A stretch of 64,000 nt of DNA from a bacterium (GTDB lineage Bacteria; UBA8248). Positions 1 to 64,000 of this stretch are shown piece after piece. The stretch covers positions 1,088,001-1,152,000 of the forward strand of contig CBDATS010000004.1 of the NCBI GenBank assembly GCA_965200245.1, read 5' to 3'. The notes under the pieces are model-generated. The model had not been told where the DNA came from. It saw only the letters and a program-made list of their open reading frames with translations, and searched no databases. Position 1 is the first letter of the stretch. The number at the start of each line of letters is the position of its first letter. A program made the position numbers and the translations under genes.

Positions 1-287
1 TTGGGGTTCTTGCGTCCAAGTCGTTGCGCGCTTTCCCGTGCTGCCTGCGTCACAGTGTCAGCGTAGTCGCAATCAAACGTAGTCGGGCTCATGTCGACAA
101 TTGAAGCGCCCGCGGCACAGGCGACGGCTGTCGTAAGGCCACTACCGAGCAAGACATTCAAGTGCTCGGCCTGAAACAACGCCGACAGCCAGGGCTCAAC
201 ATGATCCCGGTGTTTCTCGGGGTCGGGTTTGTTATCTATACACGCTTGATAGGGTCCTGCCCGGACCATGTGTTCAGACCAGCTCAT
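1..287 (-). CDS. SIR2-family (Sir2-HerA type) defence protein, N-terminal part, runs off the window edge
   Basis: Not in the ORF track because it is open at the edge. Manual translation from ATG at 287: MSWSEHMVRAGPYQACIDNKPDPEKHRDHVEPWLSALFQAEHLNVLLGSGLTTAVA... The EPWLxALFQxEHLxxLLGSG stretch matches the sirtuin Rossmann start of defence SIR2 proteins. ATGA overlap with the upstream stop. Confidence 0.7.
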   Translation of the reverse strand, partial: MSWSEHMVRAGPYQACIDNKPDPEKHRDHVEPWLSALFQAEHLNVLLGSGLTTAVACAAGASIVDMSPTTFDCDYADTVTQAARESAQRLGRKNP

Positions 288-556
288 GGTGTAGAACCTT
301 CGAGAACTCGAAACGTCCCTGCCATTGCTCCAGTGAGGCAGCTCATGCTTTCGGGACTCTTGTCGTCGAACAGTGTTAGTCGGTTGTTCTTACAGAAACC
401 CTCCCAGAAAAAGGCAAACCTGTGTTTCGGGTATATCTGCTCTCGCGTGGTTGTGGGCTCCGTCCAGTAGAATCTTGGGTTGCACAGCCAGTTGCAGACG
501 ACATCCATCACCTGCAACTGAAAATCAAGATTGGACTCGAAACGAGGCTTCATCAT
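284..556 (-). pseudogene. res: Type III restriction Res subunit remnant (N-terminal ~20 aa fused to unrelated sequence)
   Basis: MKPRFESNLDFQLQVMDVVC resembles Res N-termini (MKLxFExxLxxQxxAxxxVxxLF) and sits downstream of mod. The ORF is only 90 aa, versus ~1000 aa for intact Res. Confidence 0.6.
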
Positions 557-587
557 GGCTGGGGCGGGTTCCTTTGGGAGAGTTCTG

Positions 588-800
588 TCAAGCGAACATC
601 AGGCGTTCACCCTTGGGTTCAGGCACGGGATCGCCGAATTCCCGTGTGGTATCAATCCAGAGTTGCATCGCGTCGTTGATGTTCCGTAACGCAGACTCTT
701 GATCGTCGCCGTGCCCCATGCACCCAGGCAACTCGGGCACCTCGGCAATGAACACCCGATCTTCGTTGCTCCAGTAAATGATGATCTCGTACTTGAGCAT
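588..800 (-). CDS. hicB: HicB-family antitoxin
   Basis: MLKYEIIIYWSNEDRVFIAEVPELPGCMGHGDDQESALRNINDAMQLWIDT...GDPVPEPKG is a classic short HicB. ATG at 800-798 overlaps the original hicA stop. Confidence 0.9.
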   Translation of the reverse strand: MLKYEIIIYWSNEDRVFIAEVPELPGCMGHGDDQESALRNINDAMQLWIDTTREFGDPVPEPKGERLMFA

Positions 801-1061
801 CAGTCGTTTTCTCCCAGTTGGTATCTCAGGATCAACTGTCGAACCTGTCTCACCTGATAAGGTTTGGCCTGTCCGCCACTGCTCTGCAGTCTGCAGGTTG
901 AGTTTTTCGACCACACCAGCTTTCCGATAGACGTGGTGGCTTCCGCGAACGCGCTCCGCGAATCCCAGATACTGCAACAGGGCACGCAAGTCGGCAAAGC
1001 GGATGTTCGCATCCGACCGTCCGTGGAGAATGGTCTGCAGCAGCCACTCATGCCGGTTCAT
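800..1061 (-). pseudogene. hicA: HicA-family toxin, frameshifted by a 7-bp tandem duplication
   Basis: NIRFADLRALLQYLGFAERVRGSHHVYRKAGVVEKLNLQ in one frame and SSGGQAKPYQVRQVRQLILRYQL in another. TCTGCAG is duplicated at 883-896. Confidence 0.85.
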
Positions 1062-1085
1062 GGACTCTTCTTCCCCCCGTCGGTA

Positions 1086-3486
1086 TCACAGGCTTCGGAC
1101 GTTCCCGAGGCCACGCTGTTCAAGAATGGCCGCGAGGTTTGTCTTGGCGACATCGTCGGCAAAGGCGCTGTCGCGAAACACGATAGTGGTTTCGCTGGCT
1201 GGCGCGAGCGTGTCATGCCAGTCAGCGATCCCGGACGCCAGCGCCTCCACATCATCGCGGGAGATCGCTTTGCCGAGACAAGCGAGGAGCGTACCGGCAC
1301 CGACAGAGTGCACAGATTTGCCGGCAACAGTCCGGGTCTCAATGGGAATGCAAAGATCGAGACCAAGTTTCAACAACAACCCATAGAGGATGTCCTGCTC
1401 CGTGCGGTCGTGTTCGATGTGGTCGAGGCTGGAAAGAAAAGCACTCTCTAGATTGTCCGGCCTGGGATTCCATGGTCGTATGTTGGAAGTATCCAACTTG
1501 AAGACACGAAAACCCAAATCGCCATCGTAATCGGGGGTTTCGGTTTTGATCTTAATGCTGGCGCGGCGGAGCCGTTCCTTGGTAATTTCGGCGATATTGC
1601 ATGGCTTACGAAGCTTCTTGCAATATTCGGCAGCAGTTTTCTGATCTTTATTCTCTGCGCGGAGAGGTTCCGGTATTCTCTGCGCGGAGAGGTTCCGGAA
1701 ACTGAATGAGAAAATAGCGACGTTTTCCACCGTCTACCGAGTTCTGAATCAAGGTAGCACACCCCGTCGTTCCCGAACCTGCGAAAAAATCTAATACAAT
1801 ATCTTCTTGGTTAGAACCTTGCTCGATAACCTGGCGAATTAATTGTACTGGCTTAGGAAAATCGAAGACTCTTTCGTCAAACAACAAAGCAATATCCGAG
1901 GTTCCATCCCTCGCAAACACTTTTTCACCAATCACGGCAGAAAACCCAGTGTATTCCGAACCCAACTCTGTCAGGAACATTTTTCGTCTTGGACGTCCCG
2001 AGGAATCTGGAGGCCATAGTATTCGATCCTCCTTAATCAACGAATCCATTGTCCTTTTATCGTACCGCCAACCCATGTGTGGACACGCATAGAGTATTCC
2101 TGTATTCGGATTCAGCAAATCGTAGTGAAGGTTTGGTCGCCTATCCGCCGTGGCGATGCCTACCATATTCGCGCTTGCCCAATCACCGCGAGGGTCATTA
2201 TCAGGGTTGGAGTATTGGCTTTTATCTCGTTCATCTCCCCTTATTCTATTGCCATAGCAGATCATGTACTCATGATCGACTGACGCTCCGTTTACGCTTC
2301 GATTGTCTTTGTTTTGTCTACTCTTCCATATGAAGCACGCAAGAAAATTTTCTTCACCAAAAACTTCATCACAAATAAGTCGGAGAGCGGAAATTTTCCC
2401 GTCATCAATGCTCACAAATATTATGCCATCATGGAGGAGCAAGTTCTTCGCCGCTTTCAACCGAGGATACATCATGTTCAACCAGTCCGTATGAAACCGC
2501 CCCGATGTTTCGGTGTTCGATGTCAACTTACGGCTTTCACTGTCGACCTGCCCCGTCAACTCCAAGTAGTTTTGTATATTGTCGTGAAAATCGTCCGGAT
2601 AAACAAAATCTTTGCCGGAATTGTAAGGGGGGTCGATGTAAATGAGCTTCACCCTGCCAGCATAACTCTTCTGCAAGAGTTTCAGGACTTCCAGGTTATC
2701 ACCCTCGATCATCAGGTTCTGGGTCGTGTCCCAGTCGACGCTTTCCTCAGGACATGGCCGCAGTGTGCCGGTCGAAGGCGTGAGCGCAAGTTGCCGCGCC
2801 CGACGCTTGCCATGCCAGTTGAGGCCGTACTTCTCCTCACCCTCGTCCACGGTGTCGCCGAGAAGCTGACGGAGCACCTCTTCCCGGCTCGCTGCTTCCT
2901 CTGCCGTAACGGAACGGTGGAAGTCGCCTGTGATCGCGGCTGTCTGAAACGCCCGCACCGTGTCAACCCAGCCCCGGTAGAGGGTGTAGAGCGTATCCCG
3001 AGGCTGGCGGGCCAGGGCAAGAGCGTCGCGAAATGCTACGAGTTTTTCGTCGGCAGGGTCGCCACAGAACTGTGTGGCGACGATCTCACCGTCGATGACG
3101 ACTTTCCCCGCCTCCCCGAGCGACCGGCGTTTGTGAGCCAGCGAAATCTCCGGCTTCTCGTCCCACCAAACGATCAACAGCACCGGGTAGGGCACGGCAC
3201 GGTGGACCAGTTCGACCAAGCGGCTGGCACGCGCGGCAAGTCGTAGTTCTAGCTTCAGGACAACAATCTCAAGATATTCCCGCTCGGCATCGCGATATTC
3301 GGCAATTCCGATCGTCGCCGGCTTGAGTGTTGCGACCCATCTCAATTCCTCGATCCCTTCCCGGATGCGCCGCCGGTCGCCAACCGTGAACGCGCTGTTT
3401 TCAAGCAATAACGTCTTGGGCACACAGTGCTTGACGAACGCCTCAGGAGGGAGTGCAAGGGCTGCGAAGGGATCGAACGGCGTCAT
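1086..3486 (-). pseudogene. mod: DUF4391-like domain fused to type III R-M adenine methyltransferase Mod; frameshifted
   Basis: DPPY and FAGSG motifs, GDNLEVLKLLQKSY, FPKPVQLI, and C-terminal GFRVFKLDTSN...DDVAKTNL. Split between ORFs 1648..3486 and 1086..1730 by a 25-bp duplication. The first ~200 aa resemble DUF4391. Confidence 0.88.
1649..1698. repeat. 25-bp perfect tandem duplication inside mod
   Basis: TATTCTCTGCGCGGAGAGGTTCCGG x2 (1649-1673, 1674-1698). Confidence 0.95.
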
Positions 3487-6400
3487 GCCGAATCCTCCGG
3501 CAACACGGCGAGAAACGCCACCACCTCAAAATCGTCCATCCCGGCAAACTCACCGGGCATGACATGCGTGCCTCCCGGTACGAACAAACTCGCGATGGCG
3601 CGCTCCTCACCTATTCCAATGATAGAGGACACGGCGGCGGCGAGCAATCGCTGCGCAGCCCGCATGTCTTCGCCCCGACGGGTGGCAGCGTCGAAGCGGT
3701 TGCAGGCAAGGGCGTCCGGCATGTCCTTGCCGAGACAAAGTCGCTTTAGACGGTCGAGAACTGCTTTGGCTTGGGTGAACGGCAGGGGCACCAATCCGTC
3801 CTCACCGACATGAACGAGATAATGCGGCACCAAGGGATAGTCTGGCTGGAATCGGGTTTCGGCTCCGTTTCCCTCGGCGCGCAGACAAAAGATGATGCCG
3901 GGTGGAATGTCATCGGCCGTGACAGTGATTGCATGCACTCCGAGCGGAACCGATTCCAAGGCCTCCGGGTTGACCCTGCGATAGTCCGCCAGATCAATCC
4001 GGAAATCGGTTAGTGTCAGATCAGCGATCGAGACCCCTGAGGACAGGTCTTCGAGATCGATCACCGCATCCTAGAGCTTCAAAAGCTGTTTACGACGGTA
4101 AGCCAGATCGTTCATCGGATCGCCCGATTGCTGCTCGATCAGGTTTTCCTCGCCAGTGGCCGAGACGTCGAGCAACACCATCCTCCCACTCACCCGCTGC
4201 TCCAGACGGTGGTATTCCTCCAGTTCCATGTTAGGCCAAAAATTGACGAGTTGAATGCGTTCGTTGGGCGAGCCGATGCGGTCGATGCGGCCGAAACGCT
4301 GGATGATGCGAACGGGGTTCCAATGGATGTCATAGTTTATGAGCCAGTCGCAGTCCTGGAGGTTCTGGCCTTCGGAGATGCAGTCAGTCGCGATCAGAAG
4401 ATCAATTTCACCCTCACCTGCAAGATCATCTGGCCGTTCCTTGGTCCGGGGTGCGAAGGCGGTAAGGATGGAGACGAGGTTGTGCCGCAGGTCCGGCAGG
4501 GTCGTCCGGTTTTGCCCCGCACCGGTAACCAGTGCGGACTGTACTCCCAAGGAATCCCGCGCCCAAGGTGCCAACACGTCATAAAGATAACGTGCGGTGT
4601 CAGCAAATGCCGTGAAGACGATGACTTTACGGTTGCCAGTATTGATCGGAGCACTGCATTTCCGATCGATCATCTCGCGCAGTTCAGCAAGCTTGGCGTC
4701 GCGGTCGGTGGTCACCTGCCGGGCCGCGGCATGGAGCGTTGCTAGTCGGTTGCGGTCTTCGATCAAATCCTGTCGCCAGCGGACCGGGTCGACATCCTGG
4801 AGCAGAACCTTGACCTTGCGGCCGACCAGAAGGCTTTCGAAGGCCGGGTCCTCAATGTCGATGTCTCCGATATCGAGTTCCTCAAGTTCGTCGTTTTGTT
4901 CCTCTATGCGCGCCAGGAGCACCTCGACATCGGCCAACTGACGCTGAACGGTCAGGGCGAACGCGACGACCGAACTTTCCATGCGCTTCAGTACATTCAC
5001 GCGAAGAAGCTGGATAAGGCTCTCTTCGCGATCCTTTTGCCGGAAAGTCCCGTCTCCACTGCGAAGTCGGGTACTGTATTTTGTGTCATATGCCTCTTGC
5101 CTGTGCGGCAGGACATAGCGAAGCGGCGCATAGGCGGCAAGGTTCAGGCGGCGGATCTCCGCATTGATTTCGTGGATCGAAGGGAATTTTCCTGCGAGAT
5201 CGACATCCGGTTTGACATTAACCGGCCTGAGACGCTCCGGAAAACGGCCTGTTTCACGGTCTCCATAGTACTTTTCGAGGTGCCGGCGAGAGCGGGCAAT
5301 CGTGAGACGGTCCAATAACGTAAAATAATCGAACCCCAACATGTCCACGAGCCGAGATGGTGTGCGTTCGCTTTCGCCAAGTTCGAGCCAGCGGTTGAAC
5401 TGCTTCTGCGCACGTTGCGTCGTGCCGTCGATACTGGACACACCGTGATCCGACAGCGCCTTGTCGTCACCCTCGGTGGCGAAGGCGATCTGGTTGCGGA
5501 GATCGACCAAACGATTGTCCACAGGCGTGGCAGAAAACATGAGGACCCGGGTTTTCACACCTTCCCGGACGATCCGGCGCATGAGCCGGTCGTACCGCGT
5601 CTCACTGCCCTGACGTGGCGAACGCTTGTTGCGGAAATTGTGTGACTCGTCGATGACGACGAGATCGTAGTTGCCCCAATTCACATGGGCGAGATCAATA
5701 TCGCCCGATCTGCCACCGTCGCGAGATAGGTCGGTGTGATTGAGAATGTCGTAGTTAAAACGATCGCGCGCGAGGATGTTGCGACAGTCATTGGCACAGT
5801 AGAGGGTCCAGTTGTCGCGTAGCCGCTTCGGGCAGAGTACAAGGACGCGATCATTGCGAAGTTCGTGGTATTTGATGATAGCCAGCGCCTCGAAGGTTTT
5901 GCCAAGCCCGACGCTGTCGGCAATGATGCAACCGCCGAACCGTTCGAGTTTGTCGATGGCGCCAATGACCCCGTCACGCTGGAACTTGAACAGTCTCTTC
6001 CAGACTTCCGTGTTGCGAATCCCAGTCTCCGACTTGACGACCCGCTCTTCGTCAAGTTCGCCATCCTCGGTTCGAAACAGGTGGTGCAAGATCAGCGCGT
6101 AGATGCTGGACGGAGCCTGGTGCACAGCAAGTCGGCGCAAAGCAGCCACCAAGTCCTGCTTACCGGCGCTATTTTCCGTGAGCCCGGACCATTGCGCATC
6201 GAACCATGCGCCCAGCCGTTCGCATTCTTCGGGCGTCTCGGAAGCCTGAATCAGATTGAGAGGATTGCCTGGTGCAAGGCCCAATCCGTCGGTGCTGAAC
6301 GAAAATGAACCGAGCAGAGCTTGCTCTGAGCGACCGTCGCCATTGCGCAACACGATAGCCCCCTGTGGGACCGACCCGTTCGCTCTGCGCGCATCGGCTA

Positions 6401-6677
6401 CTTTTTCGATCCAGGCCGCACAATGGCCGGCGAGCCAGCGGCCTTGCGGACGATTGCGTACCGTTCGGTCCACAGCAGACCCCAGCAGGTCGAGGTCGGC
6501 ATCATCAGGTGGCAAAACGATCCGCGCGCTAGTCATCCGCGCCAGATTTCCGGCAAGTTCTCCAAAGGCGAAGAGCGATAGCGTTAGGGAAGCAAGGTCG
6601 ACCCGATTGCCGGCGCTTAGCCAAGGCCGGATAATATCGACCACGCGATCGGAACCGGTGTTGGGAACGAGTCTCAT
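3483..6677 (-). pseudogene. SNF2-family helicase associated with type III R-M; one in-frame TAG
   Basis: ADSVGLGKT, DESHN, SATP, SEGQNLQ and QRFGRIDRIG motifs. ORFs 4071..6677 and 3483..4064 are in the same frame (KL*DAVIDLEDL), giving ~1064 codons. Confidence 0.88.
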
Positions 6678-7118
6678 CGTGGGTTGGCAATCCAGTGACT
6701 GACGGTCTTGATACCAGTGTTGCAGAATTCACACATGTTCCGCGCTACCACAGCAAGGCCCCGACTTGTTGTCTCTGCCACAAGAGAGGCGTTCGGAACA
6801 TGATCGTAGAGCAACTCTCCATACCGGCTCTTTTCTCTCACGATCTGCGCGCCCGGGCGTCGGCTATAGTCCAGTCGACGATTCGGTCTTCGAACCACGC
6901 GTCAATTAAGATCATGGAACCACTCGGCGAACCCATCCGGGTGATAGCCAAGGGCCTGACGACCGATAACGTTGAGAATCTCCGAGACAATGATGGAAGC
7001 GAAGTCAAGGTCTTTCTCGGTGATTGAATCGAGAATGCGGCAATTCGTGGCTCGGGCTGAGGTGCATCATTTCAGATACGACGTCTGTGTCGATCAACCA
7101 CGCAAGCAAGACAATCAC
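6674..7118 (-). pseudogene. VapC/FitB PIN-domain toxin, degenerate
   Basis: Manual translation: WLIDTDVVSEMM / RIAAFLDSITEKDLDFASIIVSEI ... NASLVAETTSRGLAVVARNMCEFCNTGIKTVSHW. PIN pattern with a frameshift, a stop and altered acidic residues. Confidence 0.7.
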
Positions 7119-7362
7119 AGCCCCTCCTCACGGAAGAAAACAGCGGCCTGTAGCCGCATCGTACCAGAGACGACAGATCGATCCCGTGGTCCTCCTCAAA
7201 ATGCCGCGCGAAAGCATCGGACAGCCTTGGCCAGTGCTCGGCCTTCTTACGCTTCTCCCGGCTCAGGCGACGCACGAACTTTCCTATAGATATTCCGAAC
7301 TCCCGGTCTCGCACTTGAGTCACGCTCGACCCTGAGCTCGATGCCACGGACATGGTACTCAT
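7115..7362 (-). pseudogene. FitA/Arc-like antitoxin, degenerate
   Basis: Directly upstream of the PIN remnant. The C-terminal RLSDAFARHFEEDHGIDL resembles FitA-type antitoxin tails; the N-terminus is eroded. Confidence 0.45.
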
Positions 7363-7552
7363 TTCAGCGTCTCTTCGACCCGGTTTGCAACACGTGGGAA
7401 ATCACTCGAGAACAACCTTGTGTTGCTTACAAATCACAATTTTCTACTTGACGAACTAAACCACCAAATACAGGGTCATCATATTTGGGAATTTTGATAT
7501 CTATTGAGTCAAGGGTACAATTTCGTCTCCAATTGACTCAGATTGCGATGAA

Positions 7553-8356
7553 TCAATCAAAGAGTGTCTCCATTTCGAGTATTTTCTCCGCACGGATCAC
7601 TATCCCAATATTTATTGGGATATTTGTTCTTGTCACAGCTGTCACAGAAGTTGGTATGTTTGCCACGACAATTTCACCATCTACAGTCTGTTCGTAGCCA
7701 GCAAACAATACACCCAACAACTCCACGTGTGCACCTCCTCCCTGAATAGAGATATTCTGTCCCGCTTTTATGGGCAATTCAGGCGTGTACCTGAAGACTG
7801 GCGACCCGCTGGAGCCCGGGTAGACGGCGCAATCAATGAGAAACTCCTGTTTACCTTCAAAATCTACCCCAGGATGTGTGGCTGTAATTCCTCTTCTCAC
7901 GAGCGGAAAGTTATTTTGGCTATCCCACAAGCCTATAGGATATCCGACCATAACAGTTTCTTCTATCAGTTTCAGAGAGCCTATCTGGTCGCATTTTGGA
8001 ATCAGTCTTTTGTCTACGGAAGACACAAAAGGCTGAAGGCTTTTTATCTGCTGAGTCGGCTTGCCAATAGGATGCATTTTGATTTGATTTATCGGAATCG
8101 CGGCTAGATCAACTGATGTGTCAGGGTGGCCAATCCAGGTATTTTCCAGTGCGGGTACCAAGATAGGAATAAGCTTTCCAGGGACAGGTTCGCCGTCTGC
8201 AGATTCAGCAAATGAAAATTGGAGACCAATCATGTTTTCTATAACATGTTTATTGGTAATAATGACGCGCCCCACACTGCCTCCAAAATCAAACACGAAA
8301 CCTGTTCCCCAAGAAGTCTTGTTATTGGCGTCCCTGCATTCAAGCCGCAAAGTCAC
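7553..8356 (-). CDS. Trypsin-like serine protease (start uncertain)
   Basis: GTGF, ITNKHVI (His), DLAAI (Asp), VGYP and PGSSGSPV (Ser) give a complete triad. Low GC; no in-frame ATG upstream of the GTG. Confidence 0.85.
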   Translation of the reverse strand: MTLRLECRDANNKTSWGTGFVFDFGGSVGRVIITNKHVIENMIGLQFSFAESADGEPVPGKLIPILVPALENTWIGHPDTSVDLAAIPINQIKMHPIGKPTQQIKSLQPFVSSVDKRLIPKCDQIGSLKLIEETVMVGYPIGLWDSQNNFPLVRRGITATHPGVDFEGKQEFLIDCAVYPGSSGSPVFRYTPELPIKAGQNISIQGGGAHVELLGVLFAGYEQTVDGEIVVANIPTSVTAVTRTNIPINIGIVIRAEKILEMETLFD

Positions 8357-9611
8357 GAAGACAAGATATTCGGAATCGTTAAATAATCGATTTTCATGGG
8401 ATATATGCCTTTGATCGTTTCATAGAATGAATTGCCGAACCGGCCGTATCAACTTCACACTGGCGCACGAGTTTGAACACTACCTCTTCCATCGGCAAGA
8501 GTACCCAATGATATCCGGTGCATCCAGCAAGACATGTATTCCTAGAATGGCCCTTACCGATAGACCGAACGGGAAGCAAATGAATTTGTCGCAACACTGC
8601 TGACGCTACTCGGCGACTTCCGCCGCCAGTTCTCTTCACAGATAAGCCCCTACTGGATAAAATCGGTGAGTGTGCCGAGTGCTATGGCGTGTTGCTTGTT
8701 GCCGCCAAGTACGCTGGCTTGATTACACAAAGCGCCGTTCAGCCCTCATGGTATCAAGAGATGGTTTCATATTCTGGTCGCGGTCGAGTTCCGAGGCGCT
8801 CGAGACGGGGGTTTTCTTTTGCACGGCCAATCAAGAACCCGTTATCATCCCCGGGGCTTCACCAGTAATGTAGCCTGCCAGTCTGGGCAACGCCAATGAT
8901 GTGTAGAGCAGAGCCCGGGTATTTGGTGCCCTGAGGCCTGCGAGGAAATCATGCTGGTTTCCGATCGATACACTTTCATTATTTTGCTGCCCCATCTAGA
9001 TGATTACCCTGCTCACAATGAGTTCCCTGAGGAGTTGGAAACCGGAGACTCCTGTGGCCACATAACCAACCGCAATCCGGGCACCTCTTGATTAGGGCAG
9101 GTATCAACAAAAGAAAATTAAGAGATAGGGTGGACGAGCTCTGAATCGAGCAGAAATTTCCTGGCAATTTGGAAAAAAGGCTCATCATGGTACAGCGAAA
9201 ACATAAGTGGAATTTCCTAGTATAAGGCCTTGGCAATCTTTCCCGTTCGGTGTGTGAGGAAGGGTACAAGCTTCCTCTCGACGGTGTAACCTGACATATC
9301 GATATTCCGGAGAAAAAGGGACGCGAAGAAAAGGAACCAGAACTTGTGATGGCAACGACCATGCGGCTGATCTCGCTAATCAGGCCCACGCCTTACTTGT
9401 CGATATTCGTTCAGATGCCGAACTCTACGTGCGTGTAAAACTGACTGGCGAGATTTTGCGTAATCAGATTGAGCGTTCTCGCCAAGAAAACCAGGGGCCT
9501 CGGGTCAAGCGTGCCAGTGGACATTTTTTCGCGACTGACACTCCAATCCTTCGAAGGACTCATGACCGACTTTAGGGAAAGGGATGAGTCTGTCCCTAAT
9601 CGGCATCCGCC

Positions 9612-9635
9612 GGGGGGGGGGGGGGGGGGGGGGGG
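9612..9635. repeat. G24 homopolymer
   Basis: 24 consecutive G in non-coding sequence. Confidence 0.95.
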
Positions 9636-9970
9636 ATAAGTTTATGCAGGAGGCATGAACTCAGGGACACGGGACAGCTCTACTTGGCGTTATGCCTAGC
9701 TTCTCTTATAAAATATATGGAATGTGTAGAATGCCATGCCTTTCGTTGTTAATGACGTACCGGTGCACTTTGATGATGCGCGTTCACAGGCACCATAGAA
9801 TGCCTTAGAGCGTGTTCGTGATTTTCAATCTCAATGTTCCAAAACATCATCTTCAACCGGTTGTCGTGCCACCAGAAATAAAGAAACAATCGCCTCGTAG
9901 TCGCTAGCCATATCCTCGTCCAATCCTCGTTCCTCTTGGCACCGTGTCCACGCTGCGTCGCGTGCTCCAG

Positions 9971-10085
9971 TATAACCTTGTGCCTTCAAGACTACTTCGC
10001 CCAGACGAATCATATCGTGACCCTTGAACTTTCCGCTGACGAATTCGACGATTTGGTCATCGGCCTGTTATTGAACATCAACTGC
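9971..10085 (-). pseudogene. Mrr-like restriction endonuclease fragment
   Basis: DVQ*QADDQIVEFVSGKFKGHDMIRLGEVVLKAQGYT resembles the DQI...KFKGHxxxRLVxxxLxAQGY start of Mrr-catalytic-domain proteins. It has an internal stop and the catalytic part is absent. Confidence 0.55.
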
Positions 10086-10317
10086 CGACACGACCGATGT
10101 TGACACTGTAGCGCTAATATTCAGGTGAATGAGCGGACGGGGTATCCGAGGGTATCGTATTCTCGACTATGCGGTCGACGAAGGCGGCGGAACTAGCATC
10201 TGAGGCTCAGGCCCTTTGTTTGGACCCGCGTCCGGCACCGAGATGTAATCCAACTGCCGCCCGCATTCGAACCGCACTCTTTCTATTAGCGTTTTCCGCG
10301 AACGCGGTGTCTCGTGG

Positions 10318-10611
10318 TCAGACGGCAGCGAACCTTCGGATCTGGACCGGCTTCCGGTTATGCTGTGTGTGCCAGAGGTCGTACTGCATCTGCTGCGTCA
10401 GCCAACTCTCGGGGCTGCCGCCGAATGCTTCAGACAGCCGGGTCGCCATCTCGGGCGATATGCCGATGCGGCCGCAGAGCAGCATCGACAGCGTGCTGCG
10501 CGACACCGCAAGCCCCTTCGCGGCCTCGGTAATCGTCAACCCGAGAGGTTTGAGGCACCGGCGCCGGATTAATGCGCCGGGATGGGGTGGGTCGTGCATA
10601 AGCATGGACAT
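10318..10611 (-). CDS. higA: HigA-family antitoxin (HTH XRE)
   Basis: [38 protein letters not shown]...[31 protein letters not shown]. Confidence 0.93.
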
Positions 10612-10618
10612 TACCTCC

Positions 10619-10898
10619 CTAGTGATAGTCCAGATAACCTATATCGGCGACGTGCCCGTCCTCGAACCGAAAGGTGATGCGCCAGTTGGCGCGGACCGTC
10701 ACCGCCCAGAATCCGTCATAGCCGCCCCTGAGGCGGTGCAGCCGGAAGCCAGGCAACTCCATGTCATTCGGGGTTGCCGACGCATTGAGGCGCGCCAAGA
10801 AGTCGCGCAAGGTCTCGTCATGTTCCGGATGGATGTGACGGTCATCGCCACGTTCCATGAAGCGTCTGAGTACCCGGCTCCTGAAGTTCCATTATCAT
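10619..10898 (-). pseudogene. higB: HigB-family (RelE-like) toxin with 5-prime frameshift
   Basis: C-terminal LPGFRLHRLRG...WAVTVRANWRITFRFEDG...DYH. ATG at 10898 is 40 nt from the ORF start and out of frame; removing one base restores MIxNFRSRVLRRFMERGD. Confidence 0.8.
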
Positions 10899-11212
10899 GA
10901 CCGACCGTAATACGCACTATGGCACATATCAACGCACCTAGAACCTCACCGCCGCCGAACCAGGCACCTAACTACTCTCCCACATACCATAGAACTCGTG
11001 ATATCGGCACCTGATACCCAGAGAACAACATCGCGCCAGATCGAAAGCTTCCCTTCACACCAAGGGGTTGCAACGGAGCAGATCGGGACTTCGATCAGAT
11101 GTCGGTTTCAGTGGTTGTCTGCTCCCGAAACCGAAATAAACCATTGAATGAGAGTTCCAAGCAGAAACCAGATCGCGTCCCCAATTCCGGACACCAACAT
11201 CGGTCATGCCCG

Positions 11213-11962
11213 CTAATTTGGGAATCCCTCTCCACCCGCCTCGGCCTCGACGGCTTCGGCCATCTCCGCCATCGAAAAGAATATGAAATCGGTGGTCGGG
11301 ATCGTATCGACCTTCCCCGTCGACCCCCAGCTTCCTCCCTCGGAGAGCCTCTGGCGGTCGATCCAGGCATTGGCAAGACCGAATCGGTTCGCGGGCGCAT
11401 GGTCGTGACGCAGGCTTTGTGCGGTGTGCAGGATGTCCGTACGCTCGAGCCCGAAATCGGATTTCAGGTGCGAGAGGAGGTATTCGAAGTTTGCGTCGGC
11501 GGGCTTGTAGGAACCGATGTCCTCGGCGGTGTAGATCGCGTCGAACCCGACGCCGAGTTTCCGGTTCGAGGCGGCGAAACCATCCCGGTGGACGTTCGAG
11601 AGGATGACGAGCATATAACGCTGCTTCAAGACGCGCAGCGCGTCCGCTGTGTCGGGGAACGCGGGCCAAAATGGTACCGATGCACCGAATGCCTCATCGA
11701 GCGCATCGCCTGTTTCAAGCCCCAGGCTCTCCGCCATGCTCCGGTGCACTCGGGCCAGGAGATCGGGATAGCGAAGTTCGGGGGACGCGTGTTCGTGGTG
11801 GGCTTCCCATTTCGCGAAGGAAAGGAGTGCGGCGTCGCGCGTCACCTCGCCGTCACCGGTCATGATAAGAGGTTGCAAGGCGTCCCAGATTCCGCTCTCC
11901 CAGTCAATGAGCGTGCCGTAGCAATCGAACGTCAGTACCTTGTAATCGGTCAGGCGGGCCAT
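11213..11962 (-). CDS. HAD-superfamily hydrolase (haloacid dehalogenase type II-like)
   Basis: LTFDCYGTLIDWESGI, ILSNV, GSYKP, LHTAQSLRHDHAPA. Confidence 0.92.
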   Translation of the reverse strand: MARLTDYKVLTFDCYGTLIDWESGIWDALQPLIMTGDGEVTRDAALLSFAKWEAHHEHASPELRYPDLLARVHRSMAESLGLETGDALDEAFGASVPFWPAFPDTADALRVLKQRYMLVILSNVHRDGFAASNRKLGVGFDAIYTAEDIGSYKPADANFEYLLSHLKSDFGLERTDILHTAQSLRHDHAPANRFGLANAWIDRQRLSEGGSWGSTGKVDTIPTTDFIFFSMAEMAEAVEAEAGGEGFPN

Positions 11963-12314
11963 GGGTTCGGGCATCCTCGGGAAAGGGGTTCGAATACCTG
12001 GCACTGGCAAGTCCAGGTTATGTTCGGGCAAGGTATCTACGACCGCGTGCAGGGGATGTCAAGGGCTGCCTGGGAGGTGCGATACAACAGGGTCGCCCGG
12101 CGGTTGGATCTGTCTGTGTCAGATACCCGTCATTCATCAACCCGTTTGCATGGCAGAGCGGAATGTTTGTATAGTATGTGTGTTATCTTGGCTTGCCTGA
12201 TTGCATACAGTATACTTTTTGGGTGGTCCCGTCCCGCAGACGCAGGTTGGCGGAACCGGCCGATAATGAAAGTGTTTTTGCAGTTCTCTCATTACATTGC
12301 CTTTGGAGACGCCC

Positions 12315-13484
12315 ATGGCCGAAGAAAAACCCCGCCAATTCGTAGGAAGTGTGGAATTCAAGAAAGGTCTCGAAGGGGCCATAACGAACGAGAGTTCCAT
12401 CAGCTACGTGGATGGAGCGAACGGCAAGCTAATCTATCGCGGATACAGCATCGACGATCTCTGCGCCGGCGGCGGGGGATACGAGGAAACGGCCTATCTG
12501 CTTCTTTACGGAACACTCCCCACCCGGCTCGAACTCGATGCCTTCAATGCGGATCTGGCTTCCCGCCGGGCGATTCCCCCGCGGGTGAAGGGCCTGATCG
12601 TGCAGGTCGCCGATATCTGCCATCCCATGAGCACGCTGCGCACTGCCGTCTCCATGCTCGGGTGCCTGAATCCCAGGGAGTTCGAGGTGACGGTGGAGAA
12701 CAATTTCGACATCGCCCTCACGCTCACGGCGCAGTTCCCCACCCTCGTGGCGGCCATCCAGCGGGCGAGGCGGGGCGATTTCATGCTGGAACCCGACCCC
12801 TCGAAGGGGCTCTCCGAGGATTTCCTGCGCATGATGACGGGTGAGACGCCCGACGCCCGCACCGTGGAGGTGATGGACATGGCCCTCATCATCCACGCCG
12901 AGCACGGCATGAACGCCTCCACCTTCTCCTCGATGGTCACGAACAGTTCGCTCACGGATTTCTACAGTTCCATTGTCGCGGGCATCGGCTCGCTGAAGGG
13001 CCCCCTTCACGGCGGCGCGAACGAGGCCACCCTGCGCACGTTCCAGGAGATTGGAGACCCGGCCACGACGGAGGAATGGTTTGCGGCGGCGAAGCAAAAG
13101 AAAGTCAAGGTAATGGGCTTCGGCCACCGCGTGTACAAGGCATACGACCCGAGGGCACGCCTGTTCGACCCCATCGCCAGGGAATTCTCGGAACGCGCCG
13201 GCACGGGTCACCTCTACGAGATCGCGAAAAAGCTCGAAGCTCTCGTGGTAGCGGATCTGGGCGGCAGGGGCATTTTCCCCAACGTCGATTTTTTCTCGGG
13301 AATAATCTATGACGCCATGGGCATCGACACGGACATGTTCACGCCCATCTTTGCCGTGCCGCGCATCGCCGGGTGGTCGGCGCGCATTCTGGAGTATCTG
13401 CCCGAGAACCGGCTTTTCAGGCCTCGCGCGGTCTACATCGGCGACCTGGAGTCACAGTACACGCCGATTGCCGAGCGTGGCTAG
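12315..13484 (+). CDS. Citrate/2-methylcitrate synthase (dimeric type)
   Basis: KGLEG, LIYRGY, HAEHGMNASTF, GPLHGGANE, GFGHRVYK..DPR, FPNVDF. Confidence 0.95.
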   Translation: MAEEKPRQFVGSVEFKKGLEGAITNESSISYVDGANGKLIYRGYSIDDLCAGGGGYEETAYLLLYGTLPTRLELDAFNADLASRRAIPPRVKGLIVQVADICHPMSTLRTAVSMLGCLNPREFEVTVENNFDIALTLTAQFPTLVAAIQRARRGDFMLEPDPSKGLSEDFLRMMTGETPDARTVEVMDMALIIHAEHGMNASTFSSMVTNSSLTDFYSSIVAGIGSLKGPLHGGANEATLRTFQEIGDPATTEEWFAAAKQKKVKVMGFGHRVYKAYDPRARLFDPIAREFSERAGTGHLYEIAKKLEALVVADLGGRGIFPNVDFFSGIIYDAMGIDTDMFTPIFAVPRIAGWSARILEYLPENRLFRPRAVYIGDLESQYTPIAERG

Positions 13485-13502
13485 ACAAAAACGCGAAAAC
13501 TC

Positions 13503-13535
13503 AAGGGCGGCTCCCGGGAGGGAGTCGCCTTTTTT
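13503..13535 (+). terminator. Intrinsic terminator-like hairpin
   Basis: AAGGGCGGCTCCC-GGGA-GGGAGTCGCC followed by a T run, just after the citrate synthase stop. Confidence 0.75.
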
Positions 13536-13576
13536 CGTCCGTTTCCTGTGTAACCCGAAACCGTGAAGGGGTCTCC

Positions 13577-13999
13577 GTGGCGTTCGAAGAGGGCTTTCTG
13601 GTCGAGACGAAAGGATGGACGGACGTTCTGAACGTCACGCCTCAGGTGGAACGCATTGTTTCGGCAAGCGGGGTGCAAAGCGGAATCGTCCTCGCCTTCA
13701 CGCCCGGATCGACGGCAGGCCTCACGACGATAGAGTATGAGCCGGGCGCGGTTTCGGATTTGAAGGACGCCGTCGCCCGCCTCGCGCCCGAGGGTATCGC
13801 CTATGCGCACGATGCGCGCTGGGGGGACGGGAACGGTTTCTCCCACGTGCGCGCCGCCCTGCTGGGGCCTAGCCTAGCACTTCCCGTCCGGGGAGGGACG
13901 CTCCTCACCGGAACGTGGCAGCAGATTGTCCTGATCGATTTCGACAATCGCCCGAGGAGCAGGCGTGTGGAGGTGCAGGTTCTGGGCGATGCGTCCTGA
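13577..13999 (+). CDS. yjbQ: YjbQ/UPF0047 secondary thiamine-phosphate synthase family protein
   Basis: GSTAGLTTIEYEPG, YAHD..WGDGNGFSHVRAALLGPS, LLTGTWQQIVLIDFD. GTG start after a GAAGGGG RBS. Confidence 0.9.
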   Translation: MAFEEGFLVETKGWTDVLNVTPQVERIVSASGVQSGIVLAFTPGSTAGLTTIEYEPGAVSDLKDAVARLAPEGIAYAHDARWGDGNGFSHVRAALLGPSLALPVRGGTLLTGTWQQIVLIDFDNRPRSRRVEVQVLGDAS

Positions 14000-14080
14000 T
14001 CAATCCGCGCCGGTCTCGCACACGCCGGCACGTTGATCGGAAATCGTGACACCCGAATTCCGGCAGGGAAGCATGAACGG

Positions 14081-14515
14081 CTAGTCGTCGCCTTCTGCGA
14101 ATTCCTCGAAGGTGTAGAACAACCCATCCAGCACCCGCGCCGCCTGTTCGTCCACGCCCGGCTTGTCGAGGGGCAGGTCGATGGCGTAGCGGAACACGCC
14201 GTCGTGGTAGTGTTCCACCTTGTGCTCTTCTTCCTCGCCGGCTTCCTCCATGCCATCATAGATGAAATCGTCAATCGGGTCCTTGCTGTCGAGGATGGCG
14301 TGTTCGATGTCCTCGTTCATGTAGCGATCAGCGGTGGCGAAGCTGATCCGGAGCTTGCCCTCGGCTTCGTTCTTCTCGAACTCGAACCAGCAGACATCGT
14401 TCACGACAAGCCGGATGGATCGGCCCGCCGGATCGGGTTCGGGCGTGAAGCGGTCGTCTGCGGCGTAGCGTTTGATCATGCCTGTAATGATGTCAGCCAA
14501 AACGGAAGCCTCCAT
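14081..14515 (-). CDS. Hypothetical acidic protein
   Basis: 144-aa ORF with host-like codon usage, very rich in D/E; no family recognised. Confidence 0.7.
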   Translation of the reverse strand: MEASVLADIITGMIKRYAADDRFTPEPDPAGRSIRLVVNDVCWFEFEKNEAEGKLRISFATADRYMNEDIEHAILDSKDPIDDFIYDGMEEAGEEEEHKVEHYHDGVFRYAIDLPLDKPGVDEQAARVLDGLFYTFEEFAEGDD

Positions 14516-14746
14516 GCACTCGGGTTTTTGGGAATGTGAAAAGCGTTCCTGCCTCGTTCGGGGGGAAATATAACTTGGAGTCCTCGTTTCGCCAAGCGGC
14601 GCCTTGGCCCGAAAACCCGGGGTTGCCCTGTCACGGCGGCCGTTCGTTGCAGGAGAGGTCCGGCAGCGTTCCCGAAACGCGAAGGGGGTGAACGGCGCGC
14701 CATTCGGGCAACTCCGCTCACCCCCAGTGCAGCCTGGGTTTTCAGC

Positions 14747-15727
14747 CTATTTCTTCATCGTCATGTCTTTGATGAGTTGCGTATAGGCGTCGTAATTCGG
14801 TTTTCTGGTCTTCTCGTAGTCGCCACCGCTCATGAACTGCACGCCTTCGCCGATACTGCGCATGAAGCGCTTGAAGGACTTGTTCTTCGTGAGCTTCACG
14901 AAGGCCTCCCGCAGGGTTTTCAGCCTGTCGGCGGGCGTCTTGGAAGGCGCAAAGAAGACGCGATCCATCTTGAAGCCCACTCCCTTGTAGCCGAGTTCCT
15001 CCGTGGTGGGGACATCCTTGAAATCCTTGTCCTTCGATAGGCGCTTGTTGCCTGTGAGCGCGAGCACGGTGACCTTCCCGGCCTTTTTGTGGGGGCGAAG
15101 CTGGGTCGGGAAGGCGATGCCCACATCGTCCTGGCCCGAGAGGACGGCGCGCAGCGCCGGACCGCCACCTTTGTGCGGGATGAAATTCACCTTGATGCCC
15201 GCAGCGCGCACGAACTGCATGGAGGGCACGTGACCGGCACCCCAGACACCGCTGTGGCCCCAGTTGACCTTGCCGGGGTTTTTCTTGGCGTGCGCGACGA
15301 ATTCCTTCATGGATTTCCACGGCCTGTCTGCCAGGGAGAAGAACACCGGCTGCGCGTGGTTGATCTTGGCGACGGCCGAAAGGTCGCGCATCGTGTTGAA
15401 GGGCACCTTGCGCGTTTGCGGCACGAGTTGGTCGAAGCCGTTGTGGCTGAATAACAGGGTGTAGCCGTCCGCCTTGGCCTTGGCGACGAAACCGGTGCCC
15501 TTCATGCCCGCGCCGCCTGGCACGAGTTTCACGACCATGGGCTGGCCAAGGATGTCGGCGATGATGCTGGTGATGCCACGCGCGTGGAGGTCGTGGCTGC
15601 CGCCCGCACTCACCGGCAGGACAAGCGTGATGGGCCGATCCGGGTAGGCCGCCGTGCTCGCGGCAGGCGCGCCCAGCGAGACGACGAGGCCCAGGATGGC
15701 CAGGATGACGAAGAAGCGTCTTTTCAT
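14747..15727 (-). CDS. tctC: Tripartite tricarboxylate transporter substrate-binding protein (Bug/TctC)
   Basis: Signal peptide MKRRFFVILAILG..., YPDRPITLVLP..AGGSHD, PGGAG, ADGYTLL, VPTTEELG. This is the real 3-prime part of the 1014-aa ORF. Confidence 0.92.
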   Translation of the reverse strand: MKRRFFVILAILGLVVSLGAPAASTAAYPDRPITLVLPVSAGGSHDLHARGITSIIADILGQPMVVKLVPGGAGMKGTGFVAKAKADGYTLLFSHNGFDQLVPQTRKVPFNTMRDLSAVAKINHAQPVFFSLADRPWKSMKEFVAHAKKNPGKVNWGHSGVWGAGHVPSMQFVRAAGIKVNFIPHKGGGPALRAVLSGQDDVGIAFPTQLRPHKKAGKVTVLALTGNKRLSKDKDFKDVPTTEELGYKGVGFKMDRVFFAPSKTPADRLKTLREAFVKLTKNKSFKRFMRSIGEGVQFMSGGDYEKTRKPNYDAYTQLIKDMTMKK

Positions 15728-15753
15728 GATGGTCTCCTTTGATGAACGTGCCC

Positions 15754-17259
15754 TCATGAGACGGCGTGCCCCCTGGCCCGCCGCCACATCGGGCGAAAAA
15801 TGAGGTAAACGATCCATGCCAGCGCCGCTACCAGGAAAGCGGACGCTATCGGCCTTTCGAAAAACAGGTACGACAACGGGGCGCCCTTCGCGTACAGCAT
15901 CGACTGGCTCAGGCGGTATTCTATCGGCTCGGCCAGCACGAAGGCGATGATGAGAGGCGCCAGATCGAACTTGAACTTCCTTAGAATATAGGCGCATACG
16001 CCGATGATGACCATCAGTATCACGTCGGTGTTCGCTCCCGTAGAGAGCGTGCCCACGAAAGCGAGCGCCACGATGACGGGGATGAGATACGCCTTTTTGA
16101 ACTGAATGGCTCGGGCGAAAGGCTTGAGCAGGACGTAGCCCAGGAAGAAGAACAGCACGTTCGCCAGCACCATCGTGAGAATGAGCGCGTACATGAGCGC
16201 GCCCTGTTCCTGGAATATCTGGGGTCCGGGCCGCATGCCGTGGGCCACGAACGCGCCGAGCAGGATGGCCGTCACGTTGTCTCCCGGAATGCCGAGCGTC
16301 AGCAAGGGAACCAGCGTGGGACCGTTCACGGCGTTGTTGGCGGCCTCGGGTGCTGCGATGCCGTCGAGTTCGCCCTTGCCGAAGTTCTCGGGCGTCTTCG
16401 AGGCACGCTTCGCCGCACTGTAGCCGATGAAGGCGGCCACCACCTGTCCCACCCCCGGCACCATACCGATGCCCGTTCCAATGGCGGTCGAGCGCAAGAT
16501 GGAACGGATCGACGCCTTGAACTCGCGCCAGCGCAGACGTTCTCCCGTCCTGGAGAGGTCCACGTGTTCGCCGATGAAGCGCACCGTGCGCGATTCGACC
16601 GCCTCGAGTATTTCCGGCATCGCGAAGATGCCGATGGCCAGCGGGATGAGAGGAATGCCCCCGCTCAGGGCTTCCAGGCCGAACGTCATGCGTGTGGCGC
16701 CGGTGGTGGCGTCGGTGCCGATGAAGCCCAACCCCATGCCGATGCAGGCGGCGATGGCTCCCTTGAGCCCTGAATCGCTCGAGACGCTCGCAATGAGCAC
16801 GAGCGAAAAGATGATGACGGCGAACACCTCGGGCGGACCGATGAGCAGCGTGATGATGGCGATGGGGCCGATCAGCGCCAAGGTGAAGACGTCGGACACC
16901 GTATCGGCGATGGTGGAAGAGAACAGCGCCATCTCGAGCGCCTTTCGCCCCTCGCCCTTGCGGGTGAGCGCGGGACCGTCGAAGGTCGTGGCAATGGATG
17001 CGCCCGTTCCCGGAATACCGACCAGAATCGCCGGGATGCTGCCCCCGTAGATGCCGCCCTTGTAGATGCCAATCAGAAACGGGATGCCGAGCATGGGTTC
17101 GAGCTTGAAGGAAATCGGCAGGAGGACCGACATGGCGAGAATGGTGGTGAGACCCGGCATCGCGCCCACGAACATGCCGATGGTCAATCCTGCGCAAATG
17201 TAGAGATAGGTGTCCACGCGCATCAAGAGAGCGAAGGCCTGAAGGAAAGCGTCGAGCAA
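15754..17259 (-). CDS. tctA: Tripartite tricarboxylate transporter large permease
   Basis: GAMPGLT, YGGSIPAILVGIPG, APEAANNA, LTLGIPG, G.RPGP. Confidence 0.95.
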   Translation of the reverse strand: MLDAFLQAFALLMRVDTYLYICAGLTIGMFVGAMPGLTTILAMSVLLPISFKLEPMLGIPFLIGIYKGGIYGGSIPAILVGIPGTGASIATTFDGPALTRKGEGRKALEMALFSSTIADTVSDVFTLALIGPIAIITLLIGPPEVFAVIIFSLVLIASVSSDSGLKGAIAACIGMGLGFIGTDATTGATRMTFGLEALSGGIPLIPLAIGIFAMPEILEAVESRTVRFIGEHVDLSRTGERLRWREFKASIRSILRSTAIGTGIGMVPGVGQVVAAFIGYSAAKRASKTPENFGKGELDGIAAPEAANNAVNGPTLVPLLTLGIPGDNVTAILLGAFVAHGMRPGPQIFQEQGALMYALILTMVLANVLFFFLGYVLLKPFARAIQFKKAYLIPVIVALAFVGTLSTGANTDVILMVIIGVCAYILRKFKFDLAPLIIAFVLAEPIEYRLSQSMLYAKGAPLSYLFFERPIASAFLVAALAWIVYLIFRPMWRRARGHAVS

Positions 17260-17271
17260 GACAGGGCCTCC

Positions 17272-17850
17272 CTATTTTCCCAGGAATATGCCGGACAGAA
17301 ACTTCATGATCACATCCTCGACCACGGCGATGGCCTCGTAATCGCTCCTCGGCAGCGAGATGAGCAACATCCTCTCGAAGACGAAGCGCACGACGATGGG
17401 CATCAGGATGGAGACGGGGGCGACGATCCATATTTGCCGTATACCCAGATACCAGATGACCACGCCTGCCATCAAAAGCGTCGACAGACCGTAGCCAAGT
17501 GCAGAGACCAGAAGGGAATAGGCGGTGATGACGGCGATCATCAGCACCCCGCGCCGGAAGCGTTCCGCTTCGCCCGGATCCTCGGCGGACTGGACGTGGC
17601 GTGCCCTTTGCCAGGCACCGATCAGGTAGAACCCGCACAGGACGGCGAGCACGGCGAAGGCGAGTCTCGGGAAGAAAACGGGCGTGAGGCGCAGGAAATC
17701 CTGCGCAGAGGATATGCCACCCGACGCGATGAAGTAGGGCATGAAGATCGCGAACCCCGCCGCGAGGAGCGTCATCGCCGCGGCCAGGCAAATCTCCATT
17801 CGCAGCATCGCGGGGCTTGGCGTGTCCGCCGATTCGTTGTCCGAAGACAT
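17272..17850 (-). CDS. tctB: Tripartite tricarboxylate transporter small permease
   Basis: 4-5 TM segments, PVFFPRL and FERMLLISLP motifs, directly upstream of tctA. Confidence 0.85.
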   Translation of the reverse strand: MSSDNESADTPSPAMLRMEICLAAAMTLLAAGFAIFMPYFIASGGISSAQDFLRLTPVFFPRLAFAVLAVLCGFYLIGAWQRARHVQSAEDPGEAERFRRGVLMIAVITAYSLLVSALGYGLSTLLMAGVVIWYLGIRQIWIVAPVSILMPIVVRFVFERMLLISLPRSDYEAIAVVEDVIMKFLSGIFLGK

Positions 17851-18040
17851 GGACCGTCCTATCGTATGAGGTCGTATTGTTCCCGCCGACCCGGGAGCGT
17901 TCCCCATCGTCTGATGAAGTGGTTTCGTTCCAGGGATTCTCGTATTATTCACCAAATGGATTGCAGGGGCAAACTTTCATCCCATTCGTTCACGAGCGCG
18001 CACCGCGTGCGCAAACCGAAGTTTCCAGGAGAGACATTTC

Positions 18041-18424
18041 ATGAAAATCATCAATTCCATGAGTGTGGACAAGGACAACGTCTACGAGCCTCCCTATTCC
18101 ATCATGTGGGGAGTGAACGACGAGACGACAGACACGAAGGTCATGACCATGCAGCGCACCATCATCCCCCCCGGCGGGAAGAACAAGATGCACACCCACA
18201 CGTGCGATGCGGTATTTTATGTGAACAAGGGGCCGATATACGTTTATTGTGGAGATCCGGCGAATCCCGAGAAGCATCTGGTCGAGGCAGGGCATTTCTG
18301 CTACGCGCCCGCCGGCGAACCGCACGGACAGGAGAACCCGAGCCAAACGGAACCCGCCGAACTCATCGCCACCTACGGGAACTGCTCCCACCAGGACAAG
18401 GCGGGCACGACCTTCGTGGAGTAG
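18041..18424 (+). CDS. Cupin-domain protein
   Basis: PPGG...HTHTCDAVFYV..G and YAPAGEPH cupin motifs; AGGAG RBS. Confidence 0.88.
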   Translation: MKIINSMSVDKDNVYEPPYSIMWGVNDETTDTKVMTMQRTIIPPGGKNKMHTHTCDAVFYVNKGPIYVYCGDPANPEKHLVEAGHFCYAPAGEPHGQENPSQTEPAELIATYGNCSHQDKAGTTFVE

Positions 18425-18459
18425 CTTTCCGATCAATCCCATAACTATGGAGTCACGAG

Positions 18460-19200
18460 ATGGATCGAGGAATATGGGCGTCCTGGTACGATCTGCCCGA
18501 AGACAGAAGAGACGACTACTGCGCCTGGCTGCACGGGTGTCACCTGCCCGCCATACGGCAGCGGGCGGGCTTTCTCTGGGCGGCGCACTATGAAGTCACA
18601 GGCGGCGGGGCGCAGATGGACGAGGTGAAGAACACAGCCCTCACCTATGCGACGCCCGATACGCTTCCCGGCGGCACGCAGTACGTGCTGCTGTTCGGGG
18701 CGGTCTCGCCACACGTCTTTTTCGACCCCACGCTGGCGGATCTCGCGAAAGGACACGATGAAGAGACGAGGGCCATGCTGGGCCTTCGCGAGGGGTATCG
18801 CGAGTGCATATTCAGCGAGGAAACGCGCGTGGACGGTCCCTCCGTGAACTCAAGAGGTCCCGGCATCACGCCCGGACCTGCAATCCAGATGGGGCAGTTT
18901 CTCGCGCAGGATGCGGAGGCGGAACACGACCTCGGCGCCTGGTACGCGCAGTATCGCCTGAAATTCATGGAACAGATGCCCGGCTGTATCGGCACCCGGA
19001 AGCTGCTCTCCGCCGCAGGCTGGGCCAAGCACTCGATTCTGTATGAGTTCACCTCGATCGAGGCGAGGGAGGAAGGTTTCCAGAAGCACGAGAGTCTTTC
19101 GCTCGATGAGAGCGGCTGGTCGGGCCGGGTGGTGAGAACGCTTGTCCACGCACCCGGCAGCCCCAGTGTGGCCCGTCGCCTCTGGCCGCCCGTGAACTGA
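18460..19200 (+). CDS. Hypothetical protein with two EthD/DUF4286-like dimeric alpha-beta barrel repeats
   Basis: Two repeats, DDYCAWLHGCHLPAIRQRAGFLWAAHY and DLGAWYAQYRLKFMEQMPGCIGTRKL...ILYEF. Confidence 0.7.
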   Translation: MDRGIWASWYDLPEDRRDDYCAWLHGCHLPAIRQRAGFLWAAHYEVTGGGAQMDEVKNTALTYATPDTLPGGTQYVLLFGAVSPHVFFDPTLADLAKGHDEETRAMLGLREGYRECIFSEETRVDGPSVNSRGPGITPGPAIQMGQFLAQDAEAEHDLGAWYAQYRLKFMEQMPGCIGTRKLLSAAGWAKHSILYEFTSIEAREEGFQKHESLSLDESGWSGRVVRTLVHAPGSPSVARRLWPPVN

Positions 19201-19231
19201 ACCTTGAAACCCGGATCAGGAGGAAATCCCG

Positions 19232-19933
19232 ATGGCGCAACTACCGATTCTGAGTGATGAGGAGGCCGGCCCCGAGGCCGCCGTGGTGTTCGACGCGAGC
19301 CGCAAGATGTTCGGACGCGTGGCGAACGCCATCCGCGTGAGTTCGGCCAGCCCGAGAATGCTTCAGCCGCTTTTCGGTTTTCTGATCTCGCTGTGCCGGG
19401 CGGAAATCACCGATGTGCTGGACGCAAGGACAAAGGCGCTGCTCATTCTCAAGACCTCGATGGAAAACGGGTGCAAGTACTGAACGGCGCACAACGTCAC
19501 GTTCGGTCGAGCGTGCGGGCTGTCGGATGCGCAAATCGACGCCCTGAGGGACGACGCCTATCAGGAATCGGACCTGTTCACGGACCCGGAGAAGGCGGTC
19601 ATCGCCTGGGCCTATCACCTGACGAAATACACTTTCGCCAGGCACCCCGAAGCTCTCGAGAATATGAAGAAGCATTTCGATCACGCCCAGATCGTCGAGG
19701 CGACGCTGGTGTCTGGCTATTTCAACATGTGGAACCGTTTCACCGACGCGCTCGAGACCGATCTCGAGGGCGATGACCAGATGACCCTGTTTACCAAATC
19801 CGCCGTGATCGACAGGGATGTCTTCGCGGAGTTCATGAACGAGTGCTGGTGGGCGCAAGAGGACACAGCCAGGGAGGAGAAAAAACACTCTCCGCTTCCG
19901 CCGGTTCAGGAGCGTGATTTGCCAAGTTCCTGA
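19232..19933 (+). CDS. AhpD/carboxymuconolactone-decarboxylase family selenoprotein (CxxU)
   Basis: ORFs 19232..19483 and 19664..19933 are in frame. Read-through gives TSMENGCKY-U-TAHNVTFGRACGLSDAQIDAL...EKAVIAWA...FDHAQIVEATLVSGYFNMWNRFTDAL, with UGA at the second Cys of the AhpD CxxCxxH motif. Confidence 0.9.
19495..19517 (+). promoter_or_regulatory. Candidate bacterial SECIS element
   Basis: CG-U-CACGUUC-GGUC-GAGCGUG-CG hairpin starting 12 nt after the UGA, with a bulged U and a GGUC apical loop like E. coli fdhF. Confidence 0.75.
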
Positions 19934-19960
19934 GAAGCGCCTTGCGGATTCGCCCGGCGG

Positions 19961-20686
19961 TCAGACGCCCAGGAAGCGGGACTTGATCTCCTCGTTATCG
20001 GCGAGTTCTCCCGGGGTGGACGAGTGGACCACGCGCCCCCGGTTCAGCACGTGCACGTAATCGCACGAACCGAGCGCGAACTTCATGTTCTGCTCGACCA
20101 GCAGGATGGCGAGCCTGCTCTCCTTGAGTTTCGACAGGGTCTCCCCCATCGCGCGTACCAGAAGTGGTGCTAGCCCTTCGGTCGGTTCATCCAGAAGGAG
20201 CATCCTGGGGTTCGTCATCAGCGAACGGGCGAAGGCCAGCATCTGCTGCTCCCCACCGCTTAGCTGGTTGCCCATGTTGCGTAGGCGTTCCTTGAGGCGC
20301 GGGAACAGAGCAAGCACTCGATCCATATCCCAGGGTTCATCACTGCTCCCGGCGGTGCCTTGCTTCTCGCCGAGCAGGAGGTTCTCCATCACGGTGAGCG
20401 AAGGGAAAATCCGCCGTCCCTGAGGCACGAGCGCCACACCGAGGTTCACAATCTCGTGCGGCTGCAGCGTCGTGATGTCCGTGCCGTCGAACGTCACTTT
20501 TCCCTTGCGTGGTTTCATGAACCCGATGATCGAACGTATGAGCGTGGTCTTGCCCATGCCGTTTCGGCCCAGAACAGCCATCACCTGCCCCTCTGCGATC
20601 TCGAGGGAAAGCCCCTGCAGGACATAGCTGTCCCCGTAATAAGTGTGGATGTCGTCCACTTTGAGCATCGGGTCGTTATCAGTCAT
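19961..20686 (-). CDS. livF: Branched-chain amino acid-type ABC transporter ATPase
   Basis: GRNGMGKTT, VPQGRRIF, LSGGEQQM, LDEPTEGLAP, VEQN. Confidence 0.93.
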   Translation of the reverse strand: MTDNDPMLKVDDIHTYYGDSYVLQGLSLEIAEGQVMAVLGRNGMGKTTLIRSIIGFMKPRKGKVTFDGTDITTLQPHEIVNLGVALVPQGRRIFPSLTVMENLLLGEKQGTAGSSDEPWDMDRVLALFPRLKERLRNMGNQLSGGEQQMLAFARSLMTNPRMLLLDEPTEGLAPLLVRAMGETLSKLKESRLAILLVEQNMKFALGSCDYVHVLNRGRVVHSSTPGELADNEEIKSRFLGV

Positions 20687-21455
20687 GGCCTAGATATATC
20701 TCCTGAACGGTCTGGTTCGCCCGTACCTCTTCCTTGGGGCCATCGGCGATGACTTCCCCCTCGTGCATGACCATCAGCTTGTCCACCAATTCGAAGGCGA
20801 CATCCATGTCGTGCTCTATGATGAGCATCGTCATCTCCGGGTCGAGTTCCTTGAGCAGGGAGACCACATCGGCGGATTCGGCGGGCGAGAGCCCGGCCGT
20901 GGGCTCGTCCAGAAGCAGCAGTTTCGGGTTCTCGACCAGGGCAAGGGCGATCTCGATTTGCCGCTGGTCGCCGTGGGAGAGGTTTTTCACGAGGTCGTCC
21001 TGCAAGTCCCACAGGTTGAGCCTCTTCATCATTGTCTCGGCCTTCTGATGAATGTGCCGGTAGCTCTTGATGGTGCGGAGCATCGAAAATTTCGATTTTT
21101 CCAAGGCCTGCGCCGCCAGCAGGACGTTGTCCATGACAGAGAGGTTGGGAAACAGGTTGGTGATCTGGAAGGTCCGTGCCATGCCGAGATGGGTGCGCTG
21201 GTGGGTCGGCAGCCGCGTGATGTCCTTTCCGTAGAGATAAACCCTTCCGTGAGTCGGGGCGAGTTCGCCCGCGATCATGTTGAAAAACGTCGTTTTTCCC
21301 GCGCCGTTGGGGCCGATGACTCCCCGGCGTTCGCCGTTTTCCACGGCGAGGTCGACGTTCCTGACCGCGACGAGGCCGCCAAAGTGCCTGGCGAGCCCCT
21401 CTACCTTCAGACACGCGGCGGATCCGTTCGAACCCTGGAGGGCTTCCTGAGCCAA
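20679..21455 (-). CDS. livG: Branched-chain amino acid-type ABC transporter ATPase
   Basis: FGGLVAV, GPNGAGKTT, ARTFQ, LSHG, IEHDM, YLG. Confidence 0.93.
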   Translation of the reverse strand: MAQEALQGSNGSAACLKVEGLARHFGGLVAVRNVDLAVENGERRGVIGPNGAGKTTFFNMIAGELAPTHGRVYLYGKDITRLPTHQRTHLGMARTFQITNLFPNLSVMDNVLLAAQALEKSKFSMLRTIKSYRHIHQKAETMMKRLNLWDLQDDLVKNLSHGDQRQIEIALALVENPKLLLLDEPTAGLSPAESADVVSLLKELDPEMTMLIIEHDMDVAFELVDKLMVMHEGEVIADGPKEEVRANQTVQEIYLGHD

Positions 21456-21499
21456 GTCAATCTCCTCCCCCGCGTTCAGCCTGCTTTCTCGCGGGGATA

Positions 21500-21557
21500 C
21501 AGGGAGCGCCGCGCGCGGGTGAGAGAAAATTTCCCTTCCGCGCGCGACGGTCCCTGA
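21500..21557. repeat. GC-rich imperfect inverted repeat between the binding-protein gene and livG
   Basis: AGGGAGCGCCGCGCGCGG ... CCGCGCGCGACGGTCCCT; probably an mRNA-stabilising stem-loop. Confidence 0.55.
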
Positions 21558-21575
21558 TCAGTTACGCAATCGGCC

Positions 21576-22832
21576 CTAGTTCCCGCAATTCCTGCACGGG
21601 GGGTAATCCCTGGTGTAGGGCGGCTTTTTCATGAATTCATCCGGCTTGTAATTCCAGAACTGGCTCACGTTCGGAATGATCGCCAGCACCTTGTTTCTCT
21701 TCTTGCCGGTTTCGTCCTTCATGACCATGCGGACGTATACGTTCATCTTGAACGTCCCGTGGCCGTCGGACGCCCTCGGTCCAGCCGGCAGACCGGTGGC
21801 CACCTTCAGGTTCTTCAGCGCACTGAAGAATTTATCCTTGTCCTCCACGTTACCGTTCACGGACTCGATCGCCTTGTAGATGAGCCGCAGTCCGCCGTAA
21901 TACCCCTCGGCATAGTAGCCTGGGTCCTTCTTGGCGTGTTTAACGAAAGACTTGACGAAGTCCTGGTTGTCCTTTGTCTGGATGTCGGCGCTGTAGATCA
22001 GGGCAGATATCCAGCCGAGAACCTCATCCCCCTGCGCGTCGAGGACGAATTCGTCCGTGTTCGTTCCGTTGCCGAGGATCACGTACTTGTTCCCCAGGCC
22101 GGCTTCCCTGAGCTGTTTGGGCAGTCGCAGTGCCTGTGCCCCCGCAAGCGTGATGAACAAGGCGTCGGCGTCTTTTTTCAGCTTGCCGATGTAGGGGCCG
22201 TAGTCCACGGTGTTGATGGGCATGTACATCTTCTGGATCACCTTGCCGCCCATGTCCTCGAACACCTGCTGGAAACCGCCCGTCGACTCGTAGCCGAACG
22301 CGTAGTCGGGGCCGATCGTGATCACCTTCTTGATGTTCGGCATCGAAGTCCGCACCCAGTGGGCGAACGCGTGCATGGGCTGACTGCAGGAGAAATACGT
22401 GACGGCATACTTCTTGCGCTTCCGCTTGGAGATGTCGTCGGGGCACGACCAGATGAGAATCGGGGTCTTGTAGCGGTCGGCCAGCGGAGCGATCGCGTAG
22501 CCGGTCGATCCGAAAAGACCGCCCATCACGATATGGACCTTGTCCCGTGTGAGGAGCTTGCGCACACGGGTCACGGCCAGGGCCACCTTGCTCTCGTTGT
22601 CTTCAACGAAGAATTTCACATCGCGGCCAGCCACCTTGTCCCCGAACTTCTCGCGGAAAACCTTGAGAGCGTTCATTTGGTCCGAGCCGTGCTTGGCGAG
22701 AACCCCCTTCTTGGAGGTGAGAAGCCCGATTTTGATGGGGCCCTTCGCTGCGAGCGCCGGTCCGGCGGCGAGGAGCGCAGCGAGCGAAAAAACGAGGGGA
22801 ACGACGAGAAAAACGGTGAGTTTTCGAATCAC
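21576..22832 (-). CDS. ABC transporter substrate-binding protein (LivK/Peripla_BP_6 type)
   Basis: Signal peptide, PIKIGLL, DYAFGYE..GGF, DYGPYI, TIPNVSQFW-like C-terminus; GTG start after AGGAGG. Confidence 0.9.
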   Translation of the reverse strand: MIRKLTVFLVVPLVFSLAALLAAGPALAAKGPIKIGLLTSKKGVLAKHGSDQMNALKVFREKFGDKVAGRDVKFFVEDNESKVALAVTRVRKLLTRDKVHIVMGGLFGSTGYAIAPLADRYKTPILIWSCPDDISKRKRKKYAVTYFSCSQPMHAFAHWVRTSMPNIKKVITIGPDYAFGYESTGGFQQVFEDMGGKVIQKMYMPINTVDYGPYIGKLKKDADALFITLAGAQALRLPKQLREAGLGNKYVILGNGTNTDEFVLDAQGDEVLGWISALIYSADIQTKDNQDFVKSFVKHAKKDPGYYAEGYYGGLRLIYKAIESVNGNVEDKDKFFSALKNLKVATGLPAGPRASDGHGTFKMNVYVRMVMKDETGKKRNKVLAIIPNVSQFWNYKPDEFMKKPPYTRDYPPCRNCGN

Positions 22833-22881
22833 GGGATTTCCTCCTCTTCGTAAGGACGATGGCGACCCCTGGACGGGCCGT

Positions 22882-23835
22882 TCATTCGTTGTCCGTTTCC
22901 CGGGCCCGCATCCGAAGCTGCTTGATGAAGCCCATGATGCCCTCGGGAGCAAAAAGAACCACCACGATGTAGATACAGCCCACGACCGTCAGCGAGCGTT
23001 CGGTAAACATGTTCACGGTATTGTCGAGAATGACGAATATGGTCGAACCCAGAAGCGGGCCTGCCAGCGTTCCCGCTCCGCCGAGCGAAACCATCAGCAG
23101 GGCGTTGAACGAGGTCACCAGTTCGACGTCGGTCGGAGCGACGTAACTATTGTAGTAGACCCACAGGAAACCGGCCAGGCCACTGAATATGCCCGAGATC
23201 ATGTAGATGATGAACTTGTGGAGCCACACGTTGTAGCCCAGCGCGCGCATGCGCGATTCACTCTCGCGAATTCCCACCAGCGTCTTCCCGAAACACGAAT
23301 GGACCAGAATGGAGAAGAACAGGAAAACGACCGCAGCAACGATGAGGGTGAAATAGTAATAGGCGACCGTGCCTTCCATGAAAAGCGGACGGTCGATGCC
23401 CGCGATGCCGTTTTCCCCGCCGGTCATCGAGTCCCACCGGTAGGCGAGCCCCCAGACGAGCATGGCAAGGGCGAAGGTGATCATCAGGAAATACACGTCC
23501 GACGCCCGCAGCGCGACGACAGCGCAGATGGCCGTTATCACCGCCGCGGCGATAAGCGCGACGACGAACGCTTCACCGAAAGAGGCGCCGTAGGTCGCCG
23601 ACATGATCGCCGTCGCATAGGCTCCTGTACCAAAATAGGCCGCGTGGCCCAATGATGCCATGCCCGTGTAGCCCAGCATCAGGTCGAGACTCAGGGCGAA
23701 AATTCCCCAGATCAGACACTGGTTCAGGACGAGTACGCTGAATTCATCCACGAAAAGTGGCGATATGCCCGCGAAAACCAGTATGACGGCGATCGCGATC
23801 ACCCTGCCCCGGGAAATGAGAAGTTCGCCTATCAC
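22882..23835 (-). CDS. livM: Branched-chain amino acid-type ABC permease
   Basis: LMLGYTGMASLGHAAYFGTGAY, YFLMITFA, TGGENGI, IRESESRMRALGY. Confidence 0.93.
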   Translation of the reverse strand: MIGELLISRGRVIAIAVILVFAGISPLFVDEFSVLVLNQCLIWGIFALSLDLMLGYTGMASLGHAAYFGTGAYATAIMSATYGASFGEAFVVALIAAAVITAICAVVALRASDVYFLMITFALAMLVWGLAYRWDSMTGGENGIAGIDRPLFMEGTVAYYYFTLIVAAVVFLFFSILVHSCFGKTLVGIRESESRMRALGYNVWLHKFIIYMISGIFSGLAGFLWVYYNSYVAPTDVELVTSFNALLMVSLGGAGTLAGPLLGSTIFVILDNTVNMFTERSLTVVGCIYIVVVLFAPEGIMGFIKQLRMRARETDNE

Positions 23836-24689
23836 ATCGGTCTCCCGAACAGTCCGGCGGGCCGAATGGCGAGAATGACGGCCATCGGCAGGAACAGGGT
23901 GAAATACGCGAATTCGGGAAAGAAGGTCTTGCCCAGATTGTCGATGATACCCACGAGCAGGCTTGCGAGGATCGCGCCCTTCAGGCTGCCCATCCCGCCG
24001 ACGATGATGGCCACGAAGGCGAAGGGGAGAATCTCGAAATCAAGCCCCGCCTGGATGCCGAGCCAGGGAGCCGCCAGAACGCCGCTCATGCCGGCCAGGA
24101 ACGATCCGAGTCCAAATACCAAGCTGAACACGACGGGCACGTTCACCCCCATCCCTCCCGCCATCTCCACGTCGTCGACAGCGGCCCGCACGGATGATCC
24201 GATTTTTGTCCTGCTCTCGAAGAACCAGAGCCCCAGCGCCGTGACGGCGGCGATCACGATGAGGAACAACCTGTACATCGGGAAGGAGAATTTACCGATC
24301 CGGCCCGTGCTAGCCAGAAGCTTGGGCGCATCCATGCTAACCGGGTCGGGTCCCCAAATGACGAGGATCGCGTCCTGAAGCACGAGAACAAATCCCATGG
24401 TGATGAGCACCTGGCCCAGGTCGTTTCCCTGAAGGCGTCGCAGGAAAACACGCTCAATGATGACGCCCATGATAGTGATGGCGACTCCGCCGACCAGAAT
24501 GGCGAGGACAAAGCTACCCGTCATCTTCAGGGTCGTGAGACCAAAATACGCACCCACGAGGAAGTAGGTTCCGTGCGTGACGTTGATGACCTTCATGACG
24601 CCGAATATCAGGGAGAGGCCCATCGCCAACAGGAAGACGATGGCGCCATAGGAGACACCATTGAATATCTGGGTGAGCCAGAAGGTCAT
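23832..24689 (-). CDS. livH: Branched-chain amino acid-type ABC permease
   Basis: GLSLIFGVMKVINVTHG, IIVGGMGSLKGA, RPAGLFG. Confidence 0.93.
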   Translation of the reverse strand: MTFWLTQIFNGVSYGAIVFLLAMGLSLIFGVMKVINVTHGTYFLVGAYFGLTTLKMTGSFVLAILVGGVAITIMGVIIERVFLRRLQGNDLGQVLITMGFVLVLQDAILVIWGPDPVSMDAPKLLASTGRIGKFSFPMYRLFLIVIAAVTALGLWFFESRTKIGSSVRAAVDDVEMAGGMGVNVPVVFSLVFGLGSFLAGMSGVLAAPWLGIQAGLDFEILPFAFVAIIVGGMGSLKGAILASLLVGIIDNLGKTFFPEFAYFTLFLPMAVILAIRPAGLFGRPM

Positions 24690-24955
24690 GCGCTCGCTAC
24701 CTGCGGGCATGACGAGGTACGATGAGAGGAAACAATGACAGTGCAGTCACACATGTACATCTCTCCTTCTGGGAGAGGGATACAGCATGCAACTATAAAG
24801 TGTGTCATGCACTATAGCACAAGCATGTTCAATTTGAAAGGTATGATTTTCAGTACTATTATGCGGTGTTTCCGAAACTGCACGTTCCCGTTTGGTGAAT
24901 ATGTACCTGCAACCAGAGTCGACAGGCGAAGTGCGATTTTGAGGAGGGGAATACC

Positions 24956-26383
24956 ATGAATGGAGAAGACATTTGCCGGCTCGGGCTTCATGAACTTTCA
25001 GAGCGTATCGGGGAAGGGGAACTTTCTCCCGTGGACGTGGTCGAATCGCTTTTGGAACGCATCGATTCCGTCAACCCGCGCATTCTGGGTTTTATGGAAG
25101 TGACGGGAGAGTCTGCGCTCGAAGAGGCGAAACGGGCGCAAGAGGAGATCGCCGCAGGCCGCACGCGAGGTCCGCTTCACGGCATCCCCTACGGGGTCAA
25201 GGACATCATCGACACGGCGGGCGTGCGGACGACGCGGGGGTCGAGCTTTTTTCGCGATCACGTTCCGGGTGCAGACGCCGAATGCGTCGCCCGTCTCAGG
25301 CGCGCGGGTGCGATTCTCCTCGGAAAGTGCCATACGCAGGAGTTCGCCTCCGGACCGTTGAGCAAAAACGCGCACTTCGGCACGGCGCGCAATCCGTGGG
25401 ATCTCTCCCGCGCCACGGGAGGTTCCAGCACGGGTTCGGCCGCATCGGTCGCGGCGGACATTTGCCCGGCGGCCATCGGGACGGACACGGGAAGTTCGAT
25501 CCGCGGACCTTCGGCACTTTGCGGCCTCGTGGGGCTCAAGCCCACGCACGGGCGGGTCAGCCTGCGCGGCGTATGTCCCAACTGCCTAAGCTACGACCAC
25601 GTGGGGCCGATTACCCGCTCGGCGCGTGACGCCGCCCTTTTCCTCCAGGGGATGGCGGGTTTCGACCCCGAGGACCCCTACAGCCGAAACGAACCGGTTC
25701 CCGACTTCTCCTCCAGGCTCGATAAGGGTATGGATGGCCTGCGGGTGGGTCTTTGCCCCGGCCTGTCGGGCGGCTTCGAGGCGGACGCGGAGGTCGTACA
25801 GGCGTTCGAGCGGGCAGTCGGTGTGTTCCGGGAGTCAGGGGCGCGTGTCGTGACGCTGCCCTTCACGGATGCGGACCGCCTCGCGCATGTAAACCGCGTC
25901 ATCATCCAGTGCGAGTTCGCCGAGTTCCACAGGCCGCTCTATGAGCAGAATCCCGACGGCTACGGCGCCTCGACGCGCGAGAGGGTGGAGGCGAGCCTCG
26001 CGGGAGCCAACCTGGACGAGTACATCCGTGCGGGACGCGAACGGGAGATACTGCGGCGCAAGGTGCTTGCCCTGTTCGATCATGTGGACGTCATCCTCAC
26101 GCTCGCCCTGCCGTGTATCGCCCCGCGCATCGAAGGCTTCAGGGCCGAGATCAACGGAGAGGAGGTGGATTACTCCCTGGCCCTCACCATGCCCTTCCTC
26201 ACCCACCAAAACCTGACGGGATTTCCGGCGGCGGTGGTTCCCACCGGATTTTCGGAAAAAGAGGGAATGCCCCTGTCGCTTCAGGTAATAGGCCGCCCCT
26301 GGGAGGAGGCAGAGGTGCTCGGCGCAGTCCACGCCTATGAGAAAGCGACGCCTGAGCTGCGCAATCGGCGTCCCGCGCTGTAA
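24956..26383 (+). CDS. Amidase-signature family amidase
   Basis: GPLHGIPYGVKD, GGSSTGSAA, GTDTGSSIRGPS (Lys-Ser-Ser triad). Confidence 0.95.
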   Translation: MNGEDICRLGLHELSERIGEGELSPVDVVESLLERIDSVNPRILGFMEVTGESALEEAKRAQEEIAAGRTRGPLHGIPYGVKDIIDTAGVRTTRGSSFFRDHVPGADAECVARLRRAGAILLGKCHTQEFASGPLSKNAHFGTARNPWDLSRATGGSSTGSAASVAADICPAAIGTDTGSSIRGPSALCGLVGLKPTHGRVSLRGVCPNCLSYDHVGPITRSARDAALFLQGMAGFDPEDPYSRNEPVPDFSSRLDKGMDGLRVGLCPGLSGGFEADAEVVQAFERAVGVFRESGARVVTLPFTDADRLAHVNRVIIQCEFAEFHRPLYEQNPDGYGASTRERVEASLAGANLDEYIRAGREREILRRKVLALFDHVDVILTLALPCIAPRIEGFRAEINGEEVDYSLALTMPFLTHQNLTGFPAAVVPTGFSEKEGMPLSLQVIGRPWEEAEVLGAVHAYEKATPELRNRRPAL

Positions 26384-26536
26384 GGACCTGTTTTTTGTCT
26401 TCGCCTTTTTCCGCACGGGGCCGCCTGTATGGCTCTCTGAATCGGTCGACTTGGTACTGTCAAAAGAAGGATGGCGGACAATGATGAGCAACGACATTCG
26501 GGCGAAACCCGAATGACACGCAAGGAAAGCCCCCTC

Positions 26537-26749
26537 TCACTCCACTGAGCGATACTCGACAAGAATCGCCTGCCCAGTGATATAGACGATGCGCGCCGGC
26601 ACTTCCTTTCCTTCGGTGTTGGCCAAGTGCAACCCCTCTCCGAAATCGAAGAGAACCGGCGGGATTTCTCCGTCGTCAACTGCGATGTTGTCTTCGAAAA
26701 TATGGGGATTTTTCTGTCTGCCCCGTATGGGACTTAAACATTCCTGCAA
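26537..26749 (-). CDS. Small hypothetical protein or remnant
   Basis: 70-aa ORF with a plausible C-terminal half (GEGLHLANTEGKEVPARIVYITGQAILVEY); start unclear. Confidence 0.3.
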   Translation of the reverse strand: MQECLSPIRGRQKNPHIFEDNIAVDDGEIPPVLFDFGEGLHLANTEGKEVPARIVYITGQAILVEYRSVE

Positions 26750-27235
26750 GCGGGAATTCCCTCCGCTCCGTTTGGAAAAATTACAGCACCCCCTTTGGCG
26801 AGCCGGCGCAATTCAAGGTGGAGTGCCCATTTGGCGAGTACCCACTCCCACTCTACATGCGCCGAAAACCCCTTGACGGCCACAAATATACGCATCGGAA
26901 GGTGAGCGGAAAGGAGATCAAGGCACGCTGCTCGTCGGATGCGTATATTCGCACCTGCCGTCATACCAATATTTCAGGCCACATCGTCGATCCTGAATTC
27001 TTTGAGATTTACTGCAATTATAATATTGAAATATCTCCGAACAGCCAGCACGGTCCCAATGTGAATGAGAAATTTTTCTGTCGCCTAGAGTTGGACATCA
27101 ACACGGGCAGGAGTTTGAGGGGAAATTTGAAAAGGAAAATAAGCTGGATGTTCTTGGAGAACTTATAGACCTCGGCAATGAGATTGCGACCAAGGGAGAT
27201 GTGACGTGAATCAGAGCATCAAAAATTCAGCGGTA

Positions 27236-27414
27236 CGACCATATAGACGCTGATCTCTCCGGCATCGCAGGCCGCGTCCATGAGCTCATAAAGGATAGGT
27301 CACCCTGCCGTCGGTCTGTTGTGCCAACGGGATCGCAACCTGACTGTCATGCACGGACGCTGCGGTCAGCAGACAACTGACCGGGATGTCGCCATCGGCA
27401 GCATCAATGCGGAT
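27236..27414 (-). mobile_element. DDE transposase internal fragment (IS5/IS1182-like)
   Basis: IDAADGDIPVSCLLTAASVHDSQVAIPLAQQTDGRVTY / YELMDAACDAGEI, with a frameshift. Confidence 0.8.
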
Positions 27415-27954
27415 GCTTGCGGCGTGTTTGCCGTCGCGGGTGAAGCAATGCCATACGCGCGTTCCTGTCGCCGGTTGCACTTGCCTGTCGATTTCTCGCC
27501 CCGGCCCACGGCTAATTCCTGTCGCGTACCATTCAAGACTGTCCTGCAAGTATTGCGGCTGGCCAAGATGAGGAGAAGACCGCTTGTATTCCCAGCACTC
27601 CCGCTTCCGCGCTTCGGCGAACATGTCCGCGAGGTTGGCCGGGGCTTCGGTCCAGTCCTGAACCTCGATCTTGTCCTGTCTGTCCATAGTCATCAGATGC
27701 AATCTGAAAACAACACCGAATGTCGTGCTCACTCTCGGAGCCTGCGGCGCGGAGCGAGCGATACCGGACCGAGCCTGTGTCCGTTCGGTTCGGGCGATGT
27801 GCTTGCGGCCGGCCACATCTGCGGGTTCCTCGACGGCCGCAGCTGGTGGTCCGTACGCCTGATCGGCACCATCAAGTTGCCGCCTGACCGGAACACCGTG
27901 CAGCAGCTTGAACCGGGGGCATTCGACGACATCGCAGTTGATGGCGACGTGGGA

Positions 27955-29442
27955 TCAACCAACGGTGAACTGTCCCATCATGCCGCGATCCTCATGCTCC
28001 AGAATATGGCAGTGATACATATACGGATAGTGCTCGGTTGCCGGATGGTCGAAACGCACGACGATCTCCGACCAGTCGTCGTCATCCGCTACCACCATAT
28101 CTTTCCAGCCTTGCTGATCCGGCGATGCCGCGGACCCTTCCATCTGCTCAATCAGGAACGAGCAGCCATGCACATGGAACGGATGTGCGCCTTGGTCGGA
28201 ACGGATCCGCCAACGTTCCCAGACGCCGAGTGGAACCCGTTCATTGATTACGTTCATATCCATCGCCGCACCGTTAATGGTCATGTCCATGGCGGCATGG
28301 CCATCGTTGTTTTCAATCCCCCCACCTTTTCTCATGGTGAGAATGAAGTCACGGGATCGCACTATTTCCTCGGGTTGCGGGCGGACGATGGTGGCCATGT
28401 GCTCAGGTAGAGGCGCGGTATGTGCTGGCAGGGTCCTGTCGACGATCAGGGTCAGCGCCGGGGACGGAAGTTTTCTCTCGGATTGGCCAAACAGGGCAAA
28501 CAAGCTTCCGACAAGACTTTCCTCGTCGTCGAATTCATCTTCGAACAGGGTCAACAGTCCGGCGGGTTTGCCATCGGCCATATCAACGACAATTTCGCAG
28601 CGCTCGCCCGGTGACATCTCCATACTTATCAATGGCACTGGTGCTTCCAGCAAGCCGCCATCACTGGCAATCTTGTAAAACGTGCGGCTGTCGGCAAAAC
28701 CGACGATGTAAAATCGTGCATTGGCACCGTTCAGAAGTCTCAACCGAACTTTGCCAGCAGGCACGTTGGCAATCGGAGTTATTGCGCCGTTGACGATCAC
28801 GGTGTCACCCAGCCAACCATCCTCGTCTGCGTCGTGTAGTGAATAAACCAAACGGCCTTGTGCGTCGAAAGTTCGATCCTGGATGACAATGGGCAAATCA
28901 TCGACGCCGTATTGGTGCGGCAGAGGCAGTGAGTCCGCCTGTTCGTCATCGATGATGATCAGACCGGCAAGTCCACGATACGTTTGCTCGCCGGTTTTTC
29001 CGTGGGTGTGGGAGTGATACCAACAGGTCGCTGCCGGCTGCACGATGGATAAGCTGGGTTGCCAGGCCGCACCCGGATCGATTGCCAGTTGCGGACCACC
29101 GTCGACCTCACCAGGCACATGCAAGCCGTGACCGTGTACCGCCACGCTCTCGGCCAAGGTGTTTTGGTAATGCAAATTGAGTTCGCTATATTGCCTGGTT
29201 CGAATCGTTGGCCCCAGGTAATCCTGGCTGAACCCCAGGGTTGGTGTCCTGACGCCGGATCTGAAGGACCGGGTGCCATTTCGAATGTTCAGTTTAACCG
29301 GCTTTCCCTCGCGACCATCCACCAGAGGCGGTATCGGTAACCGGGGTGATGGCGTCTTGCTCCAGCCAAGGGGGAGGTAATTTGCACCCATGAAAGCGGC
29401 ACTGCCGACAATTAATTGCCGCCGCGAAATTGCCCGTAGCAT
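27955..29442 (-). CDS. cueO: Tat-exported multicopper oxidase (CueO/FtsP family)
   Basis: SRRQL twin-arginine signal; copper motifs HGHG, WYHSH, HPFHVHG, YHCHILEHEDRGMM. Confidence 0.93.
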   Translation of the reverse strand: MLRAISRRQLIVGSAAFMGANYLPLGWSKTPSPRLPIPPLVDGREGKPVKLNIRNGTRSFRSGVRTPTLGFSQDYLGPTIRTRQYSELNLHYQNTLAESVAVHGHGLHVPGEVDGGPQLAIDPGAAWQPSLSIVQPAATCWYHSHTHGKTGEQTYRGLAGLIIIDDEQADSLPLPHQYGVDDLPIVIQDRTFDAQGRLVYSLHDADEDGWLGDTVIVNGAITPIANVPAGKVRLRLLNGANARFYIVGFADSRTFYKIASDGGLLEAPVPLISMEMSPGERCEIVVDMADGKPAGLLTLFEDEFDDEESLVGSLFALFGQSERKLPSPALTLIVDRTLPAHTAPLPEHMATIVRPQPEEIVRSRDFILTMRKGGGIENNDGHAAMDMTINGAAMDMNVINERVPLGVWERWRIRSDQGAHPFHVHGCSFLIEQMEGSAASPDQQGWKDMVVADDDDWSEIVVRFDHPATEHYPYMYHCHILEHEDRGMMGQFTVG

Positions 29443-29506
29443 CGTTGATGGCCCTTTATCCGAATTGATCTGTACCGCGGAAATGTAAACAAGGTAGCAG
29501 AAGAAG

Positions 29507-29988
29507 GAGCCTCTTGCAAAATTTGAGTGATCCTGGCGACTTTTCCCTCATATTCGCAGTACGTCGCGAGTCGGCACCGATCACGGGTTGCGATTCCGCA
29601 TATGAATGGAGCGGTCACGGAAGAATTCTGGAAGGACGAGCAATAGTTCGTTAAATGTTCTTGTCCTTGCCAGGATCAGGGCACGGCGGTTCGCGCCTCA
29701 TCTGCGAACAGGGCGACGATACCGCGGTCAGATCGGGGTCTATACTGTCAGGTGAAACAAGCGGCCGACTGTCAGGGCCAGGATGCCGAACATCAGGTGG
29801 CAAAACACTTTGCCTGCGCCCCGGAAGTGGACAGTCCGGCCACCGAAGCAGTCCTTGAGCAAGGCATTCACCCGCTCGACGCTCGACCGCTGCCGATACC
29901 GTATGCGGCGGTGGTCGACATGTCCGACACGGCGTTGCGCACGTGCCTCGGTCGCTATGGCTTCCTTCAAGGCCGTGTCCCGGCGCGG
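29507..29988 (-). mobile_element. IS remnant: transposase C-terminus plus terminal repeat
   Basis: PRRDTALKEA...RYRQRSSVERVNALLKDCFGGRTVHFRGAGKVFCHLMFGILALT, followed by an IS-end-like sequence GAGCCTCTTGCAAAAT at 29507. Confidence 0.8.
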
Positions 29989-29999
29989 AAGACCATTTT

Positions 30000-30599
30000 A
30001 TAAAGAACGAGTGGGGGCTGACATCTGAGACTTCCCCGGATCGATCAGTAAACTTTAAGTCTATTACTTTTGTAGACACTTCGATTTCCGATATCTTGCC
30101 TGGTGTGCCGGGAATGGCCGATGCAGGGCCACTTGAATCGCGTTCTGCAAATAAGGGCACAAGGGGTTTTCACGTTCCGCCCCAATTGGAGGAGCAAATA
30201 GAGGCCTTATGCCTGACTGCTCGTGAGGAACAATTCGAGGCGGGTATCGAAAGCTGATTTTCTGATAGCCTCAATAAACTGTTCAGGTATGACCCTTTTT
30301 CAGTCTTGGATTGTCTGACAAGGAAATTTCGGGATAAAGACGCAGATGTCGAGATGTTGGCCGAGGTGTTGCAGTGGGCTTCGCGTCAGAAGTCATCGAT
30401 CATACGTACTAACGTATTAGAGTTGTTATCAACAGGGCTTTACCGCAAGTCACCGTTGGTGCGTGACGCGGCGGCGTTGGGATTGGTTTCTTGGGACGAG
30501 GGTGTTGCCATCCCTTACCTGCACCGGGCTATTGACAGGGAGAAAGTGCCTGAACTTCAGGAAGATTTTTAGGAACTCTTGAAATCTTTGAATACTTAG
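30000..30599 (+). pseudogene. HEAT-repeat-like protein with two nonsense codons, 5-prime end cut by the IS
   Basis: One frame: AREEQFEAGIES*FSDSLNKL...SPLVRDAAALGL...AIPYLHRAIDREKVPELQEDF*ELLKSLNT. Low GC. Confidence 0.65.
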
Positions 30600-30604
30600 C
30601 GGAT

Positions 30605-31111
30605 ATGTCAGCGGTTTTTCGAAAGCTCAACAAGAAACGACACTGGGATAGTAAACCATGGCTCGAATCAAGGGACGTTCAAGCCGATGTGGCTAAGTGC
30701 CTGACAACGACTGAAAATAAATTATTCATTTTCTTGCTTGAGAAGCCCAATGAGCAAGTTGAGAGAGTCGTTGCTGCATTGGCCCTCACGCGGGATAATC
30801 TGGCCTGTTTCGATTTGGCCATTGTTTCCGAAGATATTCTCTCCCAATGTAATATCCAACTCAACAAAATTAAAGCAAAAACTTTAGACGCTGAGGTTAA
30901 TGAATGGCACTATGATCTCGTGGAACTGACAATTGGGAAGGTCTCACAATTGGCCTCTTCGATAAAATGTAGAGGAGAGATACAACGCTACCAGGAAAAA
31001 CAGGTGAGGTTAGCAATCAAAAAATCATTGGATGCCCATCACATTGAAGTTGACCGGATAAGCCCGAAAATGCAGGAATCCCCAAGAAAACGTCAAGTTA
31101 TTTCGTTGTAG
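30605..31111 (+). CDS. Hypothetical protein, possible ADP-ribosyltransferase-like toxin fold
   Basis: 168 aa, low GC; early Arg, LTTTENKLFIF strand and late HYDL pattern. The fold call is inference. Confidence 0.55.
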   Translation: MSAVFRKLNKKRHWDSKPWLESRDVQADVAKCLTTTENKLFIFLLEKPNEQVERVVAALALTRDNLACFDLAIVSEDILSQCNIQLNKIKAKTLDAEVNEWHYDLVELTIGKVSQLASSIKCRGEIQRYQEKQVRLAIKKSLDAHHIEVDRISPKMQESPRKRQVISL

Positions 31112-31165
31112 GTCAAACAGGAAGCATTATCCCAATCCATGGAAACCCAAAGAAAGGGGTCACAC

Positions 31166-32164
31166 ATGCAAATGAAGGCAGCGGTTTATCACGGACCGCG
31201 GGACATTCGCATGGAACAGGTGGAGCGGCCGGCCATCAGCCAAAACGACGTATTGGTGCGGGTGCGGGCGTGCGGCATCTGTGGTTCCGATCTGCACATG
31301 TACCGCCTCGGCATGTTCGAGGTGCTGGGGCGCCCGATTGACGACAGGCGCCGCATTCCGGGTCACGAGATGAGCGGTGAGGTTGTCGAGGTGGGAGAGA
31401 AAGTCGCCGGCTTTCGGGTCGGTGATCGCATCACCGGGTTGGGATACGGCGGCTTCGCGGAATACGCGCCGGTCCGTGTTACCGGAAGCAGCCCGCACAT
31501 CCTGCCGGAGTCCATCAGCTTCGAGGATGGTGCGACACTCGAGCCACTGGCCACATCCCTGCACGGCGTATCATTGGGAAAGCCAACTGCCGGCGAGACG
31601 GTGGTCGTACTGGGTGCAGGCATTATCGGCCTCGGCTGCATCCAGGCCATTGAGGCGACCGTCGACTGCCACATCATTGCCGTGGACTCTTCCGAACGTC
31701 GTTTGCACATGGCCAGGCGTCTCGGCGCTGACGATATCGTCAACCTGACCGAAACCGACCCTGTGGAAGCCGTGATTGAACTTACCGGCGGCGCCAGGCC
31801 TGTGCAGCGTTTCGGCGTTCGTGGCGGAAACGCCGACCTGGTGATCGACTGCGCCGGCGCAGCTTCTTCTCCAGATCAGGGCCTGCGCATGCTGAAGCAG
31901 CAATACGGCCGTTTGGTGTTCATCGCCCTGTTCGAGCACGCCGCGGATATCGATTTCAACCAGGTGGTGCGCAAACACGTCGTCATCCATGGATCCTGGA
32001 TATGGACGGGGGACGACTACCGCCGTGCGATTGAACTTGTGGAAAGCGGCAGGGTCCAGCGCCAGCCCCTGATTTCTCATGTCCTCAATCTGGATGATGC
32101 CCAAGAGGGTTTCGCCATACAGGATCAGCCGGATGCCGCCATCAAGGTGGTGCTGAAACCCTGA
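31166..32164 (+). CDS. Zinc-dependent medium-chain dehydrogenase
   Basis: CGICGSDLH, GHEMSG, EPLA, GAGIIG, IKVVL. Confidence 0.93.
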   Translation: MQMKAAVYHGPRDIRMEQVERPAISQNDVLVRVRACGICGSDLHMYRLGMFEVLGRPIDDRRRIPGHEMSGEVVEVGEKVAGFRVGDRITGLGYGGFAEYAPVRVTGSSPHILPESISFEDGATLEPLATSLHGVSLGKPTAGETVVVLGAGIIGLGCIQAIEATVDCHIIAVDSSERRLHMARRLGADDIVNLTETDPVEAVIELTGGARPVQRFGVRGGNADLVIDCAGAASSPDQGLRMLKQQYGRLVFIALFEHAADIDFNQVVRKHVVIHGSWIWTGDDYRRAIELVESGRVQRQPLISHVLNLDDAQEGFAIQDQPDAAIKVVLKP

Positions 32165-32188
32165 AGTTGAAGGCCCGTTTTTCCGGTT

Positions 32189-32809
32189 CTACTCTTTTCC
32201 GATGCCAAGCAACTCTTCTATCAGTTCATTGCGCTTTGACATCAACATCACGGTGATGAGAACGCCAACGACCATCAGTGAAATATCTCCTTTCCCCACG
32301 AAAATGACGACGGCGGGCAGCAGCAGGATGGAGATGAGTTCCGCATGATCACGCCTGCCGGTTACGGCGGAGATGAGGAGCGCGACGGTCGCGCAGATCA
32401 CGAGGGACATCGGCGATACGGCCAGCAGCGCACCTGAAGTGCTTGCCGTTCCGCGTCCACCGCGAAATCCGTGAAAAACCGGCAATACTTCGCCAAGCAC
32501 CACGGTGACACAGGCCAGCGCGGCGATCCAGGGGGAGTCGCTCATGTACCAGGCCAGGCTGAGCACCAGTTGCGCCTTCAGGAGATCGGCGATGAAGACA
32601 AGCGTTCCCACGCGATCTCCCAGCACCGTCCAGACGTTCGCGAAATCGAGCGCGCCGCTTCCGTGAATGCGCAGATCGATCCCACGGGCCTTTCCGGCGA
32701 ACCATGCGGGAGAAACAGAACCGAAAGAGTAGGAGATGCATCCAACGATGATGGCGGGAGCGAGAATTTCCAAGAAGACCTCCAAACCAATAAATGCCCC
32801 GCCCCGCAT
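32189..32809 (-). CDS. plsY: PlsY-like glycerol-3-phosphate acyltransferase paralog (divergent)
   Basis: SYSFGSV, GIDLRIHGSG, DLLKA, PVFHGFRGGRG; 7-TM pattern, several motif residues altered. Confidence 0.75.
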   Translation of the reverse strand: MRGGAFIGLEVFLEILAPAIIVGCISYSFGSVSPAWFAGKARGIDLRIHGSGALDFANVWTVLGDRVGTLVFIADLLKAQLVLSLAWYMSDSPWIAALACVTVVLGEVLPVFHGFRGGRGTASTSGALLAVSPMSLVICATVALLISAVTGRRDHAELISILLLPAVVIFVGKGDISLMVVGVLITVMLMSKRNELIEELLGIGKE

Positions 32810-32965
32810 CTTGCAGCATTCTCAAGCGCATGAAAAGGAGCGCGCGCATACGCAGCACCGGGACACGGACGACGCCCGGTTATCGAGGTCTATAAGGGAT
32901 GGGGTGCACGTTTTTCTCTCCGTGCCGCGCATGACCGGGGAAACTGCAGCGCAGGATGGGTTTCG

Positions 32966-33868
32966 TTATTTGTTGAGAACATCTTTCTCGCGTTTCTGGA
33001 GAAAGACGCTGCGAATCAGGGTGTAGTAGTCCAGGGTCAGGGGGTCTTTCTTGAGGATTTCGAGGGGTTCGATGAGGCGTTCGCGGGTGTCGATGCCCTC
33101 GAGAAGCCTCATCCCGTACAGAAGGTCCGCCATGGAGAGGGAGTCCCCGATAATGGCTTTTTTCTCGTCATTCCCGATGGTGCCGGCGTAGTTGAGCGGG
33201 TTGAGGAACACATCGCCTACCTTGGCCAGGCCGTCTCGCACGGTCGAGGGTCCCAGTATGGGAAGCACGAGGTATGCTCCCGCCTCCACGCCCCACACGC
33301 CCAGGGTCTGGCCGAAATCCTCCTCGTGATAGGGTACGCCCATCTCTTTCGCCACGTCGAGCAATCCCCCTATCCCCAGGGTCGTGTTGATCAAAAACCG
33401 GTTCAGGGTTATTCCGGCGCGTTCCCCCTCTCCCTGAAGGATGTCGTTCGCCAGCACGAAGGGAGCGTTCAGGTTACGCATGAAGTTGCGGAACGAGTCG
33501 CGGATGGGCTTGGGAAATATGGCCCTGTACAGCCGGGCGAGCGGAAGGAAAACAATGGCGTCAAACGCCTCGTTGAAACCGAAAACCGCGCGGTTGAACT
33601 CCTCGAACGGATCTACGGATTCGACCGTCTGTTCTTCCGCATCACCCTCGTGTCCGGCCCCCCATGCAGGGGAAGCGGGGGCACAGAACAGCACAAGGCT
33701 CAAAACCAGTGCGATCAGCCCACACGGCCATGCATGCTTTTTCCGGTTTCCTGGCGGGCGAAACAATGGAATTCTCTCCGTTTCCACATCAAGTCGCAAC
33801 GCACGAACATAGCGCAAACAAAATTCTGGAAGCAACCGCGCATATGGCATCATAGATTGACGATTCAA
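32966..33868 (-). CDS. mlaA: MlaA/VacJ family protein (start uncertain)
   Basis: DPFEEFNRAVFGFN, RFLINTTLGIGGL, EDFGQTLGVWG, YLVLPILGPSTVRD. Confidence 0.93.
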   Translation of the reverse strand: MNRQSMMPYARLLPEFCLRYVRALRLDVETERIPLFRPPGNRKKHAWPCGLIALVLSLVLFCAPASPAWGAGHEGDAEEQTVESVDPFEEFNRAVFGFNEAFDAIVFLPLARLYRAIFPKPIRDSFRNFMRNLNAPFVLANDILQGEGERAGITLNRFLINTTLGIGGLLDVAKEMGVPYHEEDFGQTLGVWGVEAGAYLVLPILGPSTVRDGLAKVGDVFLNPLNYAGTIGNDEKKAIIGDSLSMADLLYGMRLLEGIDTRERLIEPLEILKKDPLTLDYYTLIRSVFLQKREKDVLNK

Positions 33869-33901
33869 GGGAAACCAGAAATTTTTCGGCGATTACGCTC
33901 T

Positions 33902-34891
33902 CTAGGCCAGAGAGCCCCCGCACGACGAACCGGCCCCGGCCGTGCAGCCGAAGCAGTGATCGTCCAGCAGGATTTCGCGGCCCAGCAGTTCGGCGGGCGC
34001 CACGTCCCAAAGCCTGAGCGGCCTGCCGTTGCCCAGGGACATATTGAGCATCTGGTTGAAATCGCAATCATACAAGACGCCGTCCCACCCCACGCTGATG
34101 AGGTTTCGACACATCAGGCCGGGCAGCGTCTCGGAGTTGTAGGCTTCGCGCAACGTATCCATGTAGGAATCCAGCTTGCCGTTCGCCTTCAGATAACCGG
34201 CAAACCGGGCAATGGGCATGTTGGTGATGGTGTAGAGTTGATGAAAGCGGATGCCGTAGCGCCTGAGGAGTTCGCGTTTGTAGTCCGCCTCAAGCGCCTC
34301 CTGCGGCGGAGGGAGGTTGTCGTCCACGGGATTGTAGACGAGGTTCAGGGCCAGATCTCCCGGCGGGCCGAACCCCGCTTCGTTCATATCCTGCAGCGCG
34401 CGGATGGATTTTTCAAAAACGCCGTCCCCGCGCTGGGTGTTCACGTTCTCTTCCAGATAACACGGCAGCGAGCAGATGAGTTCCACGCGGTTCTCGCGGT
34501 AGAAATCTATCAAGTCTCCCTGACCCGGCTCATACACGACCGTGAGATTGCAGCGAACCATGACGTGGCGGCCCTTGCGGCGGGCGCTGGCTACAAGCCG
34601 CCTGAACTGGGCGTTGAGTTCGGGGGCACCTCCCGTGATGTCGACGTTGGGTATCGACGTCTCCTCAAGCCATTCGATGATGCGGCTCGCCGTCTCCTCG
34701 GTCATGATCTCCTTGCGGTGCGGGCCCGCGCCCACGTGACAGTGCGCGCAAGTCTGGTCGCAATACTTTCCTACGTTGACCTGCAGTGTGGAAAGTTCGG
34801 TGCGTTCCAGGCGGGGCGCGTCCTCCCGTATGCGGTCCATGAATCTGACGGCCCCGTTCGAGGATAGAGGCAAGGAAATGCTTGCGGGCAT
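33902..34891 (-). CDS. arsS: Radical SAM/Cys-rich domain protein, ArsS family
   Basis: LQVNVGKYCDQTCAHCHV (CxxxCxxC), DITGGAPE, YDCDFNQML, HCFGCTAGAGSSCGGSL. Confidence 0.9.
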   Translation of the reverse strand: MPASISLPLSSNGAVRFMDRIREDAPRLERTELSTLQVNVGKYCDQTCAHCHVGAGPHRKEIMTEETASRIIEWLEETSIPNVDITGGAPELNAQFRRLVASARRKGRHVMVRCNLTVVYEPGQGDLIDFYRENRVELICSLPCYLEENVNTQRGDGVFEKSIRALQDMNEAGFGPPGDLALNLVYNPVDDNLPPPQEALEADYKRELLRRYGIRFHQLYTITNMPIARFAGYLKANGKLDSYMDTLREAYNSETLPGLMCRNLISVGWDGVLYDCDFNQMLNMSLGNGRPLRLWDVAPAELLGREILLDDHCFGCTAGAGSSCGGSLA

Positions 34892-34943
34892 CGTTTCTCC
34901 CGAGGAAATGACTTCGTTCAGTGACGCATTCGGAACAGGTGGC

Positions 34944-35339
34944 TTAAGCGGTCCGTACCAGTTTCCTGCGAAGCGATTTGATGCGTCGTCTCACGCGCTT
35001 GATTTGAACACCGTCTTTCGCCTCGATGTGTTGATCCCGCATGCCCTTGAGAGCCTTGATTTGCTGTTTGACGGCGCTTCTGTCGAGCTTGGAGGTGCGC
35101 TTCGCCTCGATCAACGGAATATCGTTTATCTCCTTGAGTGCCCGGATCAACTGTGTCTTGTCCATTCCGTGGACGCCCGAGATTCTTCCGCCGTAAGCCA
35201 GAGCGGCCTCCTTGAGCTTGGGCACGTTCATCTTGTCGATCTCTTTCGCCGTAAGAGCGGGGCCCGCCTGTTCAGGCGCCTGCGTTTCCCCGGAAGCCTC
35301 CGCTTCGTTTCTTCCTTCTTCCGCCATTTCACTCTCCAT
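34944..35339 (-). CDS. Small basic protein with Rho N-terminal-like helical domain
   Basis: IDKMNVPKLKEAAL...ISGVHGMDKTQLIRAL followed by a basic coiled coil. Confidence 0.7.
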   Translation of the reverse strand: MESEMAEEGRNEAEASGETQAPEQAGPALTAKEIDKMNVPKLKEAALAYGGRISGVHGMDKTQLIRALKEINDIPLIEAKRTSKLDRSAVKQQIKALKGMRDQHIEAKDGVQIKRVRRRIKSLRRKLVRTA

Positions 35340-35664
35340 TGAAAATCGTTTTCGCCCTGATGTACATCATCGCGCATTCACGGGCGTTTGCCTCGTCAAT
35401 TCATTCCCACCCAGACGGGATGACGGCCAAACTTAACAAAACGGGGTATGATAAGCAACGGCTCTGTACGGGTGTTCCACCGAAAAGAATTCGCGGCGCA
35501 AGGGCCTGGCAGGCCGGGGCCGGCTCTTTGGCCGGGACAGGAGAGTGGATTGTCCAAATGCGTCGAGATTTTTTTCGACTTGCCCGCCGGAGGTCGCGAT
35601 GATAGAAATTGAATATACGTAATTCTGACAGCGCGGTTTTCACAGAACTAAGAAAGGCGTTGCC

Positions 35665-36678
35665 GTGGCCGAGAAACTACTTGAAGTAAAAGACATGGTG
35701 AAACACTTCCCCGTTCGGGGAGGCGTATTCTCCCGGGTGCGCAACTATGTACGCGCCGTGGACGGCGTGAGCTTCGATCTGGAACCGGGCGAAACGCTCG
35801 GGCTCGTCGGAGAGAGCGGATGCGGGAAGTCCACCACCGGCAGGGCCGTGCTGCGCCTGATCGAGCCGACCTCGGGTGAAGTGAAGTTTCAGGGCACCGA
35901 CGTCTGCGGCCTGAACAGGGAGTCGATGCGCAGGCTGAGGCGCGAGATGCAAATCATCTTCCAGGATCCGTATGCGTCCCTGAACCCGCGCATGACGGTG
36001 GGGAGCATCGTCGGCGAGCCGTTAACCATCCACGGTATCGCGAAAGGAAAGGAGAAAGAGGAGAAAGTCGCCTCACTTCTCCACCGGGTGGGCCTGCGGC
36101 CCGAGCACATACGCCGCTATCCCCATGAATTTTCGGGCGGCCAGCGCCAGCGCATCGGGATCGCCCGCGCACTGGCGCTCAACCCCAAGCTCATCATCGC
36201 GGACGAGCCCGTCAGTGCACTGGACGTGTCGATTCAGGCGCAGGTGATCAATCTGCTCGAAGACCTGCAAAAGGAATACGGAATCGCGTTCGTGCTTATC
36301 GCGCACGATCTGGCCGTCGTCCAGCATGTGAGCGACCGCATCGCCGTCATGTATCTGGGCAAGATCGTGGAGATGTCCTCGGCCGACAGGGTGGTGATGG
36401 AGCCGAAGCACCCCTATACCGAGGCGCTGCTCTCCGCCGTGCCGATTCCGGACCCCACGCTCAAGAAAAAACGAATGATCCTGACCGGCGACGTACCCAG
36501 CCCGGTGAACCCTCCCTCGGGGTGCCGATTCCATACGAGATGCCCGTATAAGGAAGACAGGTGCGTTGCGGAGGAGCCGGCAATGCGGGAAATCAGCACG
36601 GGTCACTTCGCCGCGTGTCACTTCTCGGAAAAACTCTATGGCGGCGCGCCGAAAACGAACGGGGCGCCCGTCGGCTAG
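35665..36678 (+). CDS. Oligopeptide/dipeptide ABC transporter ATPase (OppF/DppF type)
   Basis: [44 protein letters not shown]. Confidence 0.95.
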
Positions 36679-36765
36679 ACGGTTCCACCCGCAGTCCGGC
36701 GTACGCAGGCGAATCGTTTTTCCTCCGTTTGGTTTCTTGCGCCCGCCGAGGACATCGGCCGACGT

Positions 36766-38319
36766 GTGATGGATGAAAAACCCGGAATATCAGTTTCCCC
36801 CCTTCTGCTCTTTGCGCTTGTGACCGCCCTGTTCGCGGCCGGTACGGTATATTTTGTCCATCGGACCGTCCGGGACGCGCTCCTGAACCGACACGAAGAG
36901 CGCGGCGCGAGACACCTGCAGGACATCCAAACCAGAATACGGGCGCGCATCGACTCCCTGCTCGGAAGGATTCAAGGGGCCGAATTACTCATGGCGGCGG
37001 TTCCGGGCGTCGCGGACAAGGAGGGAAAAGCGCTTTCATTTCTCCTGGGCGGGGAATCGAGAGAATCCTTCGCCGCTTCGATACTGCTCGATGAGCGCGG
37101 CAGGATTCGCGATTCACGCAGGGTGGGAAGCATGCCGCCGCCCGGCGATGAGGAAAAGGGTCTCTGGTCGGGGGCGAGACGTTCGCTCCTCTCCCTGCTG
37201 AAACGCGAAGGGGGACCGCGGAGGAGGAAGTTCGACGTTCAATCGAGCACACTCAACGACGCGCCCATTGCACTGTTGCTGGCGCCCTCGTCGTCTACAA
37301 AGGGTTTTTGGGGCGTCATCGTTCCGGCGGAGTCACTGCTGCCATTGAAAGAGACCGAGCTTACCCCCGGCGAGAGTGTTTTTCTGCTGACCGAACCGGA
37401 ACAAAAGGTTCTCTTCGCCAGGCAGGGGGAGAAGTTTCTGGCGGAAAGCATTGCCGGGGCCTACAAGACGGAACTCGCCTCCGCTCTCGACGTCAAGGTC
37501 TGCTGTGACCCCGCTGCGTTCAATACAGGGAATCGGGGCAAGCGCTCGATGTCGCAGTCCACTTTCTATCTCGGGATGAGGCGGTTGCGCCTCGTTCGCC
37601 TGGCGCAGGGTTCGACAAGAACAGGAACGGGATTGACGATGCTGGCCGGTGTGATGGCGACGTTCTGGCTCGTATCGCTGGCCCTGTTTTATCTACTCAA
37701 GACTCCGGGGGAAGGCAGTCCGGCCGTCTGGGTGAACAGAAGCGGGTTGGATGGCGAAATCTTCGGGAAGGGACTCCCCACGGAGAGGGCCGCGGTCATC
37801 ATGCGGATGAGCGAATCGGTGGCGGAGGGTGTGCATTTTCGCAAGGTCATCGTCAACCTCGTGCGGGAAGTCTCGCGCTTTCTGTCGACAGACAGATATT
37901 ACGCCGCCCTGTACGACGATGCGACGGATCGGTTTCTTGAGGTGTGCCATTCACGCCTAGGGGAGGGTTACCGGCGCGCCGTGACTTCGCCCGACTCCGG
38001 TCTGCCGGAAAGGATCGCCATTCGGGAAAAGGAGATCGTCGAGGTTCCCTGCGCCGATGAATGGCACGGTGCTCCGGAAGTGCTCAGGAGCGAGAAGATT
38101 GGAGGAGCCGTGGTCTTCCCGCTGGTCGCCCTGGGGAAAGTGGTGGGGCTGGCTTCTTTCTACTTCGATGTGCCTCGGGAAAGGACTGAAGATGAGGTCG
38201 ACTATTGCGCCATCCTGTTGCAGCAGGCTGCCGTGGCCATATCGCGCGCCCTGGCCGCCTCCGCACAGGACGTTCCTGCCCGAACGCGCCCGGCGCGTTC
38301 GTCCGGAGATGTGGCATAA
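36766..38319 (+). CDS. Membrane protein with periplasmic sensor-like region and C-terminal GAF domain
   Basis: Two TM segments flank ~250 aa; the C-terminus AVVFPLVALGKVVGLASFY...EDEVDYCAILLQQAAVAI is GAF-like. Confidence 0.7.
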   Translation: MMDEKPGISVSPLLLFALVTALFAAGTVYFVHRTVRDALLNRHEERGARHLQDIQTRIRARIDSLLGRIQGAELLMAAVPGVADKEGKALSFLLGGESRESFAASILLDERGRIRDSRRVGSMPPPGDEEKGLWSGARRSLLSLLKREGGPRRRKFDVQSSTLNDAPIALLLAPSSSTKGFWGVIVPAESLLPLKETELTPGESVFLLTEPEQKVLFARQGEKFLAESIAGAYKTELASALDVKVCCDPAAFNTGNRGKRSMSQSTFYLGMRRLRLVRLAQGSTRTGTGLTMLAGVMATFWLVSLALFYLLKTPGEGSPAVWVNRSGLDGEIFGKGLPTERAAVIMRMSESVAEGVHFRKVIVNLVREVSRFLSTDRYYAALYDDATDRFLEVCHSRLGEGYRRAVTSPDSGLPERIAIREKEIVEVPCADEWHGAPEVLRSEKIGGAVVFPLVALGKVVGLASFYFDVPRERTEDEVDYCAILLQQAAVAISRALAASAQDVPARTRPARSSGDVA

Positions 38320-38467
38320 AAACAGATGGAAGCGTTGAAGTTGAAATACCGTTGCGCCGACGTGTGAATTTCACCCTTGTCCATCATCCGGACAGGCGCC
38401 GGAATGATGGGCCGCAGGGACAGGTTGCGACCTGACCACACCTGTCACCCAAATCCCTTTGCGGCAC

Positions 38468-39676
38468 TCAGCCTCCCATCTCATCCACCATGTCGGCGAT
38501 GGCGCGTCCTATCATGAGCGACGCCGTCGCACCGGGCGATGGGGCGTTGCAAACGTGAACCGCGCCTTCGGTACTGATGATGGAGAAATCATCGAGCAGG
38601 CCGCCGTCTCGATCCACCGCCTGCGCGCGTACACCCGCGCCTGCGGGAACGAGATCCGATTCCTGTATCTCGGGCATGAGCCTTTGCAGTGCACGTGTGA
38701 ATGCGGACTTGCTGATGGATCGGACCATCTCGCCGAGCCCCGTCTTCCAGTACTTCATGGCCAGTTTCAGGAAACCGGGATAAACAAGGATCTCGAAGAG
38801 ATCGTAGGGATCGATTCGGGTCTTCGTGTACCCTTCTCTCATATAGGCCAGGACGGCGTTCGGCCCCGCCTCGACACTCCCGTCTACCCGGCGTGTGAAG
38901 TGAACCCCCAGGAAGGGGAAGGCCGGATCCGGTACCGGGTAGATGAGACTCTTGACGAGCGAGCGGCGTTCGGGCGTGAGTTCGTAGTACTCCCCGCGGA
39001 AGGGCACGATCTTCATGGGCGGCGTTCCACCCGCGAGTTTCGCGATTCTGTCGGCGTAAAGCCCCGCACAGTTGACGATGAATTTCCCCGCGAAATCCCC
39101 TGCCGTCGTCTCGACACGCCTCTCTCTGTTCGATGCGGCGATACCGGTGACCTGCGCCCCGGTACGGATGCCTTGTCCCGCCTCAACCACGATGCGGGCA
39201 TAAACACGAACGACGGCACCATAGTCGATGATGCCAGTGGAAGGCACTCGAAGCGCCTTGACGCCCCGGGCGTGGGGTTCGATCTCCTTCAACTCCTCGG
39301 GCCCAAGAACCTGGATGTTCTTGATGGCGTTCGCCGTGCCCCGGCGGTGGAGTTCCTCTAGGCGCGGAATTTCCGCCTCGGTGGTGGCGACCACTACCTT
39401 GCCGCAGATTTCATGCGGGATGCCGTGCTCCCGGGCGAAGCGCACCATTGCCGCCGCACCCTCCACGCAGGTCTTCGCCTTGAGCGAGCCGGGTCGATAG
39501 TAGAGTCCGGCATGAATCACGCCGCTGTTGTGGAGCGATTGGTGGCGGCCGACATCGGCCTCTTTCTCGAGTACGAGGACTCGCTTTCGCGGGTGACGCC
39601 GGGTAATCTCCATGGCGGTGGAAAGGCCGAGCATGCCGCCTCCGATGACGATGACGTCCCAGGTTGTCCGGTTCAT
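38468..39676 (-). CDS. lhgO: L-2-hydroxyglutarate oxidase
   Basis: GGGMLG, HNSGVIHAGLYY.PGSLKA, IYPVPDPAFPFLGVH, GVRAQA, NAPSPGATASL. Confidence 0.95.
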   Translation of the reverse strand: MNRTTWDVIVIGGGMLGLSTAMEITRRHPRKRVLVLEKEADVGRHQSLHNSGVIHAGLYYRPGSLKAKTCVEGAAAMVRFAREHGIPHEICGKVVVATTEAEIPRLEELHRRGTANAIKNIQVLGPEELKEIEPHARGVKALRVPSTGIIDYGAVVRVYARIVVEAGQGIRTGAQVTGIAASNRERRVETTAGDFAGKFIVNCAGLYADRIAKLAGGTPPMKIVPFRGEYYELTPERRSLVKSLIYPVPDPAFPFLGVHFTRRVDGSVEAGPNAVLAYMREGYTKTRIDPYDLFEILVYPGFLKLAMKYWKTGLGEMVRSISKSAFTRALQRLMPEIQESDLVPAGAGVRAQAVDRDGGLLDDFSIISTEGAVHVCNAPSPGATASLMIGRAIADMVDEMGG

Positions 39677-39875
39677 GGCCTAACCCCTGAACCAGGATGA
39701 GATACGGACGGAGAAATGGTTTCCGGCGATGAGCATATCCCAAAGTGCCGGGAACGGCTCCCGGACGCGCAGTTTACGATTGACATCCAATTCCCCTCTC
39801 GTTATCCTCTTTTCAAATGATAATCCTGACCCTGAAATCGTGAAATGCAGGCTGATAGCCAGAGGAGTTCCGAAG

Positions 39876-39913
39876 AAAGCGGCATTCACGAAGCTTTGCG
39901 TGAATGCCGCTTT
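39876..39913. repeat. Perfect 15-bp inverted repeat in a divergent intergenic region
   Basis: AAAGCGGCATTCACG ... CGTGAATGCCGCTTT, followed by ATATTTT. Confidence 0.85.
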
Positions 39914-39984
39914 ATATTTTCAGGAAATTCTCACTGCTCGACAAGTGCAGTTTCCACCTCACCCCCATTCAAGGAGAATGACAC

Positions 39985-40983
39985 ATGAAAAAGATAATGA
40001 AGTTTTTCATTGCGACCGTAGCGGCAGTTTCGATCGCGGGCGTCGCTGTTCCGGCGAGCGCGGCGAAGTTCCTCGTGGTCGGCGGCGGCTCTACCACGGG
40101 CGTGTACTATCAGGTCGCCCTGAACGTCTGCAAGCTGGTGAACAAGAACCTCAAGAGCCAGGGATACCACTGCATCGGCCGTCCCTCGCTGGGTTCGGTG
40201 TTCAACATCAACGCCATTAAACGCGGTCTCCTGAACTTCGGCGTCGCCCAGTCCGACAGGAACTTCCAGGCGTATAACGGCACTGCCAACTGGAAGGGCA
40301 AAGCCTACAAGGGTCTCCGCAGTGTATTCAGCGTTCACCCTGAAACCGTCATGCTCGTCGCGCGCGCTGATTCGGGCATCAAGAAAGTGGCGGACATCAA
40401 GGGACGCCGGATCAACATCGGGAACCCCGGCTCCGGCCAGCGTGGAAACGCGAGGGACATCCTGAAAATCTACGGCATCGATCAGAACAAGGGCATCAAG
40501 GCCGAGGGTCTCCAGCAGAACGAGGCGAACCGCGCGCTGGTGGACAAGAAGATCGATGCGTTCTTCTACACCGTGGGCAATCCCTGGGGCGGCGGTCTCG
40601 AGATCTCGAACAGCACGGCGATCCGCATGATCCCGATAAACTCGGCGGGCATCCAGAAGCTGGTGGCCGGCAAACCCTACTACGTGATGACGAACATCCC
40701 GGGCGGCATCTACAAGGGCGTGAGCAAGAACGTGCCGACCTACGCGGTGAAGGCGACCTTCGTGACCGGCAAAAATCAGCCCAACGACGTGGTCTACAAC
40801 GTCGTGAAGACCATCTTCGATAACCTTGGCGATTTCCAGAAAACGCACGCTGCGTTCAAATACCTGACGAAAAAAGACATGCTCGGGGGTCTTTCGGCTC
40901 CTTTCCATCCAGGTGCTGAGCGTTATTACGTGGAAAAAGGCCTGATGAAGAAGATGAAGATGAAAAAGAAGATGAAGAAGTAA
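39985..40983 (+). CDS. TAXI-family TRAP transporter solute-binding subunit
   Basis: GGGSTTGVYY, GSVFNI, VAQSD, GNPGSGQR, PFHPGAERYY. Confidence 0.93.
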   Translation: MKKIMKFFIATVAAVSIAGVAVPASAAKFLVVGGGSTTGVYYQVALNVCKLVNKNLKSQGYHCIGRPSLGSVFNINAIKRGLLNFGVAQSDRNFQAYNGTANWKGKAYKGLRSVFSVHPETVMLVARADSGIKKVADIKGRRINIGNPGSGQRGNARDILKIYGIDQNKGIKAEGLQQNEANRALVDKKIDAFFYTVGNPWGGGLEISNSTAIRMIPINSAGIQKLVAGKPYYVMTNIPGGIYKGVSKNVPTYAVKATFVTGKNQPNDVVYNVVKTIFDNLGDFQKTHAAFKYLTKKDMLGGLSAPFHPGAERYYVEKGLMKKMKMKKKMKK

Positions 40984-41000
40984 TACGCAAAATCTTCATA

Positions 41001-41040
41001 CCGCACCGATCCGGGGGCCGTGCCCCCCGGATCGGTGCGG
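41001..41040. repeat. Perfect 17-bp inverted repeat after the TAXI binding-protein gene
   Basis: CCGCACCGATCCGGGGG-N6-CCCCCGGATCGGTGCGG; no T tail, so probably a stabilising stem-loop. Confidence 0.85.
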
Positions 41041-41095
41041 TTGGCTGGAACCCCGTTCTTTCACGAAGTGAGGCAGTTGTTTGAGGGGTGAATAA

Positions 41096-43345
41096 ATGAG
41101 CAAGCCGGGCGATTCCGGAGATATCCTGGATGCGGGACTGGATGAAGAATCAAAACGGGCAGCAGAGGAAATAGCCGCAGAGGCGGAATCCGGCGGCAGG
41201 CAACCCAAGAACCTCACGGCATGGCTCGTCTCCGTCCTGGCCATCTCCTGGTCGTGTTTCCAGCTCTATATCGCATACACCCCCCTGAACTCGATCATCG
41301 CCAGAAGTATCCACCTCACCTTCGCCATTACAATGGTCTATCTGGCCTTCCCCGGAACGAAAACACCGGGCGAGGGCTGGGTTCAGCGCATGTCCATCCA
41401 GCTTTTCCCCGGTTTCATGCGGCCGCAGCGCTCCACCAGGGAGGTCATCCCCTGGTACGACTACGCGCTTGCCATTCTCGCAGGCATGGGCGCATTCTAC
41501 ATGGCCTGGGATTATGTGAACATCATCCAGCGTTCGGGTCTTCCCATAACGCGCGATGTCGTCGTGGGAACGATTCTCGTCGTCCTCCTTCTGGAGGCCG
41601 CGCGGCGCGCGCTCGGGCCCGCATTACCGATACTCGCCATCGTATTCCTGCTCTATTGTTTCGCGGGTCCCTACATGCCTTCGTTCATCGCGCATCCGGG
41701 CGTTCCGCTCGAATTCGTCGTGGATCACATGTACCTGAGCGACAGCGGCATCTGGGGCGTACCCATCGGGGTGTCCACGAGCTTCGTATTCCTCTTCGTG
41801 CTCTTCGGCTCGCTGCTCGACAAGGCGGGGGCGGCGAACTACTTCGTGCAGGTTGCCTTCGCGGCGCTGGGCCGCTTCCGGGGCGGACCCGCCAAGGCGG
41901 CCGTGGTCGCCTCGGGCATGACGGGTCTGGTCTCGGGTTCGTCCATCGCAAACGTCGCGACGACAGGAACCTTCACGATTCCGCTCATGAAGAAGGTGGG
42001 CCTGCCCCCCTACAAGGCGGGTGCCGTAGAGGTGGGTGCGAGCACGAACGGACAGCTCATGCCCCCGGTCATGGGCGCCGCCGCGTTCATCATGGCTGAG
42101 TTTCTGGGGCTGGCATATCTCGACGTGGTGCGCGCCGCGATTCTGCCGGCCCTGCTTTCCTACATCGCCCTTTTCTACGTCGTGCATCTCGAGGCGCTCA
42201 AGCTTAACCTGAGGCCGCTCGAAGCGGATGAACTGCCTTCTTTCTGGAGCACGCTGATTGGCGGCATACACTACGTCGTCCCCATCCTGGCCCTCATATA
42301 CACGCTCGTTATCCTGCGCATGTCGGCCGTGGCGTCGGCCTTCAACGCGATTCTGCTGACCATGGCGATCATCGTCATCCAGCGTCCCATGGAAAACACC
42401 ATCCATGTCCTGCGTGACATGAAGCGGGAGAAGGGCGTCGAACACCTTCGGGAGCTGTTCGGCGAGGCACACTTCAGACAGCTCGAAGAACGCCTCTGGC
42501 ATGGGGTGCTCGCCGGCTTCGGGCAGAGCTTCGGCGATGTGTGGCAGGGTCTGATGGCGGGTGCGAAGAACATGATGGGCATCGGCGTGGCGACGGCAGC
42601 GGCGGGCATCATCGTCGGCACCGTGACGCTCACGGGTCTCAGCGGCCGCTTCATCGAACTTATCGAAATCGTCTCGCTCGGCAACGTAGTGCTCATGCTC
42701 GTTCTCACGGCGATCTGCTCCCTCGTGCTGGGCATGGGCCTGCCCACGACGGCGAACTACATCGTCATGGCGACGCTCACCGCGCCCGTCATCGTGAGCC
42801 TGGGTGGAAAGGCGGGCCTCGTAGTGCCCCTGCTCGCGGCACATCTGTTCGTTTTCTATTTCGGTATTCTGGCGGACGACACGCCGCCCGTGGGTCTCGC
42901 CGCGTTCGCCGCCTCGGCGATTGCCAAGTCCGATCCCATCCAGACGGGTGTGCAGGGCTTCGTCTACGATCTGCGAACAGCCGTGCTTCCGTTCGTCTTC
43001 ATATACAACCTGGAACTCCTGATGATGCAGGGTGTCGGTCCCAAGGGCGAGATCATCTGGATAAACGATTTTCTCAAAATCGCCTGGGTGTGCGTGGTTT
43101 CCCTGGCGGCGATGTTCGCCTTCGCATCCGCGCTTCAGGGCTATTTCGCCGACAATTGCAACTGGGGCGAACGCGCGATCCTGATGGTGGTGTGCATTTC
43201 GGCGTTCAGACCTTCGCTCATCACGGATTTCACCGGCGGTTCGCGCCCCGTGGTGCAACTCATTGCCGTGGCGATTTTCGCCGCCCTGTACTGGTATCAG
43301 CGAAGCAGGCGAAACGGGCGCACACCGCAGCCCGAGCCCGCCTGA
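41096..43345 (+). CDS. TRAP transporter fused 4TM/12TM permease
   Basis: GGPAKAAV, SGSSIANV..TG.FTIPLMK, GQLMPPVMGAAAF, LGMGLPTTANY, DDTPPVGLAA. Confidence 0.95.
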   Translation: MSKPGDSGDILDAGLDEESKRAAEEIAAEAESGGRQPKNLTAWLVSVLAISWSCFQLYIAYTPLNSIIARSIHLTFAITMVYLAFPGTKTPGEGWVQRMSIQLFPGFMRPQRSTREVIPWYDYALAILAGMGAFYMAWDYVNIIQRSGLPITRDVVVGTILVVLLLEAARRALGPALPILAIVFLLYCFAGPYMPSFIAHPGVPLEFVVDHMYLSDSGIWGVPIGVSTSFVFLFVLFGSLLDKAGAANYFVQVAFAALGRFRGGPAKAAVVASGMTGLVSGSSIANVATTGTFTIPLMKKVGLPPYKAGAVEVGASTNGQLMPPVMGAAAFIMAEFLGLAYLDVVRAAILPALLSYIALFYVVHLEALKLNLRPLEADELPSFWSTLIGGIHYVVPILALIYTLVILRMSAVASAFNAILLTMAIIVIQRPMENTIHVLRDMKREKGVEHLRELFGEAHFRQLEERLWHGVLAGFGQSFGDVWQGLMAGAKNMMGIGVATAAAGIIVGTVTLTGLSGRFIELIEIVSLGNVVLMLVLTAICSLVLGMGLPTTANYIVMATLTAPVIVSLGGKAGLVVPLLAAHLFVFYFGILADDTPPVGLAAFAASAIAKSDPIQTGVQGFVYDLRTAVLPFVFIYNLELLMMQGVGPKGEIIWINDFLKIAWVCVVSLAAMFAFASALQGYFADNCNWGERAILMVVCISAFRPSLITDFTGGSRPVVQLIAVAIFAALYWYQRSRRNGRTPQPEPA

Positions 43346-43437
43346 CCCGCCCGGGCCACACAACCTCACTCCAGCCAATTCAGTTTCTCCCACGGTTCCA
43401 GTGCGAGATCGAGTTGTGGTACGCTTGGCGGCCTTGT

Positions 43438-43518
<81 letters not shown>

Positions 43519-43674
43519 AAACTCCCTCTGCATGCCCATTTCCTGCCAATCGGGATGCGCATCCTGAAACTTCATTCCTGCCTGCAGTGCGCAAACCTGC
43601 TCGATTCTGCTACCTTATGGCCGGATGAATCTCCCATATTCATGAATCGTCGTATTTCTTACAGGAGTGCGTTC

Positions 43675-44862
43675 GTGCAGGAACATTCTCTACCACTGTC
43701 CCGTTTCAAGGTTCTGGATCTTACCCGCGCGCGGGCCGGCCCCACGGCAGTTCGCCAGTTCGCGGATTGGGGGGCGGACGTCATCAAGATAGAAGCGCCG
43801 GCAGGAAGCGGCTTTTCGGACAACATGGCCCAGCCCCGTCACGGGTACGAGGCGCAGAACCTGCACCGCAACAAGAAGGGCATGACACTCAACCTGCGCG
43901 AGGAGAAGGGTCGCGGGATATTCTTCCGCATGGTGGAAGGCGCCGATGTTGTCATCGAGAACTACCGGCCCGACGTGAAGCACCGCCTGGGCGTGGACTA
44001 CGAAGCGTGCCGCGCGGTGAACCCGCGCATCGTCTACGGAAGCATTTCCGGTTTCGGGCAGGAGGGGCCCTACCGCAAGCGACCGGGGCTGGACCAGATA
44101 GCCCAGGGACTGAGCGGTCTCATGTCCGTCACGGGCAGGCCGGGGGACGGACCCATGCGGGTGGGCATTCCCCTCGCCGACCTCTCGGCGGGGTTCATGC
44201 TCGCGCAGGGGCTTCTCATCGCACTGCTCGAGCGCGAAGTATCGGGTGAGGGACAGTGGGTGCACACCTCGCTTCTCGAAGCCCAGATCCAGATGATGGA
44301 CTTTCAGGCCGCCCGGTATCTCCGTTTCGATGAAGTGCCCACCCAGCAGGGGAACAACCACCCCACCTTTTTGCCGGCGGGCGTCTTCGAGACGGCGGAC
44401 GGGCGCATCAACATCCAGTCCGGCCCCCAGCATCTCTGGGAACGTCTCGTGCACGCGCTCGAGATGCCCGAACTGCTCGAGAATCCCGACTATGCGGATA
44501 TCCCCAGGCGCTTCGAAAACAAGGTGGCGCTGCAGGAGACCATCGCGCGTCGGACGAAGACGAAATCGAGTGCCGAGTGGATAGGGATTCTCAACGAGGC
44601 GGGAATCCCTTGCGGTCCCATCTACACGGTGGACGAGACGTTCGCCGACCCCCAGGTCAAGGGTCTGAACATGGCACCCGAGGTGGATCATCCCGAGATC
44701 GGGCCGATCAAGATCGTCGGCCAGGCGGTCAAACTCGCACGAACGCCGCAGAAAATGAGAGGCGCCGCGCCCGAGATGGGTGCGCACACGGAGGAGATTC
44801 TGGGAGAATTGGGCTACGATGCGGACTCAATACGCCAATTGCGCGATGAGGGCATCGTCTAG
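43675..44862 (+). CDS. Class III CoA-transferase (CaiB/BaiF family)
   Basis: VLDLTRARAGP, GADVIKIE, HRNKK, ENYRP, SISGFGQ.GP, PLAD, APEMGAHT. Confidence 0.95.
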   Translation: MQEHSLPLSRFKVLDLTRARAGPTAVRQFADWGADVIKIEAPAGSGFSDNMAQPRHGYEAQNLHRNKKGMTLNLREEKGRGIFFRMVEGADVVIENYRPDVKHRLGVDYEACRAVNPRIVYGSISGFGQEGPYRKRPGLDQIAQGLSGLMSVTGRPGDGPMRVGIPLADLSAGFMLAQGLLIALLEREVSGEGQWVHTSLLEAQIQMMDFQAARYLRFDEVPTQQGNNHPTFLPAGVFETADGRINIQSGPQHLWERLVHALEMPELLENPDYADIPRRFENKVALQETIARRTKTKSSAEWIGILNEAGIPCGPIYTVDETFADPQVKGLNMAPEVDHPEIGPIKIVGQAVKLARTPQKMRGAAPEMGAHTEEILGELGYDADSIRQLRDEGIV

Positions 44863-44893
44863 GAACGATCCTGCCCCCTCGGGGGCGCAGCGT

Positions 44894-45700
44894 ATGGAGC
44901 AAGGCATGCAGTTATCGACGGAGAAGATGGCTTACGAGGTGGACGACGGTATCGGCTGGATGATCTTCAACAACCCGGAGCGAAGGAACGCGCTCTCACT
45001 CGAGATGTGGGGGGCCATCGCCGAGATACTTAACTGGTATGAGGCCGACGACGCCATTCGCGTCGTGGTGATGAAGGGCGCGGGCGACAGGGCGTTCGTC
45101 TCGGGCGCGGACATCTCACAGTTCGCAAAGAACAGGAGCAACGCCGAGCAGGCCGCCGAATATACGCGGATATCCGAAGAGGCCAAACAGGTCATGGGGG
45201 ACGTGAAAAAACCCCTGATCGCGATGATCCGCGGTTACTGTCTTGGCGGCGGGCTGGGAATCGCGTTGAACGCGGACATCCGCATCGCGGCGGATGATTC
45301 GCAGTTCGGAATCCCCGCCGGGCGTCTGGGCATCGCCTACGGCTTCGACAACCTGAAACAACTCGTCGACCTGGTGGGACCCGCCAGGGCGAAGGAGATT
45401 CTTTTCACGGCCCGGCGCATTCCGGCGACGAAGGCACTTGAAATCGGACTGGTGAACGAGGTGGTGCCCGTGGATGAACTCGAGGATTACGTGATGGACA
45501 TGGCCTCCACCATCGCGGACAACGCGCCGCTTTCGGTCAAGGCGTCGAAGCTCACCATTGGCGAAGTGGTGAAAGACGGCGCGGATCGCGATTTCGAGAT
45601 GATCGCGAGGCTTTCCGAGGAATGCTTCAACAGTGCCGACTACAAAGAGGGCCGCACCGCGTTCATGGAAAAGAGAAAACCCGTCTTCACGGGCCGATAA
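44894..45700 (+). CDS. Enoyl-CoA hydratase/isomerase family protein
   Basis: NNPERRNAL, AFVSGADI, CLGGGL, FGIPAGRLG, EGRTAFMEKRKPVF. Confidence 0.93.
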   Translation: MEQGMQLSTEKMAYEVDDGIGWMIFNNPERRNALSLEMWGAIAEILNWYEADDAIRVVVMKGAGDRAFVSGADISQFAKNRSNAEQAAEYTRISEEAKQVMGDVKKPLIAMIRGYCLGGGLGIALNADIRIAADDSQFGIPAGRLGIAYGFDNLKQLVDLVGPARAKEILFTARRIPATKALEIGLVNEVVPVDELEDYVMDMASTIADNAPLSVKASKLTIGEVVKDGADRDFEMIARLSEECFNSADYKEGRTAFMEKRKPVFTGR

Positions 45701-45722
45701 TCCGCCGGGCCGGGAGAATCCA

Positions 45723-46304
45723 GTGAACGATGAGAGATTCGTCAACGTCATCTCTCCCGAGGGTATCCCCAGGATACCGGATGAAGCGCTCAATCCCAGG
45801 CCCGGGACGCTGGGGGGCGCCACTCTCGGAATTCTCGAGAACAACAAGGAGTTTTCCGACTGGGTGCTGGACAGGGTGCGCGAGAGGCTTCGGGATTCCT
45901 TTGACATCAAGAACGTCGTCCAGCGCTGCAAGCATCACCTCGCCCAGCCGGCGGCACCTGAAATTCTCGAAGAACTGAGCGCAAACTGCGATGTCGTCAT
46001 GGTCGGTGTGGGCCACTGAGGCTCTTCCACGTCGTGGAGTGTCCGCGACGCGGTCCGGCTCGAAAGGCTGGGGAGTCCCGCCTGCGTTATCGTGAGCCGG
46101 GGCTTCAGCTACAGTGGGCGCGCGATAGCGCGCAGACAGGGCTATGGCGGCCTGCCTGTCATCGAGATGGATCACCCCCTCGCCGCTCCCGAAAGGGATG
46201 CGCTTCATCCGAAGGCGGACGCCATCGTGGAGGAAGTCGTTTTCGCCCTCACGCGCAACGCGGAGAAAAAATTCCGGGGGCCGGTGAATCTTTGCCCGAA
46301 ATAG
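45723..46304 (+). CDS. UGSC-family selenoprotein (U-G-S-S variant)
   Basis: ORFs ending 46019 and 46092..46304 are in frame: LGILENNK...CDVVMVGVGH-U-GSSTSWSVRDAVRLERLGVPACVIVS..F...HPLA. UGA at 46017-46019 sits at the redox position of the family motif. Confidence 0.88.
46030..46050 (+). promoter_or_regulatory. Candidate bacterial SECIS element
   Basis: CGUCGUGGA-GUG-UCCGCGACG hairpin starting 11 nt after the UGA, with GU in the apical loop. Confidence 0.72.
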
Positions 46305-46316
46305 GGGAGAGGGGAT

Positions 46317-47389
46317 TTGGCCGGGAACGCAGGAAACCCCGCCTCCGGGGCGGGCAGGCGGATTCTGCCGATCGCGGGTTCCCTCGAAGAGGTGAACACC
46401 TATTTCTACGAGCACGGCTGGACGGACGGCCTGCCCATCGTCCCGCCAACGCGCGAACGGGTGGAGACCCTGCTCGCAGGCTGGACGGACGACCGGATGA
46501 GGAGATCGCGGAAGTTCCTCCGCTAATGGGGGTGGCAACGGTACGTGCCGTCGCGGTGAACGCCGTGATGGCGGGATGCTTGCCCGAATATCTGCCCGTG
46601 GTCGTTGCGGCCCTGTCCGCCGCCACCAAGCCGCGCTATGGGCTCAGTCACCGTCAAACGACGACTCACCCCGCCACCGCGCTCATCATCGTGAACGGTC
46701 CCATCGCCAAGCGGCTCAGGATTAATTCGGGTTCGGGCCTGTTCGGCCCCGGCTGGCGGGCGAACGCGACGATAGGCCGTGCGCTCAGGCTATGCCTCAT
46801 CAACCTGGGCGGCGCCGTTCCCGGCGAGGTGGACCGCGCCCAGCACGCACATCCGGGGAAATACACCTACTGCATTGCGGAAAACGAAAGGGCGAACCCC
46901 TGGGAGCCTTATCACGTCGAGCGCGGCTTCGCGCCGATGGAGAGCACGGTGACACTCACCTGCGGCGAGGCCCCCCACTGCATCACGGACAACTACAACA
47001 CTGACCCCCACACGCTTCTTTTCGGCTACGCGGACTCGATGGCCACACTGGGCGGGAACAATCTCTCCTCCCAGGGAGAGCCCGCCCTGGTCATGGCGCC
47101 CGAACACGCCGCCTGTATCGCACAGGCGGGCTGGAGCAAGGCGGACGTGAAACGCTACCTCTTCGAGAAGGCGAGGAAACCCTGGAAGCATGTGGGCGTC
47201 CGGGGAAAATCGAAAGGCCCGACCTTTCCTGTCTGGGTCGACAGGACGGACCCCGAAGCCTCCGTGCCCATCCTTACCCACGCTGACGCCCTCATTCTCA
47301 TCGTGGGGGGAGGCGAGGGCCAGAAATCCATGTGGACACCCACCCCCGGCGCGCAGACGCTGAGCGTGATCGAAAAAATCCGGGAATAA
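46317..47389 (+). pseudogene. UGSC-associated conserved protein with apparent 1-nt frameshift
   Basis: GWTDGLPIVPPTRERVETLLAG in ORF 46317..46526 continues as RPDEEIAEVPP...AVNAVMAGCLPEYLPVV...GWRANATIGRALRL in another frame; shift near 46480-46490. Confidence 0.75.
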
Positions 47390-47892
47390 GGGCAGGAACT
47401 TGTGGCAGGAATTTCTGGTCTCCTGCATGAAAACGACGGGAAATGGTGAAATGAAAAACCCTGCCAGGTTATGAGACCCAGTGGATCAACCCAGGATGAA
47501 AGAAGATATCGTTTTTCCCTTGAGTCTGCTTTCGAAGAGTGAGGTCCAGCGCTCATCGCGACCTGCGTTGGACGACACCCGCGCACCAGGAGCACGTCGA
47601 AGGTAGCCGCCGATACCGGTTATGGGTAGAAAGAGCCCCTGCAAGGCACTCTTGCCTGACGGAAATCACCGAGTGCGCCACCCTGCCCAGGGTCACGCGC
47701 GCCCTGGGCTTTCATGTTCATCCATCGGCCCGAGAGGAACGTGACTTCCCTCGTCTCTCCCACAATATCCGGGGAAAAAATTTGAGAGATTTTTCCCGTT
47801 GTGTTATCCTGAATCATCGAAACGGAATATGAACATTTGTGAGTGTTTATTATCCCTGAACGTCCGTGAGAACCCACAAGGAGAGGACTGAA

Positions 47893-48918
47893 ATGAAAAA
47901 GTACATGTTCAACGTAGTTTTCGTAATGACCATCCTAGCAATGACAGCAGGTGCCGCATTCGCTGCCAGCCCGACCCTGGAAACGGTGAAAAAGCGGGGC
48001 CAGCTCATTTGCGGTGTCAACACCGGCCTCACCGGCTTCTCGGCACCCGATGACAAGGGTGTCTGGAGGGGTTTCGACGTCGATTACTGCCGCGGCATCA
48101 GCGCCGCCGTATTCGGCAACCCCGACAAGGTGAGTTACAAGCCGTTGACTGGAAAGACGCGTTTCCCGGCGCTTCAGTCGGGCGAGATCGACGTTCTCTC
48201 GCGTAACACGACATGGACTTTCAAGCGTGACGTGAACCTCGGCTTCGAGTTTGTGGGCGTGTTGTACTACGACGGGCAGGGCTTCATCGCGCGCAAGTCC
48301 CTGGGCGTCAAGAGCGCCAAGGAGCTGAACGGTGCCTCGATCTGCATCCAGACGGGCACGACGACCGAGCTCAACCTAGCGGACTTTTTCCGCAGCAACA
48401 AGATGAAGTTCAAATCGGTCGTCGTCGAGGATGCGGCCGAGGCGCGCCAGAACTACGCCGCGAATCGCTGCGATGCATACACGACGGACCGTTCCGGCCT
48501 CGCAGCACAGCGTTCCGTGCTCAAGAACCCCGCCGACCACGTGATTCTTCCCGAAATCATCTCCAAAGAGCCTCTCGGCCCCGTCGTTCGCCACGGCGAC
48601 AATGTGTGGGGCGACATCGCCCGCTGGGTGCGCAACGCTCTCATCGTCGCGGAAGAATTCGGCGTCACCTCGAAGAACGTCGACGCGATGAAGAAGTCGA
48701 ACAACCCCGAGGTGAAACGCCTCCTCGGTCAGGAAGGCGACTTCGGAAGCATGCTCGGCCTCCCGAAAGACTGGGCCTACAACGTCATCAAGAGCGTGGG
48801 CAACTACTCGGAGATCTACGAGCGCCACATCGGCCCCAAGACGGCCATCGGCCTCGCTCGCGGCTACAACCAGCTTTGGACGAAGGGCGGCATTCTCTAC
48901 GCGCCTCCGTTCCGCTAA
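47893..48918 (+). CDS. aapJ: General L-amino acid ABC transporter substrate-binding protein
   Basis: LICGVNTGLTGFS, GFDVDYC, RNTTWT, YYDGQGF, ISKEPLGP, GGILYAPPFR. Confidence 0.95.
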   Translation: MKKYMFNVVFVMTILAMTAGAAFAASPTLETVKKRGQLICGVNTGLTGFSAPDDKGVWRGFDVDYCRGISAAVFGNPDKVSYKPLTGKTRFPALQSGEIDVLSRNTTWTFKRDVNLGFEFVGVLYYDGQGFIARKSLGVKSAKELNGASICIQTGTTTELNLADFFRSNKMKFKSVVVEDAAEARQNYAANRCDAYTTDRSGLAAQRSVLKNPADHVILPEIISKEPLGPVVRHGDNVWGDIARWVRNALIVAEEFGVTSKNVDAMKKSNNPEVKRLLGQEGDFGSMLGLPKDWAYNVIKSVGNYSEIYERHIGPKTAIGLARGYNQLWTKGGILYAPPFR

Positions 48919-48980
48919 GCCAGCCAAACTGATAAAGCAAGAACGCACCGTCGGCGATTTTTTCATTCCGGGGGCACTTG

Positions 48981-50180
48981 ATGGCGGCGGGTACTCAAGA
49001 AGGCGGCGGACGCCAAGGTTCCTCGAGTTGGTGGTACGACCCGAAAACCCGGGCGATCGTGTTTCAGGTCGCCTTCGCATTGTCCCTCATCGGCATTGCG
49101 ATTTACCTCGTCCACAACACGCTCATCAATCTCGAAAAACGGAACATCAAGACGGGTTTCGATTTTCTTTTCAACCCGGCGGGCTTCGAGATTCCCCTCA
49201 CGCTCATCCCGTATTCCGTCGAGACGGGCTCGACCCACGGAGCGGTCTTCATCGCCGGCCTGCTGAACACGTTCCTGATATCGGCCCTCGGGATCGTGCT
49301 GGCGACGGTTCTCGGCTTCATACTCGGCGTGCTCAGGCTCTCGAACAACTGGCTGGTATCAAGACTGGTGGGCGTCTACATCGAGTCGGTACGCAATGTG
49401 CCGCTTCTGCTGCAGTTCCTGTTCTGGCATTTCGCGGTCTTTCAGTCGCTGCCCCTGGTACGCCGGGCAATACCGATTTTTGACACGATTTACATCCATA
49501 ACCGCGGCCTCACGGTTCCCAGACCCATACCCCTGCCGGGCTTCATGGTGGTAGCAGTGTCGGTCTTCGTCGCGGTCGCGGCGATTATCTATCTCAGGAA
49601 ATGGGCGCGCAGGCGGCAGGACGAGACGGGTGAGCAGTTCCCCGTCTTCTGGGCATCGCTTGGCATCCTGATAGGTGTTCCGTTACTCGCCTCGGCCGTG
49701 GCCGGCTTTCCGCTCACATGGGAATACGCAAAACTGGGCCGGTTCCGCTTCACGGGTGGGCTGGAAATCCAGATAGAGCTCTTCTCCGCATTGACTGCGC
49801 TCACGGTCTACACTTCATCGTTCATCGCCGAGATCGTGCGGGCGGGCATCCTCGCCGTATCGCACGGACAGCGCGAAGCCTCCTATTCGCTGGGAGTACG
49901 GCCGGAGCCGACATTACGGCTCGTCATCATCCCCCAGGCACTCCGTGTCATTGTGCCGCCACTGGTGAGTCAGTATCTCAACCTCACGAAAAACTCCTCG
50001 CTCGGCATCGCCATCGGCTATCCCGATCTGTTCAACGTCTTCGGCGGCATCTCGCTGAACCAGACTGGACAGGCCATAGAGATTATCTTCATGTGCATGG
50101 TCGTCTATCTGACCTTCAGTCTGCTGATATCGCTCTACATGAACTGGTACAACAGGCGCATTTCGCTGGTGGAGCGGTGA
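48981..50180 (+). CDS. aapQ: General L-amino acid ABC transporter permease
   Basis: GFDFL...AGF, RNVPLLLQ, AEIVRAGI, YLNLTKNSSL, YNRRISLVER. Confidence 0.95.
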   Translation: MAAGTQEGGGRQGSSSWWYDPKTRAIVFQVAFALSLIGIAIYLVHNTLINLEKRNIKTGFDFLFNPAGFEIPLTLIPYSVETGSTHGAVFIAGLLNTFLISALGIVLATVLGFILGVLRLSNNWLVSRLVGVYIESVRNVPLLLQFLFWHFAVFQSLPLVRRAIPIFDTIYIHNRGLTVPRPIPLPGFMVVAVSVFVAVAAIIYLRKWARRRQDETGEQFPVFWASLGILIGVPLLASAVAGFPLTWEYAKLGRFRFTGGLEIQIELFSALTALTVYTSSFIAEIVRAGILAVSHGQREASYSLGVRPEPTLRLVIIPQALRVIVPPLVSQYLNLTKNSSLGIAIGYPDLFNVFGGISLNQTGQAIEIIFMCMVVYLTFSLLISLYMNWYNRRISLVER

Positions 50181-50184
50181 TTCC

Positions 50185-51315
50185 ATGAGCGCATTCGCGA
50201 ACAATCCGGGCGGGGGCTTCGTGCGCACCGAGCACATACTGCAGTCACCACCGCCGGTCTCGACCGTAGGCATCCTGGGCTGGATGCGGGCGAACCTCTT
50301 CTCTTCGCCGTTCAACACGGCACTCACGCTGCTTACACTCTACATCCTGTATTCCTTCGTTCCGCCGCTGTTCGAGTGGGCCTTCATCAACTCGCTCTGG
50401 GAGGGGCAATCCAACAAGGACTGCCGGGGCATCGAGGGTGCCTGCTGGGTACTGGTGCCGAAGCGATTCGGACAGTTCATCTACGGCTTCTACCCGGAAC
50501 CCGAACGCTGGCGGGTGAACCTGACCTTCATCCTGTTCTGTCTGAACCTTCTGCCGGTGCTCTCGGACAGGGTACCGGGCCGCACGTTCGCGGCGCTTTT
50601 CCTGGTCTTCGGTTTTCCCGTCATCGCCTACTTTCTGCTCCACGGGGCTTTCGGACTGGAGACCGTACCGACGAACAACTGGGGTGGCCTGACGCTCACG
50701 CTCGTATTCGCCTCGGTTGCCATACTGTTCTCCCTGCCCATCGGGATTCTGCTCGCACTCGGGCGGCGCTCGGAAATGCCCGTCGTCCGCACCGTCTGCA
50801 TCGCCTTCATCGAACTCTGGCGCGCGGTGCCGCTCATCACCGTGCTCTTCATGGCCTCGTTCATGCTCCCCCTGTTCACGCCGGAGGGAGTGAACGCCAA
50901 CGAACTGCTGCGCGCCCTGATCGGCTTCACCATGTTCTCATCCGCCTATATGGCCGAGGTCGTGCGAGGCGGTCTTCAGGCCCTTCCCAAAGGCCAGACG
51001 GAAGCCGCCCAGGCGCTGGGGCTCAACTATTGGCTCTCGATGCAGCTCATCATTCTGCCCCAGGCACTCAAGATCGTGATTCCAGGCATCGTCAACACCT
51101 TCATCGCGCTTTTCAAGGATACGGCGCTGGTCTCGATTATCGGACTGTTCGACTTGCTGCTCGTGGCCCGGTCCGCCGTAACGGACCCCAAATGGCTGGG
51201 CCTTGAGCATGAATCCTATACCTTCGCCGCCGTCATCTATTTTGTTTTCTGTTTCAGCATGTCGCGCTACAGCCTCTGGCTTGAGCGCAAGCTAGACACG
51301 GGCCACAGAAACTAA
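50185..51315 (+). CDS. aapM: General L-amino acid ABC transporter permease
   Basis: [38 protein letters not shown]. Confidence 0.95.
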
Positions 51316-51332
51316 GGGGAGAGAATGCGCCC

Positions 51333-52073
51333 ATGAGTGAACCGATTATCCGAATCGAGGGCATGAACAAGTGGTTCGGGCAGTTCCACGTCCTGCGCGA
51401 CATCGATCTGACCGTCAACCGGGGAGAGCGCATCGTCATCTGCGGGCCTTCGGGATCAGGCAAATCGACGCTCATCCGCTGCATCAACCGCCTGGAAGAG
51501 CACCAGAAAGGCACGATCATCGTGGAGGGCATCGAACTCACCGGGGACCTCAAGCAAATCGACAACGTGCGCCGTGAAGTCGGCATGGTGTTCCAGCAGT
51601 TCAACCTTTTCCCGCACCTGACAGTGCTCGAGAACTGCACGCTCGCGCCCATCTGGGTACGCAAGACGCCGCGCGCCGAGGCCGAAAAGCTCGCCATGGA
51701 ATATCTGACCCGCGTCAAGATTCCCGAGCAGGCCATGAAATACCCCGGCCAGCTATCGGGCGGGCAGCAGCAGCGCGTCGCGATTGCGCGTTCTTTGTGC
51801 ATGCGGCCCAAGATTATGCTGTTCGATGAACCGACCTCGGCGCTCGACCCCGAGATGATAAAGGAAGTGCTCGATGTCATGGTCGAACTCGCCGAGACAG
51901 AGATGACGATGCTCGTCGTGACGCATGAGATGGGCTTCGCGCGCCAGGTCGCCCACTGCGTCATCTTCATGGACGAGGGCCAAATCGTCGAGCGGAACGA
52001 ACCCGAAGAATTCTTCAACAATCCCCAGTCCGACCGCACGAAACTCTTCCTGAGCCAGATACTTTCGCATTAG
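51333..52073 (+). CDS. aapP: General L-amino acid ABC transporter ATPase
   Basis: [43 protein letters not shown]. Confidence 0.95.
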
Positions 52074-52980
52074 AGGGGTGGAGCAGCGGGCACCCTGCAT
52101 CCATGTTCAGTGCATCGGAAGCACATGTATCCGTCATTCTCAATAAATCAGAAGTCATGCGAATCGCGCCTCGCTTTTTTCCCGGGGAATCGCTCCGGAA
52201 AAATCGTCAAGCCAGACAAGGAGGCAGAAAATGGAATCGTTGCCGCTTAACGAAATCCTGACCGTTTTCCTGACCATGATTGTTGCAGTACCAGTGGCGC
52301 CCCGGGCAAAATCTACGCAGGATCAGGTAAAATCAGGGGAATTGCATATCAGGGATGACGGGCGACCCGATCATCGGTGAAGCTTGAGCGAAAGCAAAAG
52401 AGACCAATCGTGACCCGGCGCTTTCTCTGCCGCATCGCCCGCAGGAGGCAGTCTCAAGTCCTGCGTCCCTGTACTGATATCCCGTCGAATTCAATACGGG
52501 AACAAGCCACCGGCACCATCGGGAAAATCGCGGGATTCCAGCCTGAAGCGCATATGATTGAACCCGGGGGAGACGACTGGGAGGCCGCTTCCGGGCAATC
52601 CCCCGGGAGAGATCCGGCTGATTCCGGCCTCTTGAGGGGACCCTGCGCAAGATAGCGGTCCGGGCGCACCTGCGACACAGCTGGATATGGCATCTGTTCA
52701 GGTCGGATGCCCTCATCCATGGTCCTGTTCAGGGAGTCATCTCCCTTTTCCCCGCACGCAGGCTCCCCTCCATTCCCTGTCCGATCCGTTGCTGCCCTTG
52801 TCCTGCAGCGGAAAAAGCTGCACATAACTCATCATTATCAATGTTAGACATGCGGCTTCCTCAGGGAACATGGTTACCACCTGTCCAGGGAGAGAATTGC
52901 GACATGCTCGGAATCCGGAATTTCTTCGGCGGTTTCAACTTGACAAGTCGGAAATGTACCCGACACGATCGCATCGCCGG

Positions 52981-55900
52981 ATGCGTACCATGAGAGCGGT
53001 GACAGGATGGTGGGGCTGCCTGGGCGGTCAGGTTTCTGCGTCCGAACCCTGCCTTTCCCTTCCCGCCGGCCGACGCTCCGCATCCCGCGGCCGCGCGTCA
53101 TCCTTCAGGGGTTTCGGACCCTGCGTCCTTGTTGGTCTGCTGCTGGCCGTTCTCCTCGCCAACCCCGCCGCCCTTGCAAACAACGAATGCGGCGACCCGC
53201 CCACCAGCGGTGGCGAGATCATATGCGACGGAGACGATCAGACCAATGCTGGGAGCGGCATCAAGTACTCGTTCCCCAGCACCGACACCGACGACTACAC
53301 CATCAAGATACAGGCAAATTCAGGCGGCACCATCAAGACCGGATCCGGCGCGAGTGCAGGCTCCGGGGCCGACGGCATCTACGTTGAAAAGCTCGGCACC
53401 GGACCCTCCAGCATCACCCTGTCGGGCGGCAGCATCCATACGAAAGGAAACGATGCCCTAGGCATCCATTCAAAAACCTCAGGCAACACCGCATCCATCG
53501 TCATGTCGGGCGGCAGCATCGATACGGAAGGGGAACGGGCCCACGGTATCCAGGCATTTCCCCACCATTCCGGCCCAACAAACACTGGCAACATCAATAT
53601 CGGCCTGAAGATCGGCAGCGTTGGCACCGGAGATTGCATGAGCAGCACCGGTTCTGGCTGCGACATCCATACAATAGGATCGTACGCCAGAGGCATCTTT
53701 GGCGACGCTGAGGTCGAACAGAAAGGCCCAAACTATTACCATCCGAGCGGCACCGTCGACATCTCCATGTCCGGCGGCGACATCCTGACGGAAGGGAGAG
53801 GCGCCCACGGCATCCATGGCCGGCACGAAGGTACCGGCAAGCTCACCGTCAACATGACCGGCGGCACCATCACGACAACCGGAAACAGCGCCTACGGCAT
53901 CTACGTACAGCGCACATGGACCGGCGACCTCGACCCCGTTGTGGTCGAGAACAGCACTATCTCCGCGGCCGGTGCGGAAGCGATCCGGCTCAACGCCGTC
54001 CCCGCCAAGATTCTGAGGCTCCGGAACAGCACGATCGAACGCGGCAACGCCGGAGACGCGATCTGGTTCAGCGGCAACACCGACGACACCCTGACGGTCC
54101 TGGGACATGAGGACGCCGGCATGACGGCCACGACCACGATCGGGGGCGATGTGGCCTTCGGCGGCGGAACCGACAGGCTCGTCTTCAACGCCTGCCTGCA
54201 GGCCGATGTCGACGACACGGGCGATACCGACTGCACGGCTGCCTATGGCGAGCTGAAGATAAGCCATACCGGCATGCTCATCGGTCTCGAGAATATCTCC
54301 AAGATCGGCTCGGGCACCGTCCGGCTGGGCGACCTGACAAGCCGGGGCAGCACGATGGCGCTGGAGGACGGTGACCTGCGCCTCACCGGCCATCTCGATC
54401 TGGGCGCCTCCGGGACGCTCACCATCCACGACGCGTCGCGGCTGATCTTCGGGGCCACGTACGACGATCAGGGCCAGCGTACTCACGGCAAGATTACCGC
54501 CGAGAAGGTGAAGTTCGACGATCCGGACTGGCAACGGCTGTTCATGGAGGATGGCGCGCTGGCGGCGGGCGATGGTATGCTCCTGGATGCGGGGAAATTC
54601 TACAAGGCCAACGGCATCACCAAGGTCGTTCCGGGGCTTTACGACCTGAACGACGCGATGCTGACGACGGTTTCGGTTGACGGTATCGTGCAGGCAGTGG
54701 ACGGTAACGAATGCGGCGACCCGGTATCGGGGACCGTTACCTGCAACGAGTTCACCTACATCTACCAGACCGACGATGCCGTCTCCCCCGCCGACCCCGG
54801 CATCGAGTACGAGTTCTCAGATACCAACGACTACATCATCAAGCTCCAAGACGGTCTTGGCGTCGACACGACAGAAGAGGATGACAGCGGCCTTTTTGGA
54901 ATGCACCGCAGCGGCGGTGACTTCACCATCGCCATGTCGGTCGTCAGTGGCAGCGACCCCGACATCCATACCGAAGGAGACAACGCCCACGGCATCCATG
55001 GGATGCACTCCGGCACCGGCGACATTGAAATCAATATGAAGGACGGCCGCATCCGCACCACAGGACGAGACGCCTACGGCATCTACGGAAGACGCGCGGC
55101 CAATGCCGGCTGCAATACCGACCCCGAAGACTACAACTGCGATATCACCATCAGGATGTCCGGCGGCACCATCGATATCAGCAGTGGTCACGGCATCGCC
55201 GGCACACACCGCAGCGGCGGTGACTTCACCATCGCCATGTCGGTCGTCAGTGGCAGCGACCCCGACATCCATACCGAAGGAGACAACGCCCACGGCATCC
55301 ATGGGATGCACTCCGGCACCGGCGACATTGAAATCAATATGAAGGACGGCCGCATCCGCACCACAGGACGAGACGCCTACGGCATCTACGGAAGACGCGC
55401 GGCCAATGCCGGCTGCAATACCGACCCCGAAGACTACAACTGCGATATCACCATCAGGATGTCCGGCGGCACCATCGATATCAGCAGTGGTCACGGCATC
55501 GCCGGCACACACCGCAGCGGCGGTGACTTCATGGTCATGGTGAGCGGCGCGACCATCTCGTCCGCTCAGGGAAACGCAATCAATCTCAATACCGAAGGCA
55601 CGGCGACTGTAGAGATCGGAGCCGGCACCACGGAGATCAGGGGCAACATCGCTGGGGCTGACAAGCTCATATTTAACCCGCTCATGGCCACGGACGAACT
55701 GACCTTCGTCCATACTGGCATGATCACGGGAGCCCCGCCCATTTCCAAGATTGGCTCGGGCACAGCTCGGCTGACCGATCTGGGCGCGGCGGGTGCGATG
55801 ATGTCGCTGGAGGACGGCGACCTGCGCCTGACGGAGGCCGTCCTGGAGGGGTATCCGGTGCGCAGGGGAAGCGGTCCGGACGGGCGTTCGGTGAGGTTCG

Positions 55901-56681
55901 GGCTCCGCGGGGGTTCCGGAACCCGCGCCGTCTCCCTCGACATGGACCTGCGTCTCGGGGCGTCGGTGGCCCCCCTCGCCGAGGCGTTCTCGGATTCCCG
56001 GGACGAATCGGCCGAGGTCGAGCTCACGGGCGAGGTCTACGCGGCCGGTCTGGGCTGGCGGGGAGACGCGTTTTTCTCCGACGTGGCGCTCGCCCACGGC
56101 CGCTCGCGCGTATCATCACGGACGCTGGAGGCCACTGGCCTGTTCAGGGGCTCGTTCGACGTGAAGCAGACCCATGCCGAAGCGAGGACAGGTCGGCTGT
56201 TCCCCGCCGGAGGCATGCGCATCACCCCGTCGGTGTCGGTGTTCGCCGGTTCCCTGGACCACGGGGGCCACACGGCGGAGGGCGCGGTGATGAGGGCCGA
56301 GATCCCGGGCTACTCGCAGGACTACCGGGGATGTCGGGCCGGGGTGGAGGTCGCGACGGCGGAGTGGCTGGAACTCTCCCCGCGCTGCGCTGGCGGCCCG
56401 ACCTGCAACTGGATCTGGCACACACCACGACGGACGGACCGGAGACGCTGACGGTGCGCAAGGCGGACCATGCCGGGGTCATAAGCTTCCCCGAGAAAAA
56501 ACGGGTGATCGGCGTGCCCCGGGAGGCGTTCCGCCTCGGTCTGGGCGTCACGCTGAAAGGCAGTTCGGATGCCTGGAGCCTGCGCCTCGGTTACCGGGGA
56601 GAATGGACCGGCGGCGAGGACGAATGGGCCGGCCGTGAGGACGAACATTCCGTGCAGGCGGGCTTCTCGATACGGTTCTAG
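52981..56681 (+). pseudogene. Autotransporter-like surface protein with beta-helix repeats; frameshift in the beta-barrel (start uncertain)
   Basis: Signal-like ...LLAVLLANPAALA, many I.T.G..AHGI repeats, and an alternating-strand C-terminus ending VQAGFSIRF in ORF 56331..56681. Frame change near 56375. Confidence 0.78.
54904..55531. repeat. 303-bp in-frame tandem duplication (2 copies plus 22 bp)
   Basis: The unit starting CACCGCAGCGGCGGTGACTTCA recurs at 54904, 55207 and 55510; the 101-aa block HRSGGDFTIAMS...HGIAGT is repeated. Confidence 0.95.
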
Positions 56682-56689
56682 AACCACTT

Positions 56690-56730
56690 CCCGACAGCCC
56701 GGCAGTCCCCGTGACTGCCGGGCTGTCGGG
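56690..56730. terminator. 18-bp inverted repeat after the autotransporter stop
   Basis: CCCGACAGCCCGGCAGTC-CCCGT-GACTGCCGGGCTGTCGGG between convergent genes; no T tail. Confidence 0.65.
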
Positions 56731-57043
56731 CGGGGCAGTGGATCCCGGTCGGGCCCGAGGCGAAGCACCGACCGGGAAACGTCTTTCGGGCAGCACGCAA
56801 CCCCTCCCCGTAACAGGTTAACCTGGATATATGTCTCCCAAAAATCAGCGAAGGAATCAGAGGTTCACCAAAGACAAGAGGAAGAACCGAACACAAGAAC
56901 TGCAATGTCAGGTTATTCTTCAGAAATGGAACGAATGACTCGGGGTATTTCAAACCTGAAAAGATTCAAAGGATTCTCAGTCCCAGCGACCCGGGCAAGA
57001 CGCAATACGCCCCTGATTTTTCCACCCGGCCCTGAGTCAGATC

Positions 57044-58729
57044 CTACGCCGGCGGTCCGTAGGCTCCTGGTGCCAAAGCTTCGATGTCGGTCACGACGTC
57101 GAGAATGACGGGGCCCTTGTTCATGCTGAATGCCTGATCGATCGCACTCCCCAACTCGCCCGGTTTTTCCACCCGCATGCTCTCGGCACCCATCGACCTT
57201 GCGATCTCGGTGAAGTTCGTGCGGTTGAAGTGCCAGAGTTCATACGCCTTGCCGCGCTGTGCACCGCCGTAGGCGTCGTCGAAAATCCTGGTTTCCTGGT
57301 TCTGGGAGCCGTTGTTGTTCACGAGAATGACGGCGTTGATCCCCCAGCGCACGGCAGTCTCGACTTCTGCGATGTGATACCAGAAGCCCGCATCACCCGT
57401 GAAGAGGATAACGGGCCGATCGGGCGCGCCGCACTTCGCGCCGAGCGCTGCGGGGAATCCCCAGCCCAGGTGGCCCGCCGCACGCATGAAACCGGTGTCA
57501 GGACTTTTCAGGTCCAGGTAGCCGCCCGTCCACATGCCCGAATGCCCGGTATCTGCGAGCACGATGGCGTCTGGGGGCAGATGCTCGCCCAGTGTCCTGC
57601 AGACACGCTCCGGCCGCATGGGCGAAGCGTCAGAATCGAGCAGCGGCGCGAATTCCGCCCGCCACGCCGCACATACGCTCTCGACGTACGAGAGCCACGC
57701 CCCGCGTTCAGGGGCTTCTTCCGCGGTTTCGGTGAGTTTCCCAAGCGCGATTTTCGCGTCCCCGATGATGGAGGCCCTGAGCGGGTAGTTGCGTCCAAGT
57801 TCTTCCGGGTCGATGTCGAGCTGAATCGCCGCGACACCGATTTTCGGCACGCGCCAGAAATGGGTGGTCATGCCGCCCGTCTGAGTGCCGATGAAAAACA
57901 CGAGGTCGGCTTCCGATACGAGTTCGTTCGCGCATCTTCTCGAATAGGTTCCCACCACGCCGACCGAGAGGGGATGATCACCCGGAATCGTTTCCTTGCC
58001 GTTCATGGAGGTGGCAACGGGGATTTGGAACTTCTCGGCAAAGGTCACGAGTTCGGCGTTCGCGCGCGAGGTCCGGACACCGCCGCCCGCGACGATGATG
58101 GGTCGTTCGGCCCCCTTGATGACCTCGATCGCGCGGGCAATACTCGCGGGTTCGGGTTCGGGCCGGAAGGCCGGGACCTGCCTGAAGTTTTCCTCCACGA
58201 TGAGTTCGAGATCGGCCATGTCCTGTTCCACCTGTCCCAGGTTCCCGCCGAAGCGCAGGTGTACGGGGCCGGGCGTGCCCGAGGTGGCGACACGGAACGC
58301 CTGCCTCAGCAAGTCCGGGAAGCGCTCCACTGTATCCACCATGGCGTTGAACTTCGTGACGGGATCGAACGCGCTGACGTCCTCCGTTTCCTGATAGGCG
58401 TTCCTGTAGCGAATCCCGGGCGTGGTGCCGCCCGTAAGCGCGATGATGGGCGCGCAGGCCAGGTGCGCGTCGCGAAGTCCCGCCGCCAGGTTCACGCCGC
58501 CGACTATCTGTGCCATGCAGACGCCGGGGCGGCCCGAGGCGCGCGCGTAGCCGTCCGCCATGTAGGCTGCGGCCTTTTCCCCGTGGGTGAGGATACGGGC
58601 GATGCCCGTGCCGCGTTCCTCCATCTGCGCGAGGGAGTGGCTCAGAATCGTCGGCACGAAGAAAATATGGGTGACACCGTACGCGTGAAGGGCGTCAGCC
58701 ATGAACTGCGCTCCGCTCATCCTGGGCAT
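57044..58729 (-). CDS. Thiamine diphosphate-dependent enzyme (acetolactate synthase large-subunit-like)
   Basis: HGEKAAAYMADGYARASGRPGV, PGPVHL, GDAGF...NN ThDP motif; no small subunit gene adjacent. Confidence 0.92.
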   Translation of the reverse strand: MPRMSGAQFMADALHAYGVTHIFFVPTILSHSLAQMEERGTGIARILTHGEKAAAYMADGYARASGRPGVCMAQIVGGVNLAAGLRDAHLACAPIIALTGGTTPGIRYRNAYQETEDVSAFDPVTKFNAMVDTVERFPDLLRQAFRVATSGTPGPVHLRFGGNLGQVEQDMADLELIVEENFRQVPAFRPEPEPASIARAIEVIKGAERPIIVAGGGVRTSRANAELVTFAEKFQIPVATSMNGKETIPGDHPLSVGVVGTYSRRCANELVSEADLVFFIGTQTGGMTTHFWRVPKIGVAAIQLDIDPEELGRNYPLRASIIGDAKIALGKLTETAEEAPERGAWLSYVESVCAAWRAEFAPLLDSDASPMRPERVCRTLGEHLPPDAIVLADTGHSGMWTGGYLDLKSPDTGFMRAAGHLGWGFPAALGAKCGAPDRPVILFTGDAGFWYHIAEVETAVRWGINAVILVNNNGSQNQETRIFDDAYGGAQRGKAYELWHFNRTNFTEIARSMGAESMRVEKPGELGSAIDQAFSMNKGPVILDVVTDIEALAPGAYGPPA

Positions 58730-58763
58730 GTATTCTGTCCTCGAAAGTGTGGGTGAAAAACCG

Positions 58764-59558
58764 TCAAATCCCTGTCAGCACTTTCGCATCATCGACGTTC
58801 GCGATTTCGCGGCCCATTTCCCTTGCAATGCGCGCGATGCGTGCGACGTGATCGGCATTGTCGCCGAGTTCACCGGGGTAAAGGTAAGGCTCATCCTCGG
58901 TACCCACACGCACGTGGCCGCCGTGCATGACCGCCATCGTCTGCATGTGAATGTGCCTGGAGCCGGTAGCGCTTGTGATGTAGATCGAATCCGCGGGCAG
59001 ATTGGAGACGCGGTGCAGGAACTCGCTCAGGGAAGGCGGCGACCACGCGCCTCCCGGACGCCCGAAGAAACACGTCATCAGAATGGGCGGTTCCAGGAGC
59101 CCTTTCTGGAGCAGATCGTCGATCATCCAGGTCTCGCCCAAGGTGAAGACCTCGAATTCCGGCTTCACGTTATAGTTCCTGCAAAGCCGCATCATCTCGG
59201 CGAGTTCCTCGCGGGGGTGAAGCATCATCACGTCGCGCGCGATGAAGGCCATGTTGTGCGCCCCCACGGCGACGGACATCATCTCGGGGTAGTTCTTCAC
59301 CACTTCCTTTCGCTGCTCGACCGTCTGGGTCGAGATGCCATACTGGAGCATGATCCCGCATCTCTCCCTGATGGCCCTGGAGTGTGACGCCCAGGCCTCG
59401 TAGTTCGTGGGCGGTGCGTGGATGTGGGCGATGCACGCGCCCGCCTCGCAGGCCTTTTCCACAGAATCGGCGAGGACTTCGGAATCCGTGAAACGCGCGG
59501 GAACACCCTCGTGCATCGAGGTGTCCGCCGCGCAGTTGATGATCATCATCTTTTCCAT
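58764..59558 (-). CDS. Beta-keto acid cleavage enzyme (BKACE/DUF849)
   Basis: EAGACIAHIH, KPEFEVF, GGHVRVGTED, DNADHVARI. Confidence 0.9.
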   Translation of the reverse strand: MEKMMIINCAADTSMHEGVPARFTDSEVLADSVEKACEAGACIAHIHAPPTNYEAWASHSRAIRERCGIMLQYGISTQTVEQRKEVVKNYPEMMSVAVGAHNMAFIARDVMMLHPREELAEMMRLCRNYNVKPEFEVFTLGETWMIDDLLQKGLLEPPILMTCFFGRPGGAWSPPSLSEFLHRVSNLPADSIYITSATGSRHIHMQTMAVMHGGHVRVGTEDEPYLYPGELGDNADHVARIARIAREMGREIANVDDAKVLTGI

Positions 59559-59588
59559 GAACCGCTCCTTTATGATGCCGGAAATCCA

Positions 59589-60392
59589 TCAGGCCATGCC
59601 GAGTATCTTCTTCGTCTCATCGACCGTGGCCGGGTCGCGGCCGAGTTCGTGACCGATTCGCGCGATGCGTGCGACGAGCTGCGCGTTGTTCTCGCACAGC
59701 ACGCCCTCGGTGTAGTAGGGCTCATCCTCGGTTCCCACGCGCACGTGGCCCCCCTCGATGATGGTGACGGTCTCGAGCGCGTTCGAGGTGGGCCCTGCGC
59801 AACTGCACGAGAACACACACCCTTCAGGCAGGTGGTCGATGCGGTGGAGAAGTTCCCTGAGCGTCGCGGGGGCGTAGAAGCCACCCGGCCAGCCGAAGAA
59901 GATGGTGATGACGACGGGGTTTTCCACCAGTCCCTTGTCGAGCAGCCACTCCAGATTCCACAGGTGGCCCAGGTTAAAGCACTCGAACTCGGGCTTCACG
60001 CCGTAATCGTTGAAAAGGCGTACCTGATCCTCTATCTCCTGGCGGGAGTGTTCCACCAGCAGATCGGCGTCGACGAAGGCGAAATCATGGGAGCCCAGGG
60101 CGATGGAAGCCATATCCGGCTTCAGGTGGATGATCTTTTTTCGCCCAGGGAGGCCCATTGCGGCGATCCCGAACTGGATCAGCACCTCGGGACAGGCCTC
60201 GCGTACCGACTCGGTGAGCGGTTCCCAGCTTTCGAGTTGCATGGGGATGCCATGGATGTGGGCGATGGCCGCACCCGCCTCGTGGCTTTCCCTGACCTCC
60301 CTGGCAACGGCTTCGGGCGTCTGCAACCGCTTGGGGACGCCCGCGTGCTTGCGGCTGTCCGCCGCGCAGTTGGTGATGATGAGTTTCTCCAT
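59589..60392 (-). CDS. Beta-keto acid cleavage enzyme (BKACE/DUF849), second paralog
   Basis: EAGAAIAHIH, KPEFECF, GGHVRVGTED, NAQLVARI, ATVDETKKILG. Confidence 0.9.
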   Translation of the reverse strand: MEKLIITNCAADSRKHAGVPKRLQTPEAVAREVRESHEAGAAIAHIHGIPMQLESWEPLTESVREACPEVLIQFGIAAMGLPGRKKIIHLKPDMASIALGSHDFAFVDADLLVEHSRQEIEDQVRLFNDYGVKPEFECFNLGHLWNLEWLLDKGLVENPVVITIFFGWPGGFYAPATLRELLHRIDHLPEGCVFSCSCAGPTSNALETVTIIEGGHVRVGTEDEPYYTEGVLCENNAQLVARIARIGHELGRDPATVDETKKILGMA

Positions 60393-60428
60393 TCAGTACG
60401 CTCCTGAGAGAGAATGGGCCTCCCGTGT

Positions 60429-61202
60429 CTAGTCCAGGGAACCTTCCACGTAGAGGAGGTTTCGTATCTTCTGCGTGAGTTCGACGAACATCTCCTCTCC
60501 CATCGTGGAGAGCGAGCGCGGCCGCGGGATGTCAACGGTGATGATCTGCGAGATGCGGCCCGGTCTCGGCGTCATGACGATTACCCGATCGCCCAGGAAC
60601 ACGGCCTCGGGGATGGAGTGGGTAATGAAGAACACGGTTTTCCTGCTCTCCAGCCAGATTCTCTGGAGTTCGAGGTTCATCTGCTCGCGCGTCATGGCGT
60701 CGAGCGCGCCGAAGGGTTCATCCATCAGCAGGACGTTCGGATCGTGAATGAGCGCGCGGATGATGGCGTTTCGCTGGCGCATGCCACCTGAGAGTTCGTG
60801 GGGGTATTTGTCCTCGAAACCATCAAGACCCACCAAGCGGATGAGATCGTGCGCGCGCGGAAGGATTTTCTTCACGTCGAGACCCAGAATCTCGGCGGGC
60901 AGCATGGTGTTCTGGAGTACGTTTCGCCACAGAAGCAAAACCGGATCCTGAAACACGATGCCCACATCGTCCCGCGGGCCGTTGATGGGCGTGTTCTTGA
61001 GCGTGCAGTCGCCAGAGGTCCTGGAGAGCAGGCCGCCCAGGATTTTCAGAAGCGTGCTCTTGCCGCAGCCGCTCGGCCCGACGACGGAGATGAACTCGCC
61101 CTCGGCGATCTCGAAGTTGATGTCGGTGAGGGCATGCACGACCTCGCGGTTCGCGGTAATGTATTCCTTCTCCAGATTCGCTACCGAAATATATCCGTTC
61201 AT
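60429..61202 (-). CDS. NitT/TauT-family ABC transporter ATPase
   Basis: GPSGCGKST, YPHELSGGMRQR, DEPFGALDAMTRE, ITHSIPEAV. Confidence 0.93.
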   Translation of the reverse strand: MNGYISVANLEKEYITANREVVHALTDINFEIAEGEFISVVGPSGCGKSTLLKILGGLLSRTSGDCTLKNTPINGPRDDVGIVFQDPVLLLWRNVLQNTMLPAEILGLDVKKILPRAHDLIRLVGLDGFEDKYPHELSGGMRQRNAIIRALIHDPNVLLMDEPFGALDAMTREQMNLELQRIWLESRKTVFFITHSIPEAVFLGDRVIVMTPRPGRISQIITVDIPRPRSLSTMGEEMFVELTQKIRNLLYVEGSLD

Positions 61203-61263
61203 CTTTTCCCGAAACTCCCGGCGAATCGAGTCGTCCGGGGCCGTTTCCTCAAGAATATCGCCT

Positions 61264-62184
61264 CTAGGCGCCCATCGTCTTGTCCGTCTCCGGTGCCCAG
61301 AAAAGCACTTTTTTCTTCACGAAACGCACGACCTGGTGCATCCCCAGCCCCATGACCGAGAGGATCACCAGGATGGCGAACGTGCCCGTCGTGTCGCTGC
61401 TGAAGCTCATCTGCATAAGCAGGATCCCCAGGCCGCACTGGCCCCGGCCACCCCACATACACTGGCCGGCGCCGACGAACTCGCCGAGTATCGCGCCAAG
61501 CAGGCTGAACACCACCGCTATCTCGAAGCCCGCGAAGATGAACGGCAGGGCGTTCGGGAATTGCATCTTCCAGAACATCTGCCAGCGCGAGGCGGAGAGC
61601 GAACGCATGAGGTCTATCTGGTCGGACGCCGCGGATTTCAGCCCCACCATCGTGTTCACCAGCAGGGGGAAGAACGCCACGAGACCCGCAAGGAAAATTT
61701 TCGACTTCACCTCGTAGCCGAACCAGATGATGAACAAAGGCGCTATGGCGAGCTTGGGCAGGGTCTGGAATGCCACCACGTAGGGCATGATGATCGCCTC
61801 GATCCATTTCGACTGCATGAATACGAGCCCGAGGCCAAGACCGATGAGGCTGCCCATGAAAAAGCCCATGACGGCCTCGAACAGCGTGTGGCTAATGTGG
61901 TTGTAGAAACTCGTCTTCATCAGGCCCATGAAGTCGGCGGCCCCCCCCACGTTTCCGCCCACGTCGTAAAAGAACAGCCCGCGCAGAAGTGCCGTGGCCA
62001 CGCCCGAGGGTGCCGGGAAGATGAAGTCGTCCACCTCGAAGTAGCGCACCGTCCATTCCCAGACGATCAGAAGCACCACGAAGGATATGCCGAACAGCAG
62101 ATACGGCCTCTGGAGCAGCGTCTCGGATAACGAGGGGCCGTCCACGTTCCTGGGGGTTTCTTTCTTCCGGCTGGTAGTCGCCAC
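61264..62184 (-). CDS. NitT/TauT-family ABC transporter permease
   Basis: FPAPS, PKLAIAPLFIIWFG, FFPLLVNT, PNALPFIFAG, GEFVG. Confidence 0.93.
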   Translation of the reverse strand: MATTSRKKETPRNVDGPSLSETLLQRPYLLFGISFVVLLIVWEWTVRYFEVDDFIFPAPSGVATALLRGLFFYDVGGNVGGAADFMGLMKTSFYNHISHTLFEAVMGFFMGSLIGLGLGLVFMQSKWIEAIIMPYVVAFQTLPKLAIAPLFIIWFGYEVKSKIFLAGLVAFFPLLVNTMVGLKSAASDQIDLMRSLSASRWQMFWKMQFPNALPFIFAGFEIAVVFSLLGAILGEFVGAGQCMWGGRGQCGLGILLMQMSFSSDTTGTFAILVILSVMGLGMHQVVRFVKKKVLFWAPETDKTMGA

Positions 62185-62196
62185 TACAGGTGCCCC

Positions 62197-63342
62197 CTAC
62201 TTTTGCATCTTCATCATCGCCTTGAACTTCTTCAATTCCCTGGCGAAGTCGAAGTTCCTGGCGCGCTTGATGACCTCGTTGCGGTCGAAGTTGTTGACCT
62301 CATCAATCAGTTCGTTGGTGTAGAGGGATTTCACCTGGGCGTCGGTGAGCTTCTTGTCAAGACCCACGAATTTCACGTATTCGGCCCATTCTCCATCATG
62401 GTGCGCGCCGAACTTGTTGATCTTCTCATCATCGAGTTTCAGCTTAGGTGCGCGCGCCTTGAGCACCTTGATCATCAAGGCGGTGGCCTTCTCGTCACTC
62501 ATGCCCTTCGGCTTGGATTCGGGATAAAGCACCCAATGGATCTGGAGCGCGGCTTCTGGATTCGTGTAGAAGAAGAGACTCCCCTTCGCCAGGCCGCGCA
62601 GGAAGCCCACCACGGTGTCGCGGTTGTCCGCCAGGAACTTCTTGTTGATCCAAACGACGTTTCCGAAGAGGTTCTGCGTCCAGCCTTCCTGGTAGGGGAT
62701 CATATCGAACTTGAAACCGCGCGCCTTCGCCAGGGTGTACTGGATGTCCACGTTCGCCCAAGCGTCCACGCGGCCGAGCTTCATCGCCGTGGCGGCCTTG
62801 GAAACCGGCCCGACGGGGAGATACGTCACGTTTTGCTTGTCGGCGGGAATGCCGCAGGTCTCGAGCGCCTTGCGCACGAAGATGGGTCCGGAATCGCGCT
62901 GGCTCATGACGCCGACTTTCTTGCCCTGCAAGTCGCATACCGACTTGATCTTGCTGCCAGGCGGTACAGCCACGCCGTCTGCGTAGATGGCGTCTCTGTT
63001 CAGGATGTAGACACCCTTGACGGGAGGCATTTTCTTGCCGCGCGCAGCGCGGAAAAGAATCGGGATCGGCCTCGGCAGGCCGACGTGCGTGCGTCCCGAA
63101 AGCACCCAGCCCATCGCCTGGGCTCCGCCCTGGGCGGCGACGAACTGCGCGTCCACACCGCTTTCCTGGTAGTAGCCCAGGAAATTTCCGATCCAGAGAA
63201 ACGATATGCCCGGGTTGAAGAGCGGGTTGGCCATCGTCACCTTGATGTTCTTGAGTTTCCTGGCAGCCCCGGATGGGGTCGGCGTCGCAATGACGAGCGC
63301 AAACAGTGTCGCGACGACGAGTACGAGTCGGAATTTCTTCAT
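62197..63342 (-). CDS. NMT1/THI5-like ABC transporter substrate-binding protein
   Basis: Signal peptide, GYYQESGVD, DLQGKKVG, NPEAA, YTNEL; operon context. Confidence 0.88.
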   Translation of the reverse strand: MKKFRLVLVVATLFALVIATPTPSGAARKLKNIKVTMANPLFNPGISFLWIGNFLGYYQESGVDAQFVAAQGGAQAMGWVLSGRTHVGLPRPIPILFRAARGKKMPPVKGVYILNRDAIYADGVAVPPGSKIKSVCDLQGKKVGVMSQRDSGPIFVRKALETCGIPADKQNVTYLPVGPVSKAATAMKLGRVDAWANVDIQYTLAKARGFKFDMIPYQEGWTQNLFGNVVWINKKFLADNRDTVVGFLRGLAKGSLFFYTNPEAALQIHWVLYPESKPKGMSDEKATALMIKVLKARAPKLKLDDEKINKFGAHHDGEWAEYVKFVGLDKKLTDAQVKSLYTNELIDEVNNFDRNEVIKRARNFDFARELKKFKAMMKMQK

Positions 63343-63370
63343 GAGAGTTTTCCTTCCTGAGAGTTATGGG

Positions 63371-64000
63371 TCAGCAAGAATCCTCTTCCTGATCCTCCAA
63401 TATCGCGACCGGTCGCACCCATGAGCCGCTCGCGTCCTTCACGTTGATCGGGAAACAGCATATCTTGAAACCGTACGGCCTCGGGATTGCCCCGATGTTG
63501 GCGATCTGCTCGATCTGGAAATATTCGCGCCGTCTGCCAAGGATGTGGTGGCACGGCATGAGCGACTCACGCTTACCCGCCTTGAACTCGGGCACCTGGA
63601 AGCTGAAGGGCCTGTCGAAACCGAATGCGTCGATGCCGATGACGCGCACGCCGCGATCGAGAAGATACTCCGTCGCCGGGATGCTCATTCCCGGGTGGAG
63701 TTCGGGATAATCGGGGCTGTTCCTGTGTTCATCGGTACCCGTCCACAGGAGCACGATGTCGCCTTCCTTGACCTCGTAGCCGATTTTGGCGAGGCAATCC
63801 ATTATATCCCCTTCGGTAATCCAGTCTCCCGTTTTCTTGTATCTCAAATCCAGCACCACGCCGTCGCCGTAGCACCACTCGAGCGGCACCCTGTCGATCT
63901 TGCGCGAGGGCTTGCCCGCCACGGTGGGGCCGTAGTGCCAGGGGGCGTCCATATGGGTGGCCGAGTGGGTGGATACGGTGACGAACTCGGCCGCCCCGCC
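63371..64000 (-). CDS. Cyclase-family (KynB-like) metallohydrolase, 5-prime end outside the window
   Basis: THSATHMDAPWHY (HxxTHxDAPxH), GDIVLLWTG, HPG, IGIDA, QIEQIAN, ASGSWVRPVA. Confidence 0.92.
   Translation of the reverse strand, partial: GGAAEFVTVSTHSATHMDAPWHYGPTVAGKPSRKIDRVPLEWCYGDGVVLDLRYKKTGDWITEGDIMDCLAKIGYEVKEGDIVLLWTGTDEHRNSPDYPELHPGMSIPATEYLLDRGVRVIGIDAFGFDRPFSFQVPEFKAGKRESLMPCHHILGRRREYFQIEQIANIGAIPRPYGFKICCFPINVKDASGSWVRPVAILEDQEEDSC

Follow-up and report, generated by a model that had tools for sequence, protein, structure and literature searches.

The window, by which we mean the whole 64,000-nucleotide stretch of DNA that was analysed (G+C content 58.8%), carries a frame of 193 codons in which the sole stop before the terminal one is a TGA. 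In the list of open reading frames made with translation table 11, this frame is split into 45633..46019 and 46092..46304. An earlier reading, made from the letters alone and here called the sequence-only reading, had placed an in-frame TGA inside VGVGH-U-GSSTSWSVRDA, with the frame open to 46304, and had taken it for the selenocysteine (Sec) codon of a hidden UGSC-family protein. The frame in the window bears out the position of the TGA and its open continuation. The gene is preceded by genes for a CoA-transferase and an enoyl-CoA hydratase and followed by a gene for a 357-residue protein, which we call the partner. The features of the locus are collected in Table 1.

Table 1. Features at the UGSC locus, with position in the window, strand and remarks.
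Family III CoA-transferase gene, first of a conserved four-gene run	43660..44862 (start approximate)	+	PF02515, 6.5e-115
Enoyl-CoA hydratase gene	44780..45700 (start approximate)	+	PF00378, 1.5e-56; NF004781, 383.6 bits vs cutoff 291
UGSC-family selenoprotein gene (predicted)	45723..46304	+	GTG start; TAG at 46302-46304; 193 codons; PF24696
In-frame TGA, read as selenocysteine U99	46017..46019	+	aligns with the family Cys
Motif H-U-G-S-S (family consensus D-C-G-S-C)	46014..46028	+	invariant in 15 clade sequences
SECIS-like hairpin	46027..46053	+	9-bp stem 46030-46050; loop GUG 46039-46041; two outer C-G pairs
Partner gene, 357-aa family	46317..47389	+	no Pfam or NCBIfam model; 1-nt deletion after 46492 in the window

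The read-through protein (P0001) was searched with U written as C. It matches the Pfam "UGSC family", PF24696, at 149 bits, the cutoff being 25 (E = 1.9e-43), and the match, of residues 10-177 to profile positions 3-171 of 172, crosses the TGA. The HMM search that the sequence-only reading had recommended thus places the protein in the family that it had named. The score of the window protein with the NCBIfam model NF041046 (UGSC_fam) is 120.3 bits, below the cutoff of 125, and several canonical D-C-G-S-C members likewise fall under that cutoff, for example P0128 with 120 bits and P0148 with 116. HMMER, run exhaustively over 1.84 billion representatives, retrieved 902 relatives at E ≤ 1e-3. 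The full-length relatives among the best 150 of these 902 carry Cys at the position of the window's TGA, and in an alignment of 127 family members the TGA column is Cys in at least 90%. The sequence-only reading had named, as the observation that would speak against it, homologues that end at this codon and exist as two separate genes; the Cys homologues P0125 and P0127 are single proteins.

One scan of species-representative genomes yielded 14 related loci, all of them in MAGs and all from close relatives, five being labelled Nitrospinota or Nitrospinaceae. In each of the 14, a TGA occupies the same codon, within the motif VGVGH*GSSTSWSVRDAV, and the frame stays open beyond it. The C-terminal end, ...NLCPK*, is conserved in these loci as well, with NLWPK in L007. 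Over 105 sequence pairs, dN/dS is 0.20 upstream of the TGA (codons 2-98) and 0.14 downstream of it (codons 100-172). Over the 70 codons past the TGA, the +1 frame meets two to four stops in every one of the 15 sequences, and the +2 frame one to three in 13 of them. Public gene callers, as the sequence-only reading had anticipated in calling the gene hidden, cut it in two at the TGA: the 83 short hits comprise 54 N-terminal fragments, all but four of them (50) stopping precisely at ...GH, and 29 C-terminal ones. The C-terminal fragments begin at varied internal codons, giving lengths of 78, 86 and 91 aa, as is expected from arbitrary choices by gene callers. One gene split in this way is represented by OXL41_13790 and OXL41_13785, two neighbouring locus tags. 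The locus also shows that public annotation systematically breaks this gene into two "hypothetical proteins".

The sequence-only reading had also described a 9-bp stem that begins at the 11th nucleotide after the UGA and closes a GU-containing loop. An RNA fold of positions 46010-46080 returns this structure, with the stem-loop CGUCGUGGA / GUG / UCCGCGACG at 46030-46050. The loop lies about 19 nt past the UGA, and this distance and its G/U content presumably fit the usual description of bacterial SECIS elements. The fold energy corresponds to z = -1.48, and 14 of 200 shuffled sequences fold equally well, so that the hairpin alone is within chance for G+C-rich DNA. It is the comparison with the related loci, in which the TGA, the motif, the dN/dS values and the hairpin core come together, that raises the finding above chance. 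The 17-nt core of the hairpin, TCGTGGAGTGTCCGCGA, is identical in 15 of 15 sequences, and synonymous sites have an entropy of 0.058 over codons 104-110, where the gene averages 0.58; those of codons 119-124 are equally frozen. Among the 12 distinct rows available for a covariation count, ten of the 11 pairs are constant, and compensatory changes are absent. The single variable pair, 15-33, is G-U once and broken in four of the 12 rows. The region has no Rfam family, either at the gathering threshold or at E ≤ 10. Since the core is invariant and ten of the 11 pairs are without variation, the hairpin is conserved but unproven by covariation. We propose that the hairpin at 46027-46053 would help to recode the UGA at 46017 to selenocysteine.

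Genes for the Sec machinery (selA, selB, selD and tRNA-Sec) were not found within the 64-kb window. The window does contain a second gene with an in-frame TGA, at about 19232-19933 on the + strand, with the TGA at 19481 in a C-K-Y-U motif. Read through, it yields a protein whose match to the CMD/AhpD family extends over the TGA. This CMD-like gene itself terminates in TGA. A tandem BKACE pair at 58767-60392 was considered as a further selenoprotein and rejected, for it consists of two full-length genes separated by a TGA. According to BSepDB, the ten bacteria with the most selenoprotein genes include three MAGs that carry the labels Nitrospinota, Nitrospinaceae or Nitrospinae (GTDB UBA8248), at 48-54 such genes each (PMC13326102). 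The CMD-like gene gives indirect support for Sec decoding here, and so would the BSepDB ranking if the window's organism belongs to that lineage.

The motif of the window protein departs from the family consensus on both sides of the Sec. The sequence-only reading had drawn attention to the Ser at +3 and the His at -1, and all 15 clade sequences share both. It had also suggested a tabulation of the motif across homologues. The 143 rows that were given a motif class consist of the window protein, six of the 14 loci and 136 representatives from the best 150; left out of these 150 were eight fragments and six long or atypical proteins. The form D-C-x-x-C accounts for 103 rows and H-C-x-x-S for ten (the window, the six loci, P0125, P0127 and P0137), followed by x-C-x-x-C (10 rows), D-C-x-x-S (seven), H-C-x-x-C (four) and nine other forms with one row each. 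Counted over the representatives, D-C-x-x-C is found in 103 of 136 and H-C-x-x-S in three of 136.

A sub-clade without the +3 Cys was delimited with a quick maximum-likelihood tree of 187 columns, from which the five motif columns had been removed, with SH-aLRT support. The window protein and the six loci group together at a support of 100, and they belong to an 11-row clade (SH-aLRT 99) that also includes P0125 (HCGAS), P0127 (HCGSS), P0168 (QCGAS) and P0251 (LCTDT). None of the 11 members has Cys at +3; therefore, loss of the second Cys is a trait of the clade. The D-C-x-x-S forms indicate that the +3 Cys has been lost elsewhere in the family too, and P0137 (H-C-G-A-S), in which UGSC is fused to the partner, is placed outside the 11-row clade. 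The window protein sits on a short terminal branch (0.14). The sub-clade keeps the first redox residue, Sec here and Cys elsewhere, usually with His rather than Asp at -1, and the Nitrospinota-labelled branch appears to be the Sec-using part of this +3-Cys-less clade. Other Cys residues are retained in the protein, Cys121 in 15 of 15 clade sequences and Cys191 in 14 of 15. That UGSC is a family, that it includes selenoproteins and that it has a fusion partner has already been published. As far as the openly available text consulted goes, the motif appears solely as UGSC or UxxC, with no mention of a U-x-x-S form, of a His-Sec form or of a relationship between UGSC and selenoprotein B. The variant is of interest in that nature has here parted the roles of the two motif residues: the Sec is kept and the +3 Cys is absent.

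The gene for the partner starts 12 nt past the UGSC stop. Homologues are abundant (7980 of 8000 scored candidates), the best being 357 aa long and 93-96% identical, and all of them are without name or called "hypothetical". Searches of the partner against Pfam and NCBIfam gave no family, and look-ups in the Atlas led from the partner to "hypothetical protein" clusters alone and from P0127 to nothing. The partner is intact and adjoins UGSC in all 13 loci whose contigs reach that far. In addition, 16 of the 150 best UGSC hits are long proteins of 392-563 aa, and in 14 of these 16 a partner domain aligns in all four motif blocks. Two of these natural fusions were compared with the partner by BLASTP: P0129, with a D-C-G-S-C motif, is 41% identical to it and P0137, with H-C-G-A-S, 56%. 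A fusion of UGSC with a domain called "Unknown_1" was reported in the GOS study (PMC2398784). Judging from the fusions found here, "Unknown_1" is probably the partner family.

The partner has a nearly universal Cys in a V-M-A-G-C motif and a further one in Y-x-C-I-A-E. A third motif, found in 109 of the 120 homologues compared, reads C-G-E-A-P-H-C in the U-G-S-S lineage (21 of 109) and N-[AT]-E-A-P-H-S elsewhere (88 of 109). It would be tempting to connect the gain of Cys in the partner with its loss in UGSC. However, the partner domain of the fusion P0137 keeps A-P-H-S while its UGSC motif is H-C-G-A-S, so that the correlation rests on one lineage and is a lead only. With regard to structure, the AF2 model of the partner (pLDDT 79.2) has no Foldseek match in the PDB at E ≤ 1e-3, and a profile search against PDB sequences stayed at chance level (E 0.65). 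Class I fumarate hydratase came up as a candidate for the fold, at E 3.5e-3 and TM 0.25, and was treated as no match. On balance, we consider it probable that UGSC acts together with the partner. The link offers biochemists a defined two-protein system, one member of which comes from a very large unannotated family.

The order of genes around UGSC is kept in the related loci where the contigs allow: a TAXI-TRAP transporter, tRNA-Pro, the CoA-transferase, the hydratase, UGSC, the partner and an amino-acid ABC transporter. The position of the CoA-transferase is conserved in 13 of 14 loci, i.e., in every locus whose contig reaches it, and that of the hydratase, which ends 22 nt before the UGSC start, in all 14. 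With gaps of 22 and 12 nt, the hydratase, UGSC and partner genes are probably co-transcribed. The nearest model to the CoA-transferase is succinate--glutarate CoA-transferase, at 266 bits, below the cutoff of 750. The CoA-transferase/hydratase pair was also considered for a carnitine-type role, an idea that was dropped because the L-carnitine CoA-transferase model scores 130 bits against those 266. Upstream, on the opposite strand, lies a gene for L-2-hydroxyglutarate oxidase (549.5 bits against a cutoff of 299). The neighbourhood gives hints of dicarboxylate or CoA-ester metabolism, which do not extend to the role of UGSC itself.

The state of the locus in the window deserves comment. Against four aligned relatives, the partner gene has a one-base gap after position 46492, a gap that is absent from all 13 related loci with the gene, and because of this deletion the partner appears as two tblastn pieces in the window only. 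The window UGSC is 193 aa long, against 200 aa in the 14 loci; the seven residues that are missing near the C-terminus fall in a tail that AF2 predicts with low confidence (pLDDT 52-62). Given the deletion in the partner and the loss of residues in UGSC, the UGSC/partner module may be inactive here, or the assembly may be wrong.

The AF2 model of UGSC, built on a 127-sequence alignment, is one compact alpha/beta domain with a pLDDT of 93.1 and a pTM of 0.87. Strands at residues 34-39, 64-69 and 91-97 precede the Sec, and strands at 120-125 and 146-149 follow it; the Sec itself is placed where strand 3 ends and helix 3 (residues 100-115) begins. Since the sheet takes strands from both sides of the TGA, the two halves are expected to form one domain and not independent proteins. 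Of the matches listed by Foldseek against the PDB (from ranks 1-50, with some ranks left out), most have a flavodoxin-like or NAD(P)H-FMN reductase fold, and they are generic, with a query TM of 0.31-0.49 and a target TM of at most 0.52. No thioredoxin is among the PDB matches listed, and a profile search against PDB sequences gave chance-level matches alone (E 0.18 and 0.34). The predicted fold of UGSC is that of a flavodoxin-like alpha/beta domain. A likely Trx-like fold was proposed for UGSC in 2008 (PMC2398784); the flavodoxin-like placement by Foldseek leaves this proposal unsupported.

A more specific, though distant, resemblance emerged when the 127 UGSC members were scanned against NCBIfam at E ≤ 1. 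The model TIGR01917 (glycine reductase selenoprotein B) is matched by 58 of the 127 (best E 2.6e-5), GrdF by 32, TIGR01918 by 30, PrdB by 24 and GrdH by 19. At E ≤ 0.005, 18 of 60 members match selenoprotein B models. The placement is always the same: UGSC residues ~56-186 map to positions 304-422 of the GrdB-type models, which have 431 or 435 positions, or to positions 120-194 of 238 in PrdB. The matched region is what we take to be the part of these models that bears Sec. The best family-wide score with selenoprotein B is 23.3 bits against a cutoff of 602.2. The window protein has no GrdB or PrdB match at E ≤ 1, P0125 and P0127 have no such match either, and Pfam GRDB is absent from the 25 most often matched of the 56 families found for the 127 UGSC members. 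We read this as a probable distant homology of the Sec domain, that is, as resemblance without membership.

What might such a protein do? We infer every chemical step of the mechanism that we now propose. In a two-part enzyme, UGSC would supply the Sec, as the redox or nucleophile subunit, and the 357-aa partner would be the second part. The selenolate, located beside His98 where helix 3 begins, would serve as the nucleophile or redox centre; if the distant likeness to the Sec region of selenoprotein B is a guide, its target would be a substrate or an oxidised group that the partner presents. Since the +3 Cys is missing, no local Se-S bond could form as in U-G-S-C, and the Se adduct would have to be resolved by another thiol. 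The candidates are Cys216, Cys222, Cys88 and Cys186 of the partner, Cys191 or Cys121 of UGSC itself, and a small thiol or external reductant. Alternatively, the chemistry may proceed without any resolving thiol. Resolution by a thiol outside the UGSC motif is possible, at somewhat below even odds in our estimate. The "mono-selenol" nucleophile that the sequence-only reading had envisaged is thus a plausible hypothesis, although the other Cys residues of UGSC, and the two lineage-specific ones of the partner, mean that the selenol may not work alone.

It is tempting to go further and combine these elements into one proposal. UGSC and the partner would then constitute a widespread enzyme, of two subunits or fused, whose Sec/Cys domain would share descent with the Sec domain of selenoprotein B from the Stickland reductases. 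In the Nitrospinota-labelled lineage, the resolving thiol would have shifted to the partner, the +3 Cys-to-Ser change in UGSC being paired with the change from N..S to C..C in C-G-E-A-P-H-C of the partner, and a His-Sec dyad would drive an inter-subunit selenenyl-sulfide relay. The substrate would be a metabolite of the pathway to which the co-transcribed CoA-transferase and hydratase belong. Taken jointly, this chain of proposals is quite doubtful.

Several other explanations of the locus have to be weighed. The TGA could be a true stop, leaving two small genes or one gene killed by a nonsense mutation. This is how gene callers annotate it everywhere, with all 83 short hits being N- or C-terminal fragments, and Sec machinery was not seen in the 64-kb window. 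However, a TGA shared by all 15 sequences, and flanked on either side by codons under purifying selection (dN/dS of 0.20 and 0.14), is hard to reconcile with a stop. So are the stops in the alternative frames (+1 in 15 of 15, +2 in 13 of 15), the continuous Cys homologues, a predicted sheet that requires both halves and C-terminal fragments whose starts vary (78, 86 and 91 aa). We regard a true stop as very improbable. The UGA might instead be read through without Sec, by near-cognate insertion of Trp or Cys or under an altered genetic code, an idea favoured by the absence of Sec machinery genes from the 64-kb window. Against it, TGA terminates ordinary genes here (BKACE at 58767-60392 and the CMD-like gene), the aligned residue in homologues is Cys, the hairpin lies at the usual place, and the three Nitrospinota/Nitrospinaceae/Nitrospinae MAGs stand in the BSepDB top ten (PMC13326102), which would count if the window's organism is of their lineage. 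Such readthrough is, in our view, extremely improbable. With these points considered, it is very likely that the gene is a genuine Sec-coding UGSC gene.

A different possibility accepts the family and supposes that the UGSC/partner module is decaying and non-functional in this particular genome. The 1-nt deletion after 46492 in the partner, seen in none of 13 related loci, is what one would expect, as are a UGSC shorter by seven residues (193 vs 200 aa) and changes unique to the window, such as R69C. Yet UGSC itself is intact in its frame, TGA, motif and hairpin, the seven lost residues belong to the tail modelled with low confidence (pLDDT 52-62), the terminal branch is short (0.14), and single-base indels are a common assembly error. 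We regard decay as unlikely. It might also be that UGSC is a stand-alone redox protein with one selenol, a peroxidase or thiol oxidoreductase recycled by a small thiol, and that the partner has no part in its chemistry. Most UGSC representatives are unfused proteins of ~170-215 aa, and glutathione peroxidases, for their part, use a single Sec. Reviews place UGSC among the redox selenoproteins with a Trx-like fold and of unknown function (PMC2398784, PMC13188914), and the later of these, from 2026, still lists its function as unknown. There is also a precedent for U-x-x-S in Table 2 of the GOS study, in its row ArsC 1 (PMC2398784). On the other side stand the adjacency of the partner in 13 of 13 loci, the recurring fusions (16 of the 150 best hits, 392-563 aa) and the flavodoxin-like character of the best PDB matches, with no thioredoxin among the matches listed. 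We find a stand-alone role rather unlikely. Our preferred explanation is that positions 45723-46304 encode one 193-residue selenoprotein of the UGSC family, and our confidence in this explanation as a whole is about 0.8.

How does the protein compare with known systems? It belongs to the UGSC family (PF24696; NF041046; the "UGSC-containing protein" of Zhang and Gladyshev), with which it shares a full-length HMM match and the same Sec/Cys column, followed by G-S and [TS]-S-W. It differs in having Ser and not Cys at +3 and His and not Asp at -1, and it stands in a separate clade with the Cys-type P0125, P0127, P0168 and P0251. Ser at +3 of the Sec is likewise found in the U-x-x-S form of ArsC-type arsenate reductase from the GOS selenoproteome, an unrelated family; the form is listed in Table 2 of that study (PMC2398784). 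In the same table PrdB is given as a U-x-x-C selenoprotein. With selenoprotein B (GrdB, GrdF, GrdH and PrdB; TIGR01917, TIGR01918 and TIGR04483), the likeness of UGSC members is confined to the C-terminal, Sec-bearing ~100 residues and is weak, with a consistent placement, whereas the N-terminal ~330 residues of GrdB have no counterpart in UGSC. The Stickland reductases, moreover, have a gene for a pyruvoyl subunit, and none was seen here; the surroundings in the window are instead CoA-ester and transport genes of an aerobic type. Weak but consistent as it is, the tie to selenoprotein B suggests a chemistry that can be tested.

In public annotations, the UGSC gene is cut at its in-frame TGA into two "hypothetical proteins", both at the 14 related loci with the same in-frame-TGA gene (L001–L014) and among protein matches P0274–P0354. 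The upstream annotated piece is 98 aa long and has GVGH at its C-terminal end, and the downstream one, with arbitrary internal start codons, is 78–91 aa long.

In all 14 related loci the UGSC gene is 7 codons longer than the window copy, whose tail reads …LTRNAEKKF, versus …LTGDAGELRAEYAEKKF in the related loci. This length difference falls within the low-confidence C-terminal tail of the predicted model. Directly 3′ of the UGSC gene, the reading frame of the partner gene is broken after G-W-T-D by the loss of one base; the partner is intact in all 13 of the related loci whose sequence reaches it. Either the window copy of the partner is a pseudogene, or the missing base is an error of the assembly.

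Frame breaks, length differences and in-frame TGAs of the window
Feature	Window position	Strand	Detail
7-codon shortfall, UGSC gene	46248-46271		comparison with 14 related loci
One-base deletion, partner gene	46491-46493		alignment against L001, L006, L011 and L013
In-frame-TGA gene, CMD/AhpD-like	19232-19933	+	TGA at 19481-19483
Two complete tandem beta-keto acid cleavage enzyme (BKACE) genes	58767-60392	-	full Pfam model each

The read-through product of the CMD/AhpD-like gene has the motif C-K-Y-U, in which U stands for the TGA codon, and a carboxymuconolactone decarboxylase/AhpD family match (PF02627, 1.6e-7) spans that codon. The gene is probably the "first" hidden selenoprotein implied by the note. 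A 7-bp hairpin lies about 15 nt 3′ of the TGA, with a fold z-score of -0.03. The scan for in-frame TGAs also picked up the BKACE genes, which share one frame with a TGA between them. Since each gene matches its full Pfam model, the TGA is an ordinary stop.

Some members of the radical SAM/DUF3641 family are tied to selenium or arsenic metabolism, and the window encodes one radical SAM protein that ends in a DUF3641 domain (33905-34990, minus strand). A 1207-codon open frame (52828-56448, plus strand) has high third-position G+C; its sole Pfam match, to an autotransporter beta-domain, falls in the final third of the frame, and its product is a putative large surface protein with a passenger domain. 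At 1651-6728 (minus strand), where third-position G+C is below that of the rest of the window, a DUF4391 plus N6/N4 DNA methylase gene adjoins an SNF2/helicase gene, a pair suggestive of a restriction- or defence-type module.

Among the 127 UGSC members scanned, seven (for example, P0173 and P0188) have a C-terminal NifU-like domain (PF01106) in place of the 357-aa partner. Judged by domain matches, UGSC with a NifU-like domain is another recurrent fusion, one that hints at Fe–S or redox chemistry.
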